Translations under genes and position numbers: made by a program | In this document: piece by piece, positions 1-64,000 of the stretch | Layout of the letters: every line of letters begins with the position of its first letter | Position numbering within the stretch: the stretch's first letter is position 1 | The notes under the pieces: generated by a model | Seen by the model: the letters and a program-made list of their open reading frames with translations, nothing else | The model's database searches: none | Told to the model about the DNA's origin: nothing | From: Escherichia phage vB_Eco_F31 | Sequence record: OP870147.1 | Length of the DNA: 64,000 nt | Direction: 5' to 3' (one strand)

Positions 1-7
1 TGTTTCC

Positions 8-2221
8 TTATTTGGCCGCTTCCACGGCCTTCATGAATTTAACGATTTGAGCGACCTGTTCTTTAGAAAGAGTACCACGTCGTCCCATGTATTCTGACAC
101 AATATGATAATTGGTTTCAAATTCAATAACCATTTTATCATCATTATCGTAAGCATTATCTTTAAGCTTATCGAAAATTTTAGCACACAATTCTAACTTC
201 TTATTCAGGTCTGTATTAGTAGCACCTGCGAATCGATTCCATCCCCAGCGATTATTTACTGTTGAGAGTTTTGCAAAGTCTTTACTGATTTCTTTGTTCT
301 TAGAGCTAAAATACTTACTAAGGAAGTTAAGCTCTTCGTTACGAGTAATATGATTCAAATAAGGCTGTGCTCTACGACTTGGTGATACATACTCATCATA
401 ATCCACTTTATCAATTAGCGTAATATAGTCGTTAATTGATTTTTCGAACAAGCATTCTACTTCACCAAGTTTACGAACTTTCTTAGCAATCTGTGGACGG
501 ACTACAGTGAACTCTTTAATACCTGACAAATCAGCAATACGGGTCAAGAAATTGGAGTCATAGTTCAACCAACCTTTATCTGCGTCAAGACATTCAGCAT
601 TAGAACGATTACGAACTATAGCATAACCTTGGATTTCATCAGCTTCACTCGCTGGAATAAAGAGATCTTCCGATACCCAAACATCGTTTTCATTCTTAAA
701 GAACCGATGAGCACTTGGGGATTTAGGACGAGGCCCATTAGAACGAGTCTTGACTTCAATCCACGGCTTAACGATTTGTAAAAGCTCTGAAGTCTTGTAC
801 ATGTTAATATTGTCGCCATCAAAGATAGCTTTAAGGCGTTCCAGAAGTTTCATTGCATCTTCGTCTGTAGGGTCAACGAATAGTACGCTTTTACCAAAAC
901 CGCGTGGAACTTTACCGGTTAATTTAACCTCGTCTTTAGACATTTCAATTGAATTAAGAGCTCGCATTAATGGAACACGTCCCTTAACATCGTCAATAAC
1001 AATTTCAACGTTTTTAATGTTAATGCCAATCAGGCTGTTAATTGAAATGGTTGTTGATGAGCTACCACTTTCACGAATACGACGAAGACGAGGGGATTCA
1101 ACGATATCGTATACGACGCCAAGATTACACCATTCAGGCCCCATTTTAAAACGTTTGTACAACTCGGAATAAGTTAGTTGTTCTTTAGAGTATTTCAGTG
1201 ATTCAATATTAGACCCAGCCTTTTCCATGTATTTACGAGCTGTATAGCCAAGAGAATCAATTTCACGGAACACATGACGTGGGTATTTACAATCAATCCA
1301 TTTCTTAGAATCTTCAGCAAACAATTTAGCATCGATTTCTGCAACGCGTTTATGGATATTTGCTACTGTACGTTTATCAAATGACAATGCTTCACGAGAC
1401 GGGGCTACATCTAGTTCACCCATAGGGAATTTAATATAAGCTGTAGTGCATCGCGTCATCATCCATGTTTGTTCTTTAATAACACTTCCGATTGGATATA
1501 CAATACCACCATATACAGCCATGATATTACCACGTTCACCCCATGGAGCTTCCTTGGCCAAATATACATCGTCAAATTCAGGAAAGTATTTAATATCTTT
1601 AACACCGCGAACTTCTGCAATATCACCTAGAGGACGCATAACATATGCAATTTCAGATGCGAACTTTTCAAAATCTTCTGGGTTAACCGGTACAACTACT
1701 TCTACACCCGTACGGTCATCAGGGCCCATCTTATCTACGAAGGTTGGCTTAATCTGTGGACCACTGTCATCTTGATAGATTACGTAACCGCGAACTTCAC
1801 CGTTGTGATAAGACGTAAGGTTAAACGTATCGGTATATGCTAGTGGAGCTTTAGAGCCGAGTCCGAATCCACCAATGAAATCGTTACTCGATGTTTTAGT
1901 TGAAGCAAAATATGAGTTATAGATTCCTGGCTCTTCGTCATTACCTCTAATGGTGAAATCGCTCATACCAGGACCAAAGTCTCGAACTACAAAACGTGGG
2001 TCCAAACGACCTGGAGCCTGAACAATAAACTTATCAGTGCAACCATTAAGAATTTGCCCATCGATACAGTTTGTGATTAATTCACGTACACAAGCCAATT
2101 CTTTGTTTGTATAAAGGTCATTAGACAAAATCTTATAAACTTTGCTATTGCCTTGAATAGTAAATGCTGTGCTCTTACCGCCAGAACCAATAATCGTTTC
2201 TTTAGCCGTTTCAATAATCAT
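8..2221 (-). CDS. rIIA: rIIA membrane-associated protein
   Basis: 737-aa ORF with N-terminal GHKL-type ATPase motif (LITNCIDGQ); size and position at the start of a T4-like early region match rIIA. Confidence 0.8.
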   Translation of the reverse strand: MIIETAKETIIGSGGKSTAFTIQGNSKVYKILSNDLYTNKELACVRELITNCIDGQILNGCTDKFIVQAPGRLDPRFVVRDFGPGMSDFTIRGNDEEPGIYNSYFASTKTSSNDFIGGFGLGSKAPLAYTDTFNLTSYHNGEVRGYVIYQDDSGPQIKPTFVDKMGPDDRTGVEVVVPVNPEDFEKFASEIAYVMRPLGDIAEVRGVKDIKYFPEFDDVYLAKEAPWGERGNIMAVYGGIVYPIGSVIKEQTWMMTRCTTAYIKFPMGELDVAPSREALSFDKRTVANIHKRVAEIDAKLFAEDSKKWIDCKYPRHVFREIDSLGYTARKYMEKAGSNIESLKYSKEQLTYSELYKRFKMGPEWCNLGVVYDIVESPRLRRIRESGSSSTTISINSLIGINIKNVEIVIDDVKGRVPLMRALNSIEMSKDEVKLTGKVPRGFGKSVLFVDPTDEDAMKLLERLKAIFDGDNINMYKTSELLQIVKPWIEVKTRSNGPRPKSPSAHRFFKNENDVWVSEDLFIPASEADEIQGYAIVRNRSNAECLDADKGWLNYDSNFLTRIADLSGIKEFTVVRPQIAKKVRKLGEVECLFEKSINDYITLIDKVDYDEYVSPSRRAQPYLNHITRNEELNFLSKYFSSKNKEISKDFAKLSTVNNRWGWNRFAGATNTDLNKKLELCAKIFDKLKDNAYDNDDKMVIEFETNYHIVSEYMGRRGTLSKEQVAQIVKFMKAVEAAK

Positions 2222-2233
2222 ATTTTTCTCTCA

Positions 2234-2434
2234 TCACAAGTTACGTTTAAAAATTTCTGCCACTTCGAGAAGTTCTTCTTTAGTAGCTGTATCGGTTTGT
2301 ATTTTATATCGAATTTCTTTAAAGCGTTCTTTAAAGGACTCTGCTGACTCGATATCAAAAAATCTTTGGATAAGCCGGAATTCCCGGAGCACTGCTTTAT
2401 CAAAAAGTTCCAAGTCCACGTTATATGTTCTCAT
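2234..2434 (-). CDS. small hypothetical protein (rIIA.1 position)
   Basis: 66-aa ORF immediately upstream of rIIA, tightly packed. Confidence 0.45.
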   Translation of the reverse strand: MRTYNVDLELFDKAVLREFRLIQRFFDIESAESFKERFKEIRYKIQTDTATKEELLEVAEIFKRNL

Positions 2435-2526
2435 AATATTCTCTTCAGTAGATTCCTAGGGCACTATTACTAAAGACCATATAATTTATCATCTTATGTG
2501 TAATAGTGCCTCAGGCTATTCAGGAT

Positions 2527-3627
2527 TTACGCTGTGAAGATTTTATCCCACATCGCAACAACTGCATCTCGATTATACTTCTTCCATACTGCTTCAGCAC
2601 GTTTAACTCGAGCTTCGTATGTGTCAGTGAATTCTAATACAGCTTTTGTGTAAAGCGCAACTACTTCTTTCTTAGGAGTAGAGGAATCAATTTCTACACG
2701 CACAGTATCTGGGTCGTATTCGAATGTCGCATGAGGATAATCCTTAAAAACTAACTGGATTACAGGGACACCTTTAGAGATGGCTTCAATAGAACTATTC
2801 TCTACCGTACCTGTGTCAGGACACGTATTAATAAGTGCTTTAGCTGTTTTAAGACATTCCATAATTTCACTGTGTGGAGCATCAATAATAACAGGATATT
2901 TAGCTGGTGGTGCCCATTTGCTTGGACAATAACCAATACCATTTTCGCCTAGTGCTTTAATCGCTTCAAGAGCAACATCAGTACGACGCATTTTAGTGTC
3001 ATAACGTTGTGCACTAATAATCAGATCAGTCGCCGGAAGAACTTCAGGTTTCTCATTCAAACAAATAACCGGATAATCTTCGGCTTCAAACAACGGATTT
3101 GCTCGCCAATAATCATAATCGATTTTGTCAGTCAGACCTGAAGTCATATAACAATATTTGCGTTCAAATTCACGGAAGGCTTTAGTAGGAGCATAACTCT
3201 TACCGCCATTCTTATGAATTTGAATAGTTTGGTCCCAAATTTGAACAATACCACGAGATACCGGTTCAAATGGTGTTGCCATAAAATTCTTGTGAACTTT
3301 AGAGAGACCTGCGTCTTTAATTGCCTGAACGGTTAGTTTAGTCGGTTCCATAGTAACAACAAAATCATATTCATGGATGCCGGCTAGTTCAACAATCTTA
3401 CGAGCCATAGTATAACTCATACCTAGACTGAATTTAGTCAGATGACCAACAGGATGATGATTAACTTTCCAATCACCAAATGTGTCATTATCAAAACCGA
3501 TATAATCAATATCGGCACCAATAGAAACTAAATATTTCAACACATTTAAATGTACTGCTTCAAGACCACCTTGTACACGTTCAGGATTAAATGGGACTGC
3601 ACGAGATGGGATAAACATAACTTTCAT
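2527..3627 (-). CDS. GT-B fold glycosyltransferase, candidate hmC pentosyl(arabinosyl)transferase
   Basis: 366-aa ORF; N-terminal MKVMFIPS...GGLE and C-terminal G-x-VENSSIEAISKGVPVI resemble the GT1/GT4 E-x7-E donor-binding region; lies between rIIA and topoisomerase where T4 has no such gene. Confidence 0.55.
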   Translation of the reverse strand: MKVMFIPSRAVPFNPERVQGGLEAVHLNVLKYLVSIGADIDYIGFDNDTFGDWKVNHHPVGHLTKFSLGMSYTMARKIVELAGIHEYDFVVTMEPTKLTVQAIKDAGLSKVHKNFMATPFEPVSRGIVQIWDQTIQIHKNGGKSYAPTKAFREFERKYCYMTSGLTDKIDYDYWRANPLFEAEDYPVICLNEKPEVLPATDLIISAQRYDTKMRRTDVALEAIKALGENGIGYCPSKWAPPAKYPVIIDAPHSEIMECLKTAKALINTCPDTGTVENSSIEAISKGVPVIQLVFKDYPHATFEYDPDTVRVEIDSSTPKKEVVALYTKAVLEFTDTYEARVKRAEAVWKKYNRDAVVAMWDKIFTA

Positions 3628-3640
3628 AATTAAGCCTTAT

Positions 3641-3671
3641 TAAAATTAAAATGAAGCTCCCGAAGGAGCTT
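3641..3671 (-). terminator. hairpin terminator with UUCG loop downstream of gene 39
   Basis: AAGCTCC-TTCG-GGAGCTT on the minus strand followed by T-rich tract; overlaps the gene 39 stop. Confidence 0.5.
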
Positions 3672-5487
3672 AGGACATCCATTCTTTACGAAGTTCTGAA
3701 TCATCACCCATCAACATTTCAAAGAGTTCTTTCCAATTTTCAGGAAGTTTAACTACGTCGTACACAGGGTTCTGAATCATTTCACGATATTCTGACTTTT
3801 CAAGGGAGCCTAATCCCTTGATGTATCGAATACTATGCTTAGGCAGTGTATCTTTAACTTCTTCATACTCAGCTACAGTATAAAACCATTTTTGAGTTTT
3901 GCCAATTTGTGCAATAATTACAGGCGTTTTAACAAAGCGAATACGTCCTTGTTCAAACAATTCAGGCCAATTACTAAAGAAAGCAAGCAAAGCCGGATAG
4001 ATACTTCCAAGACCGTCATGATCGGCATCGGTCATAATTGCAATATTACGATAGTTCGTATTCTCTGCCTTTTCACCAAGAATAAGACCTGTGATAGCAC
4101 AGATATCAAAGAGCTCTTTGTTCTTCATCATATCAGCATATGACATACCCCAGCTATTCATCACCTTACCACGTAATGGGAATCCGCCGTGTAGTTCACG
4201 GTCACGAACATCAATGAGATAACCAATTGCCGAATCACCTTCTGTTAAGAACAATGTCGTATCTGCATCTTTACCACATTGGTTAGCTTTAATATGCTTA
4301 TGAACCTTAGCTTTAGTTGCCTTTTTAGCTGCTTTAGTTTCTGCAGCCTTTTCTGCTGCCAATTTACGAGCTAATGCTGCTTCAACAATAGGCATAATCA
4401 AGGCTTCGTTTTTAAGAAGTGCCTGAGCAATTTTCTTAGCATCCAATTGGATATGATTACGAATATCACCATACGTTGACGTTAAACGTTCTTTAGTCTG
4501 AGAATCAAAACGCATGTTGCTCATGTCTCTAATAAACATCAACATTGTGAGACATTCTTTAACACGAGCTTTAGTGACTTCAATACCCTTATATTTCTTT
4601 TTAATACCCGGCAAAAGATGTTCGCAGATATCATCCATTACACATTCAACATGATGACCACCATTTTTAGTATGGATATTATTCACATAAGTTAAATGAC
4701 GGAAGCCATCTGGTGATGTTGTGAATGCTATAGAGACTTTATCATTTTCTTGAATGATGTTATCTTCACCAAATTGTTTAGCAAATCGTTTAAAATTACC
4801 ATCAACCTTTTTACCATTAAATGTGAACTTGATATCAGGATAAACGACTGCCAATGTTTGAAGTCTGTCTAAAGTAATATCTAAATAAATTTGAGATAAA
4901 TTATGCTCTTCAAATGAAGAGAAATCAGGAGTGAAGATTACTTTAGTGCCTTTACCTTTAGATTTCTTAGAAGACCATGATTTGTTTTCCATTCCGTTTG
5001 AACAGTTAACAGTGATTTCATTTTCGCCATCTGACGTTATGCCTGTAAACAACGTAGAGAAGATATTAGTTAAACTACTCCCGACGCCGTTCATACCACC
5101 AGTCTTGCGTTCAGAGTCATCACCAAAGTTACCACCGGCCTTTGGAATAGTCCAGGCTGCTACAGGCCCAGGAATTTGTTCACCCGTTTGGTCGGTAACT
5201 AAACCTTGAGGAATACCACGTCCGTTATCTTCCACCGAAACTTGATTATTTTTAATTTGCACATCAATTTTATTTGCAAACTTAAATGATGTACGAATAG
5301 CTTCATCAACCGAGTTGTCAATAATCTCATCGATTAATTTAACCAGACCAGGAACATATTCAACTTGTTGATATTTACCAAACAAAAAACGCTCATGTGC
5401 TTCTTTAGCAGAAGAACCAATATACATACCACTACGTTTCTTAATATGTTCTACATCTGACAATACCTTAATTTCATTTTTAATCAT
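3670..5487 (-). CDS. 39: DNA topoisomerase II large subunit (GyrB-like ATPase + Toprim), single uninterrupted ORF
   Basis: 605-aa ORF with GHKL ATPase and Toprim-like motifs (GGxxGxG-like NGVGSS, DADxDG = TDADHDG); equals T4 gp39+gp60 fused as in several T4 relatives. Confidence 0.85.
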   Translation of the reverse strand: MIKNEIKVLSDVEHIKKRSGMYIGSSAKEAHERFLFGKYQQVEYVPGLVKLIDEIIDNSVDEAIRTSFKFANKIDVQIKNNQVSVEDNGRGIPQGLVTDQTGEQIPGPVAAWTIPKAGGNFGDDSERKTGGMNGVGSSLTNIFSTLFTGITSDGENEITVNCSNGMENKSWSSKKSKGKGTKVIFTPDFSSFEEHNLSQIYLDITLDRLQTLAVVYPDIKFTFNGKKVDGNFKRFAKQFGEDNIIQENDKVSIAFTTSPDGFRHLTYVNNIHTKNGGHHVECVMDDICEHLLPGIKKKYKGIEVTKARVKECLTMLMFIRDMSNMRFDSQTKERLTSTYGDIRNHIQLDAKKIAQALLKNEALIMPIVEAALARKLAAEKAAETKAAKKATKAKVHKHIKANQCGKDADTTLFLTEGDSAIGYLIDVRDRELHGGFPLRGKVMNSWGMSYADMMKNKELFDICAITGLILGEKAENTNYRNIAIMTDADHDGLGSIYPALLAFFSNWPELFEQGRIRFVKTPVIIAQIGKTQKWFYTVAEYEEVKDTLPKHSIRYIKGLGSLEKSEYREMIQNPVYDVVKLPENWKELFEMLMGDDSELRKEWMS

Positions 5488-5499
5488 GTTGTCTCCTCG

Positions 5500-5535
5500 T
5501 TATGAAGGTATTCTATCATCCGAAATCTAAAGCAA
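5500..5535 (-). promoter_or_regulatory. MotA-box middle-type promoter upstream of gene 39
   Basis: Minus strand TTGCTTTAG - 11 nt - TAGAAT directly after the terminator hairpin. Confidence 0.45.
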
Positions 5536-5551
5536 AAAGGGCCGAAGCCCT
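5526..5551 (-). terminator. hairpin terminator with UUCG loop
   Basis: AAGGGC-TTCG-GCCCTT followed by TTTTTGC on the minus strand; directly followed by a MotA-box-like promoter for gene 39. Confidence 0.55.
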
Positions 5552-5976
5552 TATTTAAATTTAATTTTCTGAAGTGTATCAATTGCAGCCAAACGCCCTT
5601 GTTCACTTTTAACTGTAATGACCACATCGCCTGATACGATCACCGAACCATCAACAAATTCTATAGAGCCTTTTTTGAAATCGACAGCTGTATCTGGTTC
5701 CTGAACTTCTTCAAAGAATTTAAATTCTGCACCATAAAGCAGAATATCACCTTGCATACTATGAATAGTTCGGCCATAATCGCCTACGGCTTCTACAGCA
5801 ATAACCGAAACACCGTAACCAATCATCTCTTCCACAATAAAATCTTTGGACAATAAAGTAGTATGCAGATTAGTATTAAGACGTTTACCAGTCGTATTAA
5901 GAATTCTCAAGAAATTATCTTCCTGTCCTTTGATAATACGATATTTCTTACCAACTTCAAAACCTTTAAAAGCCAT
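5551..5976 (-). CDS. hypothetical protein (goF position by synteny)
   Basis: 141-aa ORF downstream of gene 39; same size as T4 goF, not otherwise verified. Confidence 0.45.
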   Translation of the reverse strand: MAFKGFEVGKKYRIIKGQEDNFLRILNTTGKRLNTNLHTTLLSKDFIVEEMIGYGVSVIAVEAVGDYGRTIHSMQGDILLYGAEFKFFEEVQEPDTAVDFKKGSIEFVDGSVIVSGDVVITVKSEQGRLAAIDTLQKIKFK

Positions 5977-5978
5977 AA

Positions 5979-6158
5979 TTAACCCTTCTTAAGTAAGTCG
6001 TAAAAACCACCGTTCACATGTTTAGGAGCAGAAACCCGACGAGTAGACAGACGATGACATTCAGGGCAAACATCGTTTTCTCGTTCAGAAATTCTTTTAA
6101 TTTTTTCATATTCATGACCACAATCTTCAGATTGGCATTTATAGTCATATAACGGCAT
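5979..6158 (-). CDS. small zinc-ribbon protein (CxxC...CxxC)
   Basis: 59-aa ORF (MPLYDYKCQSEDCGHEY...CPECHRL) found by manual translation; start overlaps the upstream stop (TAATAATG); below the ORF-track size cutoff. Confidence 0.4.
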   Translation of the reverse strand: MPLYDYKCQSEDCGHEYEKIKRISERENDVCPECHRLSTRRVSAPKHVNGGFYDLLKKG

Positions 6159-6160
6159 TA

Positions 6161-6571
6161 TTATTCCTTAAAATGTGCTTTCAACATTTGATACAAAGAC
6201 CATGCCTGGTCGTTATTTTCGATAGTAATCGTCATCACCGGAAATTCAGACAATTCATCAAGTTCACCAGAATCTTGCTCTTCGGACGCTTGATACGGAT
6301 TTCCAACTTCGTCAAAGAACTCTGCTTCATTCGTGGAAAGCCAGATAAAGTTTTCATCAAGAATATCACCGCCTGTTGCGTATCCAACCGTGCCAGTAGA
6401 TGTCACAATTTTAGTAGGACGACCAAGATGGTCAACATCTAATACTTTAAACGGTTCCATGCCAAGGCGTCGTGCATAAATCCCATTATCAGTGTGGTCT
6501 TTAATAAACTCTTCTTGGGCACGTTTATCTATGAACCGATACCATTTATTAACTTCAAATTTAATAGCCAT
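6161..6571 (-). CDS. hypothetical protein
   Basis: 136-aa ORF, acidic C-terminal region, tightly packed with neighbours. Confidence 0.5.
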
Positions 6572-6798
6572 TAGTAAGTTTCCTTCCAGTAAGTTGTACC
6601 ATTTTCAGTGATTTCACGGAAGATACCATAGATAGGCATTTCATCACCGAGTTTTTCGTAAACGTAAACCACTTCGGTGTAGCATAAAAATTCGGTCCAG
6701 CTTTTCTGTACAACAACTAAATCAGGATTAAACAGAACATCTTCAAACTCATCGATGTTTGAATCAGTAGTTACGTTTTTAATGATTTGACGTTTCAT
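6571..6798 (-). CDS. hypothetical protein
   Basis: 75-aa ORF with upstream GAGGAG RBS and early-type promoter. Confidence 0.45.
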
Positions 6799-6825
6799 AA
6801 TATTCTCCTCTTGTTTTGATAGGTC

Positions 6826-6857
6826 TATAGTATCATAGACTATAGTTGTTGTACATC
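6826..6857 (-). promoter_or_regulatory. early-type promoter (GTACA -35, TACTAT -10)
   Basis: Minus strand TGTACA-N17-TACTAT-AGACCTATC upstream of the 75-aa ORF. Confidence 0.4.
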
Positions 6858-7380
6858 ATTTTAGCAAAATAAAATCAACTTGTTCTGCCAATGAACGTCT
6901 AAACATTAATTGACAACTTCCGAGGATGAAATCAGGTGCTTCATAGACCGCGATGTAGTATCCTTTAGCTTTCAAGAGTTCAACATCCACCTGGTCATCA
7001 AACCATGCATAAACCGCGTCAACACTTTCAAATCCAAAATAGAACCCTTGAGCCCAATCTTCACTCAATTCAAATGTGTGCTCAATTCTATAGTATCTTA
7101 AGATATTTTGTTCAAGGAGTTTGTCTTCATTTACTGTAGGACGATTAGGGACATTATAGTTGTCGCCGTGATGGTAGAAGTTACCTGAGAGTATTCCATG
7201 CTTATCAAGGAACTCCCATGTTTCTTCAGAGTTGTCGGTGCCCGACCAACCGTATGGCGAACGAGGTTCTTTATTCCAAGAGGTTTCCCAAATTCTGACG
7301 GCTTTACCGTCTTCGATAGCAATTCCTGGTAATGATTCACGTTGAGTACAAAAACTACGTTCTACGCGGTAAACTAACAT
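6856..7380 (-). CDS. hypothetical protein
   Basis: 174 aa counted from the internal ATG (MLVYRVERS) that has an AGGAG RBS; the ORF-track start at 7437 is an alternative codon. Confidence 0.5.
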   Translation of the reverse strand: MLVYRVERSFCTQRESLPGIAIEDGKAVRIWETSWNKEPRSPYGWSGTDNSEETWEFLDKHGILSGNFYHHGDNYNVPNRPTVNEDKLLEQNILRYYRIEHTFELSEDWAQGFYFGFESVDAVYAWFDDQVDVELLKAKGYYIAVYEAPDFILGSCQLMFRRSLAEQVDFILLK

Positions 7381-7406
7381 ATTATTCTCCTCTGGTTGAT
7401 ATGGAT

Positions 7407-7436
7407 ATAATATCAAAACCGGAGGAGAAGTAAACA
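7407..7436 (-). promoter_or_regulatory. early promoter GTTTAC-N17-TATTAT
   Basis: Minus strand GTTTAC + 17 nt + TATTAT upstream of ORF 6856-7380. Confidence 0.5.
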
Positions 7437-7439
7437 ACT

Positions 7440-7859
7440 TTATGCGAAAGCAGCTGGGCTATATTTTTTAATTTGGAATTCAGGAACTACCATGAACTGA
7501 CCAGCGAAAACGATGTTATAAAGCTTAACACCATCTTCTACCCAACGGTCGCTAATAAATCCGGCGATTTGCTTAGTTTTCCACGGTGTTCCATCAGTTG
7601 CCGCAGCAATAGTGAATTCATGGTCTTTTTCAACAGAAACTGATCTGCATAGTCCCCATTTGAACGCTTTTTCTTCTGGCTCAATGAACTGGCTTGAGAC
7701 GTAGCCAATATTACCATTAGCATCACGAACTTTAACTTGGTTACGACCAAAAACCGGATCACTCACAGAAAGAACTTCAACCAACTTCCCGGCAACTTTA
7801 GAGCGAGAAGCAACAGATACATATACGTAATCACCTGTAGAGAGATTTACAATATTCAT
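7440..7859 (-). CDS. hypothetical protein, member 1 of a tandem paralogue trio
   Basis: 139 aa; shares C-terminal motif GFISDRWVEDGVKLYNIVFAGQF with the two upstream ORFs. Confidence 0.55.
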   Translation of the reverse strand: MNIVNLSTGDYVYVSVASRSKVAGKLVEVLSVSDPVFGRNQVKVRDANGNIGYVSSQFIEPEEKAFKWGLCRSVSVEKDHEFTIAAATDGTPWKTKQIAGFISDRWVEDGVKLYNIVFAGQFMVVPEFQIKKYSPAAFA

Positions 7860-7868
7860 AATAATTCC

Positions 7869-8354
7869 TTAAGCTTTACGAGGAGACACATAACGAGTGA
7901 TTTCAGATTCTTTAACAACTCGGAAGTCACCTAAGAATACGATATTGTATAACTTTTCACCATCTTCTACCCATTGGTCACTAATGAAGCCACACATGGT
8001 ATCAGTTGTGCTTGGATAACCATATTCATCGATGAAGTCAAATTCTTTATCAGTCTGGAATTCAACACCTTTACACAAGGCCCATTTGAACTGTACATTA
8101 GGCTCTGTGGATTCAACTTTTTCTCTTGAAGCAAAAGCACTACTCGCAGGAGTTTCCAAGAACTTTGCACGAACATAAGCGAACTGAGTTTCCCTCGACC
8201 CAAGACTAGGAATAATACGAACTTTTACCTCAGAATCTTCATCTTTAACGCCTTCTTTAAGTTGAATACTTACAACTTCGACCAATTTTCCTGCTGCTTT
8301 AGAACGAGATTTTTTAGATACGCGAACGATTTCACCAATAATACCAAGATTCAT
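7869..8354 (-). CDS. hypothetical protein, member 2 of a tandem paralogue trio
   Basis: 161 aa; C-terminal GFISDQWVEDGEKLYNIVFLGDF; own early promoter. Confidence 0.55.
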   Translation of the reverse strand: MNLGIIGEIVRVSKKSRSKAAGKLVEVVSIQLKEGVKDEDSEVKVRIIPSLGSRETQFAYVRAKFLETPASSAFASREKVESTEPNVQFKWALCKGVEFQTDKEFDFIDEYGYPSTTDTMCGFISDQWVEDGEKLYNIVFLGDFRVVKESEITRYVSPRKA

Positions 8355-8383
8355 AATTTTCTCTCTTTGTTTAAGTTGAATTC

Positions 8384-8413
8384 ATTATACTCCATCCGTC
8401 CTTGGATGTACAA
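8384..8413 (-). promoter_or_regulatory. early promoter cassette (variant of the repeated cassette)
   Basis: Minus strand TGTACA-N17-GTATAAT with CCAAGGACGGATGG in the spacer. Confidence 0.45.
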
Positions 8414-8415
8414 CA

Positions 8416-8910
8416 TTAATTAAGGATATTAACCACAGCACTACGTGGAACTACACTAAAATCACCTGCATGAACAACGTTCAGAAGTTCAACACCGTCT
8501 TCAATCCACTGATCAGTCACCCATCCATTTACTGGACCAGCGAATGGGCGTCGAATTGAAACATATTTACACAACAAATCAGTAGGCTCAATAGGCTTAA
8601 TCAGAGTACCGTACATACAAGCGATATCCATATCAATACAGATATCTTTAACGGGTTCTACTTCTTCAATCAACAGTTCAAAGTCGGTGCTTGGAAGGGC
8701 GGTGGTAGAAATTGTACCATATGAATTTTTAATTTCTAAGAATAACCAAGGGCCTTCAACTTGTTTGATGAAGTTAACAATAGTGAAACTATTACCTTGA
8801 GTGGCACCTAAAATTTCACAAAACTTTTCATAAGCTCGCACTGAAGCACCGTACCAGTTGATTTGTTTTTCGTCTTTCAGGATGTAAGTAGCCGTAGTAT
8901 TGATATTCAT
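8416..8910 (-). CDS. hypothetical protein, member 3 of a tandem paralogue trio
   Basis: 164 aa; C-terminal GWVTDQWIEDGVELLNVVHAGDF; own early promoter. Confidence 0.55.
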   Translation of the reverse strand: MNINTTATYILKDEKQINWYGASVRAYEKFCEILGATQGNSFTIVNFIKQVEGPWLFLEIKNSYGTISTTALPSTDFELLIEEVEPVKDICIDMDIACMYGTLIKPIEPTDLLCKYVSIRRPFAGPVNGWVTDQWIEDGVELLNVVHAGDFSVVPRSAVVNILN

Positions 8911-8942
8911 AATGTTTTTTCCTGTTTGGTTAAGATAGAAAG

Positions 8943-8973
8943 ATTATACTCCAACCATCCTTGGTTGTAAACT
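8943..8973 (-). repeat. repeated early promoter cassette (copy 1), PeSL-like
   Basis: attatactccaaccatccttggttgta identical to copies near 50750 and 51770; GTTTAC-N17-GTATAAT on the minus strand. Confidence 0.55.
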
Positions 8974-8977
8974 GATT

Positions 8978-9655
8978 TTATCGCTGTTTTACACTTAACG
9001 GGTCAGGATTCTCAGGGACATCTTCAAGGCCAAGCGCATAACGCTGAGCATATTTTAACATCAAAATATCTTTAGCACAATCATGAATACTATCATGGGC
9101 AACGAATCCTTTTAGCGTACCCATCGGTAATGGACACATACTTAATCCTCGTGTCAACGAGTAAGCTTCGATTGCCGTACGAATATCGCGTTGAGCCCAG
9201 AATTTAACCGGTTCTAATTTATCAGTATCAATATCTGGTTCAAGAACACCTTCATCACGATAGAGGTCACGAATCAAATCGACCAAGATCGGGAAGTCAA
9301 AACTCATACCACGGCACCACATCTGTGATTTCCATTGGTCAACTTTATTAGCTCGACAATAATCTAAAAAGATTTTAATGCCTTCAAGCGTAGTGACATC
9401 GTCTTCAGACGGAGCCAAGTTTTTACGCGCTTCAGCCGATTGTTCTTTCCACCATTTCATAGTGGATTTAGCGAAAACTCGCTTCCCTTTCTGAGAAGCT
9501 AAATTAAATTTAATTCGCTTACCTCGTTGAACAAGTTCTTCAAATGATTCAACAACTTCAGGGTCGGAATTATATGCAATAACCGCAAGGTCAATAACAG
9601 CCGCTTTTGATGTATTGCCGAATGTTTCAAAATCTATAATAACATCAGTGCTCAT
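8978..9655 (-). CDS. dexA: exonuclease A (DEDD-type 3'-5' exonuclease)
   Basis: 225 aa; N-terminal IIDFETFG exonuclease motif; syntenic with T4 dexA next to dda. Confidence 0.75.
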   Translation of the reverse strand: MSTDVIIDFETFGNTSKAAVIDLAVIAYNSDPEVVESFEELVQRGKRIKFNLASQKGKRVFAKSTMKWWKEQSAEARKNLAPSEDDVTTLEGIKIFLDYCRANKVDQWKSQMWCRGMSFDFPILVDLIRDLYRDEGVLEPDIDTDKLEPVKFWAQRDIRTAIEAYSLTRGLSMCPLPMGTLKGFVAHDSIHDCAKDILMLKYAQRYALGLEDVPENPDPLSVKQR

Positions 9656-9664
9656 AATTTTCTC

Positions 9665-10978
9665 TCAAATAAAATGGACGTCAAAACGACCGCGAGTCGT
9701 GCCGACATACAATAACTGTTTAGCTAATTCTGAATCGGCATAATGGATACACGGTGTATAAACAAAGGCCGTGTCAACAGACATACCCTGGGCCTTATGG
9801 AAGGTTGATACAGGTAGTGCCTTCACCTTAGTGAACATACGTTTAGCATCCCAGAACTCGCTCCATGGAGCTTTACCACCTTTATTCCAGAATTTGTATG
9901 TTTCTGCGGTCTTAGCCAAAAACAAATTGAATTTATAAAGCTCTTCTTCAGAAGAAATAACCTTTATATCTTCGCGGATGTATTCTTCATCATCCCCATA
10001 TGTTTCTACTGTAAGATTCCAGTATCGTATCATATATTCGCCTGAAACACCGCGTGCTTTAACGAATGTAGACGTTTCTACAGCATCTCGAATACGAACG
10101 AATTGCCCGTTATTGAAAAGCATTTCGGTCATATTTTTACCATCTAACTTATATGTCTTAGTAAATGGCTCTTGTAGAACAATGACTTCGTCTTTAATAA
10201 ATGGTTTTTCTGTTTCAAGAAGTTTTCGGCGAATAATTGAATTTAACTTGTCCACCGACTTATTTGTGAATGCCATCATTCGATTTTCGAAAAGGTCTTC
10301 AGGAGTTTTAACGACGTTAAAATAGTTCATCATATACGATTTAAGGTCTGTATATCCATGAACACCGTGTCCATCAACTACTTTATCGTAAATCCATTTG
10401 CCATTACGAATATCAGTCGCAACATCAATAATTGGTGCATTGCTACGTTTAACTTCTGTAAGGTTGCATTGCACGAAGTCTTTGTGAGTGAAGAAAGGAC
10501 TTAGATACGCAGTTGATTCGCCTGGGTCTACCGGACGAATCTGGCATCGGTCGCCGATTCCAATTACTGTACACCATTTAGGGATACTAGCTAACATTAT
10601 TTTAAACAGAGAACGGTCGCACATTGACGCTTCATCAAATAACAGTACACGACACAAGGCTAAGTCGGGAACCTTTTTCTGTTCAAACAATACGTTTTCT
10701 TCGTATGTAGTTGGGTTGATTTTAAGAATGCTATGAATAGTCGATGCTTCTTGACCCGCAAGTTTGCTTAGAACTTTTTTAGCAGCATGTGTAGGAGCTG
10801 CTAAAATAATACCTGATTCTCCAGAAGAAATAAGGGCTTCAACGATGAATCTAGTAAGGGTTGTTTTACCTGTACCAGCAGGTCCATTAATAGTTACATG
10901 ATGTTTCTTTTCTTTAATAGCTTCCATAACAACGTTGAAGGCATTTTTCTGGCCTTCAGTCAAATCATCAAATGTCAT
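9665..10978 (-). CDS. dda: Dda DNA helicase (SF1B)
   Basis: 437 aa; Walker A GPAGTGKTT; near-colinear with the T4 Dda sequence as I recall it. Confidence 0.9.
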   Translation of the reverse strand: MTFDDLTEGQKNAFNVVMEAIKEKKHHVTINGPAGTGKTTLTRFIVEALISSGESGIILAAPTHAAKKVLSKLAGQEASTIHSILKINPTTYEENVLFEQKKVPDLALCRVLLFDEASMCDRSLFKIMLASIPKWCTVIGIGDRCQIRPVDPGESTAYLSPFFTHKDFVQCNLTEVKRSNAPIIDVATDIRNGKWIYDKVVDGHGVHGYTDLKSYMMNYFNVVKTPEDLFENRMMAFTNKSVDKLNSIIRRKLLETEKPFIKDEVIVLQEPFTKTYKLDGKNMTEMLFNNGQFVRIRDAVETSTFVKARGVSGEYMIRYWNLTVETYGDDEEYIREDIKVISSEEELYKFNLFLAKTAETYKFWNKGGKAPWSEFWDAKRMFTKVKALPVSTFHKAQGMSVDTAFVYTPCIHYADSELAKQLLYVGTTRGRFDVHFI

Positions 10979-11286
10979 CGTAAAGTCCCTGCAATTGGAA
11001 TACTAACAATACGGCCTGTGTCCAGGATTCGTTGATACAATCTTTGCGTCTCCGCATCTAGTTTAACGTGTTTCATTTCAAGCTTATTAAACCAGAACTT
11101 ACGCGGAGTTTCGACCATTCTTAGAACTCCCATTTTTAAATCTGTTTTATACTGTGTTTTCAAAGTATCGAAAACTTTATCTGCAATATCCTTTCTAAAA
11201 AATACTGCAGGACGATGCTCATCAAGTGGAACCGGGACAGTAAATCCTTCCATATCTCGATAAACTATTGCATATACATAAACCAT
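10975..11286 (-). CDS. hypothetical protein (dda.1 position)
   Basis: 103-aa ORF overlapping the dda start by 4 nt. Confidence 0.5.
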   Translation of the reverse strand: MVYVYAIVYRDMEGFTVPVPLDEHRPAVFFRKDIADKVFDTLKTQYKTDLKMGVLRMVETPRKFWFNKLEMKHVKLDAETQRLYQRILDTGRIVSIPIAGTLR

Positions 11287-11288
11287 AA

Positions 11289-12035
11289 TTAACCTTTAAT
11301 CAGTTGGAATAATGATGCGCTAAGTGGTAAGCCACGTTTCAATTTTAATTTACCAATGAAACCAATCTTTTCAAAACGTTGCAGACCTTGGATAACTTTA
11401 TCATATGTGTCGAAAAGCGATTCAGCATCAGTTAATTTAGTTTTAGTTTTCCAGTCAGAGCCTTTAAGAAGAACATTGAGTTTAGTAAGTTCATGGCCTT
11501 CTGCTTGATGTGAGCCATTAATGCGTGCTTTCAAAGCAACAATTCTAAGTTTAGATTCGTTAGATAAAGGTTGATTTTTCATCATGTTCGCCATATGCTT
11601 AACACGATTTTCACGTTTTGCTCGGATTTTTAAAATAGTACAATAAACCTTTTTAATTTGGGCCCATTTCTTCTCGTCGAGATTAAGTTTCTCTACTTTA
11701 CGGGCAGAAGGATTAGCGATACGTCTTGCAATGGCATCACGTTTCTCAATAAGTTCTTCTAATGTCAAATCAGAACGAGCCGTGTTATATTTTTTCTTAA
11801 CTGGGATAACATTACCTTTAATGTAGCCGATATCATTATTAAAACGTTCTAAGGATAATTTCTCACCTTCAACAGAGTTATTGAAAGATTCGCCTGAGTA
11901 AGCGCAGACCTTTTGATCAAGAATGTTTTTAAGGTAATTAAAGTCTAAGTTAAAATCCTTAGAGCGTCTCTTCGCAGAAGCTCTGGTGTGGTCAAGACGA
12001 CGATTGATTTTGTTAATTTTATTATTTGATAACAT
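11289..12035 (-). CDS. srd: Srd-like protein (sigma-70-related, syntenic)
   Basis: 248 aa, basic; between dda.1 and modA as in T4 (T4 Srd 251 aa). Confidence 0.5.
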   Translation of the reverse strand: MLSNNKINKINRRLDHTRASAKRRSKDFNLDFNYLKNILDQKVCAYSGESFNNSVEGEKLSLERFNNDIGYIKGNVIPVKKKYNTARSDLTLEELIEKRDAIARRIANPSARKVEKLNLDEKKWAQIKKVYCTILKIRAKRENRVKHMANMMKNQPLSNESKLRIVALKARINGSHQAEGHELTKLNVLLKGSDWKTKTKLTDAESLFDTYDKVIQGLQRFEKIGFIGKLKLKRGLPLSASLFQLIKG

Positions 12036-12084
12036 AATATTTTCCTCTGTCTTACGGACGTTAAGGTCATTTAGCTGATAAGTC

Positions 12085-12114
12085 TATAATATCATGCCCT
12101 CAGGTAGTGTACAC
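12085..12114 (-). promoter_or_regulatory. early promoter upstream of srd
   Basis: Minus strand GTGTAC-N17-ATTATA-GAC. Confidence 0.4.
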
Positions 12115-12188
12115 TCTTTTTTCGTAAAATGCTTTAATTTTTTATGTGTTATAATGGTTCTGAGTTCCATCCGGTTATTCCAATTCAG

Positions 12189-12797
12189 TCAGTAACTGAC
12201 AATAGACAGATTCCAGATTGTATAACGTCTATCTTGAATAATAGAATCTACACGCAGTGTAGTCCCTATAGGGAGCATAAATTCACATTCGTCGGATATA
12301 AGTCTAGCATTAGACCGTCTTGTCGCTTCAGGGAAAGCTCCATTGAACTCACAAGATGGCGCAGCCAGAATCATGTTAAGCATATGTTCACGGAAGTTGA
12401 AAGCAAATGGTGCATCTTTGATGCAGAACATATTAAATGTTCCGTAAAAATTATACGAAGCAAAGTTACGTGCTACACCGAACACTGGGCTGAAGCTCAT
12501 TACTCTGTCAAATTTAATAATACTACCAATGCCTTTATCATCAAGTGCGGCCATAGTTTTCTTAGAGATTCCACGATACATTGTCTCAGGAACAGAAGAC
12601 GTCCAATTTCTACGAACGATTGAACTTAACTCCTGTTGAATACAGTCTGGCTTGTTTTCCATACACTGCCAAAGGATGCTTTGTTCATTATCGTTGAATT
12701 GACTATCAATTTCGTACTGCAATACATCTTGATATTCGGGGTTTTGAGCACGACGAACCATTTCTTCAATTTCACACTCGTTATACGGCATAAACAT
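12189..12797 (-). CDS. modA: ADP-ribosyltransferase ModA-like
   Basis: 202 aa; paralogous to the next ORF (shared NILWxC, TSxVP..YRG motifs); order srd-modA-modB as in T4. Confidence 0.6.
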   Translation of the reverse strand: MFMPYNECEIEEMVRRAQNPEYQDVLQYEIDSQFNDNEQSILWQCMENKPDCIQQELSSIVRRNWTSSVPETMYRGISKKTMAALDDKGIGSIIKFDRVMSFSPVFGVARNFASYNFYGTFNMFCIKDAPFAFNFREHMLNMILAAPSCEFNGAFPEATRRSNARLISDECEFMLPIGTTLRVDSIIQDRRYTIWNLSIVSY

Positions 12798-12823
12798 TTA
12801 GGTTTCTCCTGTGGTTGATAAAG

Positions 12824-12853
12824 GTATAGTATCATCGGAAGAGTTTGTACACT
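12824..12853 (-). promoter_or_regulatory. early promoter upstream of modA
   Basis: Minus strand TGTACA-N17-ACTATA. Confidence 0.4.
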
Positions 12854-13433
12854 AAAAATTCAACATTTTCAAATGAATGATTTTGTATAACCGAGATAAA
12901 GGGTCATATTCTAAGTCTTCAATTTCCACAATCTCAAATCTAGAGATACCTGAGACCATGTACTCTTGTTCAGATTCAATCATATCTAGGACGTCAACAC
13001 GCTTTTCTTCCATAACATGCTTAGGGTTCTTTCCGGCGAGTACAATGTTAATCATGTTTTGGTAGTAATCAAAAATGAATGGAGCATTCCTGAGACTAAG
13101 AATAGTGTACGTCTGATATTCCCATCTCCCAGAGAATTGACGAGCTGTACTGAAATCAGTTGTGAATGATGTTACTCGTCCAGGAGACCAATGGCATCCA
13201 ACAGAAAGAAGTGAAAGACGTTCTACTTCTTCTGGAGTTACACCACGGTAGAGTTCTACTGGTACTGTAGAAGTCATATGCTTACGAACAAGATGGTCTA
13301 ATTCATAGTGGAAATCCGGGTCTTCCTTAGAATCGGTGCAAGCCCAGAGAATGTTTTGTTCTTGGCGGGTGAATTTGCTATCAATCAGATTTGTTAGGTA
13401 TTCACGTTCTTGAAGTTCAGATTGACATGTCAT
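12852..13433 (-). CDS. modB: ADP-ribosyltransferase ModB-like
   Basis: 193 aa; paralogue of the preceding ORF; GGAGG RBS and early promoter upstream. Confidence 0.6.
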   Translation of the reverse strand: MTCQSELQEREYLTNLIDSKFTRQEQNILWACTDSKEDPDFHYELDHLVRKHMTSTVPVELYRGVTPEEVERLSLLSVGCHWSPGRVTSFTTDFSTARQFSGRWEYQTYTILSLRNAPFIFDYYQNMINIVLAGKNPKHVMEEKRVDVLDMIESEQEYMVSGISRFEIVEIEDLEYDPLSRLYKIIHLKMLNF

Positions 13434-13460
13434 GATAGACCTCCATTTAAAGATAAGCCT

Positions 13461-13490
13461 ATCATAACACGAGAGGAGGGAATGTAAACT
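13461..13490 (-). promoter_or_regulatory. early promoter upstream of modB
   Basis: Minus strand GTTTAC-N17-TATGAT, then GGAGG RBS. Confidence 0.5.
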
Positions 13491-13653
13491 ACTTTTTAAG
13501 CTTTCCTACTAAAGGACCATCAGGACCAGGTTGTTCTAACATGAATAAGGATGCTTTAAAAAGCAATGTCAACCCTTTCACCATTCGATACCATGTCTCA
13601 AAGTCTTTTTCCTTGATTTCTAGTAAGAATTTCTCTTTCAATTTCTCTTTCAT
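13489..13653 (-). CDS. small hypothetical protein
   Basis: 54-aa ORF by manual translation; its ATG overlaps the upstream stop (ATGA coupling). Confidence 0.3.
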   Translation of the reverse strand: MKEKLKEKFLLEIKEKDFETWYRMVKGLTLLFKASLFMLEQPGPDGPLVGKLKK

Positions 13654-13838
13654 TTCCAAGGACTCCACGGTGGAGGGTCGTCATAATAAGACGCTAGGTC
13701 TTTCAGGACTTCTAACGGTAAACTAAACCCATGACGTTGTATAATATTACCAATTTCATTGACAAGTTCACCACGTTGTTCTTTAGGAGCCTCAACTTCA
13801 GGCTCGTCAAACATACTCATAAGGTCCATATTATTCAC
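13650..13838 (-). CDS. hypothetical protein
   Basis: 62-aa acidic ORF. Confidence 0.4.
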   Translation of the reverse strand: MNNMDLMSMFDEPEVEAPKEQRGELVNEIGNIIQRHGFSLPLEVLKDLASYYDDPPPWSPWK

Positions 13839-14295
13839 CGAGATAAAAACTAGCCGGTTCAGAGAATGTTTCTAGTGCTACACCTTTTGTCTTAAAAAAT
13901 TTCCAAATAGCTCGTTGCAAATGGATTAAATCTGCTAATGATGTAATAAAGTATTTTTTGGCAAAATACTTATGGTCTCGCTTTTCAAACAAGTCTAAAC
14001 GCTTTTCAGGATTCACATAAACTGCATTTTCCGTAGATTCATAACCTAAGTCCTTTATGCCTTCTTCAAGACTAAACGGAGAATTTTTAGAACGAGTAAT
14101 AGCTCCAACTCGCTCTACACGAATTTTGTAACCTTTAGGAATCTGCAATTTGCAGAATTCTTCTACGATATATTGCGGATTATTTAGACTTTTGTTAATG
14201 AGAATAGCTATTTCTAGTGGAGTCTTATCTTCTACTGGTATATGTTTAAACGACTTGGCTTCAAGCAAGTACATTTTAAATAACATAGCATCCAT
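13831..14295 (-). CDS. hypothetical protein (mrh position)
   Basis: 154-aa ORF between modB and soc as T4 mrh; assignment by position only. Confidence 0.4.
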   Translation of the reverse strand: MDAMLFKMYLLEAKSFKHIPVEDKTPLEIAILINKSLNNPQYIVEEFCKLQIPKGYKIRVERVGAITRSKNSPFSLEEGIKDLGYESTENAVYVNPEKRLDLFEKRDHKYFAKKYFITSLADLIHLQRAIWKFFKTKGVALETFSEPASFYLGE

Positions 14296-14474
14296 TATAA
14301 TTTCCTCGATGGTTCACCCATATAAAGTTTTACAATACGTTCGCCTTCATCTTCGACGAGCTTTTCTTCATGTTTCTGGAATTCTTTAGCCATATTCTCT
14401 TCAAGAACATCCAGCCAATCTTCTGGACCGACACCATCGTCACAGCTTTTAAACCATTTAACTATCTTGTTCAT
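14295..14474 (-). CDS. small hypothetical protein
   Basis: 59 aa counted from MNKIVKWF; ATGA overlap with the upstream ORF. Confidence 0.4.
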   Translation of the reverse strand: MNKIVKWFKSCDDGVGPEDWLDVLEENMAKEFQKHEEKLVEDEGERIVKLYMGEPSRKL

Positions 14475-14671
14475 TCGCAGCTCCCTGAGCTTGAACCACA
14501 ATCAGAATAACTTGACCCAGAATCACCAGGCCAAGACGATACGTATGAATGATTATAACTTGAAGAGCTTGAAGCATTAACCTGTTTTGTTTTTGGACGA
14601 ACAACTTCTTCCATCATTCCGTCACCGATATATTCCCAACTTTTTTCGTGTGTATCAGGAATAGGCATCAT
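14471..14671 (-). CDS. small Ser-rich hypothetical protein
   Basis: about 66 aa from MMPIPD...; C-terminal SSSSSYNHSYVSSWPGDSGSSYSDCGSSSGSCE; start chosen to avoid overlap with the upstream ORF. Confidence 0.3.
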   Translation of the reverse strand: MMPIPDTHEKSWEYIGDGMMEEVVRPKTKQVNASSSSSYNHSYVSSWPGDSGSSYSDCGSSSGSCE

Positions 14672-14684
14672 ACCTTCGCCTGGT

Positions 14685-14912
14685 TTAACAGCAAACAACT
14701 TCTTCAGCATCGTAAGCATTAATTGTTCCTCGAACAAAACGAACACCGCCGTCATCCCAACGGATTTCGGCATTAAATTTGACGTCTTCACCATCCATCA
14801 TGAATGAGTGTACGACTACATCATCGTAATATCCAAGACCGTACTTTAATGAAACTTCTTGAGCAATCAAAGCACCTAATGTGTTATTAGGTTTAATCCA
14901 ACGATTTAACAT
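14685..14912 (-). CDS. small hypothetical protein
   Basis: 75 aa from the ATG (MLNRWIKP) preceded by AGGAG; early-type promoter upstream. Confidence 0.4.
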   Translation of the reverse strand: MLNRWIKPNNTLGALIAQEVSLKYGLGYYDDVVVHSFMMDGEDVKFNAEIRWDDGGVRFVRGTINAYDAEEVVCC

Positions 14913-14941
14913 ATTGTTCTCCTCTTGAGTAAGTAAGAATA

Positions 14942-14971
14942 TCTTAACACAGTTTTTAGCGGTTGTAAACT
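14942..14971 (-). promoter_or_regulatory. early promoter (GTTTAC-N17-TAAGAT)
   Basis: Minus strand GTTTAC + 17 + TTAAGAT upstream of ORF 14685-14912. Confidence 0.4.
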
Positions 14972-14978
14972 GTAGAAA

Positions 14979-15006
14979 CAAAAAAAAAGGAATCCCGAAG
15001 GATTCC
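14979..15006 (-). terminator. rho-independent terminator downstream of soc
   Basis: GGAATCC-TTCG-GGATTCC followed by a T9 run on the minus strand. Confidence 0.75.
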
Positions 15007-15015
15007 TTAAATTAT

Positions 15016-15252
15016 TTAACCACTTACTGGTGTAGGGGTAAACATTGCAGCGTTCTTAGTTTTCCAAGTTGCTGCATCAGAAACGACATCAGAATAAGCT
15101 GCCTTTTCTGATGGAAAGATTTGGTAATGAGAATCTGCAATCCGATGTTCGTTTGAATAAATCTCAAACGGCACAGAAACTTCCATACCTTTAACTTCTT
15201 TACCTTCACCAGCAGGATGCGTAAAGGTTTTGATGTTTACATAACCACCCAT
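15016..15252 (-). CDS. soc: small outer capsid protein Soc
   Basis: 78 aa; GYVNIKTF...HYQIFPSEKAAYS matches T4 Soc as recalled; exact late-promoter box TATAAATA upstream; terminator downstream. Confidence 0.8.
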   Translation of the reverse strand: MGGYVNIKTFTHPAGEGKEVKGMEVSVPFEIYSNEHRIADSHYQIFPSEKAAYSDVVSDAATWKTKNAAMFTPTPVSG

Positions 15253-15283
15253 AATTAACTCCTTTGTTGTTTAATTACAGGTG

Positions 15284-15291
15284 TATTTATA
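15284..15291 (-). promoter_or_regulatory. late promoter box TATAAATA upstream of soc
   Basis: Exact TATAAATA on the minus strand about 30 nt upstream of the soc ATG. Confidence 0.65.
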
Positions 15292-15297
15292 ACTTAA

Positions 15298-15819
15298 TCA
15301 GTAACCATTATCCTGGCGTTCAAAGTTGTGTTGGTTTTTCAGGTAGTAAAGTTTAAAGATTTCTTCAGCGGAAAGACCCAGACCTTGGAACATATTCAGA
15401 ACAAAGTGGAGGATATCAATCATCTCAAATTTAATTTCAAGCTGGTCTTCAGGAGACAGTTCATCGATACGACGATTTCGATATTCAGCATGTTGTGCTT
15501 TCCATGGCTTCCATACACTGCTGGCAGCTTTTTCGCCATTGGACATACCACCAAGTGAAGTCAGCAGTTCACGGAATTCATCATCAATATAATCTTTCTG
15601 ATTACGCAGCCAATCAACAACATCGCCAGCAGTGGCCAATTCATCAGGATGTTTGTTATGTTCAGGCTTGTCATTTGCCAGACGAACCTGTAAAGATTTC
15701 TGCATATCAAGCATTACCTGCAATGGGTCTTTATCTTCGTGAATCAGAGCATTAAAATAAGCTTCTTCTGCTTTATCAACACCAGAAATAAGCTGTGAAC
15801 ATTCGTTAAAGTGTGCCAT
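15298..15819 (-). CDS. 56: dCTP pyrophosphatase (MazG-like), gp56
   Basis: 173 aa; size and synteny next to soc and the primase. Confidence 0.65.
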   Translation of the reverse strand: MAHFNECSQLISGVDKAEEAYFNALIHEDKDPLQVMLDMQKSLQVRLANDKPEHNKHPDELATAGDVVDWLRNQKDYIDDEFRELLTSLGGMSNGEKAASSVWKPWKAQHAEYRNRRIDELSPEDQLEIKFEMIDILHFVLNMFQGLGLSAEEIFKLYYLKNQHNFERQDNGY

Positions 15820-15909
15820 TATTTTTTCCTTTCAATTCAGTATAAGAGAGTTAATTCTAACATTAATTTTATAAAGCGTAATAAATAATAAGGTAACTAA
15901 GGAGATATT

Positions 15910-16107
15910 ATGTTTAAACTTCCATCGTTAATCAACGCTATTAAAGGCAATAAAAAGAAAACTGCTATCGCTGCAATAGTTGTAGGTGGCATTATTTCAT
16001 GGAACTTCGGGATTGCACCATTGTTAGTTGCCCATGGTGTTATAGTTCCTTCTGTTCCGTTGGATACTGTGGTTGATTTGGCCTTTGCTATTGTAGGACT
16101 GGTTTAA
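15910..16107 (+). CDS. small hydrophobic membrane protein (plus strand)
   Basis: 65-aa ORF with strong RBS (AAGGAG-N7-ATG); two predicted TM segments; the only convincing plus-strand ORF in the window. Confidence 0.45.
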   Translation: MFKLPSLINAIKGNKKKTAIAAIVVGGIISWNFGIAPLLVAHGVIVPSVPLDTVVDLAFAIVGLV

Positions 16108-17126
16108 ATCTTCGAATAACGAGATAATCTCATTTTAGCATGCAACCCACTTGAAATATTCTGTTTCATATATTCTAAAATTTCTTGTGGTGTTGCATTT
16201 TCTTTCATTACCATATCATTCACATCCTTTGAACTCCATGGAGCTCGGTCCCAGAACATGACACGTTCGCCTGCATCAACTAATCGCTTCATGCGAGCTA
16301 TAGTATCCGGATGCCTAGGTTCATTATCCATTACCCATACCCGACGTTCTTTAAATGGTACCACATCTAAATCTATTGAGCCGCCTGTAATAGCGATTGC
16401 ATTGGGTATGAATAAACTATCAATAGGGCCTTCCATTACCCAGACGTCTCCTTCCTTAACACGTTCAACACCATAAATTTTTGTTGCAGACTCAAACGCT
16501 TTAATAGTGATATATTTCTGAGGAGCATCTTTACGAAGTGCACGTCCTTGGAATGACTCGGCCTTCCCATCTTTATTAAAAATAGGAATAACTAAACGTG
16601 GTTCGGGAATCTCTTTCTTATACGTACCAGGTTGAATCTTGTTGACCAATTTGGGCCATTCTAATGTGAACCATAATCTGTTCCACGATTCTTTAGGAAT
16701 ACACCGAGACTTAACATATTTCACAATAGGATGCTCTTCAGGCAACTTGTCCAGACGAGAACAAGACGGCAAAGAATTTATAGTCTTTTTCTCTGGCTCC
16801 GGCTTAGCTTCAGGAACCTTTTCAATCTTTGGTTCCATTCTAGCTTTTTCTTTACGAACTTCCATTAGATATTCGCGATAAAGCTCTTCATCATACTCTT
16901 TTAAGTATCCTGAAATTGTATTGTGGTATTGACAGTTATAGCAATGTACATTACCAGGAGTACCACCATAATACCATCCGCGAGCTTTCATTGCATCTGT
17001 CTGGGAGTCGCCACAAACTGGACATCGAAATGTTAATTTAAATGTGCTTGAATTATTGATTTGTCTAAAACGAGGTAGGTGAGAAAACGCACGATAAGCA
17101 AATTCATTATCTATCCATTCAGCCAT
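16104..17126 (-). CDS. 61: DNA primase gp61 (zinc ribbon + Toprim)
   Basis: 340 aa; CPVCGDS...CYNC zinc ribbon; T4 gp61 is 342 aa; syntenic. Confidence 0.8.
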   Translation of the reverse strand: MAEWIDNEFAYRAFSHLPRFRQINNSSTFKLTFRCPVCGDSQTDAMKARGWYYGGTPGNVHCYNCQYHNTISGYLKEYDEELYREYLMEVRKEKARMEPKIEKVPEAKPEPEKKTINSLPSCSRLDKLPEEHPIVKYVKSRCIPKESWNRLWFTLEWPKLVNKIQPGTYKKEIPEPRLVIPIFNKDGKAESFQGRALRKDAPQKYITIKAFESATKIYGVERVKEGDVWVMEGPIDSLFIPNAIAITGGSIDLDVVPFKERRVWVMDNEPRHPDTIARMKRLVDAGERVMFWDRAPWSSKDVNDMVMKENATPQEILEYMKQNISSGLHAKMRLSRYSKI

Positions 17127-17165
17127 AGTATTCTCCAGAGGCCTTAAATTAATAAGGCCATCATA

Positions 17166-17633
17166 TCACAACTTATTAATATTTACTTTAATTCGCTTTC
17201 TTTTCTTGGAAGGAATTTGTTCTGGACCTTTATTTACGACTGCACCTGTAGTAGTTCCTGATGCAATAGCTTGAGGACTGCCACCTGAATCACCAGCAAC
17301 CATATCCTCAAATAAAGGGAGTTCTTTAAATATTTCTTTCTGCTGTTCTTCAGTAATGTTATAGCGTGAAGCTACAGCACTCCAAGCAGACATCATTGAG
17401 GCCATTCCATTAAGACCTGGAACAGTGCTCATCATTCGCTTCATTGAACGAACTGAAGCATGAAAAGGTGTATAAGCCGCTTTCTCTTCAGGAGTAGAAG
17501 GACGTTTAAGAACACTTCCACGTTCATCGATGATTTTGGCTTCGTATGCTTTCCATTCGGTAAAAGGTTTTTGCATTAGTCGAATAAACTTATATGCGTA
17601 AACAGAATCTATTGCAGTGTTAATAATACCCAT
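17166..17633 (-). CDS. hypothetical protein (61.1 position)
   Basis: about 155 aa from MGIINTAIDS, which has an AGGAGG RBS. Confidence 0.45.
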   Translation of the reverse strand: MGIINTAIDSVYAYKFIRLMQKPFTEWKAYEAKIIDERGSVLKRPSTPEEKAAYTPFHASVRSMKRMMSTVPGLNGMASMMSAWSAVASRYNITEEQQKEIFKELPLFEDMVAGDSGGSPQAIASGTTTGAVVNKGPEQIPSKKRKRIKVNINKL

Positions 17634-17652
17634 AGGTACCTCCTGAGTATAT

Positions 17653-17850
17653 TTAATCAATTACAAAGATTGCTTTGTCACCATTTATATCTGTGACTTC
17701 ATATGTAGTGCCTTCATACTGTGGAATATTCCAAATTACACCATCATTAGCTTTTACGCTAATATGGCATTGGTGTTTTGAAACAACTTCATAATCTTCA
17801 AAACTTGTAAAAACACTAATTTTAGAACCAGTGCAAATTGCAGTAGTCAT
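17653..17850 (-). CDS. small hypothetical protein
   Basis: 65-aa ORF, tightly packed. Confidence 0.35.
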   Translation of the reverse strand: MTTAICTGSKISVFTSFEDYEVVSKHQCHISVKANDGVIWNIPQYEGTTYEVTDINGDKAIFVID

Positions 17851-17851
17851 T

Positions 17852-18511
17852 TTAACCTCGATTCATAAATGCATTAAATATTTGGTCATCAACAGAAATT
17901 TCTAATTCGACTTCAATTGCTTCAGCCTTTTCTTCAGGTGGTAATTCGTATCCACACACTACAATTTTTTCATCGATATCAAAATATACAGAAGCAATAC
18001 GATTAATGTTATTTTCAGTTAAGTCTAAATCAACATCAACATCTTTTTGACCTACACTTAAAGGATAACTAATACGGGTTATTTTATTATCTTTAACAAA
18101 GAGTCCACCAACATACTCTGTACTACGTTTGAAGTTTACACGTTTCCGAAATGAAAGATATGATGCATCTTTACCATGAGCTCGGCTCATAGGACATAAT
18201 GAATAGCTAGAATAAGAGATGTCAAATCCTACACCTTCAATATGAGCCAACGTGTCATGATTAAACCAATTATAATCATACGCCAAATCCATTATATTGT
18301 AATATGTGAAAGGCACAGGATTAACATCATATGTTGTACCTTTAAAATCTGCCCAGGCAACGATTTCGTTATCTTTAACAATTACAAAAATTACACCAAT
18401 ATGGTATCCGTTATTATTTTCATTCGGCGTTATATTATAACATTGTGCATTAGGAAATTTACCATATTTAAATGGTGCGTTTTTGTGCATATAATAAATC
18501 ATATTATTCAC
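17852..18511 (-). CDS. hypothetical protein (61.2 position)
   Basis: 219-aa ORF. Confidence 0.5.
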   Translation of the reverse strand: MNNMIYYMHKNAPFKYGKFPNAQCYNITPNENNNGYHIGVIFVIVKDNEIVAWADFKGTTYDVNPVPFTYYNIMDLAYDYNWFNHDTLAHIEGVGFDISYSSYSLCPMSRAHGKDASYLSFRKRVNFKRSTEYVGGLFVKDNKITRISYPLSVGQKDVDVDLDLTENNINRIASVYFDIDEKIVVCGYELPPEEKAEAIEVELEISVDDQIFNAFMNRG

Positions 18512-18797
18512 CTGTGATTTCGGTTACGATATCTTTGTTATCGAAATTAGGGTCACAATACAAAACATAGTTGTACTGCATGATACCGCCAGACTTAAGT
18601 TGTTCAACAACTTTATTAACCATATTAGGACGGTCTCGTTTAGTGATGTTCATAATATCAGAGAAGATTTGTTGTTCAACATCTTCTTGATTTGCAGTCA
18701 TTGACCACTCACAGAGGTCTTTATCATAACCTGCCGTAACTGGAGCCGGTGCACATGATACTGCAAGTAAGATTGCTGCCAATGATAACTTTTTCAT
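18504..18797 (-). CDS. sp: periplasmic protein with signal peptide, Sp (spackle)-like
   Basis: 97 aa; N-terminal signal peptide (MKKLSLAAILLAVSCAPA); size and position match T4 sp. Confidence 0.5.
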   Translation of the reverse strand: MKKLSLAAILLAVSCAPAPVTAGYDKDLCEWSMTANQEDVEQQIFSDIMNITKRDRPNMVNKVVEQLKSGGIMQYNYVLYCDPNFDNKDIVTEITGE

Positions 18798-18827
18798 TTT
18801 AACTCCTTAGTTGATTTGATAGGACTA

Positions 18828-18857
18828 CTATACTATAGTCCATCTATAATGTAAACA
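18828..18857 (-). promoter_or_regulatory. early promoter upstream of sp
   Basis: Minus strand GTTTAC-N17-TATAGT-AGTCCTATC. Confidence 0.5.
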
Positions 18858-18860
18858 AGT

Positions 18861-19109
18861 TTATTCTTTTTCGCGAATAATAATTACTTGTTGAGGCTGC
18901 TGAGCCGATTTCTTTTCGGCAACGATAGACCAAATTAAAGTTCCAATCCAACCAACCATCGTCCAGTTAAAGAGTAAAGATACAAAGAAGATTGCTGTTG
19001 TGCTTTTTGTGCCACGAATAAGTGCGATTACCCAAGGCAACATGTAAATGATGATTGAACCAATACCTGCGATTAAAACTGCTACTGAACTAGCTACGAA
19101 TAATTCCAT
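18861..19109 (-). CDS. small membrane protein (2 TM)
   Basis: 82 aa, two hydrophobic helices; 61.4 position. Confidence 0.45.
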   Translation of the reverse strand: MELFVASSVAVLIAGIGSIIIYMLPWVIALIRGTKSTTAIFFVSLLFNWTMVGWIGTLIWSIVAEKKSAQQPQQVIIIREKE

Positions 19110-19170
19110 GTTAATTTCCTCTTGATTTGTTATGTTTATAGTATCTTATTTTAACTTTGGTGTAAACCAA

Positions 19171-19539
19171 TTAATTAAATTTGTTTAAACGTTCAATACA
19201 CTGGACGTAGTTATTCGCGATTTGTTTCTGGGTAGGCTCTTTACCAGTTGTTTCAACATAGCGAATGAATGCAATTTCAGTAGCCTGTAGACAATGTTCT
19301 TTAACGCGTTGTTCTTTTGACAATGCTACAGTATCAGAATCACGATAACGTTGAGCATGAGCATCAGCTTGAATCATTCGATTACCTACAGTAACCGGGT
19401 CTTCCACTTCAACTTTAGGTTGGTCGTACTGTTTAACATTCGGATTGTAAATCAGTTGGCCAACGTTATTAGGGATAAAGCCATGGGCACCACATCCGGT
19501 TAATCCAAATACCATTGCTAAAGCGATTAATTTTTTCAT
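19171..19539 (-). CDS. putative lipoprotein
   Basis: 122 aa; signal peptide with lipobox LTGC; no T4 counterpart that I recall. Confidence 0.5.
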   Translation of the reverse strand: MKKLIALAMVFGLTGCGAHGFIPNNVGQLIYNPNVKQYDQPKVEVEDPVTVGNRMIQADAHAQRYRDSDTVALSKEQRVKEHCLQATEIAFIRYVETTGKEPTQKQIANNYVQCIERLNKFN

Positions 19540-19568
19540 TTCAATTTCCTCTGTAGTTGATAGAAAGA

Positions 19569-19598
19569 TAGTAACACAGTATGTGGTGCTTGTAAACA
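19569..19598 (-). promoter_or_regulatory. early promoter upstream of the lipoprotein gene
   Basis: Minus strand GTTTAC-N17-TTACTA. Confidence 0.4.
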
Positions 19599-19610
19599 GT
19601 TATTTTAAAA

Positions 19611-19799
19611 TTATCGAAAATCTGCTTCAAAAACTTTCTCGTCATTAACAAATGCTTTAACTAATGCGTTGTTCACTTCAGCAAGTTGTACCGCAACCCA
19701 CTCGATTTCTTCACGGTCACCTGATAACATGATATCTTTAGTGAACATATTATCATTTTTAAACCAGCCAATAAAAGTAACTTTAGTTAATTTGCTCAT
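19611..19799 (-). CDS. dmd: Dmd antitoxin (discriminator of mRNA degradation)
   Basis: about 62 aa from MSKLTKVTFIGWFKNDNMFTK, matching T4 Dmd as recalled; ATGA-coupled to the upstream ORF. Confidence 0.7.
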   Translation of the reverse strand: MSKLTKVTFIGWFKNDNMFTKDIMLSGDREEIEWVAVQLAEVNNALVKAFVNDEKVFEADFR

Positions 19800-20113
19800 A
19801 TTTCCTCGCAAAATGCCCATTCAGCATGATATACTGTAGCACCTTTAGTATCATTCATTTGAACTACATCTACCGGAGAAATTACTCGATAGAGACGTGG
19901 TTCACCTCCATAAGAGCGTGCTGCTCGTCCTGCATAAATCTTTGCTAAACCGATATCTTCAGTAAAGAATACACGATCCAAGTTTTTCTTACGTCCTGTT
20001 TCAGACAGAACTCCTGTTTCCTCAGGAGGACAAAGCATGTTTTCGATGTTAGCTGAACTACTTGAACCGTGATAAAAAATCTTAAATTCTGCTTTACAAT
20101 CGATGGTTTTCAT
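19796..20113 (-). CDS. hypothetical protein (HGS...Y...Y...E arrangement)
   Basis: 105-aa ORF translationally coupled to dmd; own early promoter. Confidence 0.5.
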   Translation of the reverse strand: MKTIDCKAEFKIFYHGSSSSANIENMLCPPEETGVLSETGRKKNLDRVFFTEDIGLAKIYAGRAARSYGGEPRLYRVISPVDVVQMNDTKGATVYHAEWAFCEEI

Positions 20114-20139
20114 TTTGTTCTCCAGTAGTTGATAGGTCT

Positions 20140-20169
20140 ATAATAACACAACTACTGGAGAAGTAAACT
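20140..20169 (-). promoter_or_regulatory. early promoter upstream of the 105-aa ORF and dmd
   Basis: Minus strand GTTTAC-N17-TATTAT-AGACCTATCAAC; inverted repeat CCAGTAGTT/AACTACTGG around the -10. Confidence 0.55.
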
Positions 20170-20543
20170 TAAAAATGTAATTTAGATACATCTGCGTTGA
20201 TTTCGGTTTGGTTTGCGTCATATGCAATTAAACGAACCGCTTTAGATGGGTCATTCAATGCATAGAAATGATGGAACATTGCTCGAACGATATCACCATT
20301 TACGAGTTCTACCTGGATAGGAGAACCTTTTTCGAGTTGGAAATGTTCATAAGCTTTGATGGTTCGTAGATAATCAAGTTTTTGATTTCCAGCTCCAACA
20401 ATTTGTACGATACGTTTGCCCATGTTTTCCATACGAGATACAATAGTTTTAGGAGCAAGAATAACGTAGGTTGCCAGCGGAGAAACTACTTCAACAGTTG
20501 TGTTTTCGGTGATTGCAGTAAAAATTGCTTGAGACATATTCAT
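20169..20543 (-). CDS. hypothetical protein
   Basis: 124-aa ORF between gene 41 and dmd. Confidence 0.5.
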   Translation of the reverse strand: MNMSQAIFTAITENTTVEVVSPLATYVILAPKTIVSRMENMGKRIVQIVGAGNQKLDYLRTIKAYEHFQLEKGSPIQVELVNGDIVRAMFHHFYALNDPSKAVRLIAYDANQTEINADVSKLHF

Positions 20544-20573
20544 AATGTTTTCCTCTTGGTTGGTGTAAGTACA

Positions 20574-20603
20574 TCATATCATGCCTAGAGGAAGATGTAA
20601 ACC
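20574..20603 (-). promoter_or_regulatory. early promoter downstream of gene 41
   Basis: Minus strand GTTTAC-N17-ATATGA immediately after the UUCG hairpin. Confidence 0.35.
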
Positions 20604-20606
20604 CCT

Positions 20607-20628
20607 AAAGGAGACCGAAGTCTCCTTT
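20607..20628 (-). terminator. stable UUCG hairpin downstream of gene 41 (terminator or RNA stability element)
   Basis: AAAGGAGAC-TTCG-GTCTCCTTT; no U-run on the minus strand, so function uncertain. Confidence 0.35.
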
Positions 20629-20630
20629 CA

Positions 20631-22073
20631 TTAAAATTTTAACTCGTTGGCTAAGCTATCTAGGTCAGCACGTGTTGCTTTGGCTTTACCTACGCGTTCC
20701 GTACGATTCACCTCTGCCTGACGCATCTGAGCACCTGCGTTTTCATTTACTGTGTTAGGTGTGTTCATGCCTTCTTGCTCAATCTCAATCCATTTCTGGT
20801 TGCCTTTACGTACACCCATCAGGAATTTATTCCACTTATTCTTATCACCATATCGTGATTTGATTTGTTTGATAAGTTGTTGTTCAGCTTGTGCAAGTTC
20901 TTCGGTTTCAATTACAGCCAACATGAAATCTGCCGTTGCTGGTAAACCTGCTGATTCTGCAATATCGCTCATGTTCATATCCGAAGCATCCCATGCTGCA
21001 CGTCCTACTTGAGCTGCAGTCCATAGAACTGTTTCAGATTCTACTGCTAATGCACGAAGTTCTTCTGCGATAGCTTTAACTAATGTGTAGCTATTTTCAG
21101 TGTAAACTCTGATACGACAAGACCCACAAATACCTAAGTAATCAACCATGATTACAGATGGAACAAAGTTCTTCTTAAGTTTTAACTCATTAAGCAATGC
21201 ACGGAATGTATTAGCATTAGCTCCGCCAGTAGGATACTGCTTAACTACTAAACGTCCTAATGTTGTTTTTGAACGCCATTTTTCCATCTTGGCTTTATAT
21301 TCAGCATAAGATACGTTACCATCATCAATATCATCGAGTGATACGTCAAGCATGTTTGCATCTATACGCTTAGCACAAACTTCTTCAGCCATTTCCATGG
21401 AAATATAAAGAACATTATGACCTGTTTGAAGATAATCTGCAGCAAGTGAACAAAGGCCTAAAGATTTACCGACGTTAACACCAGCCATTAAAACGTTTAG
21501 TGTACCTGTTTCAGCACCACCTTTAGTGATTTTATTCAAAATGTTTAATTTGAACGGGACCTTACGTGCTTTATTTAGATAAGAAAGCCAGCGTGCTTCG
21601 TAGTCTTCCATCCAGTCATGTCCAACATAACTATCGAACGAAATTGAAAGTGCTTGACGCATAATATCAGGAATAGCTCCTACGTCAGGCATTTTCTTGT
21701 TACGTTGTTCTGGAGGTAGTTCAGCATTAGACTGAATCTCAATGATTTTGGACGTAGCATTATACATCGCTTTTTGCTGGACATATTTCTCAGTTTCTTT
21801 AACCAACCATTCGTGGTCTTCAGGAGTATCAGCCAATTTTTCAATTAGGTCTGAAGTTCCTTTATATTCGGCTTCAGTTAAAGAACTGTTATCTAAAGCC
21901 ACCTTTAACGCATTGATAGATGGCATTGCATTATATTCGTTAACGTGGCTCTTTATAATTTTAAAGACATTTTTTGCCGGTCCACGCTCAAAATACTCAG
22001 AATCCATATAAGGCCAGACCTTAGAAAAATAAGCCTGGTCATATACTAGATGAGACAAAATAATTTCTACCAC
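20631..22073 (-). CDS. 41: replicative DNA helicase gp41 (DnaB-like)
   Basis: 480 aa; Walker A GVNVGKS; near-colinear with T4 gp41 as recalled. Confidence 0.9.
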   Translation of the reverse strand: MVEIILSHLVYDQAYFSKVWPYMDSEYFERGPAKNVFKIIKSHVNEYNAMPSINALKVALDNSSLTEAEYKGTSDLIEKLADTPEDHEWLVKETEKYVQQKAMYNATSKIIEIQSNAELPPEQRNKKMPDVGAIPDIMRQALSISFDSYVGHDWMEDYEARWLSYLNKARKVPFKLNILNKITKGGAETGTLNVLMAGVNVGKSLGLCSLAADYLQTGHNVLYISMEMAEEVCAKRIDANMLDVSLDDIDDGNVSYAEYKAKMEKWRSKTTLGRLVVKQYPTGGANANTFRALLNELKLKKNFVPSVIMVDYLGICGSCRIRVYTENSYTLVKAIAEELRALAVESETVLWTAAQVGRAAWDASDMNMSDIAESAGLPATADFMLAVIETEELAQAEQQLIKQIKSRYGDKNKWNKFLMGVRKGNQKWIEIEQEGMNTPNTVNENAGAQMRQAEVNRTERVGKAKATRADLDSLANELKF

Positions 22074-22082
22074 GATAACTCC

Positions 22083-22424
22083 TTAAAAGAATTTAAATTT
22101 TTTCTTGGTCCGTTCATTAAAAGCTTGTTGTACTTGCATTGTAACACATTTTTCAACATGTGGTGCAAGTTCTGCTTTTCTGTCCTGGTCAAGAACTGCA
22201 AAGTCCATTACGATTTTACCATCAACCCAGTCTAGTTTTGTAATATAGACTATATGATGGGAACCGTCTTCAAGTGTAATCAGAATCTCTTGAATGACAT
22301 TTTCCATTGCTGAACGGACAATTTTAAGAGATTCATTAAACACTCGTTCTTTGCGAATGTCTTCCCCTTCCGAAGAAGGGGATTCATCAACGATTTCTAG
22401 ATTTAAATCATCGAGATTATTCAT
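22083..22424 (-). CDS. 40: gp40-like head assembly protein
   Basis: about 113 aa from MNNLDDLNLEIV; between 41 and uvsX as in T4. Confidence 0.5.
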   Translation of the reverse strand: MNNLDDLNLEIVDESPSSEGEDIRKERVFNESLKIVRSAMENVIQEILITLEDGSHHIVYITKLDWVDGKIVMDFAVLDQDRKAELAPHVEKCVTMQVQQAFNERTKKKFKFF

Positions 22425-23589
22425 CGAAATCTTCCATTTCGTCAAGGTCGTTTTCTATATCTGCTGCAGACGGAGCATCAGAAGTTTTAACCGGAACTTT
22501 AGTTGTTGCTTTGCAATTAATAAGGTCGTTAACAGCGTCATCAACTTCTTTAATAGAAGAGATAGCACCTAGTTTATATTTAGTTTCAATTGCATCTCGG
22601 AAAGGTTTGTGTTTAAACAACGGTCCCCAGAATTCTACACAATCAGTAGCTTTAGCACGCCATGATTTTTCTTCACGAATCATTTCGCCTGTTTCTTCGT
22701 CAAGGAATTCGCGAGCATACCACCCGGCTTTAGGCTTAACTACAAAACCAATTTCAGTTGCCATTTCTAACAAGCCACTGAACGGGTCGATACCACCATC
22801 GAAATTAACCGTGATCGGGAAAGTAGATTTCTCTTTAACCGTGCGAGATTTTTCTGCTTTCAACGTGAAGTCATAACCGGTCAATTCTGTACCTTCTTTA
22901 ACCTGACGTTTAGAGATAAAGAATACAGTGTTAGCAGAGTAAAGAATACCTGTACCACCACCCATAATCTCTTTAGGATATAGTCCGCCGATTTCCATTG
23001 CTGTATGGTTGATTGCAACACACGGAATATCTTTAATAGTCAGATAAGGAGTCACAATACGGAACAGAGATTTAAGTGCCTTAGCACGAGACATATCACC
23101 TACGACTTTCTCGTTCAATGCATCTTCGGTTTCTTTCTTAGATGCAGTATTACCGATTGAATCGATAAAGATAATAACTTTATCACCCCGTTCAATCGCG
23201 TCAAGCTGATTAGTCATATCAACTTTAAGTTGTTCGACGGATTGAATCGGAGTATGAACTACACGGTCTAAATCAACACCCATTGAACGAAAATAAGATT
23301 CTGAAGCACCGAATTCCGAATCATAGAACAAACAGATTGCATCTTTATATTTCTTCATATATGCTGCAACCATGGTCAGTCCAAACAATGTTTTAAAATG
23401 TTTAGAAGGTGCAGCAAAAATAGTCAAGCCTGATTGCAATCCTGCATTCAGAGCACCACCTAGTGCGATATTCAACATCGGAATACGAGTAGGGACTTCA
23501 TCACGATTATTAAACAGCTTAGACTTAGTCAAGTCTGCAGTCATTTTAGAAGTAGAAGCTTTAATCAGACGAGATTTTAAATCAGACAT
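22417..23589 (-). CDS. uvsX: UvsX recombinase (RecA-like)
   Basis: 390 aa; RecA fold motifs; acidic C-terminus; T4 UvsX is 391 aa. Confidence 0.85.
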   Translation of the reverse strand: MSDLKSRLIKASTSKMTADLTKSKLFNNRDEVPTRIPMLNIALGGALNAGLQSGLTIFAAPSKHFKTLFGLTMVAAYMKKYKDAICLFYDSEFGASESYFRSMGVDLDRVVHTPIQSVEQLKVDMTNQLDAIERGDKVIIFIDSIGNTASKKETEDALNEKVVGDMSRAKALKSLFRIVTPYLTIKDIPCVAINHTAMEIGGLYPKEIMGGGTGILYSANTVFFISKRQVKEGTELTGYDFTLKAEKSRTVKEKSTFPITVNFDGGIDPFSGLLEMATEIGFVVKPKAGWYAREFLDEETGEMIREEKSWRAKATDCVEFWGPLFKHKPFRDAIETKYKLGAISSIKEVDDAVNDLINCKATTKVPVKTSDAPSAADIENDLDEMEDFDE

Positions 23590-23599
23590 TGTATTTTTC

Positions 23600-23650
23600 C
23601 ATAGGCATCATTATATTTTACTCATGTTTAAAAGATAAGACGATTATATA
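23600..23650 (-). promoter_or_regulatory. putative middle promoter upstream of uvsX
   Basis: ATGCTGTAT (MotA-box-like) about 11 nt upstream of TATATAAT on the minus strand. Confidence 0.3.
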
Positions 23651-23687
23651 CTAAGGGTTATACAGCATTTAAAACTTTAAATGGCTC

Positions 23688-24236
23688 TTAACGAGCCCAT
23701 TTGATGATTTCTGTAATCAAACCATTACGTTCGCTTGCATTAAATCCTATAACTTTGTTAGCACCATCATGATTAAGTAATTGATACGTTTGGATTTTGT
23801 TATGAATTGCAAACTCTTCAAAATGTGAAATGACTGTATTAAAACCGAATGAAGACAAAGTAATAAGGTCGTCTTCAAAACTTTCAGTCATTTCGTTACG
23901 TGTTAAAATAATTGTGAACACATCATGGTTTTGGCAAAGACGAACATAATCCTGCTCATAAACATCAAGAACAGAGGCCGCATCTTGTCGAATACGTCCA
24001 TAAACCCAGTTACTAATATATCCACGGTCTAACAGATAAATCTTAGTAGGGTCTAAATAATTCAACATCGTTTCGAAACAACCAACTTCATTTCGAGACT
24101 TAACATCGAAACGTCCATCAACTGTTCGTTTAGGGAAATCAATCTTTACATATCTTTCACTAATTTCCATTATGTCATTAATGAAAGTTGTTTTACCGGC
24201 ATTATCCGGGCCATCTACTAAAATAATTTTAGCCAT
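23688..24236 (-). CDS. P-loop kinase (NMP-kinase-like fold), substrate unknown
   Basis: 182 aa; N-terminal Walker A ILVDGPDNAGKTT; occupies the T4 beta-gt locus. Confidence 0.55.
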   Translation of the reverse strand: MAKIILVDGPDNAGKTTFINDIMEISERYVKIDFPKRTVDGRFDVKSRNEVGCFETMLNYLDPTKIYLLDRGYISNWVYGRIRQDAASVLDVYEQDYVRLCQNHDVFTIILTRNEMTESFEDDLITLSSFGFNTVISHFEEFAIHNKIQTYQLLNHDGANKVIGFNASERNGLITEIIKWAR

Positions 24237-24237
24237 T

Positions 24238-25137
24238 TTATTCCTCGATTACGACATCTTCGTATTTAGGTATATTATACGGCGAAGAAATTAAAGCATT
24301 AAAGTAGATGAACTCACCAAGACCTGGATGGAATACTTCTTCAGGATTTTCGAAATATTGAATCTTCGGACGTCCTTTAAGAATTTGATAGTACTCAGTT
24401 TTAGTTGGTTTAAAAATTCTAATCAACGCTTCTTCAGGATACTTATTTCTGTCAAAGCTACTATTTGGATCAGTTATATAAAGCGGTTGACCTAATTGAA
24501 TTGCACATTCAACCACTTGTTCAAAACGATAGCACGGGTCACTAATTCGAAATGGATGAAAAATACCATCTAGATGAATAGGAGCCAAATCACCTACAAG
24601 ACGCTGCATGATGGAAGGACGTATAACTTTCTGAGTTACGATAATCTTATTACCATCTGCACCTGCGTTAACCAGCACTTCTTTTTGACGTTCATTCAAC
24701 ACAGTAGTTTGAAGTGAACGATTAACTGACAACATATCGGTTTTTAAGAATTCGTCAATATAAAAACGTGGTTTATTAGGGTCTGCCGTGATATTGAAAT
24801 TGAATTCTACATCAAAAGCGCCGTCATATCCAGTGATATCTGTTATTAGAAAATCACAATCATAATAAGCAATTAATGAATCAACCACAAATTCATTTTC
24901 AGACCAGAAATATTTACGAGTGTTATACGCGTTATCTTTATACCATAATGGAACAAACTTAAATTCCGGGAAAAGACGTTCACATTCTTTAATATCAGAT
25001 GCATTACGTGGATATGTAATCACATCACCTGGATTAGCACGGTGCAAATGAAGTTGGAAGTTGCCATCCTTAAGGATAGCATACTGTCCAGTTTCATAAG
25101 ACCGCATACTCAAAATAGGTACGCGGAAAATAGCCAT
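24238..25137 (-). CDS. hypothetical protein at the beta-glucosyltransferase syntenic position
   Basis: 299 aa; no motif I can assign; 1-nt gap to the kinase and 1-nt overlap with gene 42. Confidence 0.5.
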   Translation of the reverse strand: MAIFRVPILSMRSYETGQYAILKDGNFQLHLHRANPGDVITYPRNASDIKECERLFPEFKFVPLWYKDNAYNTRKYFWSENEFVVDSLIAYYDCDFLITDITGYDGAFDVEFNFNITADPNKPRFYIDEFLKTDMLSVNRSLQTTVLNERQKEVLVNAGADGNKIIVTQKVIRPSIMQRLVGDLAPIHLDGIFHPFRISDPCYRFEQVVECAIQLGQPLYITDPNSSFDRNKYPEEALIRIFKPTKTEYYQILKGRPKIQYFENPEEVFHPGLGEFIYFNALISSPYNIPKYEDVVIEE

Positions 25138-25853
25138 TAGTCAAGGAATCCTTTAACATAATCAAAATCACGTTCAAACACATGGGCACTTACCATGGTA
25201 TGAGTATAATCACCAACTTCTACACCGCATTCGTTAGCGATATAATGAAGTAATTTTCCTTGGAGATAAAAATCCAACTGCATAACAACAGCACAGTTCT
25301 GAGAACGCATATGACAGTGGGTATAAAGCTTACCATCACGAATATAATAAGTCACTGAGTCAGTACATGGATATTCAAGCGTTTCGTCTGAATCAAGCAA
25401 AGCCTGATCAGAACTTTCTAGAATTTGGAACACAACTCTTCGGGAGTTAGGCTTCTCTTTAAGTTCTTTTAGAAGAGCTGGTAATTGGGCCACAATGCGA
25501 GGACCGTAGAAAGTGTTGAAGTTTGCAGGCAAAGCGTCTGATTTAGGTTTAGAAATAAATTTAGCGACATTAGGATATGCCTTAAACGCTTCTTCTGCAT
25601 CAGTACCACCAGAAATCATAAACTTCCAGAAGTCTTCGGCATATTCATAAGAGATGCGGTTAATACGTGGGTCGGTCATTTTGAATGTTGACGGAGTGTC
25701 AACAACTACTGTCATAGACCCAATTTCATTACAACGTCCAATACGAGAATCAGTTACGAATTCCGGGTTTTCTAAAATTTCACGATTGACTGCTTTAAAT
25801 GCGGCTTGAAAATCTGCGGCTTTGATATATTTCATTGTGTTATGTTTTCCCAT
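25137..25853 (-). CDS. 42: dCMP hydroxymethylase (thymidylate-synthase fold), gp42-like
   Basis: 238 aa; YPCTDSVTYYI (catalytic Cys) and RSQN motifs parallel T4 gp42. Confidence 0.65.
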   Translation of the reverse strand: MGKHNTMKYIKAADFQAAFKAVNREILENPEFVTDSRIGRCNEIGSMTVVVDTPSTFKMTDPRINRISYEYAEDFWKFMISGGTDAEEAFKAYPNVAKFISKPKSDALPANFNTFYGPRIVAQLPALLKELKEKPNSRRVVFQILESSDQALLDSDETLEYPCTDSVTYYIRDGKLYTHCHMRSQNCAVVMQLDFYLQGKLLHYIANECGVEVGDYTHTMVSAHVFERDFDYVKGFLD

Positions 25854-25895
25854 GTTTACCTCAATACAATTTATTATATACTCGATTCGTAAAGC

Positions 25896-26135
25896 TTATT
25901 TGAATTTCTTGGCAGTGTTGATATACCGTAAAGCTTCAGCATCGATACTTCCAAGAACACTATGAAGAAATGCATCAGCGTAGTATTCCAATTGAACAGG
26001 TTCTTTAATCACTTTAGCCGCTTTGGTTTCAAACAGGCCCATAAGGGCCTTTTTAAGAATTTGTTCGTTAGTGTTCAGTTTAATAGTCAAAATCTCTTCG
26101 TTAAGTTTATAATTAAAACTTTTTCTAGAAATCAT
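25896..26135 (-). CDS. hypothetical protein
   Basis: 79-aa ORF. Confidence 0.4.
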   Translation of the reverse strand: MISRKSFNYKLNEEILTIKLNTNEQILKKALMGLFETKAAKVIKEPVQLEYYADAFLHSVLGSIDAEALRYINTAKKFK

Positions 26136-27292
26136 TCCGGGTACCTCAAAGCGTCATCAGAGTTAGTTATATCAATAATAGATATAGAGTTTTCTGCTAA
26201 CCCGTTTTTAGATAATTGACGTTTATAATACCTTTCACAATATGTACACGTTGACCCACAGATTTCATTAGCACAATCAAAATCTGGATGTCTGAACCAC
26301 CTTTTTTCTAAAAAGCCATCTAACAAAGAGGTTTCAATATTTACTGTATGTGAAAACTCAGTTTCATTTTCAAGAGTGAAAATAGTCTCTAAAGGCTTCC
26401 ACAGTTCTAACAAATTACCTTCAAACTTTTCAGAAGCGTATGCTTCAAGAACTTTCAAAATGTAGTCTGTGCTACCTGTACGTCCTGAAACTTTGAATTG
26501 AGTGATACCGATATCATTATAAAGTTTCAAATCTTGAGGACGAACAAAACGAGTTCTCAACCAGTTAAATGGGTCTGTATCACGAGCTTTAATGCAGTGT
26601 TGCATTGGATACCCGTTTAAGGATTTAGCATCATCAGCTGTAACATCAGTACTATGGAAAATATAGCAAGAGTCACGATAGCTACAATGTGTTGTATACC
26701 CTTTACCAGCATTAGAACAGAACTCATTTACAAGAACTTCAAATATTATATTGTTCTTATTGCAAAACTCTGCTGCACGCTTCAGGAAAGAAACTGAACG
26801 GTTCTTATGAATTCCACAGCAGACCTTTTTGATATTGTATTGGTCATGTAAGTATTTGATTTGAGTTACAGCATCGACATGTAGAATTGTTGAAACTTCA
26901 ATCTCAATGTCTTTATTGACTTCACGAACAATTTCCATAACAACAGGGTTAGCGATAGTAATACGCCATACGCCTATTGACCAAAGATACTGAACATAAT
27001 CCTGAATAGCTTTCTTCTTCCACTCGACTAGTTCTCTTTTTGAACCAGGATTTATCGTGTTGAGTGTATAGTTAAAGCAAATACCTAATTCGTTACAACG
27101 TTTAACGTAATCTTCTAACATCTTTTTGTCAACGTCAGGAAGCCTAAAATCAGGTCTGGCTGCTACAAAAGCCATTTCTCTTGTAGAGCCGTATACTTCG
27201 TTTATCAAGCTATTAGGATAAGTTTTATTGAGCTCTACGATTTTATCAAGAAGAGCTAAATCAAAATTCGTTCCGATTTTAAAAGTATTCAT
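26132..27292 (-). CDS. Cys-rich putative Fe-S enzyme (possible U32-peptidase-like TIM-barrel family)
   Basis: 386 aa; central NEFCSNAGKGYTTHCSY and C-terminal CANEICGSTCTYC (CX3CX3CX2C) clusters. Confidence 0.4.
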   Translation of the reverse strand: MNTFKIGTNFDLALLDKIVELNKTYPNSLINEVYGSTREMAFVAARPDFRLPDVDKKMLEDYVKRCNELGICFNYTLNTINPGSKRELVEWKKKAIQDYVQYLWSIGVWRITIANPVVMEIVREVNKDIEIEVSTILHVDAVTQIKYLHDQYNIKKVCCGIHKNRSVSFLKRAAEFCNKNNIIFEVLVNEFCSNAGKGYTTHCSYRDSCYIFHSTDVTADDAKSLNGYPMQHCIKARDTDPFNWLRTRFVRPQDLKLYNDIGITQFKVSGRTGSTDYILKVLEAYASEKFEGNLLELWKPLETIFTLENETEFSHTVNIETSLLDGFLEKRWFRHPDFDCANEICGSTCTYCERYYKRQLSKNGLAENSISIIDITNSDDALRYPE

Positions 27293-27351
27293 TTTTTTTG
27301 CATCTCGCGTTAATTGATGCGATGGTTTTTTTGCAGGTCTTACTTAAATTA

Positions 27352-27738
27352 TTATAGGTTCGGTTTATATGATTTAAATGTTTCGAATTCGCCTTTATTC
27401 ATAAGAGCTTTGAATTCGTCAGGACGCATAGCTTTGTCGTCGATAATCCAATCATATACTGGTTTATGTGTTAGCAAATTATGGTACTTCAAGCCAATGT
27501 TTGCCAAGTTCTGAATCAGACTTGGGAGAATGTCAATTGCTATACGACCAGGACCTACTGACTTCATACCGCGCGCAGTGTAAAGCGTTATGGTATGCCC
27601 TGCATCATACAGGGCATTAATGGCAGACACCATTTCGACGTCCGGTTTGAAGTTCACGTAATCACGATTGTTATTCCACTCTGTTATACAATCATCGACA
27701 TCAAAACAAAGATTAAGCATGTTTTCTACACGATGCAT
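27352..27738 (-). CDS. HAD-superfamily phosphatase
   Basis: about 128 aa; HAD motif I FDVDDCIT near the N-terminus; start overlaps the upstream stop (TAATG). Confidence 0.55.
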   Translation of the reverse strand: MHRVENMLNLCFDVDDCITEWNNNRDYVNFKPDVEMVSAINALYDAGHTITLYTARGMKSVGPGRIAIDILPSLIQNLANIGLKYHNLLTHKPVYDWIIDDKAMRPDEFKALMNKGEFETFKSYKPNL

Positions 27739-29423
27739 TAGATTCGTTCCCATTGATGAGTGATATCGCCACCGATTGGACGATAGGAAACACCAGTTTC
27801 TTTATCAGTTAGTACCCATTTACCAGGATTTTTTGTAATCAGAGTAGCCGTTACAGGTTCTGCTACGTCATAACTAATAGAGCCGTCTTGAAGTACACGG
27901 CCCATGTTACGTAATTGCTTAGTCAGAAGTTCCATACCTTTATAATATGCGGCTACCGCTTTAAGTGGATTATTCTTGAAATAACCACCTAATGCAATCC
28001 AGATAATTGCCACTGCCAAATGATGATACTCGTTAAACGAACTCATCTTTCCATATTTGTAAACTAATGGATTGATGTTAATAGTCACATTACAAGTTGT
28101 TTCATCAATAGTAAACTGTCCCCAGGTCGGATTAGCGTTGAATTCATCATAACCTGAAACAGCGTAAAGCACTTTAGCTTCATCGTACAATTTTGGCCCG
28201 TAAATCTTAGTTTCACCAAAATATCCACGAGGGTCGATAAACTTGACTTCGCCATTATCAGTAATCATAGTATTACTGAAGTTCGGGTCACCATGAATAA
28301 CAGAGTACTGTCCCTGAGAACGGTTATGATAACGAATAAGGTGTTCTAAAGCTTGTTTCAGCATTGGCTTCAGACGTCCAATCTTAGTGTAGTTCACGTG
28401 TGTGATTTTACCAAATGAATCAATCAATGGTTGAATGCTTTCACAACGATCAATAACTTTCGTATAGAATTCTTTAGTGAAATCACGACGGACAGTTTCA
28501 GGACTTACAAAATAAGTGTCTGTGCTGAATTTCAGTGCATCTAAAATTGCATCAACAATTTGTGGACGAGCAAGACTTGATTTGGATTTAATATATTCAA
28601 ATGCCGGCTTACCTTTAATGCGTTCCATTTCAAAGTTATTTTCATTAACAGAAACTAACTGAGGAACTGAATCTGATTTCACTTTAAGATACCATGAAAT
28701 CTCATCTTTCTGAAGAGCTCGACCCTGTTCGGTTAATGCGAATTTAGTTACAGTTTCTTCACCAATTTCAACTGCATTAAAACTACGATTAAGTTCACGA
28801 ACTTCATGAGCTTTTTCAAGTTTAGGCATATCACCTAAATCAATTAGATTCATAAGCTCTGATTTATTGAATGCGCTGCCGTAAAGGAATTCTACGAAAT
28901 CACGTCCTTTGCAGTATTCATGAATTTCCTCATCAGTAGAACCCATGTAGAATTCCCAGTCTTTAAACTGATAAATTCCTACAACATTACCGCCTGTTTC
29001 ACCTACATTAGTGATATTTTCACCATCGAAATTATACCGACATTCATCACCCTTAACATAGATTGCGTTAACATTCCAAGACCATGAACCAAAATCGGGA
29101 ATAATATCACACCAGTTAACAATTACGTTATGGCCGTCTAAATCTTTGTGTAATTTAGCAAGAGCATAAGCAGAACCATACGCTTCATCAACTGTACGAA
29201 TAGTCACATTGAACCCTTCTTGCTCACAATAAGCTCGAACAGTTTCAGCAAATTTTGAATGAACTACTACAATAATTTCATCTGCGCCAAGGTCAGAATA
29301 AATTGTATACAAATTGCTCAGAATAGTGTCTTGTTTATAGTTAACAAGCACCTTAGGAATATGATGCGTTATTGGATACAAACGAGTTGCCAGTCCAGCA
29401 CCAAGAATAACAGCTTTTTTCAT
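27738..29423 (-). CDS. bifunctional sugar-1-phosphate nucleotidyltransferase (RmlA-like, N-terminal) / anomeric sugar kinase (ChoK/APH-like, C-terminal)
   Basis: 561 aa; N-terminal MKKAVILGAGLATRLYPIT (G-x-G-x-R, cf. RmlA ILAGGSGTRLYP); C-terminal VIHGDPNFSNTMI (Brenner HGDxxxxN) and FIDPRG. Confidence 0.6.
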   Translation of the reverse strand: MKKAVILGAGLATRLYPITHHIPKVLVNYKQDTILSNLYTIYSDLGADEIIVVVHSKFAETVRAYCEQEGFNVTIRTVDEAYGSAYALAKLHKDLDGHNVIVNWCDIIPDFGSWSWNVNAIYVKGDECRYNFDGENITNVGETGGNVVGIYQFKDWEFYMGSTDEEIHEYCKGRDFVEFLYGSAFNKSELMNLIDLGDMPKLEKAHEVRELNRSFNAVEIGEETVTKFALTEQGRALQKDEISWYLKVKSDSVPQLVSVNENNFEMERIKGKPAFEYIKSKSSLARPQIVDAILDALKFSTDTYFVSPETVRRDFTKEFYTKVIDRCESIQPLIDSFGKITHVNYTKIGRLKPMLKQALEHLIRYHNRSQGQYSVIHGDPNFSNTMITDNGEVKFIDPRGYFGETKIYGPKLYDEAKVLYAVSGYDEFNANPTWGQFTIDETTCNVTININPLVYKYGKMSSFNEYHHLAVAIIWIALGGYFKNNPLKAVAAYYKGMELLTKQLRNMGRVLQDGSISYDVAEPVTATLITKNPGKWVLTDKETGVSYRPIGGDITHQWERI

Positions 29424-29464
29424 GTTGAAGTCCTCATTGGTAAGTAGGAGTATTGTACACTATT

Positions 29465-29608
29465 CTAGTTAAAGCATTCATACTTTGCTTGTAGTCCAAT
29501 CATAATCCATCCAATTACAAGTGTTGGAATCATTACTGGAGCCGTTAAGCTCCAGTAGATAGTCATGACAAGCATCAATAGTAAAAGTCCTATTGTTATT
29601 GCTTTCAT
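29465..29608 (-). CDS. small hydrophobic peptide
   Basis: 47-aa ORF (MKAITIGLLLLMLVMTIYW...), ATGA-coupled to the SIS gene stop. Confidence 0.3.
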   Translation of the reverse strand: MKAITIGLLLLMLVMTIYWSLTAPVMIPTLVIGWIMIGLQAKYECFN

Positions 29609-30240
29609 TGTTCGCCTCGTAACATGGCACCTAGTGCACCGCCTGGATGGAACTTAAGGAAATCATTAGAGGTAAATCCACGTTCAGACGAAAGGTTGAT
29701 AGCGAACGTATCGATAAGCGCTAACAACAATGTAGTAGACATTGTCGGAGCTAAAGAGTTCTCGTCAACTTCTACCGCGATACCGGTACAGAACGTATAA
29801 TCAAAAAGAGCTTCGTATTCTTGTGGAATGTCAGGGTTACAATGTAACAGAATCTGTTTAACCTGAGGACGAATCATACGAAGATGTTTAGCAACACCTA
29901 TCATTTCTTCAGTCTTACCAGAACGACTGATGTGAACTAATACATCATTAGGTGCAATAAATCCTGCGTCACCATGAGAATAATGCCCAGTGTTCAAATA
30001 CATGCTAGGAATACCTAGTGAAGCAAAAGTCTCGGAAGCTTTAGTTGCGATATTAGCATTCTTACCAACACCTGTAATAATTACCCGGCTTTCATAATTA
30101 CTAAGTCCAGGGCGTCGAAGAGTTTCTAGAATAGCATTATATCGGGCAGGGTTTTGACTAATTACTTTAGCCATAGTGGCAAGAGATGAAGCTTGTTTTA
30201 CGATTGCGTCAATAGCGATAGTAATAGGAGTAGTTTTCAT
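29605..30240 (-). CDS. SIS-domain sugar-phosphate isomerase, KdsD/GutQ (arabinose-5-phosphate isomerase)-like
   Basis: 211 aa; ITGVGKNANIATKASETFASLGIPSMYLNTGHYSHGDAGF parallels the KdsD SIS motif [38 protein letters not shown]; no CBS domains. Confidence 0.65.
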   Translation of the reverse strand: MKTTPITIAIDAIVKQASSLATMAKVISQNPARYNAILETLRRPGLSNYESRVIITGVGKNANIATKASETFASLGIPSMYLNTGHYSHGDAGFIAPNDVLVHISRSGKTEEMIGVAKHLRMIRPQVKQILLHCNPDIPQEYEALFDYTFCTGIAVEVDENSLAPTMSTTLLLALIDTFAINLSSERGFTSNDFLKFHPGGALGAMLRGEQ

Positions 30241-30280
30241 ATTTCTCTCATTTAATTAGTTGGCCATCCTTGGCATTATA

Positions 30281-32992
30281 TCAAAAATCAAACATATCGA
30301 ACAGAGATGCTTTCTTCTCGTAATCGAGTTTAGCTGCTGATGTGAATCCTTCAAGTGGTTTAATAAATGTCTTCTCAAGGAGAACAGTGTAGTCCATCCA
30401 ATGAAGTACATCATCTTTGATTAAATCAGTGATTTCCGTACCAGAAGGCCATGCGATACATTTATCACCGAACGGGTTTCCATCACGTAAAGGCAGAACG
30501 TATACCTTTTCGCCTTCTACAACTTGTGGAGCATCAATATTACCTTTGATAGCTCGGTTATATGTCAGAATTCCACGAATATGGAACGGGCATTTAGGTC
30601 CTGGATATCCACCTACATCATATTTAGCAATGTTATTCGCAGAAGATACCGACGCGATGCTAATATAATTCAATTGACGGAATTCTTTTTCAAACTCTTT
30701 AAAATATTCTTGTAATGATTCTTCACCTTCTTGAAGCATACGACGAATACATTCTTTAAGAGCTTTCTGTACTGCTTTAGGGGTCGAAGATTTCTGAGTT
30801 TCTAGACCCATGATTTTGAGTTTAGGCTCAGCGTAACGAGTACCTTCCATATCCCACACGTTTAATGCATAACGTTTCTTACCAGTCCAGAATCCACCAA
30901 TACCTTTAGAACCGAGCGGAGGACCCGCGATAGCTTCTCGGTCCATGAACATTAAGTGTTGTTTATTGTTCATGTATTCACACATTTCACGGAAACCTTT
31001 ATCAATAGCTGGTTCCATACGTTCACGTGCAAACTTATCTAAGAAGTCTACCCAATGGTTGGTATCACGGAATTTAGATTCACCAACCTTATCAATAATT
31101 TTATCTGCAGATACGTAAATGGAGTCTGTATCACCATATAGAACGAAAGCTTCACCTTCTGTACCACAAACTTCATTCAGATATTCATTAACTTTACGTT
31201 CAATCCACTGTAAAGCCATTTGCCCGAATGTTGTGATTGCAGTAGCATTACGCAAATCATAATAACGGAACCAAACGTTGCCAAGTGCACCATAAAGTGA
31301 GTTGATGAGCAATTTACGGTTAATTTGTGCAGTCATACCTGCAACTTCAGTACGTTGAGCTCTAAACAACATTTCGTTAAGAGATTTAGCAGACAACTTT
31401 TTAATCTTTTCTTTAATCTCATCACTGAAGTCGAAACGATAATCAACATCTAATGGTTCGTCAACAGAAAGATTAGGATTATGCAATGCCTCTTTAATTA
31501 TTTCACCATTACGTTGAGCTGCAAGCATGTAACCTTTATGTTCTTTACGTTGATTAAAGACTTTAGTGATTTCAGTTGGAACTACACCATCACGGTCTTT
31601 ATAATACATCATGCCGTTAGGAGAACAACTGTACACATCTGAAGGACGTTCAGCGATTGCGTTAATATAATCATGCAATGGAGCTACTTTAAACGTTCCT
31701 GCTATTGTTTCTGGGCTAATATTCACTTGGCGAATAATACTTGGATACAGAGATGTAAGGTCGAAACTCATTACATATTTGTATCGATTTGGAATAGGTT
31801 CCTTAACAAAAGCGCCAGGATAAGGTTGAACCGGGTGAGAACGACCTTGTGGAATCACCTTGTTCTGCTCTTTAAGGCTATTAAAAATAATAGCATCCCA
31901 TGTTTTAATTGGGCTAAACACAGATTGAATCTGTATCTTAGCATAATAACCCATGTCCAAACTCAAGTTGATGAACTGACGCTTAGCATCAATTTGCAAT
32001 ACACGATACACGTCGATAATGTTATAAGAAATATATCGTTGGTGATTGCTTTCACGAAGCTTAGAAATAGGGCCGTCATATTTCAGTTTACCAACGTTCA
32101 ATTCAAATTCTGAAATGTAATCCAGAGAATACGACGGTTGATTGGTAAAAGAGAATTTTTTGTAAAGGTCAATGTAATCAAGAACAGAGATACCGAACAA
32201 TGTAATGATTTCACGAGAACCATACATGTTTTCGATAACTTTAACACGAGTTTTACGATGTGGTGATAAACGTTTCGCAGTAGATTCGCCAAAAATATTC
32301 TTGATTCGGTTATACACATACGGAATATCAAATGACTCAACGTTCCATCCAGTCAAAATGACAGGAGTTTTCTGTTGCCAGAAGTTGAGATATTCCATCA
32401 ATAATTCTTTTTCATTATCAAACGGCATATAAACGATTTTGTCGATAATTTCGGATGGAACTTCATCACCACCTTGTTCTTGAAGCTTAGCAGCGATTTC
32501 AATAGACCATTCTTCCACATTACCATATGGAGAATTCAATAGATCAAATACGTAGAACCTGTCGTCAATTGAGTCATAATGGGTGATAGCATCAATCGGA
32601 TGTTTTGCTTGTGACGGCTCAGGGAACCCGTCCGGAGATGTTACTTCGATGTCGAAGTTAGCCACACGAATTTTTGTATGGTCGTATTTGATTTCATAGT
32701 TATAAGTGTCAGACAAATACGCCAATTTGAAATCGTCCATGCCAAGTGCTTCAAGCCCGATATCTTCCATGCGTTTAATCCATTGGGAGGCATCACGCAT
32801 ATTAGCGAACAACTTACGAGTACACGGTTTACCGTAGATATCGAAATATTTCGTAGCCTGACTTTCTGGACAATGAGCAAACAGTGATGGTTTATATTCT
32901 ACTTCACGAGTACGTTCACGGCCATTAGAATCGATGTAACGTTCAAAAATTGAATCACCAATCTGTTCAACCGTTAAGTAAAATTCTTTCAT
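30281..32992 (-). CDS. 43: DNA polymerase (family B), gp43
   Basis: 903 aa; exonuclease and polymerase motifs (FDIE, YGDTDS); N-terminus matches the RB69 gp43 sequence as I remember it. Confidence 0.95.
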   Translation of the reverse strand: MKEFYLTVEQIGDSIFERYIDSNGRERTREVEYKPSLFAHCPESQATKYFDIYGKPCTRKLFANMRDASQWIKRMEDIGLEALGMDDFKLAYLSDTYNYEIKYDHTKIRVANFDIEVTSPDGFPEPSQAKHPIDAITHYDSIDDRFYVFDLLNSPYGNVEEWSIEIAAKLQEQGGDEVPSEIIDKIVYMPFDNEKELLMEYLNFWQQKTPVILTGWNVESFDIPYVYNRIKNIFGESTAKRLSPHRKTRVKVIENMYGSREIITLFGISVLDYIDLYKKFSFTNQPSYSLDYISEFELNVGKLKYDGPISKLRESNHQRYISYNIIDVYRVLQIDAKRQFINLSLDMGYYAKIQIQSVFSPIKTWDAIIFNSLKEQNKVIPQGRSHPVQPYPGAFVKEPIPNRYKYVMSFDLTSLYPSIIRQVNISPETIAGTFKVAPLHDYINAIAERPSDVYSCSPNGMMYYKDRDGVVPTEITKVFNQRKEHKGYMLAAQRNGEIIKEALHNPNLSVDEPLDVDYRFDFSDEIKEKIKKLSAKSLNEMLFRAQRTEVAGMTAQINRKLLINSLYGALGNVWFRYYDLRNATAITTFGQMALQWIERKVNEYLNEVCGTEGEAFVLYGDTDSIYVSADKIIDKVGESKFRDTNHWVDFLDKFARERMEPAIDKGFREMCEYMNNKQHLMFMDREAIAGPPLGSKGIGGFWTGKKRYALNVWDMEGTRYAEPKLKIMGLETQKSSTPKAVQKALKECIRRMLQEGEESLQEYFKEFEKEFRQLNYISIASVSSANNIAKYDVGGYPGPKCPFHIRGILTYNRAIKGNIDAPQVVEGEKVYVLPLRDGNPFGDKCIAWPSGTEITDLIKDDVLHWMDYTVLLEKTFIKPLEGFTSAAKLDYEKKASLFDMFDF

Positions 32993-33051
32993 TTAATTTC
33001 CTTTAGACGAGTTATTGTCTTTTGTTTGTTGATGAACTTATTATACTCCAA

Positions 33052-33069
33052 ATGGGACCGAAGTCCCAT
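33052..33069 (-). terminator. UUCG hairpin downstream of regA, upstream of gene 43
   Basis: ATGGGAC-TTCG-GTCCCAT immediately after the regA stop, followed by TTTGGAGTATAAT. Confidence 0.4.
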
Positions 33070-33073
33070 TGCT

Positions 33074-33442
33074 TTAATTACCAATTGTATATTTTGCTTT
33101 CAAAGTCCAGTCATCTTTCTGTTTAAAAGAGATAACACGGAAGTTATTAGTCAGGCCAAACAGATCTTCACGAGCAGAGTCTTCAATAACAATCAATCCC
33201 CAGTCTTCAAGCAACTGAGCAATCGAATCACGTCGTTGATAGTCTTCACCATCAATATCAACTTGACGCCCGTCCATACGCAACATTTCTTTAAAGTGGA
33301 CGATGTAATATTTACCTTGCTTTTGGAGGATATGACAGGACTGATAAAGAACTTTATCCTTGTTATTAGCGATGCCCATACGGGTCAGAGTCTCTTTGAC
33401 TTTAAGAAAATCTTCAGGGTTCTTCAATTTAATTTCGATCAT
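33074..33442 (-). CDS. regA: translational repressor RegA
   Basis: 122 aa from MIEIKLKNPEDFLKVKETLTRMGIANNKDKVLYQSCHILQK, nearly colinear with T4 RegA. Confidence 0.85.
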   Translation of the reverse strand: MIEIKLKNPEDFLKVKETLTRMGIANNKDKVLYQSCHILQKQGKYYIVHFKEMLRMDGRQVDIDGEDYQRRDSIAQLLEDWGLIVIEDSAREDLFGLTNNFRVISFKQKDDWTLKAKYTIGN

Positions 33443-33444
33443 TT

Positions 33445-34008
33445 TTACCATTCCAATGCTAATTTTTTAAATTGTTTTTGTTCTTTCACATTTTTTGTAA
33501 CTTCTTTGAGAAACTCATCAGTGACCATGGCCTTCAGTTCTTTAAGGACTATTGGCAGCTTGTTATTTTTTTCAAGGAGCCGCTTATACTCGGTAGCATC
33601 ATTCATGTTGATTGTGTAATGTTTCATCAACAATTTGATAACTAGTAACTCTGAAGTGTCTTCAACCAGTTTAGCCCATTTAGAGAATCGTCGGCCACGC
33701 GGAATGGCGGCCATCATGTAGTTGAAGTGTGCTTCATCACTTAATTCAGAACCGACTAAGTTCATCATGTAAACAGCTGGCATACATTCCGGGAACTGTG
33801 ATAATGAGTTCTCAACCATAAATTTTGAGTAGTCAACCTGAGCAATTGACATAGATTTCTTTTCATTAATAGCATTAATGATTTTAAAGAATTCATTCTC
33901 AGGTTTTTCTTTAAACATGTCAGCACATTTTTGAATCGCATCAGCGTCGTTAGACTTCCATGCAATTTGGTGCTCGTTAAGTTGGACGTCATCATCAAAT
34001 AAGTTCAT
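33445..34008 (-). CDS. 62: clamp loader small subunit gp62
   Basis: 187 aa; synteny regA-62-44-45. Confidence 0.75.
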
Positions 34009-34009
34009 A

Positions 34010-34972
34010 TTATTTCCAAGTCAGTTCGCAGGTCAGTTGAAGAAGCATATACATAACATGTAATTCAATATTACTTGCTAATCCATGAAACTTATTATTT
34101 TCGCCTGCAATTTCATAAAGCGAAATAATACTTTTACCAGGTGCAACTTGGTCATAACATTCTGAAACTAATTTATCGATGAACCATGAATAATCTGCGG
34201 CATATTTTGGAGCTAATGCACGAAGCTGTTTGATATCTTTGTTCTTCATTGCTTCGATAACATCAGAGACTGTGCCACGGTCATTAGTTACGATAGACAG
34301 AATACCTGCATCAAGAACACCTTTAGACGAGTACTGGTCTAATTGGCCAATTGTACGACGAAAGTCCGGGAAGTTCTTTTTAACCAGAGCTGCAACAACT
34401 TTCATATCAGCGATTTCGATATTTTCATTCTTACAGATTTCAACCATACGATGAATCATTTTCTTCATCATCGAGATTTTATCTTCTTCGGTTGGACGTC
34501 CGAATTCGATAACTCGACAACGACTACGTAACGGTTCGATAATTCCATCGATGTTGTTAGCAGTAATAACAATAGAGCAGTTACTAGAGAATTCTTCCAT
34601 AAACGTACGAAGGTGACGTTGTGATTCGGCGAGGCCACTACGGTCAAATTCATCAATAACAATAACTTTCGGCTTGCCTTCCATTGAGACTGAACGAGCA
34701 AATGCAGTTAACGGACCGCGTACAAAATCAATTTTACAATCAGAACCGTTGACGAACATCATTTCGGCGTTGATATCGTTACATAATGCTTTTGCCACGG
34801 TTGTTTTACCGGTGCCAGGAGAAGGAGAGTGCAAAATAATATGAGGAAGTTTTCCTTTAGATACTAAAGACTTGAATGTTTCATGGTCATACGCAGGCAG
34901 AATACATTCGTCAATGGAAGAAGGACGATATTTCTGTTCTAGAATGTGTTCTTTGGAATTGATAGTAATCAT
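34010..34972 (-). CDS. 44: clamp loader large subunit gp44 (AAA+)
   Basis: 320 aa; Walker [11 protein letters not shown]; Walker B VIVIDEFD. Confidence 0.85.
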
Positions 34973-35047
34973 GTAATTTTCCTCATTATCATTAAACTGG
35001 AGGATTTCTCCTCCATAATCGTACTACATTAAACGTAAAGCTTTGAC

Positions 35048-35734
35048 TTAGAAGTCGTGAGTAGAATCGGCTTCCATCGCAATAACATAACTTACTTGAG
35101 AGCTTTCAAACTTAGCTGCAACTTTATCACCAGCTCCCCACAACATTACTTTATAGTTACCTGGCTGAATTTTCATATTAGCCATATTGATTACGAAGTT
35201 AAAGTTGTTAGAACCATCATAATCGGTAAGAGTCAAAGAATACTTAGGACGAGTCAAGCCAGAATCTTCAACTTTATTGTAACCGTTGATAACAATTTTA
35301 CCATCTTTATTTGTAATAGCAATTGTATCAATCTGAAGACCACGTGAAACTCGAAGCAATTGTTGAAGGTCTTCAGCTTTAATTTCAGTAATCACAGAAG
35401 CCACTGGGAATTGAATTGGCTTATTAGGAAAAACAATGGTGCTCTTGTCAGCGGCAGGCCAATAAACTGTGGAACGTGTATCTGCAATTTTAATGTTGCC
35501 ATCAGTGTGCATTGAAATTTCAGCATCATCAGACACTAGACTCAAAATGCTTAAGAAGCTATTCAAATCATAAAGTGCTACGTCAAAATCAATTTCATCA
35601 GAGATATTTGCTTCCGCATAAGTGGTGCCATTAACTGCACGAGTCATAATAAATTTACCTTGACTCAGCAGAATGCCGGAGTTAATAGAGGCAAAGTTTT
35701 TCAGAATAGCGATAGTATCTTTAGACAGTTTCAT
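35048..35734 (-). CDS. 45: sliding clamp gp45
   Basis: 228 aa from MKLSKDTIAILKNF, colinear with T4 gp45. Confidence 0.85.
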   Translation of the reverse strand: MKLSKDTIAILKNFASINSGILLSQGKFIMTRAVNGTTYAEANISDEIDFDVALYDLNSFLSILSLVSDDAEISMHTDGNIKIADTRSTVYWPAADKSTIVFPNKPIQFPVASVITEIKAEDLQQLLRVSRGLQIDTIAITNKDGKIVINGYNKVEDSGLTRPKYSLTLTDYDGSNNFNFVINMANMKIQPGNYKVMLWGAGDKVAAKFESSQVSYVIAMEADSTHDF

Positions 35735-35776
35735 TTTATTTCCTTTCAAGACAATTCAAAGTTTATAACAAATTTA

Positions 35777-36193
35777 TTATGCAGCAACCATCTGCTTTTT
35801 AATAGCTTCAGGCAGTGATTCAATATATTCTGGAATTTTAGAAGCAACAATTTCACCAGCTGCAATTAGTTGTTCGTCGGCATCAACACAGTAGAAATCT
35901 TCCAGACGCTCAGAACCGTCTTTATCAAGAACGATTTTTCCGCCAGCTTCAATAGAATCTTTATAGTGCTTACGCATCAGATGAATCCACATATCAGATA
36001 CATCGTTATCAATAAAACCATAAATCATAAAACGAGTTTCTTGTGGAAGAGATTGAAGCTTTTTAGCACTTGCGTCATCACAATGCAGGACCCATGCTTT
36101 ACGAACACGATTATGGTTATGTGGGTTAGCGTCAGTACGGATAGAAGTAACTTTCAGATCAGCAGCAGTGAAACCTTTAGCAGTAGTAAACAT
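35777..36193 (-). CDS. rpbA: RNA polymerase-binding protein RpbA-like
   Basis: 138-aa ORF between 45 and 46 as in T4. Confidence 0.45.
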   Translation of the reverse strand: MFTTAKGFTAADLKVTSIRTDANPHNHNRVRKAWVLHCDDASAKKLQSLPQETRFMIYGFIDNDVSDMWIHLMRKHYKDSIEAGGKIVLDKDGSERLEDFYCVDADEQLIAAGEIVASKIPEYIESLPEAIKKQMVAA

Positions 36194-36205
36194 ATTATTT
36201 CTCTC

Positions 36206-36406
36206 TTATTCGTAGAAGTCGGTAACTGTCCATGCGGAATTGCGATTAGACATTATTTTATTATACTCATCTTTAAAAGCAGATTTGAGCATTTGTTCAG
36301 TAACAATATGTTCTTCACCTGAAAACGTATTGGTCAAAACATATTTTTTAATTTCAGGGACAACGAGAAGATGTTGACCAGTTGAATACTCCATGTTGTT
36401 CTCCAT
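36206..36406 (-). CDS. small hypothetical protein
   Basis: 66-aa ORF. Confidence 0.4.
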   Translation of the reverse strand: MENNMEYSTGQHLLVVPEIKKYVLTNTFSGEEHIVTEQMLKSAFKDEYNKIMSNRNSAWTVTDFYE

Positions 36407-36448
36407 TTAATTTGATGTGGTCATTATAACCACATCGTGTTAAAGCGT

Positions 36449-38137
36449 TTATGAAACAGTCATTACCGTAAATCGTCCAACTTTGCTCATCTGAAGATGT
36501 TGTCCATAACGTTGAGGGTCATGGTCTCGATGAGAGATAATGAACACATTAGTATTTTGTAAACTTCCAAGAATGGTATCTATAGCCTTAACAGCTTCAG
36601 AATCTACAGCGCCGTCAAAAACCTCATCAAGAATCAGAGTGTTGATTTTAACACCAGAGACCTTTTCAGCAATATCTCGCCATGTAAACAACAATGCGAT
36701 ATCGATACGTGCCTTTTCACCTTGACTAAATGAAGCATAACTAAAATCTTCACGACCACGTGATTTTATAGATTCATTGAATTCTTCATCAATAGAAAAC
36801 ACGTAATCAGCTTCCATGATTTTAAGATAATGGTTAATCTGCTTATTGAACAAAGGCACGTATTTTTTAATGATAGCACCTTTAATACCAGAATCTTTTA
36901 ACATATCTGTGATAATACCACGATGGTATTTTTCAAGAACGATATCCGATTTTGTTTTAATGATTTTATCAAGTTCTTTTTGAAGCAAAGCTATCTCATC
37001 GGCATGGTCGATAAATTCCGCCGAGGCTTGTTCTATTGCAGCTTTAACTTTCTTAGCTTTATCAATAGTGGCAATCATTGCTTGTTTCTTGGTACGAATA
37101 TCAGATGCAAGGTCCTGTTTAGTCTTAACATTAGCTCTATATTCGTCCACTAGGACACTCAGATTATCTCTGTGACAGGTAAGTTGCTCGAATGAGTGAT
37201 TACATTCATGAAGCTTATCGGTAATCTTAGAGACAATAGGATCACCCTGGTGCAACTGTGATGCACAAGTAGGACATGTACCACCATCATGATACATCTT
37301 AATAACTTTGTTATATGAGTCGATTTTAGATTTAATCAAGAATGCTTCTTGTCCGATCTTGTTGAATGCCTCAGTAGGGTCTTCATCAAGAACGATATTA
37401 AGTAGTCGCTCATTAGCTTCTTCGATTTCTGCTTTTAATGAACGAGCTTCTTTGGCTAGGTCGTCATACATATTCTGTAGACGCGCTACATTATCACCAG
37501 ATAATTTCTTTTGACGTTCGATATTCTCGTTATAAATCTTAATTTGTTGGATAACACCATCTTTCTTGGCATCGAGAACTTGTCCCTGGGAATTAAGTTC
37601 TCGAACTTGAGACTTATTGATTTTATCCATTTCGGCGAGTGTGCCGACTTCTAAAAGGTCTTCGACAAGTTTTCTACGAGCAGGGGTGCTAAGAGCCATG
37701 AAAGGGGTATACCCTGCCGTCCCAAGCACAACGATTTGTTTAAAAGACGCGTATGACATTCCGATGCTACGTTCAAATTCTTCTTGGAAGTCACGACTGC
37801 TGGCAGATTCATCGAGACGAACACCGTCAACGGAGATTTCGAAAATATTGGGCTTTTGGCCGCGTCTAATGAAGTATTTTTTATCATCGAATTCCATCCA
37901 AAGCTCAACTAAGAGCTCTTTCTTGTTCGTGCTATTAATGATTTGTCCTTTCTTAACATCACGAAATGGTTTACCGAAAAGTCCGAAAGTAATGGCTTCT
38001 AACATCGTAGATTTACCACCACCATTTTTACCAGTGATTAATGTCTTTTGGACTTTATCTAATTGGATATCAATAGGATTCCCACCTACCGACATGATGT
38101 TTTGATAACGAACACGATTTAATTTAAATGATTTCAT
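36449..38137 (-). CDS. 46: recombination endonuclease subunit gp46 (Rad50/SbcC-like ATPase)
   Basis: 562 aa; Walker A GKNGGGKST; coiled-coil middle; Walker B LILDEVFDG. Confidence 0.85.
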   Translation of the reverse strand: MKSFKLNRVRYQNIMSVGGNPIDIQLDKVQKTLITGKNGGGKSTMLEAITFGLFGKPFRDVKKGQIINSTNKKELLVELWMEFDDKKYFIRRGQKPNIFEISVDGVRLDESASSRDFQEEFERSIGMSYASFKQIVVLGTAGYTPFMALSTPARRKLVEDLLEVGTLAEMDKINKSQVRELNSQGQVLDAKKDGVIQQIKIYNENIERQKKLSGDNVARLQNMYDDLAKEARSLKAEIEEANERLLNIVLDEDPTEAFNKIGQEAFLIKSKIDSYNKVIKMYHDGGTCPTCASQLHQGDPIVSKITDKLHECNHSFEQLTCHRDNLSVLVDEYRANVKTKQDLASDIRTKKQAMIATIDKAKKVKAAIEQASAEFIDHADEIALLQKELDKIIKTKSDIVLEKYHRGIITDMLKDSGIKGAIIKKYVPLFNKQINHYLKIMEADYVFSIDEEFNESIKSRGREDFSYASFSQGEKARIDIALLFTWRDIAEKVSGVKINTLILDEVFDGAVDSEAVKAIDTILGSLQNTNVFIISHRDHDPQRYGQHLQMSKVGRFTVMTVS

Positions 38138-38382
38138 ATGTATTCTCTTCGAATGAAGTCCTCTACATATTTTAACATGTCATCCCTATCAGCAAAATAT
38201 TCATCTAGTTCTGCATACATAACAACACCTGGCGCGTACTCACAGGTAACATACATTGTTCCAAAGAAACGAGGAGTTGATTCCTCGTAATTCTCAGTCC
38301 ATTCAACGATACCAATATAACCGTCACCAATACTAAATTCATGACGATGGATTTCATAATCAGTCTTCGTCATTATACGCAT
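38134..38382 (-). CDS. small hypothetical protein
   Basis: 82-aa ORF between 46 and 47. Confidence 0.4.
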   Translation of the reverse strand: MRIMTKTDYEIHRHEFSIGDGYIGIVEWTENYEESTPRFFGTMYVTCEYAPGVVMYAELDEYFADRDDMLKYVEDFIRREYI

Positions 38383-38617
38383 CCTTGATACATGCTTCAG
38401 CCATTTTAAGAATAGAACCAGGAGTATCGTTGTCCATTATATTAAAGCTAAATTCAATAGCCCAGTCAGTGCAGACATGAACTGCTTTAACTTCATTGCC
38501 TTCAACGCGTAATGGCTCAATCCAATACTTGATAGTGTTCTCGAATCCATCGTCATCTTTAACGTCCATTTCAACTTCAAGCCTGAGACCAGCATTGTTA
38601 AATTCATCTAAAGTCAT
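38360..38617 (-). CDS. small hypothetical protein
   Basis: 85-aa acidic ORF. Confidence 0.4.
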   Translation of the reverse strand: MTLDEFNNAGLRLEVEMDVKDDDGFENTIKYWIEPLRVEGNEVKAVHVCTDWAIEFSFNIMDNDTPGSILKMAEACIKDAYNDED

Positions 38618-39633
38618 TGTGTTGCCTCAATATAAAGTTCGTTGGAATATTTGACCAGCGCTTCTCTGTCTTCGTCTGAGATATCTGGAATAGCGTCAAT
38701 ATATTCTTTAATGATATCTTGAAGTGATTTAATCTCGATTTCCTGGTCGTCATCAGATTCAACACTGTTATCAACTTTAGAAACCATACGAAGAGAGTGA
38801 ACTACTTTTTCAAGTTCAGATTCAAACTTAGTCAACTCAGAATCGATTTCTGATACTATAACACGTACGGCTAGATTAGTATAATCAGAATAATTGATTT
38901 TGCCTTTAAACGGATAAGTGATTCGTCGATGCCATGTTGTTTCATTAGGAATAAATTCCATACGTTCAACATCAGTGTCAAATACCCAGAATCCTCGAGG
39001 GTCGTTCTCATCGCCTGCAGTAAGGGTCCATGGTGTCCCAATATATTTGACGTTAGCAGCTTCAGAGATTGTGTGGAAGTGGCCGGACCAGACTTGTTTA
39101 TAAGTCTTTAAGAAATCAGGTTCAAGCCCATGAGACTTCATTCCTTTATAGAAATAAAAGCCGTTCAGTTCCCAGTGCCCAACACAATACGCTGCAGAAG
39201 AAGTCTTGATGTGCTCTAAGATTTCACCTGTATTTTCTTCACACATCCATGGAACGATATCAATCAGACATCCGTCAAAATCTACAGTAGTCGGATGCTC
39301 GTAAATAGTAAAGTTTTCAAATTGAGTTAACAATTCAGAAACAGTGTTAGGTGTTATTGTATTCTTAAACGCCATGTCATGGTTTCCTATCGTGACATGA
39401 ACGTGAATACCTGCTTTAGAAATCATATCAACGATTTCACGATTGAATTCCATTGTACGATGTGTTATTGCTTTACGAACGTCGAACCAATCACCGTACT
39501 GAATCCAAGTTTTAATCCCGTGTTTCTTAGAGTATTCAATTGCTTGTTGAATACCATCACGTTGAATATCTTGAACCCATGGGTCGTCTTGTTTGACTCC
39601 GATATGGAAGTCGCCTAAGTGCAAAATTTTCAT
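38614..39633 (-). CDS. 47: recombination endonuclease subunit gp47 (Mre11/SbcD-like phosphoesterase)
   Basis: 339 aa; N-terminal MKILHLGDFHIG metallophosphatase motif. Confidence 0.85.
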   Translation of the reverse strand: MKILHLGDFHIGVKQDDPWVQDIQRDGIQQAIEYSKKHGIKTWIQYGDWFDVRKAITHRTMEFNREIVDMISKAGIHVHVTIGNHDMAFKNTITPNTVSELLTQFENFTIYEHPTTVDFDGCLIDIVPWMCEENTGEILEHIKTSSAAYCVGHWELNGFYFYKGMKSHGLEPDFLKTYKQVWSGHFHTISEAANVKYIGTPWTLTAGDENDPRGFWVFDTDVERMEFIPNETTWHRRITYPFKGKINYSDYTNLAVRVIVSEIDSELTKFESELEKVVHSLRMVSKVDNSVESDDDQEIEIKSLQDIIKEYIDAIPDISDEDREALVKYSNELYIEATQ

Positions 39634-39649
39634 ATTATTTCCTCATTAG

Positions 39650-39682
39650 TTAATTCATTCTATCATCCGTTTATAAAGCAAA
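39650..39682 (-). promoter_or_regulatory. MotA-box middle-type promoter upstream of gene 47
   Basis: Minus strand TTGCTTTAT - 11 nt - TAGAAT; shares CGGATGATAGAAT with the gene 39 promoter. Confidence 0.45.
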
Positions 39683-39704
39683 AAAGGAACTCCGAAGAGT
39701 TCCT
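39675..39704 (-). terminator. rho-independent terminator with UUCG loop upstream of gene 47
   Basis: AGGAACTC-TTCG-GAGTTCCT followed by TTTTTTGCTTT on the minus strand. Confidence 0.65.
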
Positions 39705-39876
39705 ATCCACATAGTACACCGTACAGAGGCTCATTTGAACTTTTAAATCGAATGGGCTTGTACGTAATAGTTCCTTCGGCTTTAGCTTTATCATAAGACT
39801 CTTTAAAACGTCTCATTCTTTCTGCTTTGCCTTTACGGATTTTATCGAAATTTTCAGAAGTCGGGATGTTCGTCAT
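39703..39876 (-). CDS. small basic hypothetical protein
   Basis: 57-aa ORF by manual translation with GAGGTG RBS; lies where T4 has alpha-gt. Confidence 0.3.
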   Translation of the reverse strand: MTNIPTSENFDKIRKGKAERMRRFKESYDKAKAEGTITYKPIRFKSSNEPLYGVLCG

Positions 39877-39915
39877 GCATAAGCACCTCTCAGAAAATAC
39901 CTAAATCGATTTCTC

Positions 39916-40137
39916 TCATCGTTTCCACCATTTCTTAACTTGAAATGAATCGACCCACACGAGTTGTTTTGGGTCTGCCTTTACAATAGGCGGACAAATT
40001 TCTGTAATAGAACCGTCGTGATATTCCTTTTCAGAAATTTTAACACAAAGAGGACCTCCCAATTTAAGGGTGAACCCTGCGTTCAGCTTCAGACGTTTAA
40101 ACTTTGTTTGAACTAGCGCCATTAATGATGTCCTCAA
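39916..40137 (-). CDS. small hypothetical protein
   Basis: 73-aa ORF. Confidence 0.35.
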   Translation of the reverse strand: MRTSLMALVQTKFKRLKLNAGFTLKLGGPLCVKISEKEYHDGSITEICPPIVKADPKQLVWVDSFQVKKWWKR

Positions 40138-40420
40138 TAGCCTGACGAGTAGTAACCCACTGGATTTTAATTAACTTGTCATTGTATGGTTGTCGTAGAA
40201 TATCCCGAGATTTCTTAATAGCATATTCGTAAGCTTCGAAGTTGTTTTGAATTGCTGCTTCTTGAGCATGAGCATAAAGACGGTTTAGTTCAAAACGATT
40301 CTTTTTAAGAATCTTTTCGGATTTTTTACGTGCTTCAGCTTCATTTTTCTTTTGGATTTCTTGTAGCATTTTAGCTACTGCATCTTCTGCTTCTTTATTT
40401 TCAATAATCTCGGTAGTCAT
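40097..40420 (-). CDS. hypothetical protein
   Basis: 107-aa ORF, helical/charged. Confidence 0.4.
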   Translation of the reverse strand: MTTEIIENKEAEDAVAKMLQEIQKKNEAEARKKSEKILKKNRFELNRLYAHAQEAAIQNNFEAYEYAIKKSRDILRQPYNDKLIKIQWVTTRQAIEDIINGASSNKV

Positions 40421-40421
40421 A

Positions 40422-40631
40422 TTATCTCATTAAATTAAAATAAAAACGTCCATCCTCTTCAATACAGAACTCATATTCAACTGGAGTCCCGTTTATCGAA
40501 AATGACACGTCATGTGGGTTCAAAGGGTCGATGTCAAAATTAATTTTAAATTCACGACCCAACAGTTTTACCAAATAAGGGATTGCTTCGTCAAAAGGTT
40601 CTTCTAAGTAGTTAGAGATGTCAATTGTCAT
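40422..40631 (-). CDS. small hypothetical protein
   Basis: about 69 aa from MTIDISNY; start chosen just downstream of the gp55 stop. Confidence 0.35.
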
Positions 40632-41178
40632 CCTCATATAAAAAATCCAAACTAGGCGAATCGCTAACAACTTCCTTCTTTTCAGCCCCAGGAGCTTTAT
40701 AAGCGGATTCTTCATAATGCGTCATTTTATCGTAGATGTCTTGAATAAACGTTTCATCTACCAACGCTACCATATCATCGTCATGACTGTCGTAGACATT
40801 ATGAACGAAGTAACTATATTTCTTTGCAACTTCCTTACGTTCTTTTTTGATACGTTGGACAAAAGCATTAAAACAAGCTCGAGTTATGTATGCATGTGGG
40901 TTATTGTACTTAGTTTCGTCGAAATTATGAAGTCCCTTAATAGAGGCTTCAATCCCATCTGCAATCATCTCCTGCTTCCAAGACTGGGTATATCCTGAAA
41001 AGTTGAAACGTTTGGACAGGCCTTCGGCGATAAGCATAATTGCTAAACCGATGGTATCATTCTGACGAATAATTTTGTTTGGGTCTTTATTATTTAAGAG
41101 CTCCTTTTTCCACTCGATTATAGCAGCGAGAAGCTCTTTGTTATTCACATAGTTATTTTTAGGTTTTTGTTCAGTCAT
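40621..41178 (-). CDS. 55: late-transcription sigma factor gp55
   Basis: 185 aa from [17 protein letters not shown], near-colinear with T4 gp55 as recalled. Confidence 0.85.
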
Positions 41179-41204
41179 AAGTACCTCTTGGCTCAATTCA
41201 TAGG

Positions 41205-41245
41205 TCTATTATATCATAATATTTAGAGACCTATCTTAAAGCACG
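41205..41245 (-). promoter_or_regulatory. promoter upstream of gene 55 (MotA-box-like TGCTTTAAG plus TATTAT/TATAAT)
   Basis: Minus strand cgTGCTTTAAG - 13 nt - TATTAT, then TATAATAGACCTAT; inverted repeat TAGGTCT/AGACCTA. Confidence 0.4.
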
Positions 41246-41250
41246 AGATA

Positions 41251-41520
41251 CTATCGGAGCAAACAATAAGCCTGAAACACTTTTTCCATTAAACGTTTGA
41301 ACTCATGGATATCGATATAAAGCTCAGTAAGACCGGCATTATAAAGAAAATCTAAAAAGTTCTCATGTGTTTCGTTATAGTCGCCTTCGTTTAATTGAGA
41401 TACATGAGTTTCCCAAAAACCAACACCTTTAACGAATGGAAAATACGTGACTTTCATGTATTCGTCAACATAAAATTCGCCCAGCTTTTCTTCAGTTATA
41501 CTGATTCGAGTTAATTTCAT
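41251..41520 (-). CDS. hypothetical protein
   Basis: 89-aa ORF. Confidence 0.4.
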   Translation of the reverse strand: MKLTRISITEEKLGEFYVDEYMKVTYFPFVKGVGFWETHVSQLNEGDYNETHENFLDFLYNAGLTELYIDIHEFKRLMEKVFQAYCLLR

Positions 41521-41744
41521 TCTAGTTCCTTTGCTGCTTCAAGAGCAGCATCCAACGAATCAAATTGGTCAACGAAATCAATATTCAACGCATCGTCAAC
41601 CGTAGCATATAACCACCATTGTTTGAATTCGTATTCTAGGATAAATCCAGGCCCTTCAATCTGAGGAAGACCTAGACTATTTGTACCAACTTCGTAACCA
41701 GCTAGACGCAGGTCATTAATCAAAGTTTCTGTTAATACGCTCAT
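41517..41744 (-). CDS. small acidic hypothetical protein
   Basis: 75-aa ORF. Confidence 0.4.
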   Translation of the reverse strand: MSVLTETLINDLRLAGYEVGTNSLGLPQIEGPGFILEYEFKQWWLYATVDDALNIDFVDQFDSLDAALEAAKELE

Positions 41745-42073
41745 TTTACCGCCTTAACAATTTTAAGGTCAACGAATTTTTTCTTACGTTGATTTTTCAT
41801 ACGACGGATAGTCTTTTCAGAGATTTCATGTTTCTGATAAGCTTTAGATTCAACACCAAATGCAGCAACGTCAAATTCAGAAAGAATATATTGTACTAGA
41901 ATTTCACGAATAGAATTACGTCCAATTTTCTGGTCGTGTTTTTGCATGATTTCATAAAGACGGAATTCCCACGCATCAAGAACTTGAGGAGTAACAATAT
42001 TGCCAGATTCCAGAAGAGCAACAACTTTATCGAAAGCGAAAGAATTAACTACGTTTTTGATTTTAGTAGACAT
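41741..42073 (-). CDS. hypothetical protein
   Basis: about 110 aa from MSTKIKNV with GAGGAAA RBS. Confidence 0.4.
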   Translation of the reverse strand: MSTKIKNVVNSFAFDKVVALLESGNIVTPQVLDAWEFRLYEIMQKHDQKIGRNSIREILVQYILSEFDVAAFGVESKAYQKHEISEKTIRRMKNQRKKKFVDLKIVKAVK

Positions 42074-42139
42074 ATTATTTTCCTCGGTTATTTTATTATC
42101 CAACGAGAGAATTATACTCATCTCTCAAGAGTTTGTATA

Positions 42140-42379
42140 CTATTTTTTAAGCATGAAAAGTAAGTAATTTGTATCACGTGGAGTAATATCAACACCCATA
42201 TCAAAGATGCCTTTATAGATTGGGTATTTGTTTTCGGTTGTATCGAAGCTGAAACTATTTCCATCACAACTAACAGTAATAGCATCTGTTAAAATGTCAT
42301 ACTCAATCCTAACAATTGAATCCCCAATTTTAACGTCGAGGTGTTTTTTGAATTTGATAAAATCTAATTCTTGGGCCAT
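42140..42379 (-). CDS. small hypothetical protein
   Basis: 79-aa ORF. Confidence 0.4.
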   Translation of the reverse strand: MAQELDFIKFKKHLDVKIGDSIVRIEYDILTDAITVSCDGNSFSFDTTENKYPIYKGIFDMGVDITPRDTNYLLFMLKK

Positions 42380-42442
42380 GATATTTTCCTCATTTTAAGA
42401 CGATAGGAAGATAATAACATGTCTTCCTATCGTTGTACATTA

Positions 42443-42655
42443 TTAACCGAACTTTTTAGCGCCTTTCCAGCCTTCGTACATAACTGCACAAGTCAGTAGT
42501 ACAGCGTGCTGGCATTCTTTGTATTTGTAAATCCAGAACCAGCGTAAAAAGTCTTCATCCTCGACACCATTGAGTTTCATGTTGGCAAAGAATTCGGCCC
42601 GTTCTTCACGAAGCTTTTGCGATAACATAGATTCAGGATTCATTTTATATTCCAT
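42443..42655 (-). CDS. small hypothetical protein
   Basis: 70-aa ORF. Confidence 0.35.
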   Translation of the reverse strand: MEYKMNPESMLSQKLREERAEFFANMKLNGVEDEDFLRWFWIYKYKECQHAVLLTCAVMYEGWKGAKKFG

Positions 42656-42867
42656 GCCCCATTTTCATCGATGAACTTAATCCAGTCATTTACAGACCAT
42701 TTAGTTGTATCACCCTTTGGATTAACATTTAAAGTATATAATCCCTGCTTAAAAAGCATTCGTTTGATATTCATAATTTCCTCAACTGTAACGATAACAT
42801 TCGTTAGCTTTACGTTTGGCTTCAGTATGAGAAGTATTATAATCATACTCTTCTTTACTGTAAACAT
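42640..42867 (-). CDS. small hypothetical protein
   Basis: 75-aa ORF. Confidence 0.35.
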   Translation of the reverse strand: MFTVKKSMIIILLILKPNVKLTNVIVTVEEIMNIKRMLFKQGLYTLNVNPKGDTTKWSVNDWIKFIDENGAWNIK

Positions 42868-43075
42868 CTTTTTTCAACTTACGAACTTCTTTGCGGAGTT
42901 GTCGATTCATTTCGTTCTTGACTTCAGAATCAACGCCTTTCATACGTTTCCATTTATCTGAGCGGAAGATGTTTTCAACCATGTCTTTGTGGCTAACACC
43001 GTCAGGAGCTTTACGCTTACCAAAATAGTCGTAATCGCGAACTTTCAAATCTTTACGACGATATGTTTTACCCAT
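42782..43075 (-). CDS. small basic hypothetical protein
   Basis: about 97 aa from MGKTYRRKDLK with GAGGT RBS. Confidence 0.4.
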   Translation of the reverse strand: MGKTYRRKDLKVRDYDYFGKRKAPDGVSHKDMVENIFRSDKWKRMKGVDSEVKNEMNRQLRKEVRKLKKDVYSKEEYDYNTSHTEAKRKANECYRYS

Positions 43076-43082
43076 AAGTACC

Positions 43083-43331
43083 TCAGAGGTTGATTGATAC
43101 AACGCGTTTGATAAAATTCACTTCACTTACTGAAAGGTCTTTAAGACCGATTGATTCTAAACGCTGATTAAGCGTCAACATCGGGATATAATCCCAATGA
43201 GTTTTATTTGCTTGATAAGTACGAACGCCATTAGCAATTTCAACATGCAAATCGGAAATGGTAACGAATACCGGTCGCTCGTCATTAACTTTAAGGGTTA
43301 GAACAACTTTCTTTGAATCTAAACTAATCAT
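43083..43331 (-). CDS. small hypothetical protein
   Basis: 82-aa ORF. Confidence 0.4.
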   Translation of the reverse strand: MISLDSKKVVLTLKVNDERPVFVTISDLHVEIANGVRTYQANKTHWDYIPMLTLNQRLESIGLKDLSVSEVNFIKRVVSINL

Positions 43332-43510
43332 GGCTTAATTTCCTTCGCAATTGAACAGAAGATACTACGGTCACAAAGCATTTCACCAATTTCTGGATAT
43401 TTGATTGAACGGTACCAAACATCCAGGCTTGAAACTCTGGTTATCTGTACGGCATTACCATTGACAGAATAGTACTGGTCAACCTTAATTTCTTTATCTT
43501 CAATTGTCAT
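43328..43510 (-). CDS. small hypothetical protein
   Basis: 60 aa from MTIEDKEIK with AGAGGAAAAC RBS; early-type promoter upstream. Confidence 0.4.
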   Translation of the reverse strand: MTIEDKEIKVDQYYSVNGNAVQITRVSSLDVWYRSIKYPEIGEMLCDRSIFCSIAKEIKP

Positions 43511-43538
43511 TTTGTTTTCCTCTATAGCAGATGGTTTA

Positions 43539-43567
43539 ATCTTAACATATCTATCGAGGATGTAAAC
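43539..43567 (-). promoter_or_regulatory. early promoter (GTTTAC-N17-TAAGAT)
   Basis: Minus strand GTTTAC + 17 + TAAGAT upstream of ORF 43328-43510. Confidence 0.4.
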
Positions 43568-43654
43568 TGTTTTATGAAAAATATTTTTGATTTGAGAGGG
43601 GCACAAGGAGATAGTGAAGTGAAGATTCCAATGGATTATATTAGAAATGAGATA

Positions 43655-43679
43655 AAGAAGACCAGGCGGCACCTGGTCA
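43655..43679 (-). terminator. rho-independent terminator downstream of nrdH-like gene
   Basis: GACCAGG-TGCCG-CCTGGTC followed by TCTTCTTTATCTCATTT on the minus strand. Confidence 0.55.
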
Positions 43680-44000
43680 ATCTTCTATGATATCAGAGTC
43701 ATATCCTAATGAAATCAAGGACTTTTTAAACTCTGCAATATTCTTTTGTTTCTTATCATTTAAAAATATGACAGGATAACGAATATTAAGTGAAGTGAAT
43801 CCTGCACGTTTAGCAAGAGATACGATTAAAGGACGGTCATATTCAATCTTACCATTATTAGTGAGGACTTTATAAAATGTATAAGGAGCATTGAGCTCCT
43901 TTAAAAGTTTTGTAACAGCATAACATCCTGGACAACGTCCTACTTCTTCAGGGATGCCATAGATTTCAATCTTGTTCTTTAAGTTCGAGTTTTGTTCCAC
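43677..44000 (-). CDS. nrdH: glutaredoxin-like protein NrdH
   Basis: CPGC redox motif in a thioredoxin-fold-sized ORF; probable GTG start with AAGGA RBS; terminator hairpin downstream. Confidence 0.5.
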   Translation of the reverse strand: MEQNSNLKNKIEIYGIPEEVGRCPGCYAVTKLLKELNAPYTFYKVLTNNGKIEYDRPLIVSLAKRAGFTSLNIRYPVIFLNDKKQKNIAEFKKSLISLGYDSDIIED

Positions 44001-44283
44001 GAGAAATAATTCCTTGGTAAGCCCAATAAGGAGGATTAACAGAATCCTCACCAGAGTTTTCTTCAGGAAAATAAACCTGGATAACAAATCCAGACTCATC
44101 AAAGGTAAAATAAACCGTAGGCAGTTCACCTAACAAATCGGCACGAGCGTTGATTTCTTCGAGGTCTTGTTCACGTCCAGCCCAAAAACTAGGATTTAGA
44201 TTACATTCGTAAAAATAATAGTCATTACCGAACATATCAAACCCCTTCCAACTCTCTACCACATACCGCTCAAAACTAATCAT
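43966..44283 (-). CDS. hypothetical protein
   Basis: 105-aa ORF. Confidence 0.4.
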   Translation of the reverse strand: MISFERYVVESWKGFDMFGNDYYFYECNLNPSFWAGREQDLEEINARADLLGELPTVYFTFDESGFVIQVYFPEENSGEDSVNPPYWAYQGIISRGTKLELKEQD

Positions 44284-44285
44284 AA

Positions 44286-44501
44286 TTAAGCCTTTTTATC
44301 AAGAACAGAATTCAGTTTATTAGTAATTTTGTCCAAACGTTCATTGAATTCGCTGGAGGATAAACCCTTTTCTGGAGAAATTAAACTAATCACGAAAAAT
44401 ACACCAGTAAAAGGAATAAGAAAAATAGCTCCAACTGCCATAAACAAAAAGAACGTTACAGTTGTAAGAAAATCAGCTAAACCTTTACGAAATTTGTACA
44501 T
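44286..44501 (-). CDS. small membrane protein
   Basis: 71 aa with one long hydrophobic segment. Confidence 0.4.
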   Translation of the reverse strand: MYKFRKGLADFLTTVTFFLFMAVGAIFLIPFTGVFFVISLISPEKGLSSSEFNERLDKITNKLNSVLDKKA

Positions 44502-44611
44502 ATTTACCCTTAATTAACTAAGCATTGATAATCATTAAACTATATTGCGAATAAAATTCTGGACCAAAACGAAAAATCATATCATTTATAGTATCCATAA
44601 TGTAATTCAAT

Positions 44612-45082
44612 TTAATCATGTTTCCACACCCCATCGGTATTTGACCAAAGTCGCTGATTATCTGATCCTCGCCACAGCTTTTTAGTCGGAAGATTTTTCT
44701 CATACTTCCCATCAATAATAACATCAACATATTTAAGCATTTCTAGTTGTTTAATATCTTCAAACTTATATCCTGTCCACAACCAAATGCTTTTATTGGG
44801 ATAAAGATTTTTTACTGTTTGAGCAATGCAATGAATAACATCTCGGTTATCAGGATAGAGAGGGTCACCTCCGGTTATAGTTAATCCTTCTATATAATCA
44901 TTATTCAAACATTCAATTAATTGTTCTAGTGTTTCACCAGTGAATGGAACACCATTTCTAGCATTCCATGTTGATTTATTATAACACCCTTCGCATTTAT
45001 GCAAACAACCCGTAACGAAAAGAACGACCCTGCATCCGGGGCCGTTCACAAAATCGCAAGGATAAAATCTATCATAATTCAT
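44612..45082 (-). CDS. nrdG: anaerobic ribonucleotide reductase activating protein NrdG (radical SAM)
   Basis: 156 aa; CLHKCEGC radical-SAM cluster motif; adjacent to nrdD. Confidence 0.85.
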   Translation of the reverse strand: MNYDRFYPCDFVNGPGCRVVLFVTGCLHKCEGCYNKSTWNARNGVPFTGETLEQLIECLNNDYIEGLTITGGDPLYPDNRDVIHCIAQTVKNLYPNKSIWLWTGYKFEDIKQLEMLKYVDVIIDGKYEKNLPTKKLWRGSDNQRLWSNTDGVWKHD

Positions 45083-46896
45083 TGGTGTTTAACCCTATGC
45101 ATGATTTCTTTATTTTTACCGAGATTAAATCCGCGTTCGTTCGGATTTCCCAAATAACCGCATGTTCTTCTTATGGTGTTCATCTTTTTAGGATCAGTTT
45201 CTCCGCAAACTGAACAAACAAATCCGTTTTCAGTAGGAGTCATTTCATGGGTACTTCCACATGTAAAACATTTATCTACTGGCATATTAACACCAAAATA
45301 ATCTAAATGTTGTGCAGCATAATCCCAGACGGCCTCAAGTCCCTTTAAATTGTTTTTCATATCTGGAAGTTCAACATAAGAAATGTGACCACCTGTCGCA
45401 ATGAAATGATATGGCGCTTCACGAGAAATCTTTTCAAACGGAGTAATATTTTCTTCTACTGAAACGTGGAAACTGTTAGTGTACCAGCCTTTATCGGTAA
45501 CATCCTTTACACTTCCATATTTTTCTGTATCGAGTTTACAGAAGCGATAACAAAGGTTTTCAGCAGGAGTCGAATATAAACTAAAAGCAAATCCAGTTCT
45601 TTCAGACCACTGTTTAAGATGAGCATTCATTTTAGTTAAAATTTCTTGCCCAATATCACGACCAACAAGAATATTCAATTCGTGAATACCAATGTATCCT
45701 AAAGACACTGAACTTCTACCGTTTTTAAATAACTCAATTATGTCGTCATCAGGTTTAAGACGAACCCCGAATGCACCTTCTTGGTAAAGAATAGGAGCAA
45801 CAGTCGCTTTAACTCCTTTTAAGGAACTAATTCTACACATCAAAGCTTCAAAACACAGGTCCATTCGTTCGTTAAATAGCTCAACAAATTTCTGTTCATT
45901 GAACTGTGTTCCAATATAAGAATCTAACGCAATACGAGGAAGATTCAGTGTTACAACACCAAGATTATTACGTCCATCAAGAATTTCATTACCAGTCGAA
46001 TCTTTCCATACGCTCAAGAAACTACGGCAACCCATTGGAGAAACTGGAACTGAAGAACCGGTAATAGCTTTATTATTCTTAACCGAAATAATGTCAGGAT
46101 ACATTCTTTTGCTTGCACATTCTAACGCAAGTTGTTTAATATCATAGTTTGGATCATCTTTATAAAGATTAACACCTTCTTCAACAAACATAACAAGTTT
46201 AGGAAAAATAGGAGTTATTCCATCACGACCAAGACCTTTAATGCGGTTTTTAAGAATTGCCTTCTGAATCATTCGTTCAGTCCAGTCAGTTCCCGTACCA
46301 AATGTAATTGTTACAAAAGGCGTTTGTCCGTTTGAACTAAAGAGAGTATTTACTTCGTATTCATAAGCTTGGAATGCGTCATAGACATCTTTTTCTGTTT
46401 TAGATTGAGCATAATTCAACGCATCAGCGATTTGCCATTTTTCTGCATCTTCAACATGTTTAGCGTATGTGCGTTTAACATAAGGAGAAAGAACTTTATC
46501 TACATTCGCAAATGTAGTTCCGCCATACTGGTGTGAAGCAACTTGTGCGGTAATTTGTGCCATAATTGCAGTAGCAACACCAATAGATTTAGGCGTTTCA
46601 ATTTGAGCATTGCCTAATTTAAATCCATTCTCAAGCATCCCCTTTAAATCGACTAAACAGCAATTGGTAAACGGAAGAGCAGGAGAATAATCAATATCAT
46701 GCATGTGAATGATTCCGCTTTCATGCGCATTCATAATAAAAGACGGGACCATATTTTTGGCAATGTGCTTAGACACAATACCAGCCATAAGGTCCCGTTG
46801 AGTTGGAAAAACACGAGAATCTTTATTAGCATTCTCGTTCAAAAGATCTTTATTAGTTTTATAAATTAATCCTTCAATTTCTTTTTCAATTTTCAT
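45079..46896 (-). CDS. nrdD: anaerobic ribonucleoside-triphosphate reductase NrdD
   Basis: 605 aa; C-terminal glycyl-radical motif RRTCGYLG; zinc-ribbon cysteines; no intron interruption. Confidence 0.9.
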   Translation of the reverse strand: MKIEKEIEGLIYKTNKDLLNENANKDSRVFPTQRDLMAGIVSKHIAKNMVPSFIMNAHESGIIHMHDIDYSPALPFTNCCLVDLKGMLENGFKLGNAQIETPKSIGVATAIMAQITAQVASHQYGGTTFANVDKVLSPYVKRTYAKHVEDAEKWQIADALNYAQSKTEKDVYDAFQAYEYEVNTLFSSNGQTPFVTITFGTGTDWTERMIQKAILKNRIKGLGRDGITPIFPKLVMFVEEGVNLYKDDPNYDIKQLALECASKRMYPDIISVKNNKAITGSSVPVSPMGCRSFLSVWKDSTGNEILDGRNNLGVVTLNLPRIALDSYIGTQFNEQKFVELFNERMDLCFEALMCRISSLKGVKATVAPILYQEGAFGVRLKPDDDIIELFKNGRSSVSLGYIGIHELNILVGRDIGQEILTKMNAHLKQWSERTGFAFSLYSTPAENLCYRFCKLDTEKYGSVKDVTDKGWYTNSFHVSVEENITPFEKISREAPYHFIATGGHISYVELPDMKNNLKGLEAVWDYAAQHLDYFGVNMPVDKCFTCGSTHEMTPTENGFVCSVCGETDPKKMNTIRRTCGYLGNPNERGFNLGKNKEIMHRVKHQ

Positions 46897-47366
46897 TTTA
46901 AACTCTTTCTAAGCTGCTTTTTGAATGAAGCTATTAATTGTGTTTTAGTATCAGATTCATTATATTCAAATCCTCTTTGAAGCATCTCGGACATCATTTC
47001 CTCTTTACCTAGTCTTGAGAACTCTTTAGTTTTGTCTGGAACAAAATTAGGATGGATATTATTATCAGAATAATCTTGTTTCAAATAAGCAAGAAGAGAT
47101 TCAAGCCATTCGAGGTAATCAACGTTTTGACCTTTAAGACCAGAACGGTTGAACTTATGCTTCATTTGGCCTTCTGCTGCGTTGCACAGATTACAGAGTA
47201 ACCCACGAACTTTACCGGCTTTTGGCCCGCTTAATTCGTGGTCGTGGTCAAGATGGTTACCTTGAACATCAGGGTCTAATTCACGGTGGCAAATTGGACA
47301 CTTACCATTCTGTGCATCATAAAATTTTTGTTTTTCTTCTTTATATTTTGCGCCTGATAATAACAT
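46893..47366 (-). CDS. 49: endonuclease VII (Holliday junction resolvase), gp49
   Basis: 157 aa; CPICHREL...HLDHDH motif; near-identical to T4 endo VII as recalled. Confidence 0.85.
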   Translation of the reverse strand: MLLSGAKYKEEKQKFYDAQNGKCPICHRELDPDVQGNHLDHDHELSGPKAGKVRGLLCNLCNAAEGQMKHKFNRSGLKGQNVDYLEWLESLLAYLKQDYSDNNIHPNFVPDKTKEFSRLGKEEMMSEMLQRGFEYNESDTKTQLIASFKKQLRKSLK

Positions 47367-47401
47367 GATAAACCCTTACCTTAAATAGATAAGGGTATTT
47401 A

Positions 47402-47827
47402 TTAACTTAAACGTCTTTCTAAATATTCAATGTATTCTGCGGCTGCTTGCATCAGGTTACCTTCATAGCCGTCGTTATTTTCTTGTCCGGCTAATTTAGC
47501 TAATGCATAAGAAATTCGTTCACCTTCGAATTCACCAAGTTTACTACCTAGCACATCTGCAATATCAGCCGAATCAATTTCTTCGAGTTCATCTATTGAA
47601 TGTGATTCCCAGAAGCACCAAAGAGAAGTATCACGGTCATAGATGCAAAGTTTCTCACCAGTGTTCAACATCACTTCAATAATGCCATGGTCGCCATAAC
47701 CATCTTCGGTCGTAGTACCAATTACCTTGATGATTGTATCTTTCTTTAATTCAGGAAACTTAACTTGCAGTTCTTCGTCGTCTTTAACAATCTTGAACCA
47801 CTTACCACGTGTGTCGGAAATATTCAT
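47402..47827 (-). CDS. hypothetical protein (pin position)
   Basis: about 141 aa from MNISDTRGKWF; syntenic with T4 pin, unverified. Confidence 0.4.
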   Translation of the reverse strand: MNISDTRGKWFKIVKDDEELQVKFPELKKDTIIKVIGTTTEDGYGDHGIIEVMLNTGEKLCIYDRDTSLWCFWESHSIDELEEIDSADIADVLGSKLGEFEGERISYALAKLAGQENNDGYEGNLMQAAAEYIEYLERRLS

Positions 47828-47828
47828 A

Positions 47829-47999
47829 TCAATATTCTCTATAAAAGTTACGATGAGAACGTTTAGCTTTGCGAAGCTGACGTTTAGTAGGACGAACTGT
47901 AAATGGTTGTCCAGAGAAAAAAATCGGATCGGTTTTAATAAGCAAATACCAATCATGCTTGCCATTTTTTAATAAACGGTACAATAATTTAACTTGCAT
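47829..47999 (-). CDS. small basic hypothetical protein
   Basis: 56 aa from MQVKLLYRLL with GGGAAGAGA RBS. Confidence 0.35.
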   Translation of the reverse strand: MQVKLLYRLLKNGKHDWYLLIKTDPIFFSGQPFTVRPTKRQLRKAKRSHRNFYREY

Positions 48000-48127
48000 A
48001 ATAATCTCTTCCCATCTCCATATCAATTAATTCATTTATTGAAGGTTCATCATAACACGTTTCTTCGTCGTTGTAAACTGTTTCGACGTCTGGCTCGACT
48101 GTCTCCCATCGAGCCGAATACCATGGC

Positions 48128-48484
48128 TTAACCCCGGAGTTTATTGAGCTCTTCATAATCAATCCAGGATTCTAGCCCTGACGGCAGGTCACATTCAATG
48201 TTCCACAGAAGCTCTTCAATGGCTTGCAGGCGATTATATTCTTCAACGGTAATGGTAACCATTGGTGCAACCGGTTCTGCCTTTTTAACCATCATGTCGT
48301 TCATCAGGACGTAAAGGTCATCACGAACGACAGTGTCGTTCCATCCCCATGATTTGGCTTCGTAAGCTAATGATGAAGGGAGCACATTTAAAACTTCAAT
48401 AATAGTTGGAGCATCAGGACCAAGTTCATTGGCACAAACTTCGTATACATCTTGGAAATCTTTAAGATTTAATGAATATGTCAT
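48128..48484 (-). CDS. hypothetical protein
   Basis: 118-aa acidic ORF. Confidence 0.45.
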   Translation of the reverse strand: MTYSLNLKDFQDVYEVCANELGPDAPTIIEVLNVLPSSLAYEAKSWGWNDTVVRDDLYVLMNDMMVKKAEPVAPMVTITVEEYNRLQAIEELLWNIECDLPSGLESWIDYEELNKLRG

Positions 48485-48502
48485 TTAAAATTTTCTCGCA
48501 GG

Positions 48503-48799
48503 TTATTGTTCTACCCATGAACAAGAGACTTCAAAATCAGGACCACCGTATTCCCAGTGATATTCACCAACAGGAATCCAGTCACCGTGCTCGTTTTCTT
48601 CATAGTCCTCAGGCTCAAGGCCAACGAATCGCCATTGGACACCGATGATTCGATTACCCATCATTACTCGAAATTCGCCCCATGGATTATCGATAGCATA
48701 CTGAATATCGTTCTTGGCACGAGAGCACATTTCTTGATATAATAAAGCTTCTAATTCACCCTGGTCATAAGGGCCAGGGAAAGTTAAATCAATACTCAT
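48503..48799 (-). CDS. hypothetical protein
   Basis: 98-aa acidic, Trp-rich ORF. Confidence 0.45.
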   Translation of the reverse strand: MSIDLTFPGPYDQGELEALLYQEMCSRAKNDIQYAIDNPWGEFRVMMGNRIIGVQWRFVGLEPEDYEENEHGDWIPVGEYHWEYGGPDFEVSCSWVEQ

Positions 48800-49059
48800 T
48801 TAAAATATTCTCGTAGTTGGTCAAATCCACCAATGTGACTTCCGTCAGGAGCAAACACCTGAGGCATAGTCAATCCAACTTGTGATTCACGTCCAAGCTT
48901 AACCAGAAGCTCAGCAATTTTCTCATCATCAAAAACACCTTTTTCTGGCATAACGTTAATGAATTCGAATGGTTGTTTCTTAACAGTCAGCAATCGTTTC
49001 GCATTATCACAATAAATGCATTTATGAATAGTAGAGTCATACCCGTACACTTTAAACAT
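48796..49059 (-). CDS. nrdC: thioredoxin/glutaredoxin NrdC
   Basis: 87 aa from MFKVYGYDSTIHKCIYCDNAKRLL; CxYC redox motif; near-colinear with T4 NrdC. Confidence 0.85.
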   Translation of the reverse strand: MFKVYGYDSTIHKCIYCDNAKRLLTVKKQPFEFINVMPEKGVFDDEKIAELLVKLGRESQVGLTMPQVFAPDGSHIGGFDQLREYFK

Positions 49060-49465
49060 TATTTTTCCTTTCATCGATTAAATATGCAATGCCAAATACA
49101 ATACATGTAATAAAACCTGTGATACAGATAGAAACCAACAATACTGTACCAAAGAACCAAATCAAGTTATCTTTGGTAGTTTGTTTGATATCCATCTCAC
49201 GAATTTCTATAGCTATCGTATCACCTTTATTCAGAAGCGTATAAAACGATGGCGATACACGCCTGTCAAAAACTCGTCCTTGCTCATCTTTATAGACTGC
49301 AATAAATTCTAATTTAGAATATTTTCCTGTAGATTGGCCTGAGATTAATTCCACTACCTCCACAGGAATTACTTTAGTTTCCATGTAAGTATTCTGGCTG
49401 TTCCAAATGAATGGAATAATAGCAAAAACTAAAGCTGTGATAAAACAACGAAGGCTATATCTCAT
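49052..49465 (-). CDS. membrane protein
   Basis: 137 aa with N- and C-terminal hydrophobic helices. Confidence 0.45.
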   Translation of the reverse strand: MRYSLRCFITALVFAIIPFIWNSQNTYMETKVIPVEVVELISGQSTGKYSKLEFIAVYKDEQGRVFDRRVSPSFYTLLNKGDTIAIEIREMDIKQTTKDNLIWFFGTVLLVSICITGFITCIVFGIAYLIDERKNNV

Positions 49466-49770
49466 TATAATGTTCTCTCAAATTTGTGGAAGCATTTACG
49501 GCATTTCAATTTCAAGTTATCAGTTGTCCAGTTAACCAGTTGGACTTGGATAGTTCCACATTCCGGGCATGGATGTTTTGCTGCCGATTTGGCAGCATTT
49601 TCACGTCGTTCAACCATTTTCATTATTTCGTTCCATGCCGGAGGAACAAACTCTTCTTCACCGTGGATTTTATCTCGCTGAACAAATTCAATCTTTGAAC
49701 TATCGTCAATAAACTTAACCAAGCCATGATTAGTGCTCATATCAATATCCTCTAAAAGACGTAGTTTCAT
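49465..49770 (-). CDS. zinc-ribbon protein
   Basis: 101 aa; CPECG...CRKC. Confidence 0.45.
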   Translation of the reverse strand: MKLRLLEDIDMSTNHGLVKFIDDSSKIEFVQRDKIHGEEEFVPPAWNEIMKMVERRENAAKSAAKHPCPECGTIQVQLVNWTTDNLKLKCRKCFHKFERTL

Positions 49771-50720
49771 TATAACACCTCAATGGCATTTCGTAAACCA
49801 TCCGCTTTCGCATTCAGAGCTTTTAACGATTTAGTTTGTTCTGCAATCTGGGCTTCGACTTCTTTCAGACGAGATTTGAGATATTCGCGTTCTTCTCTTA
49901 AGTTATCAACCTTTTCTGCTTTAGGCTCTTTAATAGGCTTAGGCTTATACTCGTTAGGGTTCTTCAACTTAATTTGAATGCGAGAACTGTATAACATTGA
50001 ACCATTATCTTCGGTTTCATCATACATTTCTACCACGTCCATGATTCTTAACATCATGCGAAGTTTATAAGACAGCGAACGAATGGTTTTATTGTGCTTC
50101 TTAATTTCTTCAGCTTTCATGGTGCCGAGATTACGTGAGTAATAATAAGGAACCTGAATATCAATTGATAATGATGCGGTACCATTACCGGTTGGTTTGA
50201 ACACTGCAGTAACCCAATCTTTAGCATGAACTGTATTTGTACGATCATCGCCGCCTGTGAATAATTTACGAGAATGTTTAAAAAGCATATTCACTTGGTT
50301 ATTGAATTCACAAGCAAATTTATCAGCAAATTTAGTTTCAGGAATGGTAGTTAACCAATCAGCCAAATGAGTCTTTTTAACATCATTAACAATAGTGAAT
50401 TCAACCAAATCGGTTTTAGATGTCACAGTTTTAATAAAGCTCGGCTTCATAAAGTTTTTAATGTTATCGCGAGCTACAGTAGAAGATAATAAACGAGAAC
50501 GTTTGAACCATTGAAGCAGTGTCCCTAATGAATGAGAATATGCATTTTGAGTATCTTTACAGATATGATTTTCTTGGCCTATGTATGTACCAAAATCTCG
50601 AAGAATACCACTTACTACATCTCGGTGTGGAACATCAAATCCTAGTGCACCAGAAGCACGTTGGGCATGAACGTTAGCGATAAGACCTGCAAAGTATTCA
50701 ATGTAATGTGAACGTGTCAT
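49770..50720 (-). CDS. hypothetical protein with C-terminal coiled coil
   Basis: 316 aa; preceded by a repeated promoter cassette. Confidence 0.5.
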   Translation of the reverse strand: MTRSHYIEYFAGLIANVHAQRASGALGFDVPHRDVVSGILRDFGTYIGQENHICKDTQNAYSHSLGTLLQWFKRSRLLSSTVARDNIKNFMKPSFIKTVTSKTDLVEFTIVNDVKKTHLADWLTTIPETKFADKFACEFNNQVNMLFKHSRKLFTGGDDRTNTVHAKDWVTAVFKPTGNGTASLSIDIQVPYYYSRNLGTMKAEEIKKHNKTIRSLSYKLRMMLRIMDVVEMYDETEDNGSMLYSSRIQIKLKNPNEYKPKPIKEPKAEKVDNLREEREYLKSRLKEVEAQIAEQTKSLKALNAKADGLRNAIEVL

Positions 50721-50749
50721 AATATTTTCCTCTCGTTAAGATAAATTCA

Positions 50750-50778
50750 TTATACTCCAACCATCCTTGGTTGTAAAC
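50750..50778 (-). repeat. repeated early promoter cassette (copy 2), PeSL-like
   Basis: attatactccaaccatccttggttgtaaac; GTTTAC-N17-GTATAAT on the minus strand upstream of ORF 49770-50720. Confidence 0.55.
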
Positions 50779-50782
50779 TATT

Positions 50783-51742
50783 TTATGATTTTAATGCATT
50801 CATTGCGTTAAAAAGTTTAGAATACTGCAACTGGAGATTCGTTACAACACTTTGAGCATCACGAAGCTTAGCTTGTGCTTTGTCAAGTTCAACAGACAGT
50901 TGGTCCATAGTGGCCTTGATTTGATTGTAATGGTAATCTTCGGCCGGAAGAAGGTCATTAGAAACATTTAGTTTTACTGCAGACAGTTTGCACACATTTG
51001 GCAAACCTTTAAACATTGATTTAGCCGAAGTAGAATAAGCACTTAGGACTTCGGCTTGTTCAATTGGGGTCCCAGTAAGCGATGCTTCAAACAATGCATT
51101 TTCCTTTTTAAGATTTTGATAGTATTCAGAGTCTTTGTGCCACCATGGCGCAGGAACCTTTTTACCAATAGATACACGAGCCTGGATAGCGATATTGCCC
51201 TTATTCTTGATAGGGTCGATAATATTAAGCTCACGAGAATAAATTGCTTTAATCTGGTGAATATTATCACCTAACACTTCCAACGCTTGGTGGAATACAC
51301 GAGCAACGTTATCATTCTTAGGTTTATACGTGAGAGTGAACTCGTTCTCACTGATAACCATGATTTCCAACTTATCGTAAGTATATTTCAAATGTTTCAT
51401 GTTAATTGCTTGAGGACGAATACGAGAAGCAATGGCCATCAGATTGTTAAGGTTATTCCGGAACTGCTTAGCGAAATATTGTCCTTCACCGCCAATACAA
51501 AAATTACGAAGTTTCTGTTTGGCCAATAAACGGCTGAACTCACCATTTTTAATGAACTCTTTAACGGGTGTGTTAGTAACGCATTCAAATTTAGTAAACT
51601 TACGAGAATTAATCCCATAATACGAACAGATTTCCTCAATCTCTTCAGGAGTCTTTACAGGCATACGGATAGGATTAGGTCCTGGAGTATATGCGTTCGA
51701 GGTAAATTCTTTGATAAGTTCTTTACGTGTAATAAAAGCCAT
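50783..51742 (-). CDS. hypothetical protein with C-terminal coiled coil
   Basis: 319 aa; preceded by an identical promoter cassette. Confidence 0.5.
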   Translation of the reverse strand: MAFITRKELIKEFTSNAYTPGPNPIRMPVKTPEEIEEICSYYGINSRKFTKFECVTNTPVKEFIKNGEFSRLLAKQKLRNFCIGGEGQYFAKQFRNNLNNLMAIASRIRPQAINMKHLKYTYDKLEIMVISENEFTLTYKPKNDNVARVFHQALEVLGDNIHQIKAIYSRELNIIDPIKNKGNIAIQARVSIGKKVPAPWWHKDSEYYQNLKKENALFEASLTGTPIEQAEVLSAYSTSAKSMFKGLPNVCKLSAVKLNVSNDLLPAEDYHYNQIKATMDQLSVELDKAQAKLRDAQSVVTNLQLQYSKLFNAMNALKS

Positions 51743-51769
51743 TTTATATTCCTCATGTTGAAAAATTTA

Positions 51770-51797
51770 TTATACTCCAACCATCCTTGGTTGTACA
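51770..51797 (-). repeat. repeated early promoter cassette (copy 3), PeSL-like
   Basis: attatactccaaccatccttggttgtaca upstream of ORF 50783-51742. Confidence 0.55.
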
Positions 51798-52793
51798 TCA
51801 TTCCTTAAGAAGTTTTACTACCTGAATAAGATTAGCTCGTTCTGTTTTATTTTTACCGTTTAAGCCTGCTAATCGTGAGATTTCATCGTCAGTCTGTTGA
51901 ATAGTTACATTAAGTTCGTTAATCAAAGCTTCAAAGTATTTGATTTGCTCAGCATGTTTTGATTCAAATTTCTGAACCGGAATAACGTCTTGGTTTAGTT
52001 CATCAATAAGGTCTTTAAGAGCATCTTCTTGGTTGATATCATATTCAACTTCTTTTATTTCTTCAATGAGCTCGTCTTTATATCTAACGTCTTTTAGTCC
52101 TGGTGCTGGTCCTGAAATCTCTTCTTTAAGAGTACAAACATATCCAATACGGTATCCAATGCCGTCTCGCTTGATATCAACTTCGTCGATAAATCCACAA
52201 TGTTTAAGCCCGGAGCCGATTATGTCAAAATATCCTTGACGTCGTCCTTCAAACGTTACACGAACTACTAAGACAGTTTTACCTGCAACCTTTTGAAGCT
52301 CACATTTATAAAAGTCAGTTGAACCTGAATAACGTGGATGAGTTTTAAAGTTCATCTGACGATCTAGGCCCATTTGTAAGCGTGCTGTTACGGCCATAAA
52401 ACGTGTTTGGTTCTCGTTAAGATGAGCAACAATCCATTTCAAAGGCATTTTACACTGTTCACGACCGAACAAATCAGTACGTCCTAGATTACGCAGGATG
52501 TTGTTAGAGTTAATCATCGACAGAACGTTAAGTTTATTCAGCGCGCTGAAGATTCCATCAGCCATTGATTTTCCATAACCTTTACACGCTTTAATAAGTG
52601 CTCGCGGCAGATTAGTATAGATTTCAGACGGCATATGAAAATCAAATTTACTAGTCAGTAATTGATGAACTTGGATAGCAATTTGCTCATAATTAAGTGC
52701 TCTGCGATCGTTATGGTCTTTAAACCACACTTTAATCTGTGAAGCACATAAACCGTTAATTTCATGTTTTACCGCATCAGATGTAATGCTCAT
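51798..52793 (-). CDS. hypothetical protein with C-terminal coiled coil
   Basis: 331-aa ORF. Confidence 0.5.
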   Translation of the reverse strand: MSITSDAVKHEINGLCASQIKVWFKDHNDRRALNYEQIAIQVHQLLTSKFDFHMPSEIYTNLPRALIKACKGYGKSMADGIFSALNKLNVLSMINSNNILRNLGRTDLFGREQCKMPLKWIVAHLNENQTRFMAVTARLQMGLDRQMNFKTHPRYSGSTDFYKCELQKVAGKTVLVVRVTFEGRRQGYFDIIGSGLKHCGFIDEVDIKRDGIGYRIGYVCTLKEEISGPAPGLKDVRYKDELIEEIKEVEYDINQEDALKDLIDELNQDVIPVQKFESKHAEQIKYFEALINELNVTIQQTDDEISRLAGLNGKNKTERANLIQVVKLLKE

Positions 52794-52855
52794 AACTATT
52801 TCCTCAGATTGAATTGGAACTCAAAACCATTATAACCCGTCCTTGGGTAAAGCGT

Positions 52856-53383
52856 TTATGCGTGAACCGTCTTTAAACGTTCTTCAAATTTCCGAAGAGT
52901 ACTAATACGTTCTGCTTTCTGTTTTGTATAGTTTGCAATACGTTCTGAAGTGAGAGCGTATCGTTCGTTTACTGTTTCTTTCATGAAGTCAGGGATTTCA
53001 CGAGAAGCTTTAATTTCATCAAACTTATCGAGTACTGCCTGGTCTTCAGCAATTAAATTTTCGTACATCTCGATATCTTTCTTGATGAAGTCGATATCTT
53101 CCTGGGTTACTTTGGATAAACGAGATGCTTTATCCTTTTTGTACTGCTCGTTAGTTTCACGAGACCAGAATAATGTACGTTTTTTGTTAGTGTTTTTGTA
53201 GACTTCCACAATTCCAACTGAATCGATGATAACAATCCAATTCCAGCGAGATTTGAAAATCTGACCTCCGTCCACGGTAATCTCGTTACCATAAGCAACG
53301 TCATTAAAGAACTTGCTTTGTGCTTCAGATTTAAATTTACCGTCGTTATAATTTACCAGGTTGAAAATATCTTTAGCGTTCAT
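52856..53383 (-). CDS. hypothetical protein
   Basis: 175-aa ORF with early promoter upstream. Confidence 0.45.
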   Translation of the reverse strand: MNAKDIFNLVNYNDGKFKSEAQSKFFNDVAYGNEITVDGGQIFKSRWNWIVIIDSVGIVEVYKNTNKKRTLFWSRETNEQYKKDKASRLSKVTQEDIDFIKKDIEMYENLIAEDQAVLDKFDEIKASREIPDFMKETVNERYALTSERIANYTKQKAERISTLRKFEERLKTVHA

Positions 53384-53410
53384 GTTTTACCTCCAGTAGT
53401 TGATAGGTCT

Positions 53411-53439
53411 ATAATAACATAACCATAGACCTTGTAAAC
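53411..53439 (-). promoter_or_regulatory. early promoter GTTTAC-N17-TATTAT-AGACCTATC
   Basis: Inverted repeat AGGTCTAT/ATAGACCT flanks the -10; upstream of ORF 52856-53383. Confidence 0.55.
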
Positions 53440-53441
53440 AA

Positions 53442-53729
53442 CTAAAAGAAACTTTTTTCGGTATTTTTTCCACTGAACCAAACAGACTTCGGGATTTTTT
53501 GTAATTTTTCAGATTTAAGTTTCTCTTCTTGTTCTTTCTTATATACACCCTTGTCGTACTGGAGCATCTCTATGGCATTCTTTTGCAAACGATCTAAGGT
53601 AATTAAGGCTTTAGTTTTTCCTTTCAAGGAAGAGTCCTGGCGAACCTCCTCACTATATTGCATCGTAGAACTAACCATACGATGAGCATACAGTTCGACT
53701 GCGGCTTTAATTTTTTGCATAAAATCCAT
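53442..53729 (-). CDS. small hypothetical protein
   Basis: 95-aa ORF. Confidence 0.4.
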   Translation of the reverse strand: MDFMQKIKAAVELYAHRMVSSTMQYSEEVRQDSSLKGKTKALITLDRLQKNAIEMLQYDKGVYKKEQEEKLKSEKLQKIPKSVWFSGKNTEKSFF

Positions 53730-53866
53730 AACATATCCTCTTTGATTTGTACATCATTATTTTAAATATTTCTATGCCCTCAGTAGGTTCCTGGTGTCCT
53801 TCTTTGAGTTAAGCCATATGATTATTCATCTTTATGGCTTTTGTTACCTCAGAACTTCCTATAAGC

Positions 53867-54868
53867 TTATTTCAGTAAAGTTACTTCAGAGATTTCTTCC
53901 CAACCATCTTTATCAGTTGAAATAAAATCTGCTACATAAAGAGCCGTACGTAATGATACATTGCGAAGACGAGATACATTAGCCTTCATCCAGGACAATG
54001 CTTTGTACGTTTCTGCATCCGTCAGGCCACGTTTCTGCATCATGTCAGTAGATAATATTACATCTTCAACTCGAACCATAATCTCTTCATTAGAGTGTAC
54101 TCCAAGGTCGAGATACACTGAACGAGATACTAAAGCTTGAAGGTGTGGAGCAAGTTTCGAACCCCGTTCTAACTCTTTATCGATATCAACGTTTGTAATG
54201 AAAACGATAGTACCTTCAAACTCAAATTCTTTATCAATACCCTTATCCTCGAGATAAGATGACGCAGTGCTCCAACAAACTTTGCGTTTATCGCCGGTAT
54301 CTAATGCTGCTTTAAGAAGGTTCAAGATGTCCATATCTGAGAATACGTCAACGTCGTCGATTAAGAGAACGCTGTCTGCGTCACGGTTGAGCCAAAGTTG
54401 TTCGTAAAGGCCAATACCAGAGATTTTACCATTAATGCTTTTGTATTTGATGAAACCATTATCATTAGCGTTATTAAGTGCTTTATCCAGAGAATACGTC
54501 TTACCAATACCGGCTGCACCTGAAATAATGAGTGAACGAATTTTGCCATCGATAATGCCATTCGTCATCATGTTCATTACTTTAAAGCGTTTGTTGATAC
54601 GAGTTTTCATATTTTCAGTGCTTTCAACAACTGCAACTGGCGATGTCTCAACTCCTTCCATTACGATGTCTGATTTGAAGACCCATACTCCACGTTCAGA
54701 GCCATCAATCATAACGAAAATTTTACCATCACCTAAGTGGGAACATTCAGGATTAAGCTTTGCCGGGAACCAGGTCTTTGTGGCAACATAAGAACCAGAG
54801 ATTTCGTTATTACGATAGATACCTTTTTTGATTTGAACGTTGAACATTTTATTCTCCAATTTACTCAT
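53867..54868 (-). CDS. P-loop ATPase (AAA-like)
   Basis: 333 aa; Walker A ISGAAGIGKTY; Walker B VLLIDDVD. Confidence 0.5.
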   Translation of the reverse strand: MSKLENKMFNVQIKKGIYRNNEISGSYVATKTWFPAKLNPECSHLGDGKIFVMIDGSERGVWVFKSDIVMEGVETSPVAVVESTENMKTRINKRFKVMNMMTNGIIDGKIRSLIISGAAGIGKTYSLDKALNNANDNGFIKYKSINGKISGIGLYEQLWLNRDADSVLLIDDVDVFSDMDILNLLKAALDTGDKRKVCWSTASSYLEDKGIDKEFEFEGTIVFITNVDIDKELERGSKLAPHLQALVSRSVYLDLGVHSNEEIMVRVEDVILSTDMMQKRGLTDAETYKALSWMKANVSRLRNVSLRTALYVADFISTDKDGWEEISEVTLLK

Positions 54869-54885
54869 TTCGTTTCGATAGGTCT

Positions 54886-54914
54886 ATAATAACATATCCT
54901 AAAAGCATGTACAC
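54886..54914 (-). promoter_or_regulatory. early promoter GTGTAC-N17-TATTAT-AGACCTATC
   Basis: Upstream of the P-loop ATPase gene. Confidence 0.5.
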
Positions 54915-54945
54915 TACTTTTTTAAAAATATTTTAACCCCCTAAA

Positions 54946-54961
54946 GGGACCCGAAGGTCCC
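54946..54961 (-). terminator. UUCG hairpin downstream of the secreted-protein gene
   Basis: GGGACC-TTCG-GGTCCC; weak U tract. Confidence 0.35.
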
Positions 54962-54966
54962 CGCAT

Positions 54967-55233
54967 TTACTTATCGCACTTAGCAACATAATTAGGCATA
55001 TCACAGAATACAGAGCGAGTAACTACTCGTCCCTTTGACCATGCTTCAGTTGCTTGTCCGGCCGTGCTATTAATATAGCTTGATTTGATATTCTCAATAC
55101 CCTGAGAATGCGATGCATTTACCGAACCGTTGGAAGGTGCAGAAGACTGGTTACCACCAGCTCCTGCACCTGTGGTAGCACCAACAGAGAATGCCATCAT
55201 TACTGCGAATAAACCAATTACTAATTTTTTCAT
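54967..55233 (-). CDS. small secreted protein
   Basis: 88 aa; signal peptide; Gly/Ser/Asn-rich. Confidence 0.45.
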   Translation of the reverse strand: MKKLVIGLFAVMMAFSVGATTGAGAGGNQSSAPSNGSVNASHSQGIENIKSSYINSTAGQATEAWSKGRVVTRSVFCDMPNYVAKCDK

Positions 55234-55264
55234 ATTTACCTCAAGTTAAGAGTTATTTATCTAC

Positions 55265-56254
55265 TTATTTATAGTAAGAATTATGATTTTCGAGATAGAC
55301 TTGCTCAAGGAAATCATCCCAGAAACTCATATCTACTTTTTGTTGCATACCGTTCTTAGCGGCTTGTTCTGATGCTTGTTCTACCTGGTCAACAATGTCT
55401 TCCAGGAATTCTTGTACAGTTTTAAACGTATGTTTACCAAGCTTAACATCGAGAATAAATGGAGCATCCTGAAGTGGGTAAACCAGGTCGCCGGTTTTGT
55501 AAATTTCCAATAATTGAAGTCCACCGCGACATGCATGACTCAATGCTTTCCAGTCAATACCTTCGTTAGCTTCTGCCTTACGAGCACGTTCGCCATAGTT
55601 CTCTTCCAGTTTAACCAGGATGGCATTGAACTCTTTATTGGTTAACGTATCTTGGAATTTACGGTCTAACAGATTATAGAATGTTTGCTTACCTGTTTTC
55701 TCGTTTTCGGTTTCAACCCACGAAGCAAATTCACCTACAGGCAGAACATTCTTCATATGTGATAAACGAATTACTGCACCATTATCAAAGTATTGTCCCC
55801 ATTCATTAGAACGTTTAAGGGCTTGACGAAGAACAGCCAGTCGAGAACCCTTGACACCGTATTTAGAAGCTTGCTTACGGACATACCCCAAATAAGATTT
55901 CATGTTAGTGGTATAGAAACGAGACCTGTTATCTTGAATATACTTCCACACGTCAGGCAAATCAGATTTAACCACTAGACTTGGTGGAGTGTGAAGCATA
56001 TCTAATGCGACAGTTTCACCATCCGCAGCTAGTTTAAAGAAATATTTGAGACTGTACAACTCATGATCCACATCGTCTTTTGTGTTCTTAGAAGATGTGT
56101 TATTCGTGTTCTTGCTCATGTGTTCTTTAACGTTACCGGTCAAGATATCACGAGCATGAGGGACATAAATTTCTTTAAAATCGACGTCAGATTCAGGAGT
56201 AGACGTTCCATAAAGGTGGCTACCAAAGTAGCCTTTCATAATTGTTTTCATCAT
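55265..56254 (-). CDS. Pol-beta superfamily nucleotidyltransferase (NTP_transf_2-like)
   Basis: 329 aa; N-terminal GSHLYGTSTPESDVDF fits GS-x9-13-[DE]h[DE]h; C-terminal helical region. Confidence 0.5.
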   Translation of the reverse strand: MMKTIMKGYFGSHLYGTSTPESDVDFKEIYVPHARDILTGNVKEHMSKNTNNTSSKNTKDDVDHELYSLKYFFKLAADGETVALDMLHTPPSLVVKSDLPDVWKYIQDNRSRFYTTNMKSYLGYVRKQASKYGVKGSRLAVLRQALKRSNEWGQYFDNGAVIRLSHMKNVLPVGEFASWVETENEKTGKQTFYNLLDRKFQDTLTNKEFNAILVKLEENYGERARKAEANEGIDWKALSHACRGGLQLLEIYKTGDLVYPLQDAPFILDVKLGKHTFKTVQEFLEDIVDQVEQASEQAAKNGMQQKVDMSFWDDFLEQVYLENHNSYYK

Positions 56255-56724
56255 TTAGCCTTATATTCAAGAGTAGGACAGATTTTTTCTTTACGAGCTT
56301 TAAGGTATTCGCCTATTAATGATTTCTTACGTTCAATAGGCTCAAGTCCATTTTTAATTCGTTCTTGGTTTTGCGCAATGAGCTCAATTTCTTTATAATA
56401 TTTTCTGTCGTTATATTTGTCTAACAACCAAGACGGACCAATTACCAACCCGGTAGCAATAAAAGCCATGACTGCTACAATTAAAATGCCTACACCAATT
56501 GAGGCCGGAACTAATGTCCATAGACTGTTAAAAACAAAGAATTTAGTTAAAATTTCCTGGCCAATGATTGTGACTGCTGCTAAAATCGCAAATCCAATAA
56601 TTGAAACAGCCAATACCGGGATTAACGTTTTCCAAAAATAAGCACACAACGTTTTCGGACGATTCCATGTACTATTGAACGCGGCATAAATTTTAAAGTG
56701 CCAAGAGTTTTCATTGATAATCAT
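56251..56724 (-). CDS. membrane protein
   Basis: 157 aa with two long TM segments. Confidence 0.45.
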   Translation of the reverse strand: MIINENSWHFKIYAAFNSTWNRPKTLCAYFWKTLIPVLAVSIIGFAILAAVTIIGQEILTKFFVFNSLWTLVPASIGVGILIVAVMAFIATGLVIGPSWLLDKYNDRKYYKEIELIAQNQERIKNGLEPIERKKSLIGEYLKARKEKICPTLEYKAK

Positions 56725-56733
56725 AATAATTCC

Positions 56734-57264
56734 TTATTTCAAAGTTGGGATAATAGAATCGAGATAAGCTTTAAGAGCAACTGTTTCATCTTTGTCTAAT
56801 GTAATGATATGTTGACGAAGGTCATCAATTTGGCGAATAACTACGACATCACCGTCTTCATAAGAAGGATTAACGCCTAGGACTGTTGTATAGTCAGGGC
56901 GGTCCTGATTTGTAATAAAAGCATTACGGCATTTAGCCCATTGAAGTTTGGCCTTTTTGGCAGTTTCAGATTCTATGAATTCTTTCACCTTAGTGACGAA
57001 TGTTTTCCAATTATTGATAGAAAGGCATTCATCTTCTGTTTCGATATTAACCCCACTATAAAGACCGTGATAAAAACGAACTTGAAGGTCTTCATCAATG
57101 TTAATTACAGATGCATGGCCGGGCGGATTGAGTTTCAAAATCTTGTCCAGTTCCATAGGAAGAATAGTAACAGCATCATCTTCTTGTGTCAGAACGTAAG
57201 CATAACCACGTTTTTCGATACATAAATCGCCAAACAACTCGGTTGTTTCAATTACAGTTTTCAT
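56734..57264 (-). CDS. hypothetical protein
   Basis: 176 aa from the ATG MKTVIETT; the ORF-track start at 57276 is a TTG. Confidence 0.45.
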   Translation of the reverse strand: MKTVIETTELFGDLCIEKRGYAYVLTQEDDAVTILPMELDKILKLNPPGHASVINIDEDLQVRFYHGLYSGVNIETEDECLSINNWKTFVTKVKEFIESETAKKAKLQWAKCRNAFITNQDRPDYTTVLGVNPSYEDGDVVVIRQIDDLRQHIITLDKDETVALKAYLDSIIPTLK

Positions 57265-57265
57265 A

Positions 57266-57445
57266 TTATTCACCAATTAAAGTTTCAACAAAATTCACCA
57301 AATCATTCAGACAAGCATCAACCTGATTTTCATAAAAGTCTTCGTTATCATTTACTGCATGATAAGCTACATCATTCAAATCTGAATCGGCTTCACGTAA
57401 GTTACGGATAAGTTCCATCAATTTATTAGCTTGTTCACGGGTCAT
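57266..57445 (-). CDS. small acidic hypothetical protein
   Basis: 59-aa ORF by careful reverse-complement translation (MTREQANKLMELIRNL...); stop adjoins the next ATG. Confidence 0.35.
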   Translation of the reverse strand: MTREQANKLMELIRNLREADSDLNDVAYHAVNDNEDFYENQVDACLNDLVNFVETLIGE

Positions 57446-57581
57446 TTTACCATACTCGTTTCAATAAGATTCACTATGCCGTTTACCATGTTATAAGTAA
57501 ACATCGGATAATTGTATTGTACTACAACATAAGCGATAAGCAAAAGTTTCATTTTGTTCTCCGTTTGTTTTGATAGGACTA

Positions 57582-57610
57582 CTATAACATAGTCCTACCA
57601 AGATGTAAAC
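57582..57610 (-). promoter_or_regulatory. early promoter GTTTAC-N17-TTATAG-AGTCCTATC
   Basis: Perfect 8-bp inverted repeat TAGGACTA/TAGTCCTA around the -10. Confidence 0.5.
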
Positions 57611-57816
57611 TACCGATTGTGTTTTAAATGTTGATAAAGTTCTTCAACTTGTTTTGGGTCCAAAACAATTAAGTCATTTTCTTGACGAAGATAAATCCAT
57701 CCCTTATCCCCAGGGCCATTTTTACAAAACATCACCACCGTATCATCATCTTCAGCGCTTTCAGGTAAAAGTTCAAGTACACCGTCTTCAGATTTTCCAG
57801 TATAATCGTAAAGCAT
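57610..57816 (-). CDS. small hypothetical protein
   Basis: 68 aa from MLYDYTGKSEDG with GAGGA RBS. Confidence 0.4.
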   Translation of the reverse strand: MLYDYTGKSEDGVLELLPESAEDDDTVVMFCKNGPGDKGWIYLRQENDLIVLDPKQVEELYQHLKHNR

Positions 57817-57823
57817 AATATCC

Positions 57824-58003
57824 TCACATAATCTCGTTAACATACATTTGCAATTCGGTGTGGGCTTCGGCCATCTTTTTCATAGCTCTGTTAATGTCGA
57901 TGTCTCCATCTTCGCAACCATGAGCATTTTCCCAATCAGATACCGCATTAGCGTACTCTTCAATCAAAAACATTAACTTAGAAATTTTTTCTTTACGTGT
58001 CAT
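57824..58003 (-). CDS. small hypothetical protein
   Basis: 59 aa from MTRKEKISKL with AGGAG RBS. Confidence 0.4.
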   Translation of the reverse strand: MTRKEKISKLMFLIEEYANAVSDWENAHGCEDGDIDINRAMKKMAEAHTELQMYVNEIM

Positions 58004-58030
58004 AACGTTCTCCTCTAGTAAGTAAGGACT

Positions 58031-58059
58031 ACTATAACACAACCTGAGGAGAAGTAAAC
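58031..58059 (-). promoter_or_regulatory. early promoter GTTTAC-N17-TATAGT
   Basis: Upstream of ORF 57824-58003; followed by AGGAG RBS. Confidence 0.5.
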
Positions 58060-58065
58060 TGATAG

Positions 58066-58100
58066 ATGCCAAAAAAAGCCCCAACCATAAGGAAGGGGCT
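58066..58100 (-). terminator. rho-independent terminator downstream of rI
   Basis: AGCCCC-(12-nt loop)-GGGGCT followed by a T7 run on the minus strand. Confidence 0.6.
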
Positions 58101-58106
58101 AGTAAA

Positions 58107-58409
58107 TTAGATAGATGTAGGCTCTAATTTTATTTTCATGAACTCGGCAAATTGTCTGGCAGTTTTTATGCCTTGTTCATGACATTCAAATGCATCATCA
58201 CAGGGGCTATTTTTGTAATGCTTTGCCATATACTTATAGAATTTTTCAGAATTCTCGACATTTTGAATTTCAAACAAAGTATATACATTTTTAATCCCTG
58301 ATTCCATAAAGTTATCAAAATATGGGTCGATATATGCAGTGCCAACAATAGGAGTTGTTACTGCAAAAAACCCCAGCATCACCATGACGGCTATCGCTCT
58401 TAAGGCCAT
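58107..58409 (-). CDS. rI: lysis-inhibition regulator RI-like membrane protein
   Basis: 100 aa; N-terminal signal anchor; DPYFDNFMESGIKNVYTLFE...CDDAFEC resembles T4 RI as recalled; adjacent to tk. Confidence 0.55.
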   Translation of the reverse strand: MALRAIAVMVMLGFFAVTTPIVGTAYIDPYFDNFMESGIKNVYTLFEIQNVENSEKFYKYMAKHYKNSPCDDAFECHEQGIKTARQFAEFMKIKLEPTSI

Positions 58410-58421
58410 ATAGGCCTCCTG

Positions 58422-58634
58422 TTAATTTTGGCCAGTATTTATTTTTCGCCTTTGGACGGCCTTAACATCTGCGAGGTATTTTTCCAGCTTGCGCTTGCGT
58501 GTATAATCAGCTTTAGAACCAGTTTGACGGATATCCTCGTTTAAATGAGAAATAGAATGTCCTAATTCTCTTCGGATTTCATCCAATTGGGTTACAGTAA
58601 GATTACGAAGTTGTCTTTCGTTTAATTGCTGCAT
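58422..58634 (-). CDS. small basic hypothetical protein
   Basis: 70-aa ORF between rI and tk. Confidence 0.4.
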
Positions 58635-58661
58635 ATATACCTCTTGGTTAGATATTAGTAT

Positions 58662-59243
58662 TTATAACAACCCTGTCAAATCGTTCCAATGCTTCCGGCA
58701 TAATGACACATATCTATCGGTATCACCAATTTCAATTTGACTGCCATCTGTAATTGGAAGTCCGTCTTCCGTGACTCTAGCTACCATTGTGGCCTTTTTA
58801 CCACAATGACAGACACCTTTAAGTTCAACAAGCTTATCGGCAATAGCCATTAATGCTTGAGAACCTTCAAATAGATTACCTTTAAAATCTGTTCGTAGTC
58901 CATATGCCATTACCGGCACATTGTATACGTCAACAATACGACTAAGTTGATACACCTTTTCAGTAGTTAAGAACTGAGCTTCATCAACAAATACACAGTG
59001 AATATCCTTTTGTGCTGCAGCCCATTTATAGAATTCAAAGATATCCATGTCTTTTGTAATTATATTGGCGTCCTGTCGAATACCAATACGAGAGACTATT
59101 TCACCTTTTGAATCGCGAGTATCAATAGCCGGTTTAAGAACTAATACACCCATGCCACGTTCTTTATAGTTATGTGCGGCAGTAAGTAATGAAGCAGACT
59201 TACCAGCGTTCATAGCGGCATAGGTAAAAATTAAACTAGCCAT
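58662..59243 (-). CDS. tk: thymidine kinase
   Basis: 193 aa; Walker A AAMNAGKS; C-terminal zinc-site cysteines (CHCGKKA...CRKH); T4 tk is 193 aa. Confidence 0.85.
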   Translation of the reverse strand: MASLIFTYAAMNAGKSASLLTAAHNYKERGMGVLVLKPAIDTRDSKGEIVSRIGIRQDANIITKDMDIFEFYKWAAAQKDIHCVFVDEAQFLTTEKVYQLSRIVDVYNVPVMAYGLRTDFKGNLFEGSQALMAIADKLVELKGVCHCGKKATMVARVTEDGLPITDGSQIEIGDTDRYVSLCRKHWNDLTGLL

Positions 59244-59252
59244 AAGAGTCCC

Positions 59253-59435
59253 TTATAGTGAATTCACGTAGTCAATGAGTTCTTGTTCTTTCCTGTCAAA
59301 TGATTCCAACAATGCTTGATATTCTTCGTCCGTCAAAGGAGCATATTCATCATACGCATTGGTGGCTGCTTGCTCATCCAATAGGTCATGGATAAGTTCA
59401 AACAGTTTAGTTTTCTCTTCTTTAGTCAATTTCAT
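59253..59435 (-). CDS. small acidic hypothetical protein
   Basis: 60-aa ORF. Confidence 0.4.
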   Translation of the reverse strand: MKLTKEEKTKLFELIHDLLDEQAATNAYDEYAPLTDEEYQALLESFDRKEQELIDYVNSL

Positions 59436-59659
59436 TTAGGTTCACCTTCTTTAACGAAATCTGGGTAAGGGTAAAATCCTGAGTAAAACCCTTCACCTTT
59501 ATGATTGCTACAACCTTTGTTCGAACAGTAACACCAATAATCAAAATCACAAGCCATTTCGTCATTGCATAAAGCAAAAACTACAGGCCATTCGCATTTT
59601 TCGCATTTAGCACCTGTAAGAATTTTTGTTTGACTCATAGCCATGTCACCTTTAAGCAA
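59432..59659 (-). CDS. small Cys-rich hypothetical protein
   Basis: 75 aa, multiple Cys pairs (CEKCEW...CYCSNKGC). Confidence 0.4.
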   Translation of the reverse strand: MLKGDMAMSQTKILTGAKCEKCEWPVVFALCNDEMACDFDYWCYCSNKGCSNHKGEGFYSGFYPYPDFVKEGEPK

Positions 59660-59862
59660 TATTCTTCTACATGTTGTTTACGGCCTTTCTTATCAATAAA
59701 GGTATATTCAACGAATGTTCCGATGTAGTCTTTATCTACATCATGTGGACTATTAATTGGACATTTAGTACGACAAATGCGTTCCCATTGACGAATAATT
59801 ACTGCCTTATTCTTTGGATCGTATGGATGTGGATAATGTGTATTCATAATAACGGTTCCCAA
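59635..59862 (-). CDS. small hypothetical protein
   Basis: 75-aa ORF. Confidence 0.4.
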   Translation of the reverse strand: MGTVIMNTHYPHPYDPKNKAVIIRQWERICRTKCPINSPHDVDKDYIGTFVEYTFIDKKGRKQHVEEYCLKVTWL

Positions 59863-60341
59863 TCAACAATCACAATTTCTAGTTTAGTAGAATACGTATC
59901 TAAAATCTCTTCGATGACATCCCAGTTTCCACCACCAATACCTGCACCAATTCTTGGCATATAAATTACAGGCTTTATTATCTTATTCTTTCCGAATTCA
60001 TTTAATTCTATTATACAATTCATTAAAGCAGAGTACTCAAAATTAGGTCCCGGCTCAAACTGTGTATAAAGATTAAAGCAATAAGCTTTATGGGTCTTAA
60101 AATATTTTTCATAAACCGAATAAGTCCCGAGTTTAGACTTGTCTCCGAATTCGGTTTGAAGTTTATCGGCTTCTAAAATTTTTGGATAAGCCTTTGCTAA
60201 TTGGCCTGCTACACCGGCGCCCATTGTATGAAAACAATTACACCCATGAGCAATATTATTACCTTTAGAAAACAGGGCGACAATATCGCCCTTGATATAG
60301 TTTTTAATCACTTGCTGCAAGTCCTCTATTATAAGAGTCAA
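59844..60341 (-). CDS. macro-domain protein (ADP-ribose binding/hydrolase fold)
   Basis: 165 aa; GNNIAHGCNCFHTMGAGVAGQL and IGAGIGGG match macro-domain signature regions. Confidence 0.55.
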   Translation of the reverse strand: MTLIIEDLQQVIKNYIKGDIVALFSKGNNIAHGCNCFHTMGAGVAGQLAKAYPKILEADKLQTEFGDKSKLGTYSVYEKYFKTHKAYCFNLYTQFEPGPNFEYSALMNCIIELNEFGKNKIIKPVIYMPRIGAGIGGGNWDVIEEILDTYSTKLEIVIVDWEPLL

Positions 60342-60651
60342 CTAGACGGTCTACCATAGAATTGCATGCTGCCTTATCTTTAGGTTCCGCCACCGAGCAT
60401 TCTAATATTTGCCATTTTTTATAGTATCTTTTAATTAAGGTAGACGCCTTGAACCTACTAGACGCCCCATCTTTTTCTCCGTCTTTATACGCATATAACA
60501 ATTTTTGTGAAAAATCTACTTTACACTCTTGACTTTTACCACAGTAATCAGACGCCGTTCTGTTTGTATACTCCGTTACATCAGTATATGTAGTATTAGC
60601 AAGAGCGTTAAATGAAACCAAGCTAACTATTAAAGCCAACATTTTGGTCAT
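60304..60651 (-). CDS. small secreted protein
   Basis: 115 aa with signal peptide; several Cys. Confidence 0.45.
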   Translation of the reverse strand: MTKMLALIVSLVSFNALANTTYTDVTEYTNRTASDYCGKSQECKVDFSQKLLYAYKDGEKDGASSRFKASTLIKRYYKKWQILECSVAEPKDKAACNSMVDRLVDSYNRGLAASD

Positions 60652-61190
60652 TCTTTTATTTCCAGTAGTTTATTTGATTTAAGGTAATTAGCCTTTTCTA
60701 GGACTTCAGAAGCATATTTACTTCCAGCACTTGTCTTCCATCCCGCATTATATGAGGATATAGCTTTTCTTATATCCCCGTTATGTATATTTAACCAATA
60801 AGAAAATTCGATATAAGCCCATCTGGCTGAATTAGACCGCTTAGATAGCATTTTCTTAATTTGGGCATCAGTCATATTATAACCAAGCTGGTTAATTCTT
60901 GCCCTCATTGTTGGTAGATAATTTTGGAACATTCCATACGCATGGTGACCTTTCTTATCTTTAAGATTAATACCGGCAGATGATTCCTGCCATAGTATTG
61001 CGGCCATTATGTATCCAAGTCCTTTCTTATGCATATTTTCATGCGTTTTAAATTTTCCGTCCTTAGAAAACTGTTCCCCAAACTGATAAGCATAATTCAA
61101 GTTATCGAGTTGGACATTACTAAAAGTATGCTCGGAGCTATGTGCTGATAACGAAAGAGCAAATAGACCAGCGAGTAGTGCTTTTCTCAT
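60648..61190 (-). CDS. secreted lytic transglycosylase (SLT domain)
   Basis: 180 aa; signal peptide; SLT motifs ILWQESSAG, AYGMFQ, YNAG. Confidence 0.6.
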   Translation of the reverse strand: MRKALLAGLFALSLSAHSSEHTFSNVQLDNLNYAYQFGEQFSKDGKFKTHENMHKKGLGYIMAAILWQESSAGINLKDKKGHHAYGMFQNYLPTMRARINQLGYNMTDAQIKKMLSKRSNSARWAYIEFSYWLNIHNGDIRKAISSYNAGWKTSAGSKYASEVLEKANYLKSNKLLEIKE

Positions 61191-61198
61191 GTTTACCT

Positions 61199-61657
61199 CT
61201 AGATTTTAATCACTGCTTTAGAAGCTTTTCCTGGTAGTCGTTTACTGTTAATAATAGCCATTCTACATTGAAGAGTCTTCATTTTGAATGCCGGATTTTC
61301 GCGACAAACTGTAAGTCCTAACCAAAGATTTCCGTCAGTTATTTCTAAACGGCCTGGACGATACTCGACACCTTCGACAAAATCTTCATCAACATCTGGA
61401 CGTGCCGGCATTGATAAAAATTCTGCAACTTCTTTAACGTGATTTTTTACTTTATGAAATAATTCAAAAACGTAATTCTCATCTATTTCTCTCTGGATGG
61501 CACGATCTAAGAGATGTTGAGAATACTTGATATGAAAGCCTGGTAGTCCAAGAGACTTTGCAGCATCTTTTATACCGGCATTTATTTTGCGGAACTCCGT
61601 TTCAAAGATTCGACGGAGTTTATTACGGCGGATAAAAACTTCCGAATTGATAGTCAT
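61199..61657 (-). CDS. regB: RegB site-specific endoribonuclease
   Basis: 152 aa; MTINSEVFIRRNKLRR...QCRMAIINSKRLPGKASKAVIKI near-colinear with T4 RegB as recalled. Confidence 0.85.
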   Translation of the reverse strand: MTINSEVFIRRNKLRRIFETEFRKINAGIKDAAKSLGLPGFHIKYSQHLLDRAIQREIDENYVFELFHKVKNHVKEVAEFLSMPARPDVDEDFVEGVEYRPGRLEITDGNLWLGLTVCRENPAFKMKTLQCRMAIINSKRLPGKASKAVIKI

Positions 61658-61685
61658 TTTGATTTCTCCTCTAGTTGACAGGTCT

Positions 61686-61714
61686 ATAGTAACACAACTA
61701 GAGGAGAAGTAAAC
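61686..61714 (-). promoter_or_regulatory. early promoter upstream of regB
   Basis: Minus strand GTTTAC-N17-TACTAT-AGACCTGTCAACTAGAGGAG; inverted repeat CTCTAGTTG/CAACTAGAG. Confidence 0.55.
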
Positions 61715-61718
61715 TACT

Positions 61719-61934
61719 TTATTGATAAAATGGAGTTAAAGCCCAAGATTCTTTAGATACCATATTGGCGAAATGCCTCATCTCTTCGATTTGGCGACGA
61801 CGCTGGTCAGCATAGTCTTCTTCGCCTTCTTCCTTACAATCTTCAAGGTCTTCTTCAAGATACTTTAAGTATTCACTACAAATTTTGTTGACCTTTTCTT
61901 GAAAGTCCAATAACCCAGTAATAGTAGAAGCCAT
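61719..61934 (-). CDS. small acidic hypothetical protein
   Basis: 71-aa ORF. Confidence 0.4.
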   Translation of the reverse strand: MASTITGLLDFQEKVNKICSEYLKYLEEDLEDCKEEGEEDYADQRRRQIEEMRHFANMVSKESWALTPFYQ

Positions 61935-62200
61935 TAGTATTTTTCCTCAGGTCGAAATACTGCACGACATGCCCACATGCTGGCTTCTTTTAGATGTTGC
62001 TTAGCATACTTAAGAGCCTGTACTGCATCCATATCTTCTTTGGTTTGTTGCTCTGTTTCATTTTCTTTCAAGATATATGCTTCTTCAATCAGAGCATCAA
62101 ACAACAATCCAAGACGGACTTCTGCATCTTTAATAGCGTTCACTTTACCGATTTTATCGTCGGTATGTGGCTTGTAGCCTTTGATGTCTTCAATCGACAT
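61934..62200 (-). CDS. hypothetical protein
   Basis: 88 aa from MSIEDIKGYK with GAGGAAA RBS. Confidence 0.4.
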   Translation of the reverse strand: MSIEDIKGYKPHTDDKIGKVNAIKDAEVRLGLLFDALIEEAYILKENETEQQTKEDMDAVQALKYAKQHLKEASMWACRAVFRPEEKY

Positions 62201-62414
62201 AAGGAATTTCCTCATCGGTGGCAAGGTCATATTCGACCAATTGGATAGGCTCATTAATACCATATCCACGTACAGTGATATCAGTTGTCGGATAGTTTCC
62301 AGTAATATCACCCATTCTAAATGCTTCAGTGAATGATTGCTCGCCTGAGCAACTAAACCAGGCGGCAAAACATTTTAAAACACCTTCAGACCCTTCTATA
62401 ATCAATTTAGCCAT
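62190..62414 (-). CDS. small hypothetical protein
   Basis: 74-aa ORF, TAATG-coupled to the grcA-like ORF. Confidence 0.4.
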   Translation of the reverse strand: MAKLIIEGSEGVLKCFAAWFSCSGEQSFTEAFRMGDITGNYPTTDITVRGYGINEPIQLVEYDLATDEEIPYVD

Positions 62415-62641
62415 TATAGACTCTCAGTAAAGGTACGAGCGATAACGTCGCGCTGCTGTTCCGGAGTCAGAGAGTTAAAGCGAACTGCATAACCGGATAC
62501 ACGGATGGTCAACTGCGGATATTTTTCTGGATGCTTAACTGCATCTTCCAGAGTTTCACGACGCAGAACATTAACGTTCAGGTGTTGACCACCTTCAATT
62601 TTAACTTTAGGGTTGATGTTCAATTTCAATTTCACGGGCAT
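62414..62641 (-). CDS. grcA: GrcA/YfiD-like autonomous glycyl-radical cofactor, C-terminal domain only
   Basis: 75 aa; glycyl-radical motif RVSGYAVRF; residues from [11 protein letters not shown] to the C-terminus match enterobacterial GrcA as I recall it; higher GC and host-like codons. Confidence 0.6.
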
Positions 62642-62777
62642 TCAAACCGTAGAAAATTTCCGGGTCTACAATAGCGTCTTCTTTAAAAGTCTTAGAGACA
62701 ATAATCCGGGCTTGAGTACCGTCTTCAAAATAAATAGTGCCTTTGTGTGTGCCTTCAAGAATTTGATATGCTTTCAT
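62607..62777 (-). CDS. GrcA-like N-terminal fragment (different frame from the C-terminal domain)
   Basis: 56-aa ORF by manual translation; [18 protein letters not shown] resembles GrcA GEARCIVAKAGYAEDEVV; overlaps the C-domain ORF by 35 nt. Confidence 0.4.
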
Positions 62778-62783
62778 ATAACC

Positions 62784-63092
62784 TCAATTAGAAAATAAAT
62801 TTATCCAAGTTTTTTCTTTAATCAAAAATGGGTCGGAATTAAACGCCATTAAACTTTGAGTGATTAATCCCTTAAATGGCCCATCAATAAATTCCATTTT
62901 GAAATGTGGAATACTAGTCATCAACCGTGCATTAGGAGCAGTACAAAGAACCTGCTGCCCTGCGAACGGACCTTTAGTCAAACGGTATCGTTTAGGTTTA
63001 AAATGGTAAATCTCGTAATTTTCTACAAGGGCCCTTTTATTGCATACTAGGCTGTTATAACAATATTCAAAAACTTCAATATTGGTCATCAT
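62784..63092 (-). CDS. hypothetical protein
   Basis: 102-aa ORF. Confidence 0.4.
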   Translation of the reverse strand: MMTNIEVFEYCYNSLVCNKRALVENYEIYHFKPKRYRLTKGPFAGQQVLCTAPNARLMTSIPHFKMEFIDGPFKGLITQSLMAFNSDPFLIKEKTWINLFSN

Positions 63093-63627
63093 TGCATTCC
63101 AATCACAAAAAATTGAGGACGAGCATTACCGCCAATGCAATATTTGCTTTTGCAACAGTGTTGGACTGTTTTAATATGTACATTGTAAATCTTATCCATA
63201 TCAGGAGCTTTAATAGGCTCGTCAATTATATACAGAATACGAGAAAGCGTTAATCCACGGAATTTAGAACCTTCATTGCCAATAAAACTACGAACAGAAT
63301 CAGTAAATAAACGGAATCGAATATCGTCGCTAGAATAACGAGAAAATTCTTTTTCAATGTTGCCAGCAGAAATTTTAGCATAAGCTGAAGTATTAGAAAG
63401 AACAATAACCGTTCCACCATCATACAGCCAATTAGCAGCAAAGTTAGTCACAGCAATTGATTTACCTGATTGTCGGCCACCGTCTAAACGAAGTGTACAG
63501 TACTGCTTGAGTACGTCTTCAAATGGTGGGACATAACCGTTCTTACAAATTTCTTCTACTCTAGCATCAGAATGGTGTGTAAAAGCATTCATCAGGGATA
63601 GATAAGGTCCAGTTAAAAATGTTCTCA
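63089..63627 (-). CDS. small P-loop NTPase
   Basis: about 179 aa from MRTFLTGP; Walker A GGRQSGKS; Walker B ILYIIDEP. Confidence 0.45.
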
Positions 63628-63801
63628 TATTATTTCTCTTAAGGTTTGGGCCATTCCGTGGCACATGTTAGGTCCTTCGACTCGCTATGTAAACCCATTA
63701 CCGCACTTGGGCTCGACCTTATTACAGGTTGGAAAAGGTACATCACTCAGAGGACTCGACGTTCATGAGGAGAGGTTGCGTTTCCCTTTATTAGGCAAGA
63801 A

Positions 63802-64000
63802 TTATACTCTAGGCTTTTGAGCTTGTTTGGTATTGGATTCCCATGCGGCTTTGGTAATTTTGTTAGCGGCATAACCAAAGGCATTAGATAGAACACCTTT
63901 AGAGTTGAATACATCCAATCCAATAAGTACACCGGCTGTGTTAAATTTAGGAGCAAAGTACGCATTAGTTTTAGAAAGAGCTTTTTTCAATTCAGGGTCT
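63802..64000 (-). CDS. C-terminal end of a gene continuing beyond the window
   Basis: ORF runs off the 3' edge of the window; only the last ~62 codons are visible. Confidence 0.35.
   Translation of the reverse strand, partial: DPELKKALSKTNAYFAPKFNTAGVLIGLDVFNSKGVLSNAFGYAANKITKAAWESNTKQAQKPRV

What the first reader, a model, noticed from the sequence alone, without database searches (positions are those of the whole stretch)
49770..52793. Three consecutive divergent ~320-aa genes with coiled-coil C-termini, each behind a promoter cassette
ORFs of 316, 319 and 331 aa follow one another, separated by the identical promoter cassettes. Sequence similarity between them is faint at best, but all end in an amphipathic coiled-coil-like segment. 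The arrangement suggests a modular array of swappable early genes in a hyperplastic region.
Basis: inference. Interest (0 to 1): 0.5.

Follow-up and report, generated by a model that had tools for sequence, protein, structure and literature searches.

The report
T4 nrdC.3/.5/.6-type early gene array
These three genes are an RB69-like phage's versions of the T4 accessory early genes nrdC.3, nrdC.5 and nrdC.6: distant copies of one another that are gained and lost between known promoter/stem-loop cassettes, and one belongs to a family whose T4 member is published as overcoming the bacterial Dsr1 defence.

Summary
Three minus-strand ORFs of 316, 319 and 331 aa sit head to tail. The two spacers between them carry an identical 27-nt promoter/hairpin core. 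The cassette upstream of the 331-aa gene is a 6-nt-shorter variant without a properly spaced -35.

The window is a Mosigvirus (RB69-like T4-type phage). The genes correspond to T4 nrdC.3 (56% identity), nrdC.5 (Pfam DUF7235, 25%) and nrdC.6 (29%). Pairwise similarity between the three is nil. Profile-profile comparison with permutation controls links nrdC.3/.4 to nrdC.5, and that merged profile to nrdC.6 (E about 1e-5, collinear over about 200 columns). So they are probably ancient tandem paralogs sharing a helical N-domain, a small alpha/beta unit, a linker and a C-terminal helix.

Array content varies between T-even phages. One Mosigvirus lacks the 319-aa gene and carries a chimeric cassette at the junction, as the published PeSL recombination model predicts.

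T4 nrdC.5 is published as counteracting the Dsr1 sirtuin defence. The best reading is therefore an early-expressed, swappable set of host-defence antagonists. That function is inferred for all three genes here. No known fold or domain was found. This is a new member of a known kind, of moderate interest.

The parts
49770..50720 (-). 316-aa gene, ortholog of T4 nrdC.3 (phrog_1435; precomputed Pfam PF26897)
   Evidence: ORF. 56% identity over the full length to T4 nrdC.3, with a weak hit to T4 nrdC.4 (E 1e-4). phrog_1435 E 1e-105. T4 nrdC.3 and nrdC.4 both fall in phrog_1435.
49773..49910 (-). C-terminal helix / coiled-coil segment of the 316-aa protein (aa 271-316)
   Evidence: AF2 helix 275-315, pLDDT 73-84. 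Heptad scan. It is the best conserved segment versus T4 nrdC.3: 70% against 51-58% elsewhere.
50749..50777 (-). PeSL-type cassette before the 316-aa gene: TTTACA-N17-TATAAT with hairpin CAACC-AAGGAT-GGTTG in the spacer, followed by a Shine-Dalgarno sequence and ATG
50783..51742 (-). 319-aa gene, divergent member of the T4 nrdC.5 family (Pfam DUF7235 / PF23882; phrog_2351)
   Evidence: ORF. DUF7235 E 2e-122, 408.8 bits against a cut-off of 30. 25% identity over 308 aa to T4 nrdC.5, E 7e-10. RB69 homolog named NrdC.5.
50786..50947 (-). C-terminal heptad-repeat segment of the 319-aa protein (aa 266-319)
   Evidence: Heptad scan, windows 267-319. 44% identity to T4 nrdC.5 here against 19-27% elsewhere. 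Not modelled structurally.
51769..51797 (-). PeSL-type cassette before the 319-aa gene: TGTACA-N17-TATAAT, same 27-nt core and hairpin. Its -35 abuts the stop codon of the 331-aa gene.
51798..52793 (-). 331-aa gene, homolog of T4 nrdC.6 (phrog_2257; precomputed Pfam PF26899)
   Evidence: ORF. 29% identity over 269 aa to T4 nrdC.6, E 6e-18. phrog_2257 E 2e-127. AF2 model with mean pLDDT 67.
51801..51962 (-). C-terminal helical segment of the 331-aa protein (aa 278-331)
   Evidence: AF2 helices 281-308 and 313-330. 48-59% identity to Dhakavirus and Tequatrovirus nrdC.6 here against 12-35% elsewhere.
52829..52851 (-). Shortened cassette variant before the 331-aa gene: TTTAC, hairpin ACCC-AAGGAC-GGGT, TATAAT. 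The -35 is not at a canonical distance.
   Evidence: Not called by the promoter scan. The same short type precedes nrdC.6 in T4, dhaeg, MN01 and ESCO47.

Best explanation
The three ORFs are the Mosigvirus versions of T4 nrdC.3, nrdC.5 and nrdC.6. They are non-essential early genes in the hyperplastic nrdC-tk region.

They are probably ancient tandem paralogs with a shared build: a helical N-domain of about 150 residues, a small alpha/beta unit, a variable low-complexity linker, and a C-terminal amphipathic helix ending in L-x-x-[AV]-h-x-x-L-K.

The two downstream genes each have their own sigma-70-type early promoter inside a PeSL cassette (promoter, spacer hairpin, Shine-Dalgarno sequence). 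Homologous recombination between such cassettes adds or removes whole genes. This step rests on comparative evidence.

Inferred function: each protein is made in the first minutes of infection and binds and neutralises a host factor, most likely an anti-phage defence protein. The rapidly diverging N-terminal and central part would supply specificity. The conserved C-terminal helix would supply oligomerisation or a common partner.

For the 319-aa protein the most likely target is a Dsr1-type SIR2 NADase, blocked before the late major capsid protein that triggers Dsr1 accumulates. For the 316- and 331-aa proteins the targets are unknown.

How the confidence breaks down: identity and cassette-mediated modularity about 0.9; common ancestry of the three about 0.65; anti-defence function of the 319-aa protein about 0.5; anti-defence function of all three about 0.35.
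For: Identity and synteny.

Paralogy:
- The nrdC.3 and nrdC.4 families give hhalign probability 97.5-98%.
- The nrdC.3/.4 profile against the nrdC.5 profile scores 45.3, E 1.7e-5, over 219 collinear columns. Column-shuffled nulls give 13.8 +/- 1.8 and the reversed profile 15.5.
- The merged .3/.4/.5 profile against nrdC.6 scores 43.5, E 3e-5, over 204 columns. The null is 12.8 +/- 2.0 and the reversed profile 12.7.
- Neighbouring proteins used as controls score <= 19.

Shared element order in the two AF2 models. Shared C-terminal motif.

Early promoters and cassettes. Hairpin covariation, with five compensating stem variants.

Gene gain and loss. Chimeric cassette at the ESCO47 junction. This matches PeSL-mediated excision with crossover in the loop (PMC2839356).

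Fast divergence: flanking nrdC.8.10 and .11 are 77-83% identical between T4 and the window, while the three genes are 56, 25 and 29%. The alignment of nrdC.3 alleles shows two N-terminal variants and two central-segment variants in all four combinations, which I read as mosaic recombination.

Function: T4 nrdC.5 expressed in trans restores plating of a T4 deletion clone on E. coli carrying dsr1 (PMC9391042). A 2026 preprint's section and figure headings state that the sensor domain shared by Avs7 and Dsr1 recognises phage major capsid proteins (PMC12803255).
Against: No function has been measured for any of the three proteins in this phage. The 319-aa protein is only 25% identical to T4 nrdC.5, so its target specificity may differ.

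Nothing is published on nrdC.3, nrdC.4 or nrdC.6 function. Extending 'anti-defence' to them is guilt by association.

The superfamily link rests on hhalign probabilities of 73-78%, not above 95%. The nrdC.6 family does not link to either other family on its own.

The AF2 model of the 316-aa protein is poor (pLDDT 52.8). The two models could not be superposed with the tools available.

The Foldseek search with the 331-aa model did not retrieve nrdC.3.4 or .5 entries among its 50 listed hits.

The C-terminal similarity could partly reflect generic coiled-coil composition.
Confidence: 0.55

Rival explanations
1. The proteins are host-takeover or regulatory factors unrelated to defence. As basic, soluble early proteins they might remodel the host nucleoid, transcription or metabolism. 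Their variability would then reflect host-strain adaptation in general.
For: All three are soluble, and two are strongly basic (pI 9.3-9.4). They carry early promoters. No defence-related domain was detected. Function is unknown for nrdC.3.4 and .6.
Against: The only family member with experimental data (T4 nrdC.5) acts against a specific defence gene and is dispensable on laboratory hosts. Presence/absence polymorphism within one genus fits conditional, host-specific value better than a general takeover role.
Confidence: 0.22
2. The genes are near-neutral ORFan cargo that persists because PeSL cassettes duplicate and move it. The shared termini arise from recombination near the cassettes, not from a common function.
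For: Gene loss is tolerated (ESCO47, Pinarejo, ACG-C40). T4's own nrdC.6 is frameshift-truncated at the C-terminus. The cassettes are recombination substrates.
Against: Full-length ORFs are kept intact in hundreds of genomes, at 25-56% identity between genera. The C-terminal helix is selectively conserved. The similarity between families is at protein level and not at DNA level. T4 nrdC.5 has a measured phenotype.
Confidence: 0.08
3. They are thioredoxin- or nucleotide-metabolism-related proteins, as many GenBank records label them.
For: Many records annotate these ORFs as 'thioredoxin'.
Against: There is no thioredoxin or any redox Pfam or NCBIfam hit. None of the three sequences contains a CxxC motif. 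The label is attached indiscriminately to nrdC.2 through nrdC.11 homologs, which have unrelated sequences. It is evidently propagated from the locus names 'nrdC.x'.
Confidence: 0.01

Closest known systems
T4 NrdC.5 (Pfam DUF7235, PF23882), reported anti-Dsr1 factor (Srikant et al. 2022, PMC9391042)
   Same: The 319-aa protein matches the family model end to end (E 2e-122). It occupies the same slot, downstream of the nrdC.6 homolog and upstream of nrdC.3/.4. It is of similar length and has the same C-terminal heptad helix ending in L-x-N-A-h-N-A-L.
   Different: It is only 25% identical to the T4 protein. tblastn finds the Mosigvirus type and the T4 type as two disjoint sets: 132 records for the former and 582 for the latter, and neither query retrieves the other type. 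It has its own PeSL promoter, whereas T4 nrdC.5 follows nrdC.6 with only a Shine-Dalgarno spacer. Activity against Dsr1 is untested.
T4 nrdC.3, nrdC.4 and nrdC.6 (uncharacterised early ORFs; phrog_1435 and phrog_2257)
   Same: The 316-aa protein is the nrdC.3 ortholog and the 331-aa protein the nrdC.6 homolog. Order and orientation match T4.
   Different: This phage lacks nrdC.4. Its nrdC.6 homolog carries the full C-terminal helix plus a longer acidic linker. The T4 reference copy of nrdC.6 has lost the helix through a frameshift.
PeSL cassettes (promoter-early stem-loops) of T4-type phages (Arbiol et al. 2010, PMC2839356; Comeau et al. 2014, PMC4122927)
   Same: Each has a sigma-70-like early promoter, a stem-loop between the -35 and -10 boxes or overlapping the -10, and a Shine-Dalgarno sequence plus start codon at the 3' end. 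They lie in a hyperplastic region and flank variable ORFs. A chimeric cassette sits at an indel junction, with the crossover in the loop.
   Different: The stem is short (4-6 bp, NNCC-AAGGAY-GGNN) with no U-tract, so terminator activity is doubtful. The flanked genes are about 1 kb members of a paralog family, not small ORFans.
DSAD1, the phage inhibitor of DSR2
   Same: Conceptual analogy only: a phage protein that counteracts a defence-associated sirtuin (abstracts listed).
   Different: No sequence or structure comparison could be made here, because I had no DSAD1 sequence. DSAD1 comes from Bacillus SPbeta-type phage and targets DSR2, not DSR1.

Membership tests
DUF7235 / T4 NrdC.5 family (319-aa ORF) | Pfam PF23882 model matched above the gathering score over the full length | tested here: met
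   408.8 bits against a cut-off of 30; residues 15-318 match profile positions 1-307 of 307. T4 nrdC.5 itself scores 420.6 bits.
DUF7235 / T4 NrdC.5 family (319-aa ORF) | Syntenic position within the nrdC.6-.5-.4-.3 array | tested here: met
DUF7235 / T4 NrdC.5 family (319-aa ORF) | Counteracts Dsr1-mediated defence | not testable with these tools
   Shown only for T4 nrdC.5 (PMC9391042). It needs plaque assays.
nrdC.3/nrdC.4 family (phrog_1435, PF26897) (316-aa ORF) | Full-length profile match and orthology to T4 nrdC.3 | tested here: met
   phrog_1435 E 1.2e-105, residues 1-316. 56% identity to T4 nrdC.3. PF26897 is listed for all homologs, but that model is absent from the local Pfam copy.
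nrdC.6 family (phrog_2257, PF26899) (331-aa ORF) | Full-length profile match and homology to T4 nrdC.6 | tested here: met
   phrog_2257 E 1.7e-127. E 6e-18 to T4 nrdC.6. Foldseek hit to JS10 nrdC.6, E 4e-14.
Single nrdC.3-.6 superfamily (proposed here) | Significant collinear profile-profile similarity between all member families | tested here: inconclusive
   The .3/.4 to .5 link gives E 1.7e-5 at 78% probability. The merged profile to .6 gives E 3e-5 at 73% probability. Both lie far above permutation nulls. But .6 does not link to .3/.4 or to .5 alone.
Single nrdC.3-.6 superfamily (proposed here) | Common three-dimensional fold | tested here: inconclusive
   The two AF2 models show the same order of secondary-structure elements. 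One model is poor (pLDDT 52.8) and no direct superposition was possible. The BFVD search with the 331-aa model did not list nrdC.3.4 or .5.
PeSL cassette | Sigma-70-like early promoter with canonical spacing | tested here: met
   Met for the two spacers between the genes, at 11/12 and 10/12 matches with N17. Not met for the variant before the 331-aa gene.
PeSL cassette | Stem-loop between -35 and -10, or overlapping the -10 | tested here: met
   Hairpin NNCC-AAGGAY-GGNN. Five stem variants with compensating changes were seen across the window and related loci.
PeSL cassette | Recombination between cassettes creates gene indels with a chimeric cassette at the junction | tested here: met
   The ESCO47 junction has an AACC...GGAT hybrid stem, its left flank matches the cassette before the 319-aa gene, and the 319-aa gene is absent.
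PeSL cassette | The stem-loop acts as a transcription terminator or attenuator | tested here: inconclusive
   The terminator scan called none at these positions. The stems are short and lack a T-run. Function needs a reporter assay.
Thioredoxin (GenBank label) | Thioredoxin fold signature or CxxC active site | tested here: not met
   No thioredoxin Pfam or NCBIfam hit. No CxxC in any of the three sequences.

The most novel reading that the evidence does not exclude
nrdC.3, .4, .5 and .6, together with the syntenic uncharacterised proteins of about 300-335 aa in Acinetobacter, Klebsiella, Enterobacter and Aeromonas T4-like phages, would form one Straboviridae-wide, fast-evolving superfamily of immune antagonists with a previously undescribed fold. 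It would have a common C-terminal oligomerisation helix and a diversifying recognition domain. Each paralog would be tuned to a different host sensor, and the family would be expanded and pruned by PeSL-mediated cassette exchange. That would make it a phage counterpart of a multigene immune-evasion family.
Probability: 0.2. Interest if true: 0.65.

Novelty: new member of a known kind. Interest (0 to 1): 0.35.

Why it matters
The genes themselves are catalogued T4-type ORFs and the cassette mechanism is published, so the locus is not a discovery in kind. Three things are useful.

- The 319-aa gene is a highly divergent member of the nrdC.5 family, whose T4 member counteracts Dsr1. It offers a natural specificity variant for working out how Dsr1 is inhibited; a 2026 paper still calls DSR1 poorly characterised.
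- If nrdC.3, .4, .5 and .6 are one paralog family, the known nrdC.5 phenotype becomes a direct hypothesis for three or more orphan T4 genes, testable against defence libraries.
- The ESCO47 junction is a clean natural example of PeSL-mediated gene loss in the RB69 group.

Tried and rejected
Searches that found no assignment:
- Pfam, NCBIfam and PADLOC gave only sub-threshold coiled-coil noise, apart from DUF7235 for the 319-aa protein.
- Profile searches against PDB sequences found nothing below E 0.2.

Searches that showed how narrow the families are:
- The three word-indexed homolog searches returned only close relatives.
- I used the single exhaustive representative search with a merged three-family profile, hoping to fetch all families at once. 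It returned 8 proteins. The families are narrow, and the merged profile lost sensitivity for the T4-type members.
- The viral-contig scan with the nrdC.5 alignment found 4 loci.

Structure prediction:
- AF2 of the 316-aa protein with 29 close homologs gave pLDDT 52.8. Its Foldseek search was uninformative beyond the nrdC.3 homolog.

Homology tests:
- The first shallow hhalign runs were inconclusive. The link appeared only after adding Tequatrovirus, Dhakavirus and Gaprivervirus sequences and merging families.
- Acj9p122, a Foldseek neighbour of the 331-aa model, shows no sequence-level link.

Rejected: the 'thioredoxin' annotation was considered and rejected.
Full report
**What is there.** The region holds three consecutive minus-strand ORFs: 49770-50720 (316 aa), 50783-51742 (319 aa) and 51798-52793 (331 aa). 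The window is 99% identical over this stretch to Shigella phage JK45 and to other members of the genus Mosigvirus (RB69-like T4-type phages). 131 records cover at least 80% of the 4-kb query.

**The cassettes.**
- The two spacers between the ORFs contain the exact 26-mer ACAACCAAGGATGGTTGGAGTATAAT; the identical run is 27 nt. It occurs at only two other places in the 64 kb, against zero expected by chance.
- Both spacer copies score as sigma-70-type promoters: TTTACA-N17-TATAAT and TGTACA-N17-TATAAT. This fits the TTTACW...N17...TAYWAT consensus reported for T4-group PeSLs (PMC4122927).
- The sequence before the 331-aa gene is related but 6 nt shorter. Its TTTAC therefore lies only about 11 nt from the -10, and the scan did not call it.
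- The same short type precedes nrdC.6 in T4, dhaeg, MN01 and ESCO47. It is therefore a conserved variant. Whether it is an active promoter is open.

**Identity of the genes.** I compared them with the annotated T4 genome.

| Window ORF | T4 counterpart | Evidence |
|---|---|---|
| 316 aa | nrdC.3 | 56% identical; phrog_1435 |
| 319 aa | nrdC.5 | 25% over 308 aa, E 7e-10; Pfam DUF7235 end to end, E 2e-122; phrog_2351 |
| 331 aa | nrdC.6 | 29% over 269 aa, E 6e-18; phrog_2257 |

All three PHROG families are of unknown function. Neighbours confirm synteny: nrdC, nrdC.2, nrdC.8, nrdC.9, nrdC.10 (AAA-type NTPase-like) and nrdC.11 (nucleotidyltransferase). The widespread GenBank label 'thioredoxin' is a propagation artefact. 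There is no thioredoxin signature and no CxxC motif.

**Are the three related?** Pairwise BLAST says no (E >= 3.9), and shallow profiles were inconclusive. I collected homologs from Tequatrovirus, Dhakavirus, Gaprivervirus and other Mosigvirus genomes, built family alignments and ran hhalign locally with permutation controls.
- nrdC.3 and nrdC.4 are clear paralogs (probability 97.5-98%). Both fall in phrog_1435.
- The combined nrdC.3/.4 profile aligns with the nrdC.5 profile over 219 collinear columns. The score is 45.3 and E is 1.7e-5. Column-shuffled nulls give 13.8 +/- 1.8 and the reversed profile 15.5.
- The nrdC.6 family does not link to either family alone.
- It does link to the merged .3/.4/.5 profile over 204 collinear columns. 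The score is 43.5 and E is 3e-5. The null is 12.8 +/- 2.0 and the reversed profile 12.7.
- Unrelated neighbours score <= 19.
- Shared landmarks are an N-terminal M(K)TR-x-x-[YL]-I-x-x-F in the nrdC.3, nrdC.4 and Mosigvirus nrdC.5 proteins (T4 nrdC.5 keeps only MKTR), an L-L-S...NF/NY helix, an F-x-x-F-[RN]-x-N helix followed by a beta-hairpin, and a terminal L-x-x-[AV]-h-x-x-L-K.

I conclude, with moderate confidence, that the array is one old, very divergent paralog family.

**Structure.**
- AF2 of the 316-aa protein was poor (mean pLDDT 52.8), but it gave a confident C-terminal helix at 275-315.
- AF2 of the 331-aa protein was better (mean 67.3; N-domain 75-89).
  - Seven helices span residues 3-141.
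  - A beta-hairpin at 162-179 and a helix at 185-198 follow.
  - The linker at 209-277 is disordered.
  - C-terminal helices lie at 281-308 and 313-330.
- The order of elements is the same in both models.
- Foldseek against BFVD with the 331-aa model found nrdC.6 homologs. It then found uncharacterised proteins of about 300-335 aa from T4-like phages of Enterobacter, Acinetobacter (Acj9, 133), Klebsiella (Mineola) and Aeromonas (probability 0.99-1.0 for ranks 4-8, dropping to 0.8-0.97 for the weaker hits of ranks 9-11, which include the Aeromonas phages; TM 0.22-0.46; 10-17% identity).
- The Acj9 hit corresponds in length to Acj9p122, a 325-aa ORF between gene 49 and nrdC.10. That is the same neighbourhood. 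It also ends in a heptad helix after a Ser-rich linker. It shows no sequence-level link.
- The fold is therefore unassigned. Model quality limits how far this conclusion can be taken.

**Plasticity and mechanism of exchange.** Array content varies as follows.
- T4: .6/.5/.4/.3
- This phage: .6/.5/.3
- ESCO47 (Mosigvirus): .6/.3
- Dhakavirus and Gaprivervirus: .6/.5/.4
- CJY920 (Tequatrovirus): .6/.5/.3
- Pinarejo and ACG-C40: only 45-46-aa C-terminal remnants of nrdC.6 and nrdC.3 respectively
.

Counts in the phage collection are below.

| Type | Records |
|---|---|
| Mosigvirus-type nrdC.5 | 132, all >= 80% identical |
| 316-aa type at >= 90% identity | about 149 |
| 331-aa type at >= 95% identity | about 151 |

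So roughly one in eight Mosigvirus records lacks the 319-aa gene. nrdC.3 alleles fall in three identity classes. The alignment shows two N-terminal variants and two central-segment variants in all four combinations, which I read as mosaic recombination.

The cassettes fit the published PeSL definition: an early promoter, a stem-loop between -35 and -10 or overlapping the -10, and a Shine-Dalgarno sequence plus ATG (PMC2839356). The hairpin NNCC-AAGGAY-GGNN shows compensatory variation: AACC/GGTT, ATCC/GGAT, AGCC/GGCT, ACCC/GGGT and TACC/GGTA.

At the ESCO47 junction between nrdC.6 and nrdC.3, the left flank matches the cassette before the 319-aa gene. The stem there is a mismatched hybrid, AACC...GGAT. 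This is what a crossover in the loop between two cassettes would leave. Arbiol et al. mapped exactly that crossover point in RB49.

**Function.**
- The only experimental datum in the family is that T4 nrdC.5, expressed in trans, restores plating of a T4 deletion clone on MG1655 carrying dsr1 from ECOR17 (PMC9391042).
- Dsr1 is a SIR2-domain defence protein. A 2026 preprint's section and figure headings state that the TPR-repeat sensor domain it shares with Avs7 recognises phage major capsid proteins (PMC12803255). Another 2026 paper still calls DSR1 poorly characterised.
- An inhibitor made from an early promoter would be in place before the late capsid protein appears.
- I therefore infer that the 319-aa protein is a Dsr1-type antagonist, possibly with shifted specificity given its 25% identity to T4 nrdC.5.
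- I also infer that its paralogs are antagonists of other host factors.
- Supporting context:
  - The three genes have diverged far more between T4 and this phage (56, 25 and 29% identity) than flanking nrdC.8.10 and .11 (77-83%).
  - Within each family the C-terminal helix is the best conserved part and the linker the worst. This fits a constant oligomerisation or partner module with a variable recognition module.
- None of this has been measured for these proteins. Nothing is published on nrdC.3.4 or .6.

**Verdict.** The locus consists of known T4-type accessory genes flanked by known PeSL-type cassettes. The new elements are modest:
- profile-level evidence that nrdC.3 to nrdC.6 form one paralog family;
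- structural neighbours of the nrdC.6 homolog in other Straboviridae;
- a natural chimeric-PeSL deletion of the nrdC.5 homolog.

Novelty: new member of a known kind. Interest about 0.35.

Noticed in passing
L001:7985-8090 (T4 NC_000866, between nrdC.6 and nrdC.5): The T4 reference nrdC.6 (275 aa) stops early. The conserved C-terminal helix SKAKSEREKLIKIVDLLKS is still encoded just downstream in another frame. Close relatives (L005, L006, L012) have an intact ORF of 295-296 aa. So the T4 copy appears frameshift-truncated.
   Followed up: partly
window 8344-8420 and 8903-8979 (minus strand): The same PeSL subtype (hairpin NNCC-AAGGAY-GGNN plus GGAGTATAAT) precedes two of three consecutive ORFs (139, 161 and 164 aa) downstream of a 225-aa ORF at 8978-9655. 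The three ORFs share a C-terminal W(V/I)EDG-x-L-x-N-(I/V)-V motif. This looks like a second small paralog array built on the same cassette.
   Followed up: no
window 50749-50774, 51769-51794, 8384-8409; T4 L001 about 5860-5915: In most full-length cassettes the hairpin is followed at once by GGAG (...GGTTGGAGTATAAT). From my own knowledge, GGAG is the motif cleaved by the T4 RegB endoribonuclease. In read-through transcripts the hairpin plus GGAG might be a processing site. Not tested.
   Followed up: no
L009:7001-7135 (phage Pinarejo); NC_019399 47515-47652 (ACG-C40): There are unannotated remnants of 45-46 codons of the C-terminal helix only: nrdC.6 in Pinarejo (60% identity to the window protein) and nrdC.3 in ACG-C40 (85%). 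Deletions seem to remove the body of a gene and leave its 3' end next to the following cassette.
   Followed up: partly
window 49052-49465 (minus strand): The 137-aa predicted membrane protein directly upstream of nrdC is the homolog of T4 nrdC.7 (41% identity). In T4, nrdC.7 lies between nrdC.6 and nrdC.8. This is a gene-order change within the region, and the T4 nrdC.1 slot is occupied by it here.
   Followed up: no
window 54967-55233 (minus strand): An 88-aa ORF with a signal-peptide-like N-terminus (MKKLVIGLFAVMMAFSVGA...) lies between the nrdC.10 and nrdC.11 homologs. T4 has no annotated gene in that interval.
   Followed up: no
L013:36836-37813 (Acinetobacter phage Acj9, Acj9p122): A 325-aa ORF lies between gene 49 and nrdC.10. 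It matches in length the Acj9 protein that Foldseek pairs with the 331-aa model (probability 1.0, TM 0.40). It has a Ser-rich linker and a C-terminal heptad helix, but no PHROG hit and no detectable sequence similarity to the nrdC.3-.6 families.
   Followed up: partly
GenBank records listed: Many phage records label nrdC.2 through nrdC.11 homologs as 'thioredoxin', although their sequences are unrelated to it. This looks like systematic annotation propagation from the locus names.
   Followed up: partly

What the first reader, a model, noticed from the sequence alone, without database searches (positions are those of the whole stretch)
50741..51800. Identical early-promoter cassettes repeated at accessory gene boundaries (PeSL-like mobile regulatory modules)
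The about 27-bp segment attatactccaaccatccttggttgta occurs identically at about 8943, 50750 and 51770, with variants at 8384 and 33040. Each copy reads on the minus strand as GTTTAC/GTACA -35, a 17-bp spacer containing the palindromic CCAAGGATGG, and GTATAAT -10, and each precedes a separate accessory gene. Such repeats could both drive early transcription and act as recombination sites for modular gene shuffling.
Basis: partly seen in the sequence, partly recalled or inferred. Interest (0 to 1): 0.55.

Follow-up and report, generated by a model that had tools for sequence, protein, structure and literature searches.

The report
Recombining early-promoter cassettes with conserved hairpin
Four near-identical ~55-base promoter cassettes sit in front of dispensable early genes of this RB69-like (T4-type) phage; related phages have gained or lost those genes exactly at the cassettes, and each cassette hides a small conserved hairpin whose reader is unknown.

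Summary
The repeat is real. The 27-mer is exact at 8943, 50749 and 51769, with a 3-mismatch copy at 8384 (0 expected by chance). The "33040 variant" is a different element, in front of DNA polymerase.

The window is a Mosigvirus (RB69-like), 99% identical to phage NBG1. Each copy is a T4-type early promoter filling the gap between two minus-strand genes. All four were already predicted as early promoters in RB69.

The recombination idea holds. 21 of 153 Mosigvirus records lack the gene between the 50749 and 51769 copies (nrdC.5) and keep one chimeric cassette. The gene between 8384 and 8943 is lost the same way in other phages, with two different crossover points. Between genera, only the cassette is conserved between unrelated flanking genes.

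This is the known PeSL idea in a new genus, with one difference. There is no terminator stem-loop upstream of the -35. Instead a weak hairpin lies inside the spacer, with an invariant loop (C-AAGGAY-G) and a covarying stem, conserved in T4, Dhakavirus and Mosigvirus. The loop matches the CsrA consensus and loosely a RegB site; neither reader was tested.

Promoter activity and mini-circles are also untested.

The parts
8384..8412 (-). Cassette copy 1, the variant: TGTACA, 17 nt, TATAAT. It sits in front of a MotB homologue (7869-8354).
   Evidence: The RB69 homologue is predicted promoter Pe:8387.
8393..8408 (-). Spacer hairpin CATCC-AAGGAC-GGATG.
8943..8971 (-). Cassette copy 2, exact: TTTACA, 17 nt, TATAAT. 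It lies between dexA (8978-9655) and a motB.1-like gene (8416-8910).
   Evidence: RB69 Pe:8947.
8952..8967 (-). Spacer hairpin CAACCA-AGGA-TGGTTG.
   Evidence: -6.9 kcal/mol.
8416..8910 (-). Cargo gene between copies 1 and 2: motB.1-like, 164 aa. It is absent in phi25-307 and in contig NFYZ01001493.
50749..50777 (-). Cassette copy 3, exact: TTTACA, 17 nt, TATAAT. It sits in front of nrdC.3 (49770-50720).
   Evidence: RB69 Pe:51019. NBG1 'promoter' feature.
50758..50773 (-). Spacer hairpin CAACCA-AGGA-TGGTTG.
50783..51742 (-). Cargo gene between copies 3 and 4: nrdC.5, 319 aa, DUF7235. It is present or absent among Mosigviruses.
51769..51797 (-). Cassette copy 4, exact: TGTACA, 17 nt, TATAAT. 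It sits in front of nrdC.5, 1 nt after the stop codon of nrdC.6 (51798-52793).
   Evidence: RB69 Pe:52042.
51778..51793 (-). Spacer hairpin CAACCA-AGGA-TGGTTG.
52829..52848 (-). Hairpin ACCC-AAGGAC-GGGT abutting a TATAAT, between nrdC.8 and nrdC.6. The TTTAC lies only 11 nt from the -10, and this site is not a predicted promoter in RB69.
   Evidence: The homologous junction in T4 and JS10 carries TTATACCA-AGGA-TGGTATAA.
30263..30274 (-). Hairpin GCCA-AGGA-TGGC between the DNA polymerase gene (30281-32992) and an RB69-lineage SIS-domain accessory gene (29605-30240). Here it lies downstream of a TATAAT.

Best explanation
These are intergenic regulatory cassettes of the T-even phage type. Each runs from the stop codon of one gene to the ATG of the next and holds a sigma70-type early promoter (GTTTACA or TGTACA, 17 nt, TATAAT), a short 5' UTR and a Shine-Dalgarno sequence.

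Inferred from consensus: they give each dispensable early gene (MotB paralogues, nrdC.3, nrdC.5) its own host-RNA-polymerase promoter.

Shown by comparison of genomes: because the same ~30-55 nt recur at several gene boundaries, the phage's short-homology recombination crosses over inside them. That deletes, inserts or replaces the flanked gene and always leaves one intact, chimeric cassette. Exchange between copies at different loci keeps them nearly identical.

Shown: embedded in the promoter spacer is a weak hairpin with an invariant loop, C-AAGGAY-G, and a covarying stem.

Inferred: the hairpin lies upstream of the cassette's own predicted start site. It would therefore exist as RNA only on transcripts reading through from upstream, and its invariant loop points to a sequence-specific reader. 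The best candidate is host CsrA. The alternative is the phage RegB nuclease. Either would mark or process read-through mRNA at the gene boundary.
For: Promoter:
- The copies are the top sigma70-like scores in their regions.
- All four homologues are predicted early promoters in RB69.
- NBG1 carries a promoter feature on one of them.

Recombination:
- A synthetic deletion junction is found as one contiguous piece in p000v, AV110, WFL6982 and others.
- 21 of 153 records have it.
- The p000v cassette is the left flank of copy 3, the shared core, and the right flank of copy 4.
- On trees of both flanking genes the presence/absence trait needs at least 4 changes in 100 of 100 bootstraps.
- At the second locus there are two different crossover points: phi25-307 and contig L045.
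- ESCO47 has a hybrid hairpin, CAACC-AAGGAC-GGATG, and a 5' UTR like the dexA-locus copy.
- Against JS10, only the ~80-nt cassettes align.
- In ESCO47 the cassette bin at window 52800 is 98% identical inside a 49-76% identical segment.

Hairpin:
- Every intergenic CAAGGAYG (6 in the window, 4 in T4) has 2-6 further Watson-Crick pairs on either side.
- Every coding or antisense occurrence has 0-1. Background P(3 or more) is 0.02.
- 92% of cells are paired against 58% in shuffles, and 4 of 5 pairs show compensatory changes.
- One G.U variant is on the sense strand.
- No intrinsic terminator was found between nrdC.10 and nrdC.3, so read-through is expected.
Against: - No transcript 5' ends or promoter assays exist for this phage or for the T4 homologues, as far as I could find.
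- Two copies have a weak -35 (TGTACA); the RB69 HMM scores are 18.2 and 6.2.
- The polyphyletic indel pattern could come from one old event spread by recombination in the flanks rather than from repeated crossovers, apart from the two distinct crossover points at the dexA locus.
- Compensatory stem changes could arise neutrally through quasipalindrome template switching, known in T4 (my own knowledge), rather than through selection.
- The hairpin is weak: -6.9 kcal/mol, z -0.3 to -2.0.
- Only 6 of 10 downstream Shine-Dalgarno sequences carry a second GGA, which weakens a classic two-site CsrA repression model.
- No literature links CsrA to T4 early mRNAs.
Confidence: 0.75

Rival explanations
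1. The hairpin is a high-affinity binding site for the host regulator CsrA, presented only on read-through transcripts. CsrA would then repress translation of the downstream gene, protect the upstream mRNA, or promote Rho termination at the gene boundary. In effect it would supply the 'terminator' half of the cassette through a trans-acting factor. This refines the best explanation rather than competing with it.
For: - The CsrA SELEX consensus is RUACARGGAUGU, with GGA in the loop of a short hairpin (PMC4347634).
- The T4 nrdC.4 and rIIA.1 copies read ACAAGGAUGU, 10 of 10 over the core. The Mosigvirus copies read CCAAGGAUGG.
- The base after GGA varies U/C in every cassette type. My recollection is that CsrB repeats, CAGGA(U/C/A)G, tolerate this.
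- The hairpin is weak, as protein-binding hairpins are.
- CsrA is known to induce Rho termination on pgaA.
- CsrB is unusually stable during T4 infection (PMC9697503).
Against: - ACA, reported as 100% conserved in SELEX, is CCA in most copies.
- A GGA in the downstream Shine-Dalgarno sequence is present in only 6 of 10 cassettes.
- There are only 4-6 copies per genome.
- No binding data and no literature link exist.
- The motif is absent from Salmonella phage S16, although Salmonella has CsrA.
Confidence: 0.3
2. The hairpin is a processing site for the phage endoribonuclease RegB. RegB would cut GG^AU in the loop and/or the GG^AG just 3' of the stem. That would sever read-through transcripts at gene boundaries and expose the downstream part to decay.
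For: - RegB cuts GGAG/U in intergenic regions of early genes. Without S1 it acts when GGA is unpaired and the fourth nucleotide is constrained. Strong sites read GG*AGRAYARAA (PMC3014915).
- In the AGGA-loop form, GGA is unpaired and the U is paired.
- Five cassette types carry GGAGUAUAAU directly 3' of the stem.
- The window encodes a RegB homologue, 78% identical to T4 RegB, at 61205-61657.
Against: - Three cassette types have GGAC in the loop, which is not a known RegB target.
- T4 nrdC.4, nrdC.7 and rIIA.1 lack the 3' GGAG.
- The RegB SELEX found no structural motif.
- GGAGUAUAAUG matches only 4 of the 7 positions 3' of GGAG in the strong-site consensus.
Confidence: 0.15
3. The cassette is a canonical PeSL, and the stem-loop acts as an intrinsic transcription terminator or attenuator for upstream transcription.
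For: - PeSLs combine a sigma70-like promoter with a stem-loop that terminates transcription, and they lie next to indels in hyperplastic regions (PMC2839356, PMC4122927).
- Degraded PeSLs were reported around 43, 47, 50 and 51 kb in phage PST. T4's nrdC.3-nrdC.5 genes lie at about 49-52 kb.
Against: - The upstream stop codon lies 1-13 nt from the -35, so there is no room for a stem-loop there.
- The hairpin is inside the spacer, has only 5-6 bp at -6.9 kcal/mol, and is not followed by a T run.
- The terminator scan finds nothing at any copy.
- A plain terminator would not need an invariant loop sequence.
Confidence: 0.07
4. The conserved core acts at the DNA level, as a spacer element contacted by RNA polymerase or a regulator, or as a recombination signal. 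The inverted repeat would be maintained by template-switch mutation rather than by RNA function.
For: - In 9 of 10 cassette types the core lies within 0-6 nt of a TATAAT.
- In T4 nrdC.4, nrdC.7 and rIIA.1 the 3' arm supplies a TGn extended -10.
- The PeSL authors speculated about a DNA-binding recombination factor.
- Quasipalindrome correction is documented in T4 (my own knowledge).
Against: - The register relative to the -10 shifts: overlapping, abutting, 4-5 nt upstream, and downstream at 30263. A fixed polymerase contact is therefore unlikely.
- The core AAGGAY is asymmetric, so it is not a dimer operator.
- The hairpin persists at 52835, where no properly spaced -35 exists.
- All intergenic copies are on the transcribed strand.
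Confidence: 0.12

Closest known systems
PeSLs (promoter-early stem-loops) of T4-type phages: RB49/phi1 (Arbiol et al. 2010, PMC2839356) and PST/T4 and nt-1/KVP40 (Comeau et al. 2014, PMC4122927)
   Same: - Repeated intergenic cassettes with a sigma70-like early promoter (TTTACW, 17 nt, TAYWAT in T4/PST), a Shine-Dalgarno sequence and an ATG.
- Concentrated among non-essential genes.
- Found at the borders of insertions, deletions and replacements between close relatives.
- Crossovers mapped inside the cassette.
   Different: - There is no stem-loop upstream of the -35 and no terminator features.
- The hairpin is inside the 17-nt spacer, is weak, and has an invariant loop sequence with a covarying stem.
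- It also occurs without a properly spaced promoter.
- Mini-circles were not tested here.
- The genus (Mosigvirus) was not analysed in those papers; RB69 has 0 mentions in the main text of PMC2839356.
Predicted RB69 early promoters Pe:8387, Pe:8947, Pe:51019, Pe:52042 (Nolan et al. 2006, PMC1524935)
   Same: These are the same four sites in the type species of the genus, found with an HMM of the T4 early promoter consensus.
   Different: That list gives coordinates and scores only. A term search of the paper's main text found no mention of hairpins or stem-loops.
T4 long-transcript RBS sequestration (genes e, soc, 49, I-TevI; review PMC3014915)
   Same: A promoter is placed so that its own transcript lacks an upstream RNA element that is present on read-through transcripts. 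Other early promoters in this window do exactly this, with spacer-to-SD hairpins.
   Different: In the cassettes studied here the hairpin does not pair with the Shine-Dalgarno sequence. Any effect on read-through mRNA would need a trans-acting reader of the loop.
CsrA/RsmA binding hairpins (SELEX RUACARGGAUGU, GGA in a hairpin loop; PMC4347634)
   Same: A short weak hairpin with GGA in the loop and a core CA-A-GGA-Y-G. The T4 copies match 10 of 10 core positions.
   Different: This is a resemblance only. Most copies have CCA instead of ACA. No binding was tested. The site lies in a phage promoter spacer, not a host 5' leader.

Membership tests
T4-type early promoter | GTTTAC-type -35, spacer of about 17 nt, TATAAT-type -10, correct strand, 5' of an ORF | tested here: met
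   11/12 and 10/12 with 17-nt spacers; each copy lies 22-32 nt upstream of an ATG. The RB69 homologues are in the HMM prediction list.
T4-type early promoter | A-rich UP-like region at about -40 to -45 | tested here: inconclusive
   Present at 8943 (GCGATAAAATCA) and 50749 (AAAATCATAAAATA). Absent at 8384 and 51769, where coding sequence runs up to the -35.
T4-type early promoter | Transcription initiates there immediately after infection | not testable with these tools
   No transcript data were found.
PeSL | Stem-loop just upstream of the -35 that acts as a terminator or attenuator | tested here: not met
   The stop codon lies 1-13 nt from the -35. No terminator-like site exists at any copy. 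The only hairpin is inside the spacer, at -6.9 kcal/mol and with no T run.
PeSL | Repeated at several intergenic sites among non-essential genes | tested here: met
   3-4 places per Mosigvirus genome; the flanked genes are MotB paralogues and nrdC.x genes of unknown function.
PeSL | Indels or replacements between close relatives have their borders in the cassette | tested here: met
   (nrdC.5). (motB.1-like gene). (homology islands and a hybrid cassette).
PeSL | Recombination between neighbouring copies yields circular excision products (mini-circles) | not testable with these tools
   This needs inverse PCR on infected cells or virion DNA.
CsrA binding site | GGA in the loop of a short hairpin, within a consensus RUACARGGAUGU | tested here: inconclusive
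   The loop AAGGAY is invariant and the stem covaries. The match to the consensus is 10/10 over the core in T4 nrdC.4 and rIIA.1, and 9/12 in the Mosigvirus copies. ACA is replaced by CCA in most copies.
CsrA binding site | Binding of CsrA and a CsrA-dependent effect on expression | not testable with these tools
   No data exist in the searchable literature.
RegB cleavage site | GGAG (or GGAU), accessible, followed by an A-rich RAYARAA context | tested here: inconclusive
   The loop holds GGAU or GGAC. GGAGUAUAAU lies 3' of the stem in 5 of 10 cassette types and matches 4 of the 7 downstream consensus positions.
Intrinsic terminator | G+C-rich stem followed by a T run | tested here: not met
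Any Rfam RNA family | Match at the family's gathering score | tested here: not met
   0 matches in the whole window.

The most novel reading that the evidence does not exclude
The spacer-embedded C-AAGGAY-G hairpin would be a dedicated RNA signal that T-even phages place at accessory-gene boundaries. It would be read by host CsrA, or by the phage RegB nuclease, only on read-through transcripts. Each plug-in gene would then be expressed from its own promoter but insulated post-transcriptionally from its neighbours. That would give a trans-factor-dependent functional equivalent of the PeSL terminator, and the first link between the Csr system and T4-type early gene expression.
Probability: 0.25. 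Interest if true: 0.75.

Novelty: new variant of a known kind. Interest (0 to 1): 0.5.

Why it matters
It gives clean, sequence-level support in a third branch of the T-even phages for the idea that conserved promoter cassettes act as linkers for modular gene shuffling. The support includes reciprocal states, several crossover points and a hybrid hairpin.

That explains how accessory genes are swapped without disturbing the regulation of their neighbours. It is also practically useful for engineering therapeutic Mosigviruses, because the cassettes are natural insertion and deletion sites.

The conserved hairpin inside the promoter spacer is a small, well-defined element shared by T4 itself. 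T4 genetics, CsrA and RegB reagents already exist, so its function is directly testable.

Tried and rejected
- **Tandem duplication of paralogous genes with their promoters.** Rejected for the nrdC copies: nrdC.3, nrdC.5 and nrdC.6 show no significant mutual similarity. It may hold in part for the MotB paralogues (1e-9 to 1e-27).
- **Intrinsic terminator.** Rejected.
- **Known RNA family.** None found.
- **The 33040 site as a family member.** Rejected.
- **Spread beyond the T4 / RB69 / JS10 group.** No such hairpin in Salmonella phage S16, 1-50 kb. Scans of IMG/VR and JGI metagenomes gave 10 stretches each. All carried contexts already seen in T4-type genomes, with no new cargo genes.
- **Further T4 copies.** The late and right-hand early regions of T4 (120-169 kb) have none. 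T4 78-120 kb was not fetched.
- **The search for related loci with nrdC.8.** It returned only 8 loci.
- **Literature search.** Searches for the motif and for a CsrA-T4 link found nothing relevant. The T4 genome review (PMC150520) is not held.
- **CsrA sponge idea.** Set aside: there are only 4-6 sites per genome.
- **Coding-region hit.** A hairpin-like hit at 61051-61072 is inside a coding ORF and lacks the C:G closing pair, so I treated it as chance.
Full report
**1. The observation**

The 27-mer ATTATACTCCAACCATCCTTGGTTGTA is exact at 8943, 50749 and 51769. A 3-mismatch copy lies at 8384. None of 100 dinucleotide-preserving shuffles gave any match. Similarity runs beyond the 27 nt: 8929-8978 and 50735-50784 are 88% identical over 50 nt.

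All genes here are on the minus strand. On that strand the copies read (G)TTTACA or TGTACA, then the 17-nt spacer ACCAAGGATGGTTGGAG, then TATAAT. They are the best or near-best sigma70-like sites in their regions, scoring 11/12 for the two TTTACA copies and 10/12 for the two TGTACA copies.

The site at 33040 shares only TGGAGTATAAT. It follows a GGGACttcgGTCCC-ATTT terminator and precedes the gp43 translational operator and the DNA polymerase gene. It is a different element.

CCAAGGATGG is not a palindrome. The symmetry is the inverted repeat CAACCA / TGGTTG around AGGA.

**2. Setting**

The window is a Mosigvirus (RB69-like Tevenvirinae), 99% identical to phage vB_EcoM_NBG1 over window 50000-53000, and it starts near the conventional genome start.

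Each cassette fills the whole gap between two genes:

| Cassette | Upstream gene | Downstream gene |
|---|---|---|
| 8943 | dexA | motB.1-like gene (8416-8910) |
| 8384 | motB.1-like gene | MotB homologue (7869-8354) |
| 51769 | nrdC.6 | nrdC.5 (DUF7235, 50783-51742) |
| 50749 | nrdC.5 | nrdC.3 (49770-50720) |

These assignments rest.

The stop codon of the upstream gene lies 1-13 nt from the -35. The cassette occurs 3-4 times per Mosigvirus genome and once in Dhakavirus genomes.

**3. Promoter function (inferred, not measured)**

The homologous RB69 sites are the early promoters Pe:8387, Pe:8947, Pe:51019 and Pe:52042, predicted by Nolan et al. 2006 with HMM scores 6.2, 27.2, 27.8 and 18.2 (PMC1524935 Additional file 3). 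One copy is annotated 'promoter' in the NBG1 record.

The two GTTTACA copies have an A-rich upstream region. The two TGTACA copies do not. I found no transcript-start data.

**4. Recombination module (shown by comparison)**

*The nrdC.5 locus.* I joined the left flank of the 50749 copy to the right flank of the 51769 copy. This is the product expected from a crossover between the two copies.

- The junction is found as one contiguous piece at 97-98% identity in p000v, AV110, PTE-Eco05, WFL6982, WFK, JM10 and JM17. Other Mosigviruses show two pieces about 1 kb apart.
- With a 171-nt junction, 21 of 153 matching records have the contiguous form.
- In p000v, nrdC.3 and nrdC.6 are adjacent, with one cassette whose downstream half is that of copy 3 and whose upstream half is that of copy 4.
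- On neighbour-joining trees of nrdC.3 and of nrdC.6 (15 genomes, 6 lacking nrdC.5), the presence/absence trait needs at least 4 changes in all 100 bootstrap replicates for each gene. The state is therefore not inherited clonally with its flanks.

*The dexA locus.* phi25-307 lacks the motB.1-like gene. It has one chimeric cassette made of the -35 side of the 8943 copy and the hairpin and 5' UTR of the 8384 copy. A metagenome contig lacks the same gene but has its crossover downstream of the -10 (L045). That gives two independent events at one locus.

*ESCO47.* Its single nrdC cassette has a hybrid hairpin, with the 5' arm CAACC and the 3' arm GGATG and one mismatch. Its 5' UTR resembles the dexA-locus copy. 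This points to crossovers within the loop and to exchange between copies 42 kb apart, which would also explain why the copies stay identical.

*Between genera.*

- Against Dhakavirus JS10, only the ~80-nt cassettes align. The flanking genes do not, and there the cassette precedes nrdC.4.
- Against T4, nucleotide homology of nrdC.8 stops at the cassette.
- In ESCO47 the cassette-containing bin at window 52800 is 98% identical while the genes on both sides are 49-76% identical.
- Gene sets between nrdC.6 and nrdC.2 differ by genus. T4 has nrdC.5, nrdC.4 and nrdC.3. Mosigviruses have nrdC.5 and nrdC.3, or nrdC.3 alone. JS10 has an nrdC.5-like gene and nrdC.4.

**5. The hairpin**

The same core, C-AAGGAY-G, occurs with different flanking stems:

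| Stem | Where |
|---|---|
| CAACC / GGTTG | Mosigvirus copies at 8943, 50749, 51769 |
| CATCC / GGATG | window 8384; JS10 nrdC.4; phi25-307 |
| AGCC / GGCT | T4 nrdC.3 |
| CCAC / GTGG | T4 nrdC.4 |
| TACCAC / GTGGTA | T4 rIIA.1 |
| TTATACC / GGTATAA | T4 nrdC.7; JS10 nrdC.6 (here the 3' arm is the -10 itself) |
| ACCC / GGGT | window 52835 |
| GCC / GGC | window 30263 |

To avoid selecting for stems, I listed every CAAGGAYG 8-mer.

- All 10 intergenic occurrences (6 in the window, 4 in T4 over 1-78 and 120-169 kb) have 2-6 further Watson-Crick pairs; 9 of the 10 have at least 3.
- All 16 occurrences in coding sequence or on the other strand have 0-1.
- The background probability of 3 or more pairs is 0.02.

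On an alignment of 10 distinct instances, 92% of cells pair against 58% in shuffles. Four of five pairs show compensatory changes, and sliding the partner destroys the signal. Some of these instances were found by a stem search, so the 8-mer census is the less biased test.

The base after GGA is U or C in every cassette type. One variant has a G.U pair on the sense strand (L039).

The hairpin is weak: -6.9 kcal/mol, with z-scores from -0.3 to -2.0. It has no T run and matches no Rfam family. It also occurs where there is no properly spaced -35 (52835) and downstream of a TATAAT (30263).

A weak stem with an invariant asymmetric loop argues for a sequence-specific reader of a single-stranded hairpin. 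It argues against both a terminator and a dimeric DNA operator.

**6. Likely mechanism of the hairpin (inferred)**

The hairpin lies upstream of the cassette's own predicted start. It would be made as RNA only on transcripts coming from upstream promoters. No intrinsic terminator was found between nrdC.10 and nrdC.3.

Other early promoters in this window use a related layout. Their spacer pairs with the downstream Shine-Dalgarno sequence, with the -10 in the loop (-19.7 to -21.6 kcal/mol, z -3.3 to -4.4). This resembles the known T4 cases e, soc, 49 and I-TevI (PMC3014915).

For the AAGGAY family there are two candidate readers.

- **Host CsrA.** Its SELEX consensus is RUACARGGAUGU, with GGA in a hairpin loop (PMC4347634). 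The T4 nrdC.4 and rIIA.1 copies match ACAAGGAUGU exactly.
- **Phage RegB.** It cuts GGAG/U, works when GGA is unpaired and the fourth base is constrained, and has strong sites reading GG*AGRAYARAA. A RegB homologue lies at 61205-61657.

The U/C variation and the lack of a GGAG in several copies favour CsrA. The CCA-for-ACA substitution, and a second GGA in only 6 of 10 downstream Shine-Dalgarno sequences, weaken it. Neither candidate was tested, and no paper in the library links CsrA to T4 early mRNAs. Neutral quasipalindrome correction could contribute to the stem symmetry (my own knowledge), but it does not explain the invariant loop.

**7. Comparison with what is known**

The concept is that of PeSLs: Arbiol et al. 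2010 for RB49/phi1 and Comeau et al. 2014 for PST/T4 and nt-1/KVP40. Shared features are the repeated sigma70-like early promoter cassette, its place among non-essential genes, and indel borders inside the cassette.

The defining upstream terminator stem-loop is not present. I therefore file this as a variant that works like a PeSL, not as a member. The promoters themselves were already predicted in RB69.

As far as I could find, four things are new:

- the documented recurrent, cassette-bounded loss or gain of nrdC.5 and of the motB.1-like gene in Mosigviruses;
- the hybrid cassettes;
- the conserved spacer hairpin shared by T4, Dhakavirus and Mosigvirus;
- the fact that T4 has its own near-identical pair, TAGTTTACTTT(G/A)CCACAAGGATGTGGTATAAT, before rIIA.1 and nrdC.4.

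**8. Verdict**

The kind is known, with a distinct and testable twist. Interest is moderate (0.5). It would rise if the hairpin proves to be a CsrA or RegB signal.

Noticed in passing
window 20110-20185, 61655-61730, 7380-7450, 53385-53450 (minus strand): Other early-promoter families fold so that the promoter spacer pairs with the downstream Shine-Dalgarno sequence, with the -10 in the loop (-19.7 to -21.6 kcal/mol, z -3.3 to -4.4). Read-through transcripts would have the ribosome binding site closed, and transcripts from the promoter itself would have it open. One of these promoters precedes the RegB homologue.
   Followed up: partly
It holds a terminator hairpin GGGACttcgGTCCC-ATTT after regA, then GGAGTATAAT, then the gp43 translational operator hairpin AGAC-AAUAACUC-GUCU in front of the DNA polymerase gene.
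   Followed up: partly
L014 (T4) 2433-2450 and L003 (T4) 6951-6964: T4 has its own near-identical cassette pair, 29 of 30 nt: TAGTTTACTTT(G/A)CCACAAGGATGTGGTATAAT. One copy precedes rIIA.1 and the other nrdC.4, about 48 kb apart.
   Followed up: partly
L017 (ESCO47), about 2535-2592, between nrdC.3 and nrdC.6: A hybrid hairpin, CAACC-AAGGAC-GGATG, with the arms of two cassette types and one mismatch. Its 5' UTR resembles the dexA-locus copy. The nrdC.6 and nrdC.8 alleles next to it are only 49-76% identical to the window, while the cassette between them is 98% identical.
   Followed up: partly
window 7440-8910: Three tandem paralogues carry the MotB C-terminal domain (139, 161 and 164 aa). Only the two upstream ones have a cassette. 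The third follows after 9 nt.
   Followed up: partly
window 50900-51100: The 3' end (C-terminal part) of nrdC.5 drops to 59-70% identity between Mosigviruses that are otherwise 97-100% identical around it. This is a hypervariable patch not bounded by cassettes.
   Followed up: no
window 29605-30240: A SIS-domain protein (PHROG arabinose 5-phosphate isomerase) is encoded directly after the DNA polymerase gene. At the corresponding position T4 has imm.1 instead. The junction carries a copy of the AAGGAU hairpin.
   Followed up: partly
window 38373-38393 (minus strand): CAAGGATGCGTATAAT lies inside the overlap of two small ORFs. It has the same core next to a TATAAT but no stem. I treated it as chance.
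   Followed up: no

Follow-up and report, generated by a model that had tools for sequence, protein, structure and literature searches.

The closest described counterpart of the gene considered here is tk.4 of phage T4. When a saturated T4 transposon library was put on a DarTG2-expressing host (HIDEN-SEQ), tk.4 was the sole significant hit, and a clean deletion of the gene sensitised T4 to DarTG2, upon which it was renamed adfM (bioRxiv 10.1101/2025.11.20.689424, November 2025). On plain E. coli K-12 tk.4 is dispensable and it scored only in the presence of DarTG2, while the removal of ADP-ribose from DNA by its product was offered by the same authors as a proposal without biochemistry (bioRxiv 10.1101/2025.11.20.689424). 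T4 lacking both adfA and adfN had earlier been found to remain resistant to DarTG2, and a further factor had been predicted (PMC11825919). The anti-DarTG2 role is therefore already known genetically, through a single preprint confined to the T4 allele, and our search of the accessible literature gave no biochemical assay for a Tk.4 protein of the T4 type.

Three further macrodomains serve as points of comparison. Gp104 of the chimallivirus PhiKZ is a phage-borne, stand-alone macrodomain countering DarTG2, which shares with Tk.4 both the proposed strategy and the name AdfM; its activity has been shown biochemically, since in vitro it strips an oligonucleotide of the ADP-ribose attached by DarT2 and the N23A substitution reduces this activity, and the protein undergoes import into the phage nucleus (PMC13309987, Cell Rep 2026). 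By analogy, gp104 shows that the strategy of a phage "orphan antitoxin" can work. SCO6735 of Streptomyces coelicolor (PDB 5E3B) is, like BT1257 of Bacteroides (2AFC/2FG1), a stand-alone ALC1-like macrodomain; it is the product of a chromosomal bacterial gene and not of a phage counter-defence gene, and it efficiently cleaves the thymidine-ADP-ribose made by DarT (PMC9411070). Yeast Poa1p (PDB 6LFQ-6LFU), finally, is an ADP-ribose-1''-phosphate phosphatase, which acts on a small molecule arising in tRNA splicing.

Identity and Extent of the Gene

The window, a stretch of 64,000 nucleotides from Escherichia phage vB_Eco_F31 (OP870147.1), contains on its minus strand an open reading frame that a sequence-only reading had placed at 59844-60341 and taken for a macrodomain protein. 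Over 2.7 kb the region shares 99.6% identity with Escherichia phage NBG1 (Mosigvirus, Tevenvirinae), the gene is annotated as Tk.4 in relatives, and its product matches PHROG 335 with an E value of 2.7e-66. Against T4 Tk.4 (ORF 60.5 of X04567) the protein aligns without a gap over 155/155 residues, with 85% identity and 95% similarity, and the gene order regB-vs.1-vs-tk.4-tk.3-...-tk is common to the window and T4. The reading frame is the syntenic Mosigvirus ortholog of T4 tk.4, now adfM (anti-DarT factor Macrodomain).

The two proteins share their length (155 aa), their start position, their vs-tk.4-tk.3 neighbourhood and all family-invariant residues. They differ by 23 internal substitutions and by the start codon, GTG here and ATG in T4; position 127, within the phosphate-binding loop, is G in the window protein and K in T4 Tk.4. 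At the level of the genes, nucleotide identity is 81% and dS is 1.3, and the dN/dS of 0.067 between them indicates strong purifying selection on tk.4. The family is also large, as tblastn found tk.4-type macrodomains in 2,798 phage records, including phages of Pseudomonas, Vibrio, Acinetobacter and Aeromonas as well as Escherichia and Salmonella phages of about 85-89 kb such as wV8. The names given in homologous records vary among "phosphatase", "RNase III inhibitor", "O-acetyl-ADP-ribose deacetylase" and "macro domain protein".

The gene and its immediate surroundings comprise the following features:

60304..60651, minus strand: vs (valyl-tRNA synthetase modifier), the upstream neighbour, after the annotation of relatives (PHROG 1256, E 3.3e-35)
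60323..60326, minus strand: Shine-Dalgarno-like GAGG, 11 nt upstream of the GTG start, read from the sequence
60312..60341, minus strand: 5' extension of the longer reading frame, 10 codons with a TTG start, within the 3' end of vs
59844..60311, minus strand: tk.4 / adfM coding sequence, 155 aa, GTG start and TGA stop, a stand-alone macrodomain of the ALC1/TARG1 class
59635..59847, minus strand: tk.3, the downstream neighbour, with coordinates as annotated in relatives (PHROG 2008, E 1.1e-41)

With regard to the start, the ATG of the homologous T4 gene aligns with the GTG at position 60311, and the homologs in the databases, 150-157 aa long, begin with MI at their N-terminus. Because both the T4 start and the database starts match this GTG, a coding sequence of 155 aa at 59844-60311 likely describes the gene better than the longer frame 59844-60341, and the 10 codons following the TTG are probably not translated. 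The T4 record X04567 carries an annotated potential rRNA binding site at the position equivalent to the GAGG of the window. A shorter call was considered as well and rejected: the NBG1 record (MH243438.1) has a hypothetical protein of 126 aa (locus 1045-1425, which corresponds to window positions 59844-60224) starting at the internal Met30. Since such a protein would lose strand beta-1 together with the invariant H22, N25 and C26, this gene model is probably a mis-call.

The trio of vs, tk.4 and tk.3 is tightly packed. The last 8 nt of vs, whose reading frame ends at 60304, overlap the start of tk.4, and the ATG of tk.3 overlaps the TGA of tk.4 as ATGA, an arrangement which suggests translational coupling between tk.4 and tk.3. 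In minimal medium, vs was reported to be the most strongly depleted of the T4 genes (bioRxiv 10.1101/2025.11.20.689424), so that two conditionally important genes, vs and tk.4, may be linked in translation through the overlap of 8 nt.

One further element lies just past the start of tk.4 and the end of vs:

60274..60292, minus strand: GC-rich hairpin of 8 bp (AGGGCGAUAUUGUCGCCCU) followed by a U-rich run, in codons 7-13 of tk.4, a terminator-like site

Its minimum free energy is about -13 kcal/mol, and the NBG1 record annotates a "terminator" at the equivalent position. The hairpin core GGGCGAUAUYGUCGCCC is kept, with one differing loop base, in T4, in SP18 (Gaprivervirus) and in FB (Dhakavirus), despite the synonymous divergence between the window and T4 given above; neither phiR1-RT nor KpV477 has it. 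This element may act as an attenuator or as a 3'-end element of the vs mRNA.

Fold and Class of the Protein

The view that the reading frame encodes a phage macrodomain was borne out by several lines of evidence in addition to its orthology with T4 Tk.4. The Pfam Macro profile (PF01661) matches with 28.4 bits against a cut-off of 22 (E 1.7e-6) over profile positions 2-117/118, and both glycine-rich loops, M-G-A-G and G-A-G-I-G-G-G, are conserved. A single-sequence AlphaFold2 model was unusable (pLDDT 36) and was replaced by a model built from an alignment of 69 sequences, which reached a pLDDT of 95.9 and predicts the three-layer alpha/beta/alpha fold of macrodomains. The best Foldseek matches of this model are TARG1, Poa1p and DarG; its nearest structural neighbours are those of the ALC1/TARG1-like class, clearly apart from macrodomains of the MacroD, viral and PARG types. 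By its model, the protein falls into the ALC1/TARG1/DarG/Poa1p structural class, as a macrodomain that stands alone. A Poa1p-like sequence and structure, including the H-x-C-N-C motif, was likewise found.

In NCBIfam and PADLOC the protein gives weak matches to DarG, and membership in the DarG family was considered and rejected. The DarG equivalog NF048014 is matched with 32.7 bits against a cut-off of 250 and only over model positions 4-146/338; the protein consists of a macrodomain of 155 aa only, it is flanked by vs and tk.3 with no adjacent darT, and both hhalign and MAFFT place its Gln84 opposite the catalytic Lys80. E. coli DarG, in contrast, has 355 aa, lies next to DarT and scores 451 bits with the same profile. 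For reference, the E. coli DarTG2 pair was taken from a plasmid record in which DarG and DarT score 451 and 263 bits, respectively, with their NCBIfam equivalogs.

A Glutamine in Place of the Catalytic Lysine

Fifteen positions (G23, N25, C26, G33, A35, D49, G62, N80, Y82, T83, Q84, P119, I121, G122 and G124) are invariant across the 69 homologs, and H22 is conserved in at least 90% of them. Three motifs are of note:

60234..60248, minus strand: codons of H22-G23-C24-N25-C26; H22 and N25 correspond to H24 and N27 of SCO6735, and N25 also to N22 of DarG and N23 of PhiKZ AdfM
60060..60074, minus strand: codons of N80-L-Y-T-Q84; Q84 corresponds to Lys80 of DarG, Lys84 of TARG1 and Gln85 of SCO6735
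59928..59957, minus strand: codons of the phosphate-binding loop P119-R-I-G-A-G-I-G-G-G128; G122 and G124 correspond to G126 and G128 of SCO6735

Against E. coli DarG2, the family profile is matched by hhalign with a probability of 97.6% and 17% identity; the DarG macrodomains of T. aquaticus (5M31/5M3E) and M. tuberculosis (5M3I), whose sequences were recovered from PDB alignments, have Lys80 where the window protein has Gln84. In the MAFFT and hhalign alignments, N80-L-Y-T-Q84 stands opposite N76-F-P-T-K80 of DarG and the ...I-T-K84 of TARG1, the sequence of which was confirmed against PDB 2LGR. Where DarG and TARG1 have their catalytic lysine, the Tk.4 family thus has the invariant Gln84, and its catalytic centre is not like that of DarG. 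Moreover, the position of Asp125 in TARG1 is occupied by Gly126 in the window protein. Given the absence of the lysine and the glycine in place of this aspartate, the mechanism of DarG cannot simply be carried over to Tk.4.

The profile of SCO6735, by comparison, is matched better than that of DarG2 (probability 98.4%, E 4.9e-15, 23% identity), these being the only two profiles compared. Hhalign pairs IAHGCNC with IAHVCND, NLYTQ with NMIGQ85 and PRIGAGIGGG with PRIGCGLAGG, so that H22, N25, Q84, G122 and G124 stand opposite H24, N27, Q85, G126 and G128; a glutamine at the position of the catalytic lysine is accordingly found together with the equivalents of His24, Asn27, Gly126 and Gly128. In SCO6735 the Q85A mutant is dead, mutation of N27 or of G128 impairs activity and G128E is inactive; Gln85 positions the substrate, and on the basis of simulations the authors propose a backbone-held water as proton donor (PMC9411070). 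Because these invariant residues of the family align with their SCO6735 counterparts, we infer that the chemistry of Tk.4 would be of the SCO6735-like glutamine type rather than the lysine type of DarG and TARG1.

The likeness has its limits. The family is 5 residues shorter after the glutamine and lacks the mobile loop of SCO6735 as well as K34 and K89, whose positions are A32 and about G88 in the window protein; the K34/K89E double mutant of SCO6735 is inactive on a protein substrate (PMC9411070). Conversely, the Tk.4 family has invariants of its own in C26, D49, Y82 and T83. Poa1p, for its part, has a serine at the position of the invariant glutamine.

The sequence of SCO6735 was obtained via its homolog BT1257. 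The placement of BT1257 near NxxxQ was shifted in HMMER and MAFFT by a difference in loop length and was settled by the alignment to the SCO6735 profile. A macrodomain from a Paenarthrobacter plasmid was also tried as a source of SCO6735 and was dropped, as it matched DarG instead.

Two Lineages Named AdfM

The gp104 sequence of PhiKZ, translated from the construct in PMC13309987, is DarG-like, with 35% identity to E. coli DarG2 (E 1e-27) and an FPTK motif that includes the lysine. Its only BLASTP match to the window protein is a local one of 23 residues (E 6e-4), which sets the window protein apart from the PhiKZ type, although Asn23 of gp104, the residue whose mutation lowers activity, aligns with N25 of Tk.4. 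With a DarG-like gp104 carrying FPTK on the one side and a glutamine-type Tk.4 on the other, these are two distinct, non-orthologous macrodomain lineages, to which two groups gave the name AdfM.

Probable Counter-Defence Against DarTG2

Taken together with the published phenotype of T4, it is quite probable that the gene of the window is not merely a tk.4/adfM ortholog but encodes a hydrolytic "orphan antitoxin" against DarTG2. DarT-type defence had been named by the sequence-only reading as a target on which to test the protein, and rightly so, in light of the requirement for the T4 ortholog in resistance to DarTG2 (bioRxiv 10.1101/2025.11.20.689424). In the proposed course of events, the DarT2 toxin of the host would ADP-ribosylate thymidines in single-stranded phage DNA and thereby block replication; the glycine-rich cleft of Tk.4/AdfM would then bind the ADP-ribose moiety, and the protein would hydrolyse the bond between thymine and ribose, so that normal DNA would be restored. 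The phage would in this way carry an antitoxin separated from its toxin. Protection by enzymatic de-ADP-ribosylation of DNA is what we infer. Its range evidently does not extend to CmdTAC, a defence based on an mRNA ADP-ribosyltransferase, as CmdTAC still strongly blocks T4 (PMC11618068).

Protection might instead come mainly from binding and blocking DarT2, or from shielding the modified DNA, without any hydrolysis. The missing canonical lysine of Tk.4 would agree with this, and the phage factors AdfA and AdfB do work by binding DarT (PMC11825919). Furthermore, the inactive mutants SCO6735 (Q85A), DarG (K80A) and TARG1 (K84A) inhibit DarT in vitro, that of SCO6735 most strongly (PMC9411070), and by analogy with these catalytically dead proteins the protection by Tk.4 could be in part non-enzymatic. 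As the main explanation, however, a purely non-enzymatic block seems unlikely: with its 155 aa against 355, and with a match confined to the first part of the DarG model, Tk.4 is without the C-terminal DarT-binding domain of DarG, and its invariant residues make up the ADP-ribose cleft and the equivalent of the SCO6735 catalytic centre, just as selection on catalysis would have it.

A second alternative would regard the protein as a hydrolase of small ADP-ribose derivatives, whether a Poa1p-like phosphatase, an O-acetyl-ADP-ribose deacetylase or an enzyme degrading the signal of Thoeris, with the DarTG2 phenotype as a secondary effect. Such an activity is implied by the database names "phosphatase", "O-acetyl-ADP-ribose deacetylase" and "RNase III inhibitor", it was favoured for phage macrodomains in general by a comparative survey (PMC9503650), and Poa1p is by sequence a nearer PDB match than DarG. 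Yet the names are transferred annotations and not tests, the sole experimental phenotype of an ortholog is sensitivity to DarTG2, no phage phenotype points to an activity like that of Poa1p, and the family profile fits the glutamine-type centre of SCO6735, a DNA-ADP-ribose hydrolase, better than DarG2. We consider this alternative quite improbable.

The remaining alternative concerns the ADP-ribosyltransferases of the phage itself. Enzymes of the ModA/ModB family had been noted in the same window, and two such reading frames are indeed present:

12189-12797, minus strand: Mod-family ADP-ribosyltransferase, 202 aa (PHROG 832 "RNA polymerase ADP-ribosylase", E about 1e-38)
12852-13433, minus strand: Mod-family ADP-ribosyltransferase, 193 aa (PHROG 832, E about 1e-38)

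The two are adjacent paralogues, and the labels modA and modB are applied inconsistently to their homologs across public records. Alt, ModA and ModB attach ADP-ribose to arginine, a linkage removed by enzymes of the ARH/DraG type and not by macrodomains, and Arg-ADP-ribose is not known as a macrodomain substrate. The link drawn between the macrodomain and ModA/ModB found no support: the genes lie about 47 kb apart and share no operon, and the phage records with Mod homologs number 1,078, the listed organisms being enterobacterial phages, so that the macrodomain family, with its records across many other phage groups, is far more widespread. Although two Mod genes do share the genome with the macrodomain, and although TARG1 and SCO6735 of the ALC1/TARG1 class can de-modify proteins (PMC9411070), the distance between the genes, their differing distributions, the linkage chemistry and the dispensability of tk.4 on K-12 make it very improbable that the protein erases ADP-ribose written on host or phage proteins by ModA/ModB or Alt.

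Bacterial Relatives and Origin

Among 185,579 species genomes scanned for bacterial relatives of the gene, 80 loci at 35-45% identity were collected. No DarT was found beside these 80 relatives by tblastn with two DarT proteins, a search of limited sensitivity for divergent DarTs, which returned a single marginal match (E 0.04). When up to 3 neighbours on each side were clustered at the 60 loci with a placeable macrodomain ORF, no conserved partner was found either; the recurring neighbours are housekeeping genes, e.g., rpoC and rpsL in genomes of the Roseobacter group. Most of the relatives at these 60 loci are stand-alone genes for proteins of about 150 aa, often in housekeeping contexts. 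They would thus appear not to belong to toxin-antitoxin pairs, to the extent that divergent DarTs do not escape tblastn, and the lack of a DarT or of any conserved neighbour at these loci argues against a recent capture of the T4-type gene from a DarTG operon.

At a few of the bacterial loci, the Tk.4-like gene was seen by eye near reading frames resembling a Nudix/NrtR-type regulator and a ribose-phosphate pyrophosphokinase, which hints that the bacterial genes are tied to the salvage of NAD or ADP-ribose rather than to toxin-antitoxin systems.

As a side observation, a complete DarT2-DarG2 pair lies at 845-2565 of E. coli CP061270.1 (labelled as plasmid pSTEC1012_1, 1.2 Mb), between the type I restriction-modification genes hsdS and hsdR. 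The system against which Tk.4 would act is here arranged as part of a defence island.

As to origin, it is possible, though we put it forward tentatively, that the T-even phages and the nucleus-forming jumbo phages reached the same counter-defence independently, PhiKZ through the capture of a DarG-like macrodomain of the lysine type and the T4-type phages from the glutamine branch of SCO6735, BT1257 and Poa1p. The bacterial genes of the glutamine-type branch have housekeeping surroundings rather than a DarT neighbour.

Implications

As the result for T4 has already been published, the gene of the window represents another ortholog and not a discovery. Of the two AdfM lineages, enzyme activity has been demonstrated for that of PhiKZ only, and the labels "phosphatase", "RNase III inhibitor" and "DarG" are best avoided for T4-type genes. 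With DarTG systems, phages are halted through the ADP-ribosylation of their DNA, and Tk.4/AdfM would be the answer of the T-even phages to the thymidine-modifying branch of these systems. If the independent origin proposed above holds true, the mechanism of the T4-type enzyme would be independent of the lysine, and its substrates may be wider, like those of SCO6735 and TARG1, and include, for example, Asp/Glu-linked ADP-ribose on proteins or N3-uracil ADP-ribose on RNA, a modification described only recently. In that case the T4-type AdfM could counter more than DarTG2.
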